From: Pseudomonadota bacterium
GTDB lineage: Bacteria; Pseudomonadota; Alphaproteobacteria; Paracaedibacterales; CAITNM01
Assembly (NCBI GenBank): GCA_026400695.1
Contig: JAPLON010000104.1
Coordinates: 1 to 30,893, forward strand
Reading direction: 5' to 3'
Length of the DNA stretch: 30,893 nucleotides
Shown here: positions 1 through 30,893 of the stretch, piece by piece
Numbering within the stretch: position 1 is the stretch's first letter
Layout: each line of letters starts with the position of its first letter
Made by a program: the position numbers and the translations under genes
Notes under the pieces: model-generated
Databases searched by the model: none
Seen by the model: only the letters and a program-made list of their open reading frames with translations
Told to the model about the DNA's origin: nothing

Positions 1-6641: not shown

Positions 6642-7490
6642 TTAGTTTATGTATCCTATTAACATGACATCGACATCAGGAGTATAGCGAGAAACGTTTT
6701 GTCTGGTAATGTCAGTAGGGCCATCACTTTGATTATCATAGTTATGCCATTTTCCACTTGAAAAATACATACATCTTGCATGACCATTACGTGACCACGA
6801 CGCAACAAAATCTCCTTTATAATATTTGTCATCGATCTTTATAGATCCATCGGCACAAAATTTACTAACCCCAGCTTCAATCCATTTCTTATATGGAATA
6901 GCTACAATTGGTTTACCAAAAAATAAATCTTTTGCATCCCAGTCTGTTAACACATAGTTTTCAAAATGAGGAATACTTAATTTGTTTTCCATTTCTTCTA
7001 CGACATATTCTCCAATTGCTCTTAAAACCAACTCTTTTGATGGATGCTTGTTGAACGATGCACTATCAATTGTATTTTTTGTAATTTTAACGTCTTTTAC
7101 ATAATAATTACCATTTTCATCTTTTGATAATAAGTCTTCAAAATCTTGACTCAACTTTTTATTCTGTAATACACCATATAAAAATGAATACAAAATGCAT
7201 GCGCTTTGATTGCTTGATTGCCTAAAATTCTTACTTGATGTTTTTAGATTTTTAAATTCTGATCCAGCTTCAATTTTCTCTGATAATAAAATTAGTTTTT
7301 TTTTATTTTCATTAGAGAAACTTCCATAAGAGGGAGTATATTTTTTTGATGTAGAATTATGGATAGATGACTTTGAAGATAACTCCATATCTTGAAATTC
7401 TACATTTTTTAGTGGGAAAATAGGGTCAATTAAGCAGCTAGCAAAGAATATATTACTGACGATTAGATAAACTATATTGAAACGTCGCAT
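6642..7490 (-). CDS. Hypothetical lipoprotein, possible papain/calpain-fold cysteine protease
   Basis: Lipobox-like FASC after a hydrophobic N-terminus. QSSNQSAC (Q-x6-C), NGHA and WHNYDN motifs occur in Cys-His-Asn/Asp order. Confidence 0.55.
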   Translation of the reverse strand: MRRFNIVYLIVSNIFFASCLIDPIFPLKNVEFQDMELSSKSSIHNSTSKKYTPSYGSFSNENKKKLILLSEKIEAGSEFKNLKTSSKNFRQSSNQSACILYSFLYGVLQNKKLSQDFEDLLSKDENGNYYVKDVKITKNTIDSASFNKHPSKELVLRAIGEYVVEEMENKLSIPHFENYVLTDWDAKDLFFGKPIVAIPYKKWIEAGVSKFCADGSIKIDDKYYKGDFVASWSRNGHARCMYFSSGKWHNYDNQSDGPTDITRQNVSRYTPDVDVMLIGYIN

Positions 7491-7815
7491 AAGGAGATCC
7501 TTTCTACAATTATCCCAATACGATATATAGTTTTATATATTAACAATAAGTTAACAGTTTATTATGATAAAATTACAAATTAGCTATGTAAAAAGTTTTA
7601 ACACTTGTAATGCAATGGCAGATAAATTATGGCTAATAACCCCAGGGAGAATATTATTTCGTATTAGATTTCCATTCATACCAAGCATAGTGGTATACAA
7701 AAATTGCAATGATAACTAAATCAAAAACTAAATTTCGAATTAAGTTACGTAAAAGCCTTGCAAATTGTAAAAGAAAATATTAATGGATCAATATTAAAGA
7801 TTTAATGACTATAGA

Positions 7816-8115
7816 TCAGCACCCACGTTTTAAGCTGTCTAAAATAGCTAAGTAAGAGTCTTTACTTCCTTTTTTTAATGCAATTTCGTTGGCCAAAATT
7901 TGCAAAAACTGGGCAGGTTTTTGTTGGCGAATAGCTTTATTTAATAAAATTCTATGCCAAAAAACTGATTCACTTGTGGCTTCTTGGGGCATAAGCCCTT
8001 TCGTTAAGGAAAGCTCTGGGAAAGACGACTTAGCCTTAACTTTAGGTTTGTCTGCTTTTTCTACGGGTACAGTGGCCAAAATTCCAAATAAATTATTTTG
8101 TGTAAAATTTTTCAT
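7816..8115 (-). CDS. Hypothetical protein
   Basis: 99-aa ATG ORF starting 6 bp after the mlaC stop, same strand. No recognisable motif. Confidence 0.55.
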   Translation of the reverse strand: MKNFTQNNLFGILATVPVEKADKPKVKAKSSFPELSLTKGLMPQEATSESVFWHRILLNKAIRQQKPAQFLQILANEIALKKGSKDSYLAILDSLKRGC

Positions 8116-8120
8116 CTTTA

Positions 8121-8708
8121 TTATTTAACCAATTTTGCTCTAGCATATTCCACCAATGGTTCATCACCAATGGCAGCAGCCATTTCTGATTTAAGAGTAA
8201 TAACTTGGTTAACGCCAGCAATAATTACATAAAAAATACTTTTTCCATCGGTAATCCATACTATCTCCGTCGATTTTCCATCTTTTATAAACTTAGTAGT
8301 AACCGCAAAGTCTTTGTCTTTTGCTTCAACCTTTGTAACATTGTCCAAGCGCGCATTAACCATAGCGTTTAATTTTCCTTCACTCGCATAAAAATCTAGT
8401 AAATACTGTTTAAGGTATCGTTGAACAAGCTTTTGGTCTTCACTATCTAAATGCTTGTATTTGTACTTAGCAGTTGTAAATACAGCACCTGCAATACGAT
8501 TAAGGTCAAAACTGTCGGTAATACTTTCGCTAAGCGCTTTACGTTTGTCTACATCTTTCATAGAATCATGATTGATAATATTAAGCGCCTTTGTAACAAC
8601 ATCTGTAACGAAAACACGAGCATCATCTGCACCGTCTGCTTTAACAGGTACCCAAAATGAGCACACAATAAAAAGGCTTATAAAGATTTTTTGCATATTA
8701 AATTCCAT
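8121..8708 (-). CDS. mlaC: MlaC/Ttg2D-family periplasmic phospholipid-binding protein
   Basis: Signal peptide, ARVFVTDVVTKALNII..KRKALSESITDSFDLNRIAGAVF, WI and GV terminal motifs. The start may be the second Met (8696). Confidence 0.75.
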   Translation of the reverse strand: MEFNMQKIFISLFIVCSFWVPVKADGADDARVFVTDVVTKALNIINHDSMKDVDKRKALSESITDSFDLNRIAGAVFTTAKYKYKHLDSEDQKLVQRYLKQYLLDFYASEGKLNAMVNARLDNVTKVEAKDKDFAVTTKFIKDGKSTEIVWITDGKSIFYVIIAGVNQVITLKSEMAAAIGDEPLVEYARAKLVK

Positions 8709-8742
8709 TTAAAATAATTTAACTTTACGGTAACACAAAATA

Positions 8743-10191
8743 ATGAATAAAGCATTAAAATTATTAATAAAATTTATATCAAAAATTAATTTTTCAAGTA
8801 TTTATTTTTTAATACTTGCAGCTTTAATTGGAGGGTTAGCTTTTGCACCATTTAACCAACCGATAGCATTATTTTTTTCAATATATACTCTTTTATCCAA
8901 CTTACAAATGCAACCTACTTTTAAAAATTTTTTTAAAAACTCTGCTATTTTTTGTTTCTTCTTTTTTCTTTCCCACCTTTATTGGGTATGTTGGGCTGTA
9001 AATGTTTATGGCTTACCTATGGCAATGCCACTGGTTCTAATTGGCATGCCGTTGATTATAGGAATATTTCCTACCATATGCATGGTACCAAGTTACTATT
9101 TCAAAGAAAATAAAGTTAAGTTTGCATGGATCTTAGGAGCTGGATGGTGGATCAGCGAAATAGCAAGAAGCTTTTTATTTACAGGATTTCCGTGGAATTT
9201 AAACGGATATATATGGAATTTATCAATTTTACAAAGCACACGTTTTTTTGGAATTTTTGGATTATCGCTATTAACTATGTCAGCTTGTGTAGTTTTATTT
9301 ACCAAACAAAAACGCTTATCCATACTTGCATTATGCAGCTTTTTAGGACTTTGGATTGATGGCAATATACGCCTTCGGTCATCTCAAATAAATACCGAAA
9401 CTAATGTAAGGTTGGTTCAACCAGCAATTGACCAACGTCAAAAATGGCAATCTAGTTTTTTTGAAAAAAACATAGAACGCCTTGAAATGCTCACCACCAA
9501 AAAAGGTGAAAAAACTATTCATCTTACTATTTGGCCTGAAGCAGCTGTGACAGTACCTTTGGATCGTTATATTAATTTAACTGAACATCTAAGTGGCATG
9601 ATTAGCCAAGGATACCTCATAACTGGAGCACCAAGGATTACCCATAATCCAGACCAAGTATTTAGCAGTCTGCAGGCAATTGCCCCTAATGGGTTAATTT
9701 TAGCAACTTTCGATAAATTTCATTTAGTGCCGTTCGGTGAGTACGTTCCTTTACGTAACCTAAACCCGTTTCCAAAGCTTACCCAAGGAACAATGGACTA
9801 CTCACCAGGAACTGGACCGAAAACAATTACATTACAAGGTATTCCACCTTTCAGTCCCCTAATTTGCTATGAAGCAATATTTAGCGGCGCTGTTATAGAT
9901 CCTTTAAACCGTCCGCAATGGCTATTAAATGTTACTAATGATGCTTGGTATGGCCATACAAGCGGACCATATCAACACCTTAAAATTGTGCAAGTTAGAG
10001 CTATTGAAGAAGGTTTACCTTTAATTCGTGTTGCAAATAATGGAATCAGTGCTGTAATTGATGCTTATGGTAGAATAATTCACCAACTTGAACTCGATAA
10101 AATTGGAGTTATTGATGCTAGCTTACCGGTATCACTACCAGAAACTTTGTATCGAAAATTGATTAATTTTATTAATTTCGCAGTTGCATAA
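8743..10191 (+). CDS. lnt: Apolipoprotein N-acyltransferase
   Basis: FTGFPWN, IWPEAA, DKFHLVPFGEYVP, ICYEAIF, TNDAWYG, RAIEEG. Confidence 0.96.
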   Translation: MNKALKLLIKFISKINFSSIYFLILAALIGGLAFAPFNQPIALFFSIYTLLSNLQMQPTFKNFFKNSAIFCFFFFLSHLYWVCWAVNVYGLPMAMPLVLIGMPLIIGIFPTICMVPSYYFKENKVKFAWILGAGWWISEIARSFLFTGFPWNLNGYIWNLSILQSTRFFGIFGLSLLTMSACVVLFTKQKRLSILALCSFLGLWIDGNIRLRSSQINTETNVRLVQPAIDQRQKWQSSFFEKNIERLEMLTTKKGEKTIHLTIWPEAAVTVPLDRYINLTEHLSGMISQGYLITGAPRITHNPDQVFSSLQAIAPNGLILATFDKFHLVPFGEYVPLRNLNPFPKLTQGTMDYSPGTGPKTITLQGIPPFSPLICYEAIFSGAVIDPLNRPQWLLNVTNDAWYGHTSGPYQHLKIVQVRAIEEGLPLIRVANNGISAVIDAYGRIIHQLELDKIGVIDASLPVSLPETLYRKLINFINFAVA

Positions 10192-10386
10192 AAGAAAAAT
10201 TATCTTTAAACATTTAGAATGCAAATAATCTAGCAATGCAATCTGGTTTTTCAGGGGAGTGCTTTTATAAATCTGCGCCATAAAAAAGGAAAAGATAGAT
10301 TAGAGCTTTTAAAAAATCATTTAGATGATGTTGATTTACAGCTACTTAGAGAATCTACAAATGATGAGCTAGAACTAGCTGATACC

Positions 10387-11514
10387 TTGATTGAAAATTC
10401 CGTTGGTTATTTTCAACTACCTTTTGCTGTAGCTCCAGGAATAACTATAAATGGCAAACTTCACCCATTAATTCCCTTAGTAATTGAAGAAACATCTGTT
10501 GTAGCAGGACTTTGTAAAAGTATTTTGTTTACTAATTCACATGGCACTATCTCAGCATCACAATCTGGAGATGGATTTATTGGTCAAATTCACTTCCCTA
10601 ATATTAAAAACGTTGAAAATTTTGAACTCAGCATATTAGCCTGCAAGGATTACTTACTTACCAAAGCAAATCAAGGGCCATGTGAAAATATGGTACAAAG
10701 AGGCGGAGGGGTTAAGGATATAACCGTTAGATTAATTACCAGAAATGACGGTAAGACAATGGGAGTAATACACGTTCTGGTTGATACCAAAGATGCCATG
10801 GGGGCCAACACTATTAACCAAACCTGTGAATACCTTAAGCCTATGGTTGAAGCAGCAAGTGGTGAGCAAGCTCTATTATGCATTTTGTCAAACTACAACA
10901 CAGAAAAAATTACCAAGGTCGAAATTACTATAGAAGGAATTGATGAAACCTTAGCTAAGCGCATTGAAGAAGCTTCCGTTATAGCACAATTTGACCATTA
11001 TCGGGCAGTCACACACAACAAAGGAATTATGAATGGTATGGATGCCATTTGCCTGGCCACCGGCAACGATTGGCGAGCCTTAGAAGCTGGTATGCATGGT
11101 TTTGCTGCTCGTAATGGGCAATATCGAGGTCTTTCTAACTGGGTATCTGAAGGGAAACAGCTCAAGGGAATACTAGAAGGACCAATCAATGTTGGTATTG
11201 TAGGAGGTGTAACAAATATCCACCCTCTGGCAGCTTTGGCTCTACGCTGCCTAAAAGTAGAAAGCTCAACAGAGCTGGCATATGTAATTGGGGCTATAGG
11301 AATAATTCAAAATTTTGCAGCATTGCGTGCGCTAGTAACTGATGGTATTGCTAAAGGCCATATGCGATTACATTTAAAAAATCTACTTAAGCAAACAGAT
11401 GCAACAGAACCAGAACAAGAAAAGGCTTTAAAACTACTTGAGAAAATATTTGATACCAAGCATTATGTAAGCGCCAATGATGCCCATAATGTTTTAAAAG
11501 AATTAAGATCGTGA
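10387..11514 (+). CDS. mvaA: Class II HMG-CoA reductase (true start probably upstream of 10387)
   Basis: IEETSVVAG, DAMGAN, THNKGIMNG, GNDWRA, GHMRLH. The frame is open back to 10234. Confidence 0.93.
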   Translation: MIENSVGYFQLPFAVAPGITINGKLHPLIPLVIEETSVVAGLCKSILFTNSHGTISASQSGDGFIGQIHFPNIKNVENFELSILACKDYLLTKANQGPCENMVQRGGGVKDITVRLITRNDGKTMGVIHVLVDTKDAMGANTINQTCEYLKPMVEAASGEQALLCILSNYNTEKITKVEITIEGIDETLAKRIEEASVIAQFDHYRAVTHNKGIMNGMDAICLATGNDWRALEAGMHGFAARNGQYRGLSNWVSEGKQLKGILEGPINVGIVGGVTNIHPLAALALRCLKVESSTELAYVIGAIGIIQNFAALRALVTDGIAKGHMRLHLKNLLKQTDATEPEQEKALKLLEKIFDTKHYVSANDAHNVLKELRS

Positions 11515-12356
11515 TTAGTCATCCAGCTAAGTGCATTTTATCGGGAGAGCACACCGTGTTAAATGGGGGAATTGCCCTTGTTAGCCCGCTTAAAGCCTAC
11601 AGTACAACCATAGAATACCAAGGATCATCAAGCCTTGAGATGTTTTTCAATAGCAGACCTTTTACAAAATGTATTTTAAGTTTGCTACAAAACCTAGCTC
11701 TATTACCCAGAACATTTTCTGGAATTCTCAATGTGAATTCAAACATTCCCCAGGCTTCTGGACTGGGAAGCTCTGCTGCTTTGTGCGTAGCAATAGCTAA
11801 CTTGCTTGTACAACATGGCTACATTTTAGCAGAAAAAATTTTTGAAGTAGCCAGAATGTGTGAAAACCTCTTTCATGGTAAAAGTAGTGGCGTTGATATT
11901 GCGGGAGTTATGTCAAACAGTGTTTTGCTTTACTCTATGGAAAACGGTCCCAGCAGCTTTATACCAGCATGGCAACCACATCTTTATGTTTCTTATTCTG
12001 GTATACCTTCTAATACCCAACAGGCTGTGACAAAAGTACTAAAATATCGCGATAACTTTCCAAATGCTGGAACAGATCAAAGTATGGAAAATGCTACCCA
12101 ACAAATTTATAGTGCCCTTGTTAGTATTGATATTAAAGGTCGCTTGCAGCAATTACGAGATGGCTTAAATCAATCTAGTGAATGTTTTGAAGAATGGGGA
12201 TTAATTGGAGATTTTTTGCGAACACATCAAAGTAAATTAATTGAAGCAGGAGCAATAGCCGTAAAACCAACTGGATCTGGTGAGGGAGGACATGTTTTAA
12301 GTCTTTGGCAAGATACTCCGCCAGCACATCTTAATTTAATACCCGTTAATCTATGA
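11511..12356 (+). CDS. mvaK1: Mevalonate kinase (GHMP)
   Basis: PAKCILSGEH, PQASGLGSSAA, HGKSSGVD, KPTGSGEGG. GTGA overlap with HMGR. Confidence 0.88.
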   Translation: MISHPAKCILSGEHTVLNGGIALVSPLKAYSTTIEYQGSSSLEMFFNSRPFTKCILSLLQNLALLPRTFSGILNVNSNIPQASGLGSSAALCVAIANLLVQHGYILAEKIFEVARMCENLFHGKSSGVDIAGVMSNSVLLYSMENGPSSFIPAWQPHLYVSYSGIPSNTQQAVTKVLKYRDNFPNAGTDQSMENATQQIYSALVSIDIKGRLQQLRDGLNQSSECFEEWGLIGDFLRTHQSKLIEAGAIAVKPTGSGEGGHVLSLWQDTPPAHLNLIPVNL

Positions 12357-13234
12357 TAAAAATTAGTGCGCCTGGAAGTATGCTTATGTTTGGTGAACAT
12401 AGTGTATTGCGGGGAGGTCAGTCTATTGTTTTAGCAATTAATAAGCGAATACATGTAAGCTTAGAACCAAGAGCAGATAAATTAATTAGTATCAACTCTT
12501 GTTTGGGAACCTTCGAAATTTCTCTTGAAAATATAGATGTACAACCTCCATTTCAGTACGTTTTACAAGCTTTAAAAAATTATCCTCCATCTTTTGGCCT
12601 AAATATTTCAATAGTTTCTGAAATGTCGCCAACTATGGGATTAGGCACTTCAGCTGCGGTTGTTGTTGCACTAATTGCTGGCTTAATTACCCTAGCCAAC
12701 GATGATATAAATCAATTATTTTCAAAAGTACTTCAAGTTATCAGGCAAATACAAGGAATTGGATCTGGCGCTGACGTTATGGCAAGTATTAAAGGAGGAG
12801 CTGGTTTATTTCAAAATCGTCAATACCAACCATTAACATTGCTCATTGAACTTTTCGCTACCTACTTTGGTAAAAAAATACCTACAGCAGAAGTAGTTCA
12901 GTATGTAGCAAAACGATTTATTGATTATGCTGAACTGCTAAAAAATTTAGATATGGCTAATAATGCAATTACTAAAGAGGCAGCTAAATCTTTAGATAAT
13001 GCCCAACGACTAGGTGATCTTTTTAATATAAGTTCAGGACTTATGGGAGCATTTGGTGTACATACGAAAGAAATTGAAGATTTTTTATGGGAGCTACGCG
13101 AACAATCATTTGGCGTTAAGCTATCTGGTTCAGGACTGGGAGATTGTGCAATTGGCGTAGTTAAAAACGGTTTTTATCCAGAAGGTAGTTTTCCAATTAC
13201 AATAGCACCACAAGGTTTAAAGATTGAAAAATGA
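12353..13234 (+). CDS. mvaK2: Phosphomevalonate kinase (GHMP)
   Basis: APGSMLMFGEH, GLGTSAA, GSGADV, KLSGSGLGDC. Position in the cluster supports the call. ATGA overlap. Confidence 0.8.
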   Translation: MIKISAPGSMLMFGEHSVLRGGQSIVLAINKRIHVSLEPRADKLISINSCLGTFEISLENIDVQPPFQYVLQALKNYPPSFGLNISIVSEMSPTMGLGTSAAVVVALIAGLITLANDDINQLFSKVLQVIRQIQGIGSGADVMASIKGGAGLFQNRQYQPLTLLIELFATYFGKKIPTAEVVQYVAKRFIDYAELLKNLDMANNAITKEAAKSLDNAQRLGDLFNISSGLMGAFGVHTKEIEDFLWELREQSFGVKLSGSGLGDCAIGVVKNGFYPEGSFPITIAPQGLKIEK

Positions 13235-14229
13235 TTGATAAAAAAAGTTATGTAGGTCAACTAATTTCACTAAAAATTCCTACCATAGAATTCTCTGAGG
13301 CTTTTGCTCCCTCAAACATTGCCTTATGTAAATATTGGGGAAAAAGAAATTTAGATTTAAATATACCATCAACACCAAGCTTATCAATATCTCTGGGTAA
13401 TCGCGGTACCAAAGTTCAACTATCAATTGCCCCCCAAAATTCGTTGAGTATAAACGGTAAATGCATTGCCCAAGAATCTCCTGTTTTTAAGCGTACCTTT
13501 GATTTCATAGAATTATTGGTACCTAAAAATATAAAACTGTCAGTGCAAAGCGAAAACAACATTCCCACAGCTGCTGGATTAGCATCATCTGCCAGTTTTT
13601 TTGCAGCACTCACTATTTCCTTAGACAAATTATGTAGCTGGAAAGTATCTCTTCAAACTCTTTCATGTTTGGCACGCCTTGGAAGTGGTAGTGCCTGCCG
13701 TTCATTACACCATGGATTTGTAAAGTGGCTTAGTTGTGATGACCCTTTTCAGTCATATGGCATACCAATGGACGTACAATGGGAAGAACTACGAATTGGT
13801 TTATTAATTTTCGATGATAAAGAAAAACTTATGCCATCACGTCAAGCAATGTTGCACACCCAAAACACTTCATCTTTATACCAATCATGGTGCGAAAATT
13901 CCAATTCTGATTTTGAAATTTTTCATAATGCAATTGAAAAAAAGAATTTTCAAGCGCTTGGTGAAACAGCTGAGTACAATGCTCTTTCCCTACACGCCGT
14001 TATGCTTTCTGCCAGACCTGCCATTATCTACAGTCAGCCTGAAACACTGAAAGCAATCATAAAAATACATGTATTACGACAAAATGGTATTCAAGTTTAC
14101 TTCACACAAGATGCAGGACCTAATTTAAAGCTAATATTTCTAGAAAATGATCTTGAGTGTATTTTAGAAGATTTTCCCAGAATGGAAGTAATAAATCCTT
14201 TCTCTAGGGTAGACAATCTCAGCACTTGA
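13231..14229 (+). CDS. mvaD: Diphosphomevalonate decarboxylase
   Basis: APSNIALCKYWGKR, NNIPTAAGLASSAS, RLGSGSACRS, TQDAGPN. ATGA overlap. Confidence 0.96.
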   Translation: MIDKKSYVGQLISLKIPTIEFSEAFAPSNIALCKYWGKRNLDLNIPSTPSLSISLGNRGTKVQLSIAPQNSLSINGKCIAQESPVFKRTFDFIELLVPKNIKLSVQSENNIPTAAGLASSASFFAALTISLDKLCSWKVSLQTLSCLARLGSGSACRSLHHGFVKWLSCDDPFQSYGIPMDVQWEELRIGLLIFDDKEKLMPSRQAMLHTQNTSSLYQSWCENSNSDFEIFHNAIEKKNFQALGETAEYNALSLHAVMLSARPAIIYSQPETLKAIIKIHVLRQNGIQVYFTQDAGPNLKLIFLENDLECILEDFPRMEVINPFSRVDNLST

Positions 14230-14274
14230 TTATATTATTCACCAGAGCAATTTTTTATTTTATAAAAAATCTAT

Positions 14275-15393
14275 ATGTCTGTTGGAATTGAATCAATTGG
14301 AATAAAATTGCCTTCATATGTGATTGAGGCAAAAAAAATTGCTAAACTTAGAGGAATGCCAGAGGAAAAAGCAACTATAGGTTTAGGTTGCCATATGGTT
14401 GGTTTGTGCTTTGATCAAGAAACAGTCGTTGATTTAGCTGTAAGCGCTGCCGAACGAGCTATTGCTCGTTGGGAAGGCAACATCAATGAAATTGGCATGA
14501 TTGTAGTAGGCACTGAATCATCGTTAGATGAAGCTCGTCCATTAAGTGCTTGGATAGCGGAACGATTACAACTAAGCGGACATATACGTTCATATGAAGT
14601 TAAGCATGCTTGTTATGCTGGTACGCTAGCGTTGCGCCAAGCCGTTGAATGGAAAAAAGCAACCAATTCGCCTAAAAGTGCTTTGGTAATTGCTGTTGAC
14701 GTTTGTTTATATGCACCTGGACATGCCGCTGAGGTAACTCAAGGTGCAGGTGCAGTTGCAATGATCGTAGGCGATGATTCTATTTGCTCTGTTGATCTGC
14801 AAACTTATCCATATAGTGAGCCATGTTTTGATTTTTGGCGTCCAACTGGTGATGTTTTTCCAACTGTAGATAGCAAAAAAAGTTTAAATGCCTACCTAAA
14901 GGCTACGGAAAATTGTTTTAAGGCATTGTTTGCGGATCAACCCAATTTATTTTTTGAAAGCTTCAGGTCTATCTGCTTTCACGTGCCATTTCCCAAAATG
15001 GTGCTTAAGGCATTTAAAAATCTTTCTTTATCTTTCAATCTTTCAGAATTTGAACAACATAAATTATTAAGAGACAAAATTTTGCCGTACATTACGTGGA
15101 ATAAGGAAGTTGGTAATGCATATTCTGCAAGTCTTTGGATAAGTGTTGCGCAAGCACTAGAAACAGCAAAAGTAGGCGAAAAAATTGCTTGTTTTTCCTA
15201 TGGTTCTGGCTTTGGCTCAGAACTTTTTGTACTTGAGCGTAATCATAGAAGCGGAGATTGGGCAAAAGATGTAAAAATAGATTTAGATATGCGCGAAGAA
15301 ATTTCTATTGAAGAGTATGATAAGTGGCGTAAAAAAGAGTTTTTTAAATTAGACAAACAAGAAGTCTTAACGGATGTAGCTGAGGTTGCATAA
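14275..15393 (+). CDS. mvaS: HMG-CoA synthase
   Basis: GTES (Glu), YEVKHACYAGT (Cys), TQGAGAVAM, DFWRP, FHVPF (His), VGNAYSAS, FSYGSG. Confidence 0.93.
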   Translation: MSVGIESIGIKLPSYVIEAKKIAKLRGMPEEKATIGLGCHMVGLCFDQETVVDLAVSAAERAIARWEGNINEIGMIVVGTESSLDEARPLSAWIAERLQLSGHIRSYEVKHACYAGTLALRQAVEWKKATNSPKSALVIAVDVCLYAPGHAAEVTQGAGAVAMIVGDDSICSVDLQTYPYSEPCFDFWRPTGDVFPTVDSKKSLNAYLKATENCFKALFADQPNLFFESFRSICFHVPFPKMVLKAFKNLSLSFNLSEFEQHKLLRDKILPYITWNKEVGNAYSASLWISVAQALETAKVGEKIACFSYGSGFGSELFVLERNHRSGDWAKDVKIDLDMREEISIEEYDKWRKKEFFKLDKQEVLTDVAEVA

Positions 15394-15578
15394 AAAAGCC
15401 GTCAACATAAAAATTCATTCTCACTTGCAATTATAATACCAAGAAAATAACTGCGTGTACCATATAGCCAAGGAAGATTTGATAGCACTATCAACGATCC
15501 CCCTCCTCACATTAATTCTATGGTAGAATTTTTGACTTTATTTTGTTAGCTTGGAATGAAATAAGTTTTAACTGAATT

Positions 15579-16421
15579 ATGCCAAAAACAGATAGCTGTA
15601 TATCTTTTTATTTACAAAATGCCGCAATACGTGGGCAATTTTGCAGGATTAGCAAATCAATAACTAGTGCTTTAGTTAATCACTCATACCCCAATAGCAT
15701 TAATAGACTTTTAGCAGAAATGACTGCTGTTTCTCACTGTTTAGCTATGAACGCAAAATCTGAGTATCAAGCAGTAATGCAATTAACAGGAACGGCACCT
15801 GTACGCGCAGCTCTTGTAGACTTGTATGACAATGGTCTCTTTAGATGTTGCGCCTCATTTGCAGACAAACCTAGTTCAAAAGATATAAGCTACAATACAG
15901 TGCCTGAATTTTTTGGACATAATGCTAAATTACTTTTTACTATGGACATTAAAGAACAAAGATATCAAACATTGATTGAACTACTACATTCTAAATTAGA
16001 AGATTGTTTTCAAGACTATTTTGATCAATCAGAACAGATTCCATCAGTAGTAATGATTGCCAGTAAATCATCAGATACGAAAGTAGAAGCTGCCTCTTTA
16101 ATTTTACATAAAATACCAGATCTTACAAATAGTAATGAAGCAAACGACAATTGGGAGACAGCAAAAATTTTTACACAAACTATAAAAACTGATGAGCTAA
16201 TGGATCTAAATACAGATATGGAAAAGCTTATTAACCTTGTTTACAATGAATTTAGCCCCATTGTTTCACGTGAAACAACTATTAATTTTCAATGCAAATG
16301 CTCTGAAAAAAAATTTAAAAAGACTTTGTTTCAGCTAGGCATTTCTGAAAACTCATTGGAAGTTATCTGTGAATATTGCAATAAAAAATATTGCATAGAC
16401 ATTGAGTGCAAAAATTCATAA
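15579..16421 (+). CDS. hslO: Hsp33 redox-regulated chaperone
   Basis: RGQF..I, FDQSEQIPS, and the C-terminal CKCS..CEYC zinc motif. Confidence 0.88.
   Translation: MPKTDSCISFYLQNAAIRGQFCRISKSITSALVNHSYPNSINRLLAEMTAVSHCLAMNAKSEYQAVMQLTGTAPVRAALVDLYDNGLFRCCASFADKPSSKDISYNTVPEFFGHNAKLLFTMDIKEQRYQTLIELLHSKLEDCFQDYFDQSEQIPSVVMIASKSSDTKVEAASLILHKIPDLTNSNEANDNWETAKIFTQTIKTDELMDLNTDMEKLINLVYNEFSPIVSRETTINFQCKCSEKKFKKTLFQLGISENSLEVICEYCNKKYCIDIECKNS
16262..16277. promoter_or_regulatory. parS centromere site (inside hslO)
   Basis: Perfect consensus palindrome TGTTTCACGTGAAACA. Confidence 0.93.
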
Positions 16422-16480
16422 AATCGTAGGCGTAAGCTAAATATTAAGGCAAACCTATAAAATCATTAGAAAAATATGAC

Positions 16481-17035
16481 TTGTATATAAATGAGCTTTT
16501 AAAGTGGAGTGCATCTATTAATCTTGTTCACGAAAAATCGAAAGACGACATGATACAGAGACATATTCTGGATTCTCTACAATTAATTAATTATATAAAT
16601 AAAGATAATGATAGGATTGTAGATATTGGTAGTGGCGCAGGATTGCCAGGCATGATTTTAGCAATTGAAGGGGCATCATTTGTTAAATTAATTGAACCTA
16701 CACAAAAAAAAACAGTTTTTCTAAATCATATTAAAAATCTTTACTCACTTAATGTAATTATTCTAAATAACACATGGGAAAAAATTAACGAGTGTGATTC
16801 AAACGTTGTTGTCAGTAGAGCATTCAGTTCTTTAAGCAATCTTTTAGAGGCAATGCTTTATGTTTCACGTGAAACAAATTCACCTAAGGGAATTTTTCTA
16901 AAGGGTGAAAAATTAGAAATTGAAATTCTTGAAGCGAAAAAAAACTGGAATTTTAGTTATGAGATTCACCAAAGCATTACACACGAAAAAGGGAAAGTCA
17001 TAAAAGTATGGGACGTAGAAAAAAGTGACAGCTAA
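16481..17035 (+). CDS. rsmG: 16S rRNA m7G527 methyltransferase
   Basis: RHILDSLQ, DIGSGAGLPG, VSRAF, FLKG. The frame is open from 16448 (..IKSLEKYDLYINELLKW) with no ATG, so the start is uncertain. Confidence 0.92.
   Translation: MYINELLKWSASINLVHEKSKDDMIQRHILDSLQLINYINKDNDRIVDIGSGAGLPGMILAIEGASFVKLIEPTQKKTVFLNHIKNLYSLNVIILNNTWEKINECDSNVVVSRAFSSLSNLLEAMLYVSRETNSPKGIFLKGEKLEIEILEAKKNWNFSYEIHQSITHEKGKVIKVWDVEKSDS
16861..16876. promoter_or_regulatory. parS centromere site (inside rsmG)
   Basis: Perfect consensus palindrome TGTTTCACGTGAAACA. Confidence 0.93.
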
Positions 17036-17786
17036 AATTATAATGTTTGGCAATCAAAAAGGCGGGGTAGGAAAAACAACATCTGCCGTAAATATCGCAA
17101 CTATAGCTGCTGCTTCAGGATATAAAACATTACTTATAGATCTTGATCCACAAGGAAACAGCAGTTCAGGCGTAGCTGGAAACAAAAAACAAAATGGTAC
17201 ATATCATTGGTTAATGACAAATTCACAAAACCCCATTCAAACAACATACATTCCCAATCTAAACCTAATTAGTGCTTCCATGGACCTAGCTGCAGCAGAA
17301 ATAGAACTTTTGCATGTACCACAGAGGGAATACATTTTAAAACAAAGAATCAGCTCCATCCAACATCAATACGATTACATAATGATCGACTGCCCTCCAT
17401 CTCTTGGTCTACTAACAGTCAATGCACTTAGCAGCAGCGACTACATTCTAATACCAATGCAATGTGAATACTATGCACTAGAAGGTATTAGCCACATTAT
17501 CCAAACTATTCAAAGAGTACAAAGTGGCTTAAATCCTAAACTTAAAATGCTTGGAATCCTTTTAACAATGTACGATAAGCGTAGCTCTTTGAATCAACAA
17601 GTTGCTAATGATCTAAGGTTTCACTTTCAGGACACTGTCTTTAAAGCAGTAATTCCAAGAAATATTAAAATTGCAGAAGCTCCGTCTCACGGCAAGCCAA
17701 TCATTCTATATGATGTTAAAAGCACTGGATCCATATCATACATGGATGCCACCAAGGAACTTCTTCAACGTATTAATCACACATAG
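17025..17786 (+). CDS. parA: Chromosome partitioning ATPase ParA/Soj
   Basis: NQKGGVGKTT, DLDPQGN, DCPPSLG, QCEYYALEG, EAPSHG. Confidence 0.97.
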   Translation: MTAKIIMFGNQKGGVGKTTSAVNIATIAAASGYKTLLIDLDPQGNSSSGVAGNKKQNGTYHWLMTNSQNPIQTTYIPNLNLISASMDLAAAEIELLHVPQREYILKQRISSIQHQYDYIMIDCPPSLGLLTVNALSSSDYILIPMQCEYYALEGISHIIQTIQRVQSGLNPKLKMLGILLTMYDKRSSLNQQVANDLRFHFQDTVFKAVIPRNIKIAEAPSHGKPIILYDVKSTGSISYMDATKELLQRINHT

Positions 17787-17794
17787 GTAAACAA

Positions 17795-18697
17795 ATGAGC
17801 AACTTAAATCTACCCTCACTTGGTAAAGGCTTGGCTGCACTACTAGGAGATGTACATACTCCACAAGCACAACAAATACCACAAAGTCTTGAAATTTCAT
17901 TAATCCAACCTGGAGCCAATCAACCTCGTCAAGAATTCAATGAAGAGAGTTTAGCTGATCTAGTACTATCAATTCAAAGAAAAGGCATACTTCAGCCCCT
18001 CTTAGTAAGGCAAACTCAACCAGGAAAATTTGAAATAATTGCTGGAGAGCGTCGCTGGAGAGCAGCAAAAGTAGCAAAATTAGAAAGAGTTCCTGTAGTA
18101 ATTATTGCTTGTAATGATCAGGAAGCTCTGGAAATTGGATTGATTGAAAATTTACAGAGGCACGATTTAAATCCATTAGAAGAGGCCGAGGCAATCAAAC
18201 GTCTCCAGGAAGAATTTAAACTTACACAGGAACAAATCGCTAGCAGCATAGGAAAAAGCCGTAGCTACGTTGCAAATATTTTACGCCTTAACACACTAAA
18301 TCCAGATATTAAAAAATTAATCAGAGAAAATAAACTTAGCGCAGGCCATGCGCGCGCTCTGATTACGGCACCAAACCCGAGTGTTTTAGCAGAACAGATT
18401 ATCCAAGAAAATCTATCTGTGCGTGACACCGAAAAATTAGTAAAAAACCACAATCAAAAAGACAAATTAAACAATAACTACTCTAGTTCTCCAATAAGCG
18501 CCACATCAGGAAAACAGTTCGTTGGTCCTATGGATACCGATATCCAAATACTTAGTGATCAACTTGCAGAAAGCTTAAATATGAAAGTTCATTTGGTAGT
18601 TAAAGGACAAGGGGGATCACTAACGATTAACTTTCAAAATCTTGATCAGCTTGACATTTTATTATCTAGACTACAAGGTCACCCAAATAACCAATAA
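17795..18697 (+). CDS. parB: Chromosome partitioning protein ParB/Spo0J
   Basis: LGKGLAALL, QPR..F, GERRWRAA, IENLQR.DL, HTH region GKSRSYVANILRL. Confidence 0.97.
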   Translation: MSNLNLPSLGKGLAALLGDVHTPQAQQIPQSLEISLIQPGANQPRQEFNEESLADLVLSIQRKGILQPLLVRQTQPGKFEIIAGERRWRAAKVAKLERVPVVIIACNDQEALEIGLIENLQRHDLNPLEEAEAIKRLQEEFKLTQEQIASSIGKSRSYVANILRLNTLNPDIKKLIRENKLSAGHARALITAPNPSVLAEQIIQENLSVRDTEKLVKNHNQKDKLNNNYSSSPISATSGKQFVGPMDTDIQILSDQLAESLNMKVHLVVKGQGGSLTINFQNLDQLDILLSRLQGHPNNQ

Positions 18698-18757
18698 ATA
18701 TGGGAGATTTTATCGCCTTACACTACCTAACCACTAGAATTTAAAATATTTCACAAG

Positions 18758-20791
18758 GTGCCAAAACTAATGACAGCTATTTTTCCTTTGCTATATGGCA
18801 AATCAAATAATTCTAGCAAAGCATTTGCCCTAGAGTCTCCCTTTAAACCTTCTGGTGATCAACCGCAAGCTATTGAAGAAATTGTAGGTAGCTTTGAAAA
18901 AGGCGATAGAGATCAAGTTTTACTTGGAGTAACGGGTTCGGGAAAAACGTTTACGATGGCTAACGTCATCCAAAAATTGCAACGGCCTTCATTGATTATG
19001 GCTCCCAATAAAATCCTTGCAGCACAACTATATTCAGAAATGAAAGAATTTTTCCCAAACAATCGCGTTGAATATTTTGTCTCTTATTATGACTATTACC
19101 AGCCAGAAGCTTACGTAGCGCGCAGTGACACATTTATCGAAAAAACTGCTTCCATAAACGAACAAATTGACCGTATGCGCCATTCAGCCACACGAGCTAT
19201 GCTTGAACGCCACGACGTTATAGTTGTTGCTAGCGTCTCATGCATATATGGCATTGGAGGAGTTAATACCTACAGTGAAATGACAATAGGCCTAAAGGTT
19301 GGCCAATCTATTGATAAGCAGCAATTAATGAAAAAACTTATCGAAATACAGTATAAACGTAATGATATAGATTTTAGCAGGGGAAGCTTTCGCAGCCGAG
19401 GTGATGTGCTAGACATATTTCCAAGCCATTTTGAAAATAGATCATGGCGCCTAAGCTTTTTTGGTGATGAAATTGAATCAATTTCAGAAGTTGATCCACT
19501 AACAGGAGAAAAATTTACCAACCTTAGTGAGATTCTAATATTTGCTAATAGCCACTATGTAACTCCAGGACCAACTGTACAGCAAGCAATCAAAGAAATT
19601 CAGGCAGAATTAGTTGTAAGGGTGGCTGAATTTGAATCTATGGGTAAGCTGCTAGAAGCTCAAAGAATTTCACAAAGAACTAAATTTGATCTTGAAATGC
19701 TAAAAGCCACAGGCATGTGCGCTGGCATTGAAAATTATTCTAGGTACCTTACAGGTCGTGCTCCAGGAAATGCGCCACCAACTTTATTTGAGTACCTCCC
19801 TAAAGATGCAATGTTATTTGTTGACGAAAGTCACGTTTCCGTACCACAAGTTGGTGGTATGTTTAAAGGTGACAGAGCGCGTAAAGAAGTATTAGCAGAA
19901 CACGGATTTAGGTTACCATCTTGCAAAGATAATCGACCACTAATGTTTGAAGAGTGGAACGACATGCGCCCTCAAACTTTATTTATTTCTGCAACTCCAG
20001 GACCATGGGAATTAAAACAAACCCAAGGAGTATTTACAGAACAATTAATTCGTCCAACTTGGCTTGTTGATCCCATATGTACAATTAGGCCATGTGATCA
20101 TCAAGTTGACGATCTTATGGAAGAATGCCGTAAAACTATTGCTAAAGGATACAGGGTTCTAGTAACAACCCTAACTAAAAAGATGGCAGAAGCACTAACA
20201 CAATATTTATGCGAAGCTAACATGAGGGTCAGATATCTGCATTCTGATATTGAAACTCTGGAACGTATTGAAATAATTAGAGGATTACGATCAGGAGATT
20301 TTGATATTTTAGTTGGAATAAACTTACTGCGTGAAGGGTTAGATATTCCTGAATGCGGCTTAGTCGCAATTTTAGATGCTGACAAAGAAGGCTTTCTACG
20401 TTCAAAAACATCACTAATTCAAACGATCGGCAGAGCTGCACGCAACATTGATGGGCATGTTGTGCTTTACGCAGACAAAATGACAGGCTCATTAGATGCA
20501 GCTTTGCAAGAAACAGAACGCCGGCGCAACAAACAAATTGCTTTCAATAATCAACACAACATTACACCTGAAACAGTAAAAAAAATAATTTCTTCATCGC
20601 TTGAATTAAAATCAAACAAAAAAGAAACTAATAGTAAGTTTAGCAAAATGTCACCTCAGGAAATTGAAAAGAAAAAACAACAACTCTTAAAAGAAATGAA
20701 AAATTTTGCTGCAAATCTTGAGTTTGAAAAAGCTGCTGCGGTGCGCAATGAGCTACGTTCTTTAGAGGCTTTAGAACTCAAATATTTATAA
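18758..20791 (+). CDS. uvrB: Excinuclease ABC subunit B
   Basis: [42 protein letters not shown], and the C-terminal UVR motif [10 protein letters not shown]. Confidence 0.98.
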
Positions 20792-20944
20792 TATTTTCTA
20801 CTATTAGTTAATATTTTTTAAATTCATTATCTCTGTATAACAAAAATTAACCTTTTGTTAATACTTAACTCTTTAGCATTAGCTATAGTGATAAGCTAAC
20901 CTTTGCGTGTTAGCATTATCTAAGCAAGCTTTGTTGGAGGTAAA

Positions 20945-22840
20945 ATGCAAACAAGTAATAATTTTGAACTTAATGAAAATATTGAGTCTAACCAAACAAA
21001 GCACTCATCAAAAAAAAAGAAAGAATCAAAAAAAAATCCTAATACTGCCGAAAGCTCATACACATTTTTTGCAGAATTACATCCAGACATACAAAAAGGT
21101 ATGGATAGCTTAGGAGAGTTTTACGCAGGACTCGCTGAAAAAATAAAGCAACCAGCACAGTTAGAACTATTTAGCCCAGAAATAATTGGTAAAACGTTAG
21201 CTGAAACTCATAAAGTCTTAGTCGATACCTTTGTCGTTAAAGCCGATGAATGGGATAGCAAGCAACGCAATTATTTAGGTGACCTAGAAATATTATTACA
21301 AAAAACCTTAGACCGCCTACAAGGGATTGAAACCGACCCTGTAATTACACCCAATAGCAATGATCGACGTTTCAAAGCCCCAGAATGGCAAGACTTTCCA
21401 ATATTTGATTATTTGAAACAATCTTATTTATTGCACAGTAAATACGTTAATGAATTAATGGAATCCCTAGAAGGCATTAATGTTAAAACAAAAGAAAAAG
21501 CCCAATTTTATATACGTAGTTTGCTTGATGCAGCATCTCCATCCAATTTTCCATTTACCAATCCTGAAGTGCTTCGAGAAACACTCCGCACGCAAGGACA
21601 AAATTTAATGCGTGGCTCTCAAAAACTATTAGATGATAACTTAAAAGCAAATTTTTTAAGTTTACCAATGTTTACTAACTTAAAGGATTTCAAAGTTGGT
21701 GAAAATTTAGCAATTACGCCAGGAAAAGTAGTTTACGAAACACCATTATTTCAATTGATTTATTTCAAACCTACAACTACTGAAGTTTATGAACGTCCAT
21801 TGCTAATCATTCCACCATGGATAAATAAATATTACATTTTTGATTTACAGCAAGAAAATTCATTTGTGCGCTGGATGCTTGATCAAGGATTAAGCGTGTT
21901 TGTAGTATCATGGATAAATCCAGATGAATCATATTCTGATTATGGTATCAGCGATTATGTATTAGATGGAGTTTTAGATGCGGTTTTAAACGTCCTTAAA
22001 ATTTCAGGACAAGAAAAGCTTAATCTCCTGGCTTATTGTGCTGGTGGAGTTGTTGCTACAATTTTATCTGGATACTTAGCAAAGCGCATAGAAAAAAATC
22101 CAATAGCTAGCATTAGCCTTTTAGCAACACCTATTGATTTTGACAAAATGGGCGACCTAAAAGTATTTATTTGCAAAGATCAGATTAATCACTTAGAAAA
22201 GCGTGTCAATAAAATTGGTTATCTACCTGGAAATGAAATGGTCAGAGTCTTTAGTATGCTACGTGCCAATGATCTAATTTGGACAAATTATGTTAATACT
22301 TACCTACTCAATAAAGAAACCTTCCCTTTGGATTTTCTCTATTGGAATTGTGATACAACCAATGTTCCAGCAAAATTACATATTGAATATTTGCGTAACG
22401 TATTTCTTGAAAATCGTCTTTTAAAACCTAACAAATTAAAAATCAATGGTCAGGGTATTGATTTAAAAGAAATAAATATTCCAATTTTTGCATTTGCCAC
22501 CAAGTCAGATCACATCGTTCCTTGGCAATCAACCTATGCAATTAAGAAAATTTGCCCTAAAAATACCACCTTTGTGCTAGGTGCATCAGGTCATGTATCT
22601 GGAATTATTAATCCTGTACACCGTAATAAATACTGCTACTGGACATCAAATAGCCCATCTAAAAATTCTTCTTCGTGGTTAGAAAAAGCGAAAGAAACTC
22701 CAGGATCATGGTGGCCAATGTGGCACACTTGGGTCGCTAAATTCTCAGGTAAAAAAACCACAACTAACATGTGGCAAAACACACCAAATATTGAAGAAGC
22801 TCCAGGAAAATATGCAGTTTCTTCTTCACCAAACACATAA
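20945..22840 (+). CDS. phaC: Class I polyhydroxyalkanoate synthase
   Basis: D.RF....W, SPSNFPFTNP, TPGKVV, PPWINKYYIFDL, lipase box AYCAGG, DHIVPW, SGH, GSWWP.W. Confidence 0.95.
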   Translation: MQTSNNFELNENIESNQTKHSSKKKKESKKNPNTAESSYTFFAELHPDIQKGMDSLGEFYAGLAEKIKQPAQLELFSPEIIGKTLAETHKVLVDTFVVKADEWDSKQRNYLGDLEILLQKTLDRLQGIETDPVITPNSNDRRFKAPEWQDFPIFDYLKQSYLLHSKYVNELMESLEGINVKTKEKAQFYIRSLLDAASPSNFPFTNPEVLRETLRTQGQNLMRGSQKLLDDNLKANFLSLPMFTNLKDFKVGENLAITPGKVVYETPLFQLIYFKPTTTEVYERPLLIIPPWINKYYIFDLQQENSFVRWMLDQGLSVFVVSWINPDESYSDYGISDYVLDGVLDAVLNVLKISGQEKLNLLAYCAGGVVATILSGYLAKRIEKNPIASISLLATPIDFDKMGDLKVFICKDQINHLEKRVNKIGYLPGNEMVRVFSMLRANDLIWTNYVNTYLLNKETFPLDFLYWNCDTTNVPAKLHIEYLRNVFLENRLLKPNKLKINGQGIDLKEINIPIFAFATKSDHIVPWQSTYAIKKICPKNTTFVLGASGHVSGIINPVHRNKYCYWTSNSPSKNSSSWLEKAKETPGSWWPMWHTWVAKFSGKKTTTNMWQNTPNIEEAPGKYAVSSSPNT

Positions 22841-22904
22841 TTTTTTAAAAATAGCTTTTTTGGCTTTGCTTAACCTTGTATTTTTTGCTAGAAATAAACC
22901 TGGA

Positions 22905-22989
22905 GCCTGCATGGTGGAACGGTAGACACAGCAGATTTAAAATCTGCCGCCCAAAAGGCGTGCCAGTTCGAGTCTGGCTGCGGGCACCA
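22905..22989 (+). tRNA. tRNA-Leu (anticodon TAA)
   Basis: Acceptor stem GCCTGCA/TGCGGGC, D-loop GG, anticodon arm GCAGA-TTTAAAA-TCTGC, long variable arm, GTTCGAGT T-loop, encoded ACCA end. Confidence 0.96.
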
Positions 22990-23271
22990 AATCCAATACT
23001 TTATCTCAAATAAATTAAAACCAAAAGTTTGTTTTGGCTCTAGGCTTATAAAGCCTTGTCTTAAAAGTAGCCATGAAAATCTAAATCTTATTTAGGATAC
23101 CCTAAAAGATGGGCAAAAAAAGTCAAATGACTTTGTAATCAAATTCCATAGTTAAATATATATATTTTTCACGTATTTCTATTGGTTCATTTTCTGATAG
23201 CTTTACTCTGGTAACTTCATACTTAGATAGTCGGCAATGATAATCGTACGACAAGGAAAATGGAGGTACCA

Positions 23272-23427
23272 ATGGTGTTTTATATATTAGTGTTCTTCTC
23301 TTTAGCTGTAATTTCTGCACTCCTAGGCTTTGGCAAGCTTGCTGGTACATTTTCGCAAATTGCTAAGATATTATCAGTGATTTTTTTAATATTATTCATT
23401 ATCAGTTTTATACGCCACATGACTTAG
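23272..23427 (+). CDS. DUF1328 (UPF0391/YtjA-like) small membrane protein, 51 aa
   Basis: Not in the ORF track. GGAGG SD at 23262-23266. Translation MVFYILVFFSLAVISALLGFGKLAGTFSQIAKILSVIFLILFIISFIRHMT carries the LGFG..AG..IAKIL signature. Confidence 0.85.
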   Translation: MVFYILVFFSLAVISALLGFGKLAGTFSQIAKILSVIFLILFIISFIRHMT

Positions 23428-23478
23428 ACCATCTAAGGAAGAAGTGCATGGCTTAGAGCCCCCCTCAAGAGAAAATAT

Positions 23479-25251
23479 ATGGCCATAGATAATTTACCTA
23501 AAAAAACTTTTCCCTTTATTTTATATTTTCTAAAATCTTATTTTTTAGAATGCTTAGGCATGATGATTATTGGTATTTTGTGGTCCGTGGATCTTTCTTT
23601 ACGTCCTTACCTTATTAAGGTAATGCTGGATAAATTAGAGATGGTGTCACCACATGCTGATTTATTTACTGAACTTATGGCACCTGCATTAACTTATATT
23701 GCCTTAGGCTTTGGTATCAATTTTATCTACCGTATTTATGATTACCTAGCATTACGATTAATGCCTTCTCTTTACAATGATATTGTCATAAAAGTTTTGG
23801 ATTATACTGAGCAGCATTCCCATAGTTATTTCCAAAATCATTTTGGTGGCAGTATTGTTAACAAAATTTCTGAAATGGCACGAGCTGTGCAAGATATTGT
23901 CGAAACTATAATTCATCGCTTCGTTTCTCACTCTCTTGCTTTATTAATTGCCTGCTTTGCCATGGCAAGCGTTAACCTAATTTTAGCCCTAATATTCTTT
24001 ACGTGGGTTATTGCTTTCTTAGTCAGTAGTTATTTTTTCTCCAAAGAGCCATATATTTTGTCGGAGCAGCTTTCCAAAACCCACACAAAGTTGATTGGAA
24101 AGATCATGGACAGCGTTACAAATATATTAACAGTTCGTCTCTTTGCTCGACAAAAATTTGAGATTAATTATGTTAAGGCGCAAGCAAGAGAAAGAGAAGA
24201 AAGAGCACAAGCTCTTCGTTGGAGTAATTTAAAAAGACAAGCAGCCATGGAAACTGCTTCTAATATCTTAATGGGTATCCTAATTTGTTACCTTATTTAC
24301 ACTCGTCAACAAGGGCTGATTACTATTGGAGATTTTGCTCTGGTATTAATGGTATCAATCTCAGCTATTGACGCTGTATGGAACCTTTCAAGAGATTTCC
24401 TTGAGTTTTCTGAGCAACTCGGACAATGCTCTCAAACTCTAACCCTAATTGCGATTCCTCATGAGATTAAAGACACTGAAAATGCTCTTCCACTTAAAGT
24501 AAATAGGGGATCTATAGAGTTTAAAAATGTATATTTTAGTTTCATAGAAAATAAATTTTTATTTAACAATTTGTGCATAAGTATTCCAGGCAAACAAAAA
24601 GTAGGATTAGTTGGATATTCAGGTAGCGGTAAAACAACTTTTGTTAATCTGCTTATTAGACTTTTTGATATTCAAGCAGGCCAAATATTAATTGATGCCC
24701 AAGAAGTATCAAAAGTTACTCAAGAAAGTTTGCATGAGAATATCAGCTTTATTCCACAAGACCCCCTACTATTTCATAGAAATATTGCTGAGAATATTCG
24801 ATATGGAAGGCTTTATGCTACAGAAGAAGAAGTTATTCAAGCAGCTATTAAAGCAAATGCTCATGATTTTATAAAAGATCTGCCGGAAGGCTATAACACT
24901 TTAGTTGGAGAAAGGGGTATCAAGCTTTCAGGCGGGCAGCGCCAGCGCATTGCTATAGCTCGGGCAATTTTAAAAGATGCAAAAATCCTAATTCTGGATG
25001 AAGCAACCTCAGCTTTGGATTCAGTCACAGAGCACATTATTCAAGAAAGCTTAAAAAAACTAATGAATAATAAAACAGTTTTTGTGATCGCCCATCGTCT
25101 TTCTACTCTTCAAGATATGGACAGAATCTTGGTTTTTGAAAAAGGAAAAATTATAGAAGATGGTAGTCACCAAGCATTAATTAATAAAAAAGGCGTTTAT
25201 GCTTATTTATGGGAACGGCAAAGAGGCGGATTCTTACCGGCAGTATGTTGA
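23479..25251 (+). CDS. ABC exporter, fused permease/ATP-binding (MsbA/ABCB-like)
   Basis: N-terminal transmembrane domain, GYSGSGKTT, LSGGQRQR, ILDEATSALD, IAHRLST. Confidence 0.95.
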   Translation: MAIDNLPKKTFPFILYFLKSYFLECLGMMIIGILWSVDLSLRPYLIKVMLDKLEMVSPHADLFTELMAPALTYIALGFGINFIYRIYDYLALRLMPSLYNDIVIKVLDYTEQHSHSYFQNHFGGSIVNKISEMARAVQDIVETIIHRFVSHSLALLIACFAMASVNLILALIFFTWVIAFLVSSYFFSKEPYILSEQLSKTHTKLIGKIMDSVTNILTVRLFARQKFEINYVKAQAREREERAQALRWSNLKRQAAMETASNILMGILICYLIYTRQQGLITIGDFALVLMVSISAIDAVWNLSRDFLEFSEQLGQCSQTLTLIAIPHEIKDTENALPLKVNRGSIEFKNVYFSFIENKFLFNNLCISIPGKQKVGLVGYSGSGKTTFVNLLIRLFDIQAGQILIDAQEVSKVTQESLHENISFIPQDPLLFHRNIAENIRYGRLYATEEEVIQAAIKANAHDFIKDLPEGYNTLVGERGIKLSGGQRQRIAIARAILKDAKILILDEATSALDSVTEHIIQESLKKLMNNKTVFVIAHRLSTLQDMDRILVFEKGKIIEDGSHQALINKKGVYAYLWERQRGGFLPAVC

Positions 25252-26366
25252 AAAAAAAATTAACAACCCAAATAATATTTTTTTTCACTATACTAATAAT
25301 TACATCTTTTTTAAATAAAGGTTATTCATTTTCACAAGATTATATAAAGGGCTATATATCCTGTATTATAAGTGATTCCATACCAGAAGAAGAATTAGAT
25401 TTTTATATAAAAAATGAAAGATTGTACATTCGTTTATTGAAAAGAGACCTTGATTCATTAACAAAAGAAAAGCTAATTCAACGCTTAAAAAAAACTAATT
25501 TTTTTAAAGAAATAGATATTACTGTTGGATATGCGCAAACTTCTTCTGCAATTCCTAAGGCATCACGTGCTTTAAATTCCCAGGCATCTCAACCTTCTCA
25601 TGAAATTTTGCCTGCTGGAGTTATTTACGATTCTCCTATTGCAGATCCTAAGTGGCCAAGATTTTCTGCAGGTTATAACAAACACCTAAAAAAGGCATAC
25701 GGAAAAAGTATTTTCAATCTTTCGTTTGGAGAAAATTTAGCTCTTCTACGTTATAGAACAGATGGATGGGCATATGAGCTTGGGCTTCAGGCTGGGCTTT
25801 TTGGGTTGATGGACGTAGGGTCTTCTCCTACCCGGCTAATTAATTCAGATTATTTTGTAGGAGGTGGAATATCGTTAGTTTATGACAGGAGATGGCAAAA
25901 TTTATTTCAATTCTCTCACCTAAGCTCCCACCTAGGAGACGAATTTTTAATCAGTAAACCAGATTATATCAATAAAAGGGTTAATTTGAGTTATGAAGCA
26001 TTTAAATGGTTTACAGCTTATAAATTTGATTCTTTCCGACCATATGTAGGTTTCGGTTATCTAGTTAATCGAGACCCATCAACACTTAAGCCTTTTACCT
26101 TAGAAGTAGGAATAGATTATATTTCGGAAAAAAGTTTTTTGTTTGATACGACACGATATGTACTAGGTGTGCATACACATTTTTGGGAGCAAAATAATTA
26201 CAAATCAAGTTTTAATATTAGGACAGGACTGCAATTAGAGGACTCTTTATGGAGAGGCAGACATATGCAATTCTTGATTGAGTATTCCCAAGGAAAATCA
26301 AGACATGGACAATTCTATGCAAAAAATGAACATTACATAGGTTTTATGGTAGCTTTCTCAAACTAA
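25245..26366 (+). CDS. DUF1207-domain protein (probable outer-membrane protein)
   Basis: IADPKWPRFSAGY, LINSDYFVG, HLSSHLGDEF. The likely ATG at 25245 overlaps the ABC stop and is followed by a signal-like N-terminus. The ORF track starts at 25209. Confidence 0.75.
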   Translation: MLKKKLTTQIIFFFTILIITSFLNKGYSFSQDYIKGYISCIISDSIPEEELDFYIKNERLYIRLLKRDLDSLTKEKLIQRLKKTNFFKEIDITVGYAQTSSAIPKASRALNSQASQPSHEILPAGVIYDSPIADPKWPRFSAGYNKHLKKAYGKSIFNLSFGENLALLRYRTDGWAYELGLQAGLFGLMDVGSSPTRLINSDYFVGGGISLVYDRRWQNLFQFSHLSSHLGDEFLISKPDYINKRVNLSYEAFKWFTAYKFDSFRPYVGFGYLVNRDPSTLKPFTLEVGIDYISEKSFLFDTTRYVLGVHTHFWEQNNYKSSFNIRTGLQLEDSLWRGRHMQFLIEYSQGKSRHGQFYAKNEHYIGFMVAFSN

Positions 26367-26479
26367 GTGTTGATTATAAATCTGCATTTCAATTGCAGGT
26401 AAAAATTATTTTTTTAACGTATGACCTATTAAATAAAAAGCGCAACATTCACCATAAACTTAAACTAACAGGATGCTTT

Positions 26480-26860
26480 ATGGCTTTTAAAAAAATACTA
26501 AAATCCCTCATTATTGCGGGCGTTTTATTTTCTCCTTTATGTGCGGGAGAAGTAAAAGTAAAGAACAATGCTACTACTCCTGTACAAGTTACTGTACGGG
26601 CTAAAGAAAACCAAAGTGGCATCAGTCCGTTCATTGTTACTCAGGTTGTTCTGCCAAACGAAGAAATTACAGTAACAATAGACGAAAAGAAATTTAACGG
26701 AGTTACTTTTTCAGTTCAAGGAACAACAGTTACAGATCCTTCAATTGTACCTTTAACAAGTAATGAATGTGTTTTAAGTGGGCATGAGGGTAGAGTGGTT
26801 ATTACTCCTAAAAGCGATGGCACAGCGTTGGTCTGCGGCGTTACCCAACTGTCTAATTAA
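26480..26860 (+). CDS. Hypothetical secreted beta-rich protein
   Basis: Likely start MAFKKILKSLIIAGVLFSPLCA (signal peptide). Val/Thr-rich mature part with two Cys. Terminator immediately downstream. Confidence 0.7.
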   Translation: MAFKKILKSLIIAGVLFSPLCAGEVKVKNNATTPVQVTVRAKENQSGISPFIVTQVVLPNEEITVTIDEKKFNGVTFSVQGTTVTDPSIVPLTSNECVLSGHEGRVVITPKSDGTALVCGVTQLSN

Positions 26861-26874
26861 ATAATTTTTAACTT

Positions 26875-26913
26875 AAAAAGGCTTTCCGGCTTACGCCTCT
26901 GGAAAGCCTTTTT
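26875..26913. terminator. Bidirectional intrinsic terminator
   Basis: AAAAAGGCTTTCCGG-loop-CTGGAAAGCCTTTTT between convergent genes. Confidence 0.88.
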
Positions 26914-26971
26914 GCTATCAGCAGTTGATACGATAATGAGCAAATTCAAAAATATATGAAGTGAAATTTTC

Positions 26972-27604
26972 TTAACGGTTTGTTCTTAGTTGGTTTAAGA
27001 GAATTGTCTTAATTTTTTCAGGAACAGTTGAATGGGCGAAGCTCGTTACATATGCTCCATCAGGGCCAACCACATACACAACACTTGTGTGGTTTATCAA
27101 ATAGTCGCTAAAACCTTCCTTGATTTCCTTTTTAGCATAAACTTTGTACTTGCTCATGGCATCTTGTAATGCTTCTTCTTTGCCTGTAAGCATCACTATG
27201 TTTGGATCAAAGTTAGTGCTATATAATTTTAAGGTTTCACAAGTATCGCGAGTTGGATCAACACTTACAAAAAAAACACCTATTTTATCTCTATCTTTAC
27301 CAAGCATTTGCAAAGCTGTCGTGATATGTTCCAATGCCATTGGACAAACGTCGGGACAGTAAGTATACCCAAAATAAATCAACAGAATCTTTCCGCGATA
27401 TTCAGAGGTAGACCTCAACTTTCCGTTGTGATCAATCAAGGTAAAATCTCCACCAATCTTTTTATCTTTGTTAGAGACATCATCTACAGTTGTTTCTTTG
27501 TATATGGTTCCCTTTGGTTCTTGGAATTTATATATGGACAAAGTAATACCTAAACCAATACTGATCCCAAGTAATGCTAAAATGATTAATCTCTTATGAG
27601 CCAT
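26972..27604 (-). CDS. SCO1/SenC family copper chaperone
   Basis: N-terminal membrane anchor, IGGDFTLIDH.G, YFGYTYCPDVCP, VDPTRD, INHTS. Confidence 0.93.
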   Translation of the reverse strand: MAHKRLIILALLGISIGLGITLSIYKFQEPKGTIYKETTVDDVSNKDKKIGGDFTLIDHNGKLRSTSEYRGKILLIYFGYTYCPDVCPMALEHITTALQMLGKDRDKIGVFFVSVDPTRDTCETLKLYSTNFDPNIVMLTGKEEALQDAMSKYKVYAKKEIKEGFSDYLINHTSVVYVVGPDGAYVTSFAHSTVPEKIKTILLNQLRTNR

Positions 27605-27764
27605 ACACTAACTTTATTTTTTTAAATTTGAGCCAATCATATATTGTTTATAGCACCACAAAAAGCATAATAAGCTTAGATACAAGACTTTATCTTTGAA
27701 CTACCAAGATATTGCTTTAAACTTAACCTATGTTATGGAAAAATCAAATCAATAGGAAAATTAT

Positions 27765-28925
27765 ATGATTGGTATATTTGCTGCAAAGCGTACTGCAATA
27801 GGTGCGTTTCAAGGACAATTTAGTTCATATTCAGCTACTGATTTGGGTGGGCACGCTATTAAAGCCGCATACAAAGCTTCTGGAATTAATGAAATCGATG
27901 AAATTTTTATGGGATGCGTTCTACAAGGTGGTTTAGGACAAGCCCCCGCTAGACAGGCAACAATTAAAGCCGAAATGAATGAAAGTATTCCAGCTACTAC
28001 AATCAATAAGGTTTGTGGATCTGGTATGCAATCTATTATGTTTGCCTGTAATAGTCTGCGTCTTGGAAATATTAAATCTGCTATTGCTGGTGGTATGGAA
28101 AGCATGAGTAATGCGCCATACGCCTTAGAAAAAGCTAGATCAGGCTATCGTTTTGGCCACAGTACCATCATTGATTTAATGTTACATGATGGCCTTGAAG
28201 ATGCCTTTGCGCGCGCACCACAAGGTGGAAGATGTGCCATGGGTTTTTTAGCTGATGCAACAGCTAACGCATATTCATTTTCTCGTGAATCTCAAGAAGA
28301 TTTTGCCAAACTAACCTACGAAAAGGCACATGCAGCCCAAAAATCAGGAGCATTCAATAATGAAATCGCACCTCTTCTTCATAAAGATAAAAAAGGTGAA
28401 ATAGTTATTGATCAAGATGAGCAAATAACACGAGTTCAACCCGCTAAATTTGCTGTACTCAAGCCTGCTTTTAAAGCAGACGGTACCATAACAGCCGCAA
28501 CCAGCTCATCTCTAGCGGATGGGGCAGCAGCTTTAGTATTATCTTCTAACACTACTGGAGCCATGGCTAGAATTGTTGGATATACATCCCATGCCCAAAG
28601 TTCTGAAACTTTTGCTACAGCACCAATTGGCGCCATTGAAAAATTATGCAAGCAAATAGGATGGTCGATTAATTCTGTTGATGCTTTTGAAATTAATGAA
28701 GCGTTCGCCGTAGTTCCAATGGCGGTGATTAATACCCTTCAAATACCACGGGAAAAAGTAAATATTTATGGTGGAGCTTGCGCCCTAGGTCACCCTATTG
28801 GTACCAGCGGAGCACGCATTGTTGTAACTTTGCTTAATGTTATGCAGCAAAACAACTTTAAAAGAGGTATTGCCGCCGTTTGTATTGGAGGTGGCGAAGC
28901 AACCGCTATTGCTATTGAAATTTAG
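27765..28925 (+). CDS. Acetyl-CoA C-acetyltransferase (thiolase, PhaA/AtoB type)
   Basis: GQAPARQ, INKVCGSG, GGMESMSNAP, NEAFA, GHPIGTSG, CIGGGE. Confidence 0.96.
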   Translation: MIGIFAAKRTAIGAFQGQFSSYSATDLGGHAIKAAYKASGINEIDEIFMGCVLQGGLGQAPARQATIKAEMNESIPATTINKVCGSGMQSIMFACNSLRLGNIKSAIAGGMESMSNAPYALEKARSGYRFGHSTIIDLMLHDGLEDAFARAPQGGRCAMGFLADATANAYSFSRESQEDFAKLTYEKAHAAQKSGAFNNEIAPLLHKDKKGEIVIDQDEQITRVQPAKFAVLKPAFKADGTITAATSSSLADGAAALVLSSNTTGAMARIVGYTSHAQSSETFATAPIGAIEKLCKQIGWSINSVDAFEINEAFAVVPMAVINTLQIPREKVNIYGGACALGHPIGTSGARIVVTLLNVMQQNNFKRGIAAVCIGGGEATAIAIEI

Positions 28926-29017
28926 TACTTTAACCCAAGGCTAATTTTCGTATTACTAAACTGCAGAATGAACAAATCTCTATAGCCAACATCACATAAA
29001 ATGATAAAGTTTTTACA

Positions 29018-29099
29018 CTGGATCACCACGACCCTACGCGTCTCGTGATGACTGTTTTATGAGTCTTTGCGAGCAAGCTTTGCTTGCGTGGCAATGCAG
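29018..29099. repeat. Inverted pair of REP/RPE-like palindromic repeats
   Basis: 29018-29052 CTGGATCACCACG..CTCGTGATGAC and 29063-29099 GTCTTTGCGAG..CGTGGCAATGCAG. Both resemble the GTCATTGCGAG..GCAATCCAG repeat family in opposite orientations and each is self-complementary. Confidence 0.72.
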
Positions 29100-29114
29100 T
29101 ATAAAGTAATCAGT

Positions 29115-29449
29115 TTATAATAAGCCATATTTCTTCTTAAGGAGATTTAGACTTTCTCTATCGTGCATTAATCTAATTTTATCTTCTTCCTTTTTAGTCT
29201 TTTCTCTTCTCTCTGCTTCAATCTTCAAACCTAAGCTGTCATAATTTTCTGATTTTTCTTTATCTAATTTTTTTCATCATTCAGTTTTTGTTTTAGTTTA
29301 TTAACTGGATGTTCCTTACCATTATCATTCTCCCCTATAGCTGGGCCATTCAAATCTAAGTTAAAATTATCAGATTTATTTCCTGCAAACAAAAAACCAA
29401 AAGATATGGCTAAAAAGAAAAATCTAGTTTTAGTATTAAATGTCTTCAT
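29115..29449 (-). pseudogene. Hypothetical exported charged protein split at an A7 run
   Basis: MKTFNTKTRFFFLAISFGFLFAG..NDEKN*. One extra A at 29268-29274 (T7 on the + strand) extends it with KLDKEKSENYDSLGLKIEAERREKTKKEEDKIRLMHDRESLNLLKKKYGLL*. Confidence 0.55.
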
Positions 29450-30656
29450 AATATTTATCATTATCCAATAACCCTTCTGAATGATCTACGCAAAGAGCAA
29501 CTGCTGCGTCACCTGTAATGCTGATTGTAGTACGCATCATATCAATAATGCGGTCAATACCTGCAATTAAGGCAATACCTTCTATAGGCAAGCCAATTGA
29601 ACCTAAAACCATTGGAAGCATTACAATAGTACCACTTGGAATTCCAGCTCCGCCAATTGATCCTAACGTCCCTGTTAAAATTATGTATCCATAATCACTG
29701 GGCTCTAAAACCTTACCTGTTGCTTGGGCAAAAAATAATGCACATAAACTTATATAAATAGCAATACCATCCATGTTAATAGATGCACCTAGTGGCAAAA
29801 CAAATGAAGAACTCAGCGATGAAATTCCCAAACGTTTTTGACAAACTCTAATTGTTGTTGGCAATGCCGCCTTAGTACTACTTGTTGAAAATGCTAACGC
29901 TTGGTATTCAAGGCTCTTCTTAAAAAATGGCCTTGGAGACAAGCGTGTCCATAAAAAGATCAATAGTCCAAAAACCAAGTATTGAACACCAAATGCTATA
30001 TATGCGCAACTTACCAATTTAACTAATTTAGTTAACACTTCTAAACCTTGAGTGCCAATAATCCACGCAGTCAAAGCACATGCCGCAAGGGGAGACAGCT
30101 GAACAATAAAGTGAACCATTTTAAACACCATTGCAGACAACAGCTGAAAAATACTTGCTAACCGTTTTGATGATTCATTATCTAACGTATTTAAGGTAAT
30201 TCCAGTAAACAAAGCAAAAAATACTACCTGAAGCACAACTCCTTGTGCCATTGCGTCAATGGCGTTCTCTGGAACAATATTTAAGATTATTTCAATAATT
30301 TTAGCTGCGTTAGTATCTCTTGGTATGTCTGGTAAGTTTTCACCACTAAAATTTAAAACTACACCACTACCTGGTTCAAAAATGGTACCAACTATCAAGC
30401 CAATAGAAATTGCAAATAAAGTAGTAATCAAATAAGCAGCTGTTGCCTTAATTCCAACCCTACCAAGAGCCTTAGAATCGTTAACGCTGGTAATTCCACT
30501 TATGATTGCAAAAAAAATCAATGGAACAATTATCATTTTAATAAGGCGAATAAACAAATCACCAAATGGCTTTAGGTAGGCAGCGTCCTCTTTTAAGACA
30601 ATACCTAAAATAACGCCCAACACGAGGCCTATTAAAACTTTTTTCCACAATTTCAT
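29436..30656 (-). CDS. Dicarboxylate/amino acid:cation symporter (DAACS, GltP-like)
   Basis: FIRLIKMIIVPL, FSTSS..ALP, PLGASINMDG, IDRIIDMMRT. Confidence 0.96.
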   Translation of the reverse strand: MKLWKKVLIGLVLGVILGIVLKEDAAYLKPFGDLFIRLIKMIIVPLIFFAIISGITSVNDSKALGRVGIKATAAYLITTLFAISIGLIVGTIFEPGSGVVLNFSGENLPDIPRDTNAAKIIEIILNIVPENAIDAMAQGVVLQVVFFALFTGITLNTLDNESSKRLASIFQLLSAMVFKMVHFIVQLSPLAACALTAWIIGTQGLEVLTKLVKLVSCAYIAFGVQYLVFGLLIFLWTRLSPRPFFKKSLEYQALAFSTSSTKAALPTTIRVCQKRLGISSLSSSFVLPLGASINMDGIAIYISLCALFFAQATGKVLEPSDYGYIILTGTLGSIGGAGIPSGTIVMLPMVLGSIGLPIEGIALIAGIDRIIDMMRTTISITGDAAVALCVDHSEGLLDNDKYYEDI

Positions 30657-30753
30657 AAAAACTAAATTTTTTTGGAACAGATCAACAGTCTAACCTAAGT
30701 ATGATTTTTGGTAACTAAAATATTTACAAAAGCTTACACTGATTAAAATAAAA

Positions 30754-30893
30754 GGGGCTGACACCTGACTTTTAAGAAGTTAGGATGTAAAAATGTATGT
30801 AAAGCATTGCAAACTGTCACGTTCAGAGCAGTTAAGACTATTAGAATATTTTGTTGCAGGAACTCCTGCCAGAACAGCAGCGGATTTAGTTGG
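30754..30893 (+). mobile_element. IS1595-family (IS1016-group) element, left end and transposase start (runs off the window)
   Basis: GGGGCTGAC terminal motif at 30754. ATG at 30793 gives MYVKHCKLSRSEQLRLLEYFVAGTPARTAADLVG, like IS1016 transposase N-termini. Confidence 0.82.

Follow-up and report, generated by a model that had tools for sequence, protein, structure and literature searches.

The window, by which we mean the whole stretch of 30,893 nt that was analysed, carries a five-gene operon that very probably belongs to a working mevalonate pathway of the classical type in a MEP-less, Finniella-like bacterium (Paracaedibacteraceae); the operon appears to be a foreign mosaic that has been passed on vertically since the ancestor shared by three congeneric species. 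With the enzyme activities predicted from sequence, a thiolase would form acetoacetyl-CoA, HMG-CoA synthase (HMGS) and a class II HMG-CoA reductase (HMGR) would lead to mevalonate, two mevalonate-kinase-like GHMP kinases would add two phosphates, diphosphomevalonate decarboxylase (MVD) would release IPP, and an unlinked type-1 IPP isomerase (IDI) encoded on contig C84 would convert it to DMAPP. IPP and DMAPP would then be used by an IspB-like polyprenyl synthase and UppS.

Source genome and operon

The source genome is small (1.57 Mb, 37.6% GC) and belongs to an alphaproteobacterium of the Finniella/Paracaedibacteraceae group, the genome nearest to it carrying the label Candidatus Finniella (Paracaedibacteraceae, Alphaproteobacteria). 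As the described members of this group are protist endosymbionts (2025 Holosporales review), the apparent alphaproteobacterial endosymbiont of the initial annotation agrees with the placement of the genome. The organism, a relative of Finniella, is of lake-water origin.

The operon comprises five open reading frames on the forward strand (10387-11514, 11511-12356, 12353-13234, 13231-14229 and 14275-15393), the first four of which are joined by three 4-nt overlaps (GTGA, ATGA and ATGA). Reading frames, profile matches and residue alignments all agree with the earlier description of five coupled genes with catalytic motifs. The flanks had also been named correctly: lnt, a housekeeping gene, lies to the left (8743..10191, forward; TIGR00546 276 bits) and has a syntenic counterpart of 91% identity in the sister species G008, and hslO (15579-16421) opens the block hslO-rsmG-parA-parB to the right (15579..18697, forward), which was assigned by profile matches and is conserved across genomes of the genus. 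A thiolase gene (acetyl-CoA C-acetyltransferase; 27765..28925, forward; TIGR01930 365 bits, cut-off 241) follows in the same window and is the only one found in the genome. Scans of the window for promoters and terminators gave fewer sites than in shuffled sequence.

The assembly is metagenome-style, with 168 contigs, 97.45% completeness and 1.9% contamination, and might thus have received the operon from another organism of the same metagenome, e.g. a Legionellales bacterium, by misassembly or binning. We consider such an artefact extremely improbable, since the operon is located inside a 30.9-kb contig whose flanking housekeeping genes are 85-98% identical to, and syntenic with, those on a 101-kb contig of the sister genome. 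In addition, a 28.9-kb metagenome contig from an independent study spans lnt, the operon and hslO with the same junctions at approximately 99.5% identity, and the GC and GC3 values of the operon equal those of its flanks.

HMG-CoA reductase and its start

The first gene encodes a class II HMGR (mvaA), with 303-312 bits against TIGR00532 (cut-off 260), and alignment with the P. mevalonii enzyme (entry 1QAX) places its Glu, Lys, Asp and His at the catalytic positions. The mechanically called reading frame opens at TTG 10387; the frame is conserved from 10273 onwards, where the model match begins as well, and no ATG, GTG or TTG follows the stop at 10231 before position 10387 is reached. The gene probably starts about 120 nt upstream of 10387, at a conserved ATA (10267), which would extend mvaA to 10267..11514 (forward). 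This proposed start is preceded at a distance of 7 nt by a Shine-Dalgarno-like GGGGAG (10254..10259, forward), and two sister species show AGGAGA or AAAGGA at the same spacing. The 40 N-terminal codons are kept in relatives, some of which have an ATG at or near the position of the ATA. One natural strain has an extra G in the G run before HMGR, which indicates that this stretch is untranslated. A frameshift at the 5' end, with the out-of-frame ATG 10236 as start and a supposed 1-nt error in the G run, was also considered and rejected, because ATG 10236 is unconserved in sister species and because three independent metagenome assemblies match the window while a fourth has one G more, not fewer. 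Statins inhibit class II reductases much less strongly than those of class I, so a comparison of statin with fosmidomycin sensitivity would be hard to interpret.

Kinases, decarboxylase and HMG-CoA synthase

Kinase 1 (11511..12356, forward; PF00288), whose GTGA overlaps the HMGR stop, and kinase 2 (12353..13234, forward), joined to it by ATGA, are both mevalonate-kinase-like but score below the TIGR00549 mevalonate kinase equivalog cut-off of 163 (126 and 130 bits, respectively). Among solved enzymes, kinase 1 is best matched by bacterial and kinase 2 by archaeal mevalonate kinases; kinase 2 also gives weak phosphomevalonate kinase matches (Arch_PMK and the Gram-positive model). A search for a canonical phosphomevalonate kinase found none, with best values of 34 bits for TIGR01220 (cut-off 166) and 50 bits for NF040957 (cut-off 500), and one of the two kinases presumably takes on this role. 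Each would act as mevalonate or phosphomevalonate kinase, a division of labour that we infer from sequence, and motifs did not separate the two activities between them. Of the suggested order, mevalonate kinase followed by phosphomevalonate kinase, the two GHMP kinases stand, while the order itself is an assumption, because both proteins are mevalonate-kinase-like and neither reaches any curated cut-off.

MVD (mvaD; 13231..14229, forward) reached 249 bits against TIGR01240 (cut-off 171), and its Ser, Arg and Asp active-site motifs align with solved diphosphomevalonate decarboxylases. This bears on the possibility of a non-classical pathway, in which one kinase is inactive or has another role, e.g. 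on other phosphorylated intermediates. The low kinase scores, including the 34 bits for the Gram-positive phosphomevalonate kinase model, would fit such a route, and the kinase-kinase-MVD block of Legionellales-type clusters is likewise known here from sequence alone. Nevertheless, MVD reaches the equivalog cut-off for diphosphomevalonate decarboxylase and remains far under those for phosphomevalonate decarboxylase (88 bits, cut-off 475) and bisphosphomevalonate decarboxylase. Two kinases followed by this decarboxylase are exactly what the classical route requires, and all relatives keep the block together with its translational coupling. A non-classical pathway is therefore quite improbable.

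The last gene encodes HMGS (mvaS; 14275..15393, forward; PF01154 and PF08540), with a Glu/Cys/His triad that aligns with the S. aureus enzyme (entry 1XPK). Its 249 bits against TIGR01835 lie under the cut-off of 360 and place it in a different subfamily from the Gram-positive/Legionellales type, from which (Legionellales type) it is also separated by a long branch in the HMGS tree. The different subfamily fits the suspicion that HMGS has an origin of its own.

IPP isomerase and MEP genes

The initial annotation had described a mevalonate operon without isomerase. For the window this is correct, but a profile search of the genome revealed a type-1 idi at C84:13894-14355, not linked to the operon. 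The encoded protein scored 120 bits against TIGR02150 (cut-off 105.8) and 154 bits against NF002995 (cut-off 127), and its catalytic Cys and Glu, metal-binding His and Glu, Tyr and Trp all align with E. coli Idi; idi-2 was not found in the source genome. A pathway that lacks an isomerase and obtains DMAPP from an unrecognised enzyme or from the host could appeal to the window without idi and to the failure to detect the gene in the closest species, G008. It is nonetheless very hard to maintain: the C84 gene exceeds both curated cut-offs with its His, Cys, Tyr, Glu and Trp kept, the GC content of C84 is that of the genome, G012 has an orthologue with 69% identity, and the syntenic contig of G008 stops approximately 0.7 kb short of the expected place. 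With an ordinary type-1 isomerase present and all its catalytic residues kept, the apparent paradox of a mevalonate pathway without isomerase is removed; such a gene is also what the initial annotation had itself named as evidence against its reading. The source genome encodes one IspB-like polyprenyl synthase and UppS, and no short-chain FPP synthase (IspA) was detected in it; as the IspB-like enzyme is the only one, the host might still supply FPP primers.

The absence of the MEP pathway, in turn, was borne out. In the 97.45%-complete source genome, where about 2.5% incompleteness applies to every gene absence, no dxs above cut-off and no dxr, ispE, ispG or ispH was found.

Distribution and inheritance

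In a survey of 62 genomes from the order, the same seven carried MVD and class II HMGR, and 20 carried ispH; mevalonate genes and ispH were never found together, 35 genomes had neither, and mevalonate genes were confined to MEP-less lineages. No ispH was found in the whole family or in several sister families, nor dxr in the members tested, and most genomes of these families are without either pathway. A simple replacement of MEP by the operon, as initially proposed, falls short of this pattern. Because the two pathways exclude each other, over half the genomes lack both, and mevalonate genes are restricted to MEP-less lineages, the order is a natural test bed for the loss and regain of a core biosynthetic pathway by obligate symbionts.

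The three carriers in the genus group together as a single clade (support 100/100). Identities to G008 are 84-91% for the operon and 85-98% for the flanks; those to G012 are 70-81% for the operon and 79-86% for ParA, ParB and UvrB. The single carrier clade, a divergence close to that of housekeeping genes and the host-like composition point to an operon that is old and vertically inherited in this three-species clade, and the vertical descent and the flank-like composition speak against a recent insertion. In the 13 other genomes of the genus, parA-parB was always found, and rsmG and hslO wherever the contig reaches (the short contig of G012 ends before hslO). The gene 5' of hslO varies by species but is never lnt, and an empty lnt-hslO site was not present in the parB regions of any of these relatives, so that the insertion between the two genes described in the initial annotation is a supposition. 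When rooted with four outgroups, the genus tree gave a basal polytomy, so that gain and loss within the genus are indistinguishable.

On the scale of the order, the operon type of the window was found in five of the 62 genomes, and one may ask whether the order's ancestor already had it and passed it on purely vertically, with many independent losses and no transfer between endosymbiont lineages. In the MVD and HMGS trees, Finniella, G035, G017 and several metagenome contigs indeed form one well-supported clade, and the operon identity of G017 and G000 (43-58%) is similar to that of their housekeeping proteins (39-66%). However, the five carriers are scattered over three families, two further genomes have mevalonate gene sets unrelated to that of the window, and the neighbourhood of the operon differs in nearly every carrier. 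The operon proteins of G035, which belongs to another family, are 62-73% identical to those of the window, compared with 43-53% for ParA, ParB and RsmG and 71% for UvrB; its operon is only 1.2-1.5 times as diverged as that of G012, but its ParA, ParB and UvrB 2.1-2.9 times. Purely vertical descent from the order's ancestor is thus unlikely. We favour a spread of the operon among MEP-less, protist-endosymbiont-like lineages of the order, with a gain or retention that would date to the common ancestor of the three species of the genus and vertical inheritance since.

Origin of the operon

In the MVD tree, the Paracaedibacterales-type clade (support 100) lies inside a Legionellales/Coxiellaceae/Francisellaceae clade (support 97), while Legionellales-type clusters have a class I HMGR and a different HMGS. 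This mixed ancestry suggests that the operon is foreign and mosaic, in line with the acquisition assumed in the initial annotation; the direction and number of transfers are inferred. A single named donor was dropped, as the top matches are Legionellales-like in the case of MVD, labelled Bdellovibrionota in that of HMGR and labelled Acidobacteriota in that of HMGS, all with at most about 53% identity.

Tentatively, and with somewhat more doubt than confidence, we suggest that endosymbiont-like lineages of the Paracaedibacterales first lost MEP in favour of Rickettsia-like scavenging, and that several of them then became autonomous again through separate captures of mevalonate gene sets, with three or more unrelated sets involved. 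One such set, the mosaic operon of the type seen here (class II HMGR, kinase, kinase, MVD, which may or may not be fused to an IDI, and HMGS), would have moved between families of protist endosymbionts. If true, reductive evolution would have been reversed repeatedly by means of a gene cassette common to the protist-symbiont community.

Comparison with known systems

The mevalonate genes of Gram-positive cocci (mvaS, mvaA, mvaK1, mvaD, mvaK2) likewise include a class II HMGR, whose catalytic residues are the same, and among solved enzymes HMGS and MVD of the window are best matched by staphylococcal and enterococcal ones. Cocci have a canonical GHMP phosphomevalonate kinase of approximately 360 residues (TIGR01220) instead of two short mevalonate-kinase-like proteins, and their idi is usually of type 2, unlike the type-1 gene of the source. 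Clusters of the Legionellales/Coxiellaceae type (e.g. locus L040: idi-1, class I HMGR, HMGS, kinase, kinase, MVD) show the same kinase-kinase-MVD order, and the MVD clade of the window nests inside theirs. Similarly, a type-1 idi accompanies the pathway, and the carriers, too, are bacteria that live inside protist cells. Their HMGR, however, is class I (NADPH), their HMGS is of the TIGR01835 type (L040 444 bits) and only about 30% identical to that of the window, which is below the cut-off, and their idi is linked to the cluster.

In Rickettsia-type scavenging, MEP and mevalonate pathways are both absent, most species have idi, and IspB and UppS are present without IspA (Driscoll et al., 2017, PMC5615194). 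The family resembles this type in that no MEP gene was found (ispH in all members, dxr in those tested), that the source has the same set of prenyl synthases and that most congeners have neither pathway, one of them (G001) having an idi fragment without mevalonate genes. The source and two congeners differ from it, as they are predicted to make their own IPP via the mevalonate route.

Searches of the literature on mevalonate or isoprenoids in Finniella, Holosporales and Paracaedibacter found no prior description, and the 2025 Holosporales review does not mention isoprenoid synthesis. The closest published case is 'Candidatus Sarmatiella mevalonica' (Rickettsiaceae), which lives in Paramecium and has a complete mevalonate pathway that, according to the summary of Castelli et al. 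(2021) in PMC11253213, is attributed to horizontal transfer. As described in that summary, it is, like the source, an alphaproteobacterium of obligate-symbiont type from a lineage otherwise without isoprenoid precursor synthesis; the likeness is one of published description, and Sarmatiella belongs to the Rickettsiales, the source to the Holosporales/Paracaedibacterales. To this single published mevalonate pathway of an alphaproteobacterial endosymbiont, the pathway described here adds a case from the Holosporales/Paracaedibacteraceae, a modest further instance of a known pattern.

The mevalonate operon

An ORF call on the window placed five genes of the mevalonate pathway in one direction (+ strand): class II HMG-CoA reductase (HMGR; ORF 10387-11514; TIGR00532, 303 bits versus a cut-off of 260), GHMP kinases 1 (11511-12356) and 2 (12353-13234), diphosphomevalonate decarboxylase (MVD; 13231-14229; TIGR01240, 249 bits versus a cut-off of 171) and HMG-CoA synthase (HMGS; 14275-15393), with the kinases and HMGS assigned by Pfam/NCBIfam. 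The same libraries identified lnt at the left flank and hslO-rsmG-parA-parB at the right. The first three junctions read GTGA, ATGA and ATGA, overlaps by which the first four genes would be translationally coupled, and a gap of 45 nt separates MVD from HMGS. In alignments with solved structures, class II HMGR keeps its catalytic Glu, Lys, Asp and His, HMGS its Glu, Cys and His, and MVD the Ser-rich loop as well as the Arg and Asp motifs. An unrelated metagenome study supplied a 28.9-kb contig that covers lnt, the operon and hslO with the same junctions, differing from the window by 30 substitutions and one indel, and three other metagenome studies cover the operon piecewise at ≥99% identity. 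Therefore, from the motifs, the conserved residues and the independent contigs, the operon is real and not an assembly artefact, and the initial annotation was right about the five genes, their three 4-nt overlaps and catalytic motifs, and their lnt and hslO neighbours.

The two kinases had been read as mevalonate kinase (MVK) followed by phosphomevalonate kinase (PMK). That both are GHMP kinases was confirmed, but the identity and position of PMK were not: both score below the TIGR00549 cut-off of 163 bits (126 and 130 bits), the closest solved matches are bacterial MVKs for kinase 1 and archaeal MVKs for kinase 2, and neither resembles a canonical PMK. Both look mevalonate-kinase-like, and their sequences do not assign the MVK and PMK steps. 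The same kinase pair precedes MVD in Legionellales-type clusters.

Gene and frame of HMGR were likewise called correctly, but not its start. A start at TTG 10387 would cut off about 40 conserved N-terminal codons, as the match to the HMGR family model begins at 10273 and relatives encode the same N-terminus. From the in-frame stop at 10231 to position 10387 the frame has no ATG, GTG or TTG. All three operon carriers of the genus keep an ATA at 10267, 7-8 nt after a purine-rich Shine-Dalgarno-like motif (GGGGAG in the window), and more distant relatives have ATG at this position or at most three codons away. In one natural strain the G run at 10254-10257 is longer by one G; as a frame-breaking indel is tolerated there, translation must start downstream of the run. 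From the conserved N-terminus, the lack of a canonical start, the conserved ATA and motif, and the tolerated indel, we infer that HMGR starts at ATA 10267. Such a non-canonical start may serve as translational throttling of the rate-limiting enzyme.

Isomerase, precursors and prenyl synthases

In the genome that contains the window as contig C1 (1.57 Mb, 168 contigs, 97.45% complete), no dxs was found above the cut-off, and dxr, ispH, ispG and ispE were not found. The earlier idea of a pathway without IPP isomerase did not survive the genome search: a type-1 idi is located on contig C84 (13894-14355), above both family cut-offs (TIGR02150, 120 versus 105.8; NF002995, 154 versus 127), and, aligned with E. 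coli Idi, retains all catalytic and metal-binding residues. The contig has the GC content of the genome, and the congener G012 carries a 69% identical orthologue; type-2 idi is absent from the genome of the window. No idi was seen in the sister species G008, whose syntenic contig stops about 0.7 kb before the expected site, so that this apparent absence is uninformative. With this predicted ordinary, unlinked idi the 'no isomerase' paradox disappears. G001, a congener that has neither mevalonate nor MEP genes, carries at a contig edge (L145/L026, G001:C5:1-206) a piece of idi with 72% identity, which may be a remnant or reflect a Rickettsia-like condition with idi alone.

The 13 kb that follow the operon encode both a class I PHA synthase (20945-22840) and a thiolase (27765-28925) that would feed HMGS, and one acetoacetyl-CoA pool would supply polyhydroxybutyrate and mevalonate synthesis alike. 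The genome encodes UppS, and its sole trans-polyprenyl diphosphate synthase is IspB-like, of the long-chain type (contig C45, L129:1387-2355). No short-chain (IspA-type) FPP synthase was detected in this genome, a lack shared with Rickettsia (Driscoll et al., PMC5615194), and the host, or IspB itself, may still supply FPP primers.

Distribution and inheritance

Among 62 species genomes of the order Paracaedibacterales, seven have MVD, the same seven have class II HMGR, and 20 have ispH; none combines MVD/HMGR with ispH, and 35, some of them incomplete, have neither. The dxr pattern agreed with that of ispH in a 40-genome subsample. With 35 genomes lacking both, Rickettsia-like reliance on host isoprenoid precursors may be common in the order. 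Within the genus, the operon is present in 3 of 14 species, ispH in none of the 14 and dxr in none of the members tested. An even sample of 400 Alphaproteobacteria yielded six with an MVD-like gene, five of these with genomes of about 1 Mb, and each of the six proteins is at most 45% identical to the window MVD.

The closest genome, G008, is identical in synteny and was deposited as a MAG that its submitter named Candidatus Finniella inopinata. Candidatus Finniella is placed in the Paracaedibacteraceae, Holosporales, Alphaproteobacteria (NCBI taxonomy), which bears out the alphaproteobacterial assignment, and its described species are cytoplasmic symbionts in cercozoans and ciliates. As the GC content is 37.6% in the window's genome versus 44% reported for the Finniella type genome, the organism is best called 'Finniella-like'. 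Freshwater/lake metagenomes from about twelve studies contain near-identical DNA, and a trace of the operon was seen in only one RNA run. In G003, a congener without the operon, a PF00153 (mitochondrial-carrier) repeat protein of a eukaryote-like family is encoded directly upstream of hslO (L115:6267-6803).

In a four-protein tree, a 100/100 branch sets the three operon carriers of the genus apart. Identity to G008 is 84-91% for operon proteins and 85-98% for the flanks, that to G012 is 70-81% for the operon and 79-86% for ParA, ParB and UvrB, and GC and GC3 of the operon match its flanks. The carrier clade, the housekeeping-like divergence and the flank-like composition indicate that the operon is old and vertically inherited within this three-species subclade. 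The base of the genus becomes a polytomy once outgroups are added, and one gain is not separable from one or more losses. An ordinary idi, present in the genome of the window, together with vertical inheritance of the operon in this subclade is the combination that the initial annotation had named as speaking against its proposal.

Origin of the operon

The MVD tree unites the window with G008, G012, G035 and G017 (from a second and a third family) and metagenomic proteins (support 100) and nests this group among Legionellales, Coxiellaceae and Francisellaceae sequences (support 97). The clusters of these Gammaproteobacteria, however, have class I HMGR instead of class II, a TIGR01835-type HMGS about 30% identical to that of the window, and a linked idi-1, whereas idi is unlinked on C84. 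The HMGS tree places the window clade beside proteins labelled Acidobacteriota, parted from the Legionellales type by a long, well-supported branch, in line with the earlier suspicion that HMGS has a separate origin. The nearest HMGR matches outside the clade are labelled Bdellovibrionota (44-51% identity). These differing affinities of MVD, HMGS and HMGR argue for a mosaic operon, put together before it spread.

In G017, a 74.7-kb metagenome contig and other relatives, MVD and a type-1 IDI form a single in-frame fusion protein (about 505-520 residues; L131:4020-5555; L032:9696-10397 in G017; proteins P0013, P0014, P0019, P0026, P0069 and P0087). The 74.7-kb contig carries a short-chain prenyl synthase between the fusion and HMGS, the order noted at L131. 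On other contigs of the clade HMGS faces the remaining genes in convergent orientation or is encoded at another place in the genome, and operon neighbours differ in nearly all clade members. Operon proteins of G035 are 62-73% identical to those of the window, compared with 43-53% for ParA, ParB and RsmG and 71% for UvrB; relative to G012, its divergence from the window is 1.2-1.5 times as large for the operon versus 2.1-2.9 times for ParA, ParB and UvrB. This lower divergence of the operon suggests a transfer between families.

Two further genomes of the order contain unrelated mevalonate gene sets, with a Legionellales-type MVD in G022 and a third type in G054. The third set is very divergent and was seen at L142 (G054:C37) and L157 (G121), in Alphaproteobacteria whose genomes measure about 0.9-1.3 Mb; identity to the window's proteins is 46% for the G054 HMGR and, in G054 and G121 alike, about 35% for the kinase and about 27-28% for the MVD-like protein. 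A Legionellales-type cluster in a 'Candidatus Liberibacter europaeus' MAG (L069) is probably on a mis-binned contig.

Comparison with known systems

The mevalonate pathway is real, complete and probably functional. Of modest interest are the apparent order-wide pattern in which MEP was lost and mevalonate genes were then captured patchily, the non-canonical HMGR start that is conserved, and the missing FPP synthase. In the open literature searched, mevalonate genes are not described for Finniella or Holosporales. A 2017 survey described Holosporales as having MEP and lacking idi (PMC5615194), a rule that, in the genomes sampled here, is true for only part of the group. Rickettsia have neither MEP nor mevalonate pathway and import isoprenoid precursors, and many keep a horizontally acquired idi (PMC5615194). 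A complete, horizontally acquired mevalonate pathway in an alphaproteobacterial protist symbiont has been published for 'Ca. Sarmatiella mevalonica' of the Rickettsiaceae (Castelli et al. 2021, as summarised in PMC11253213).
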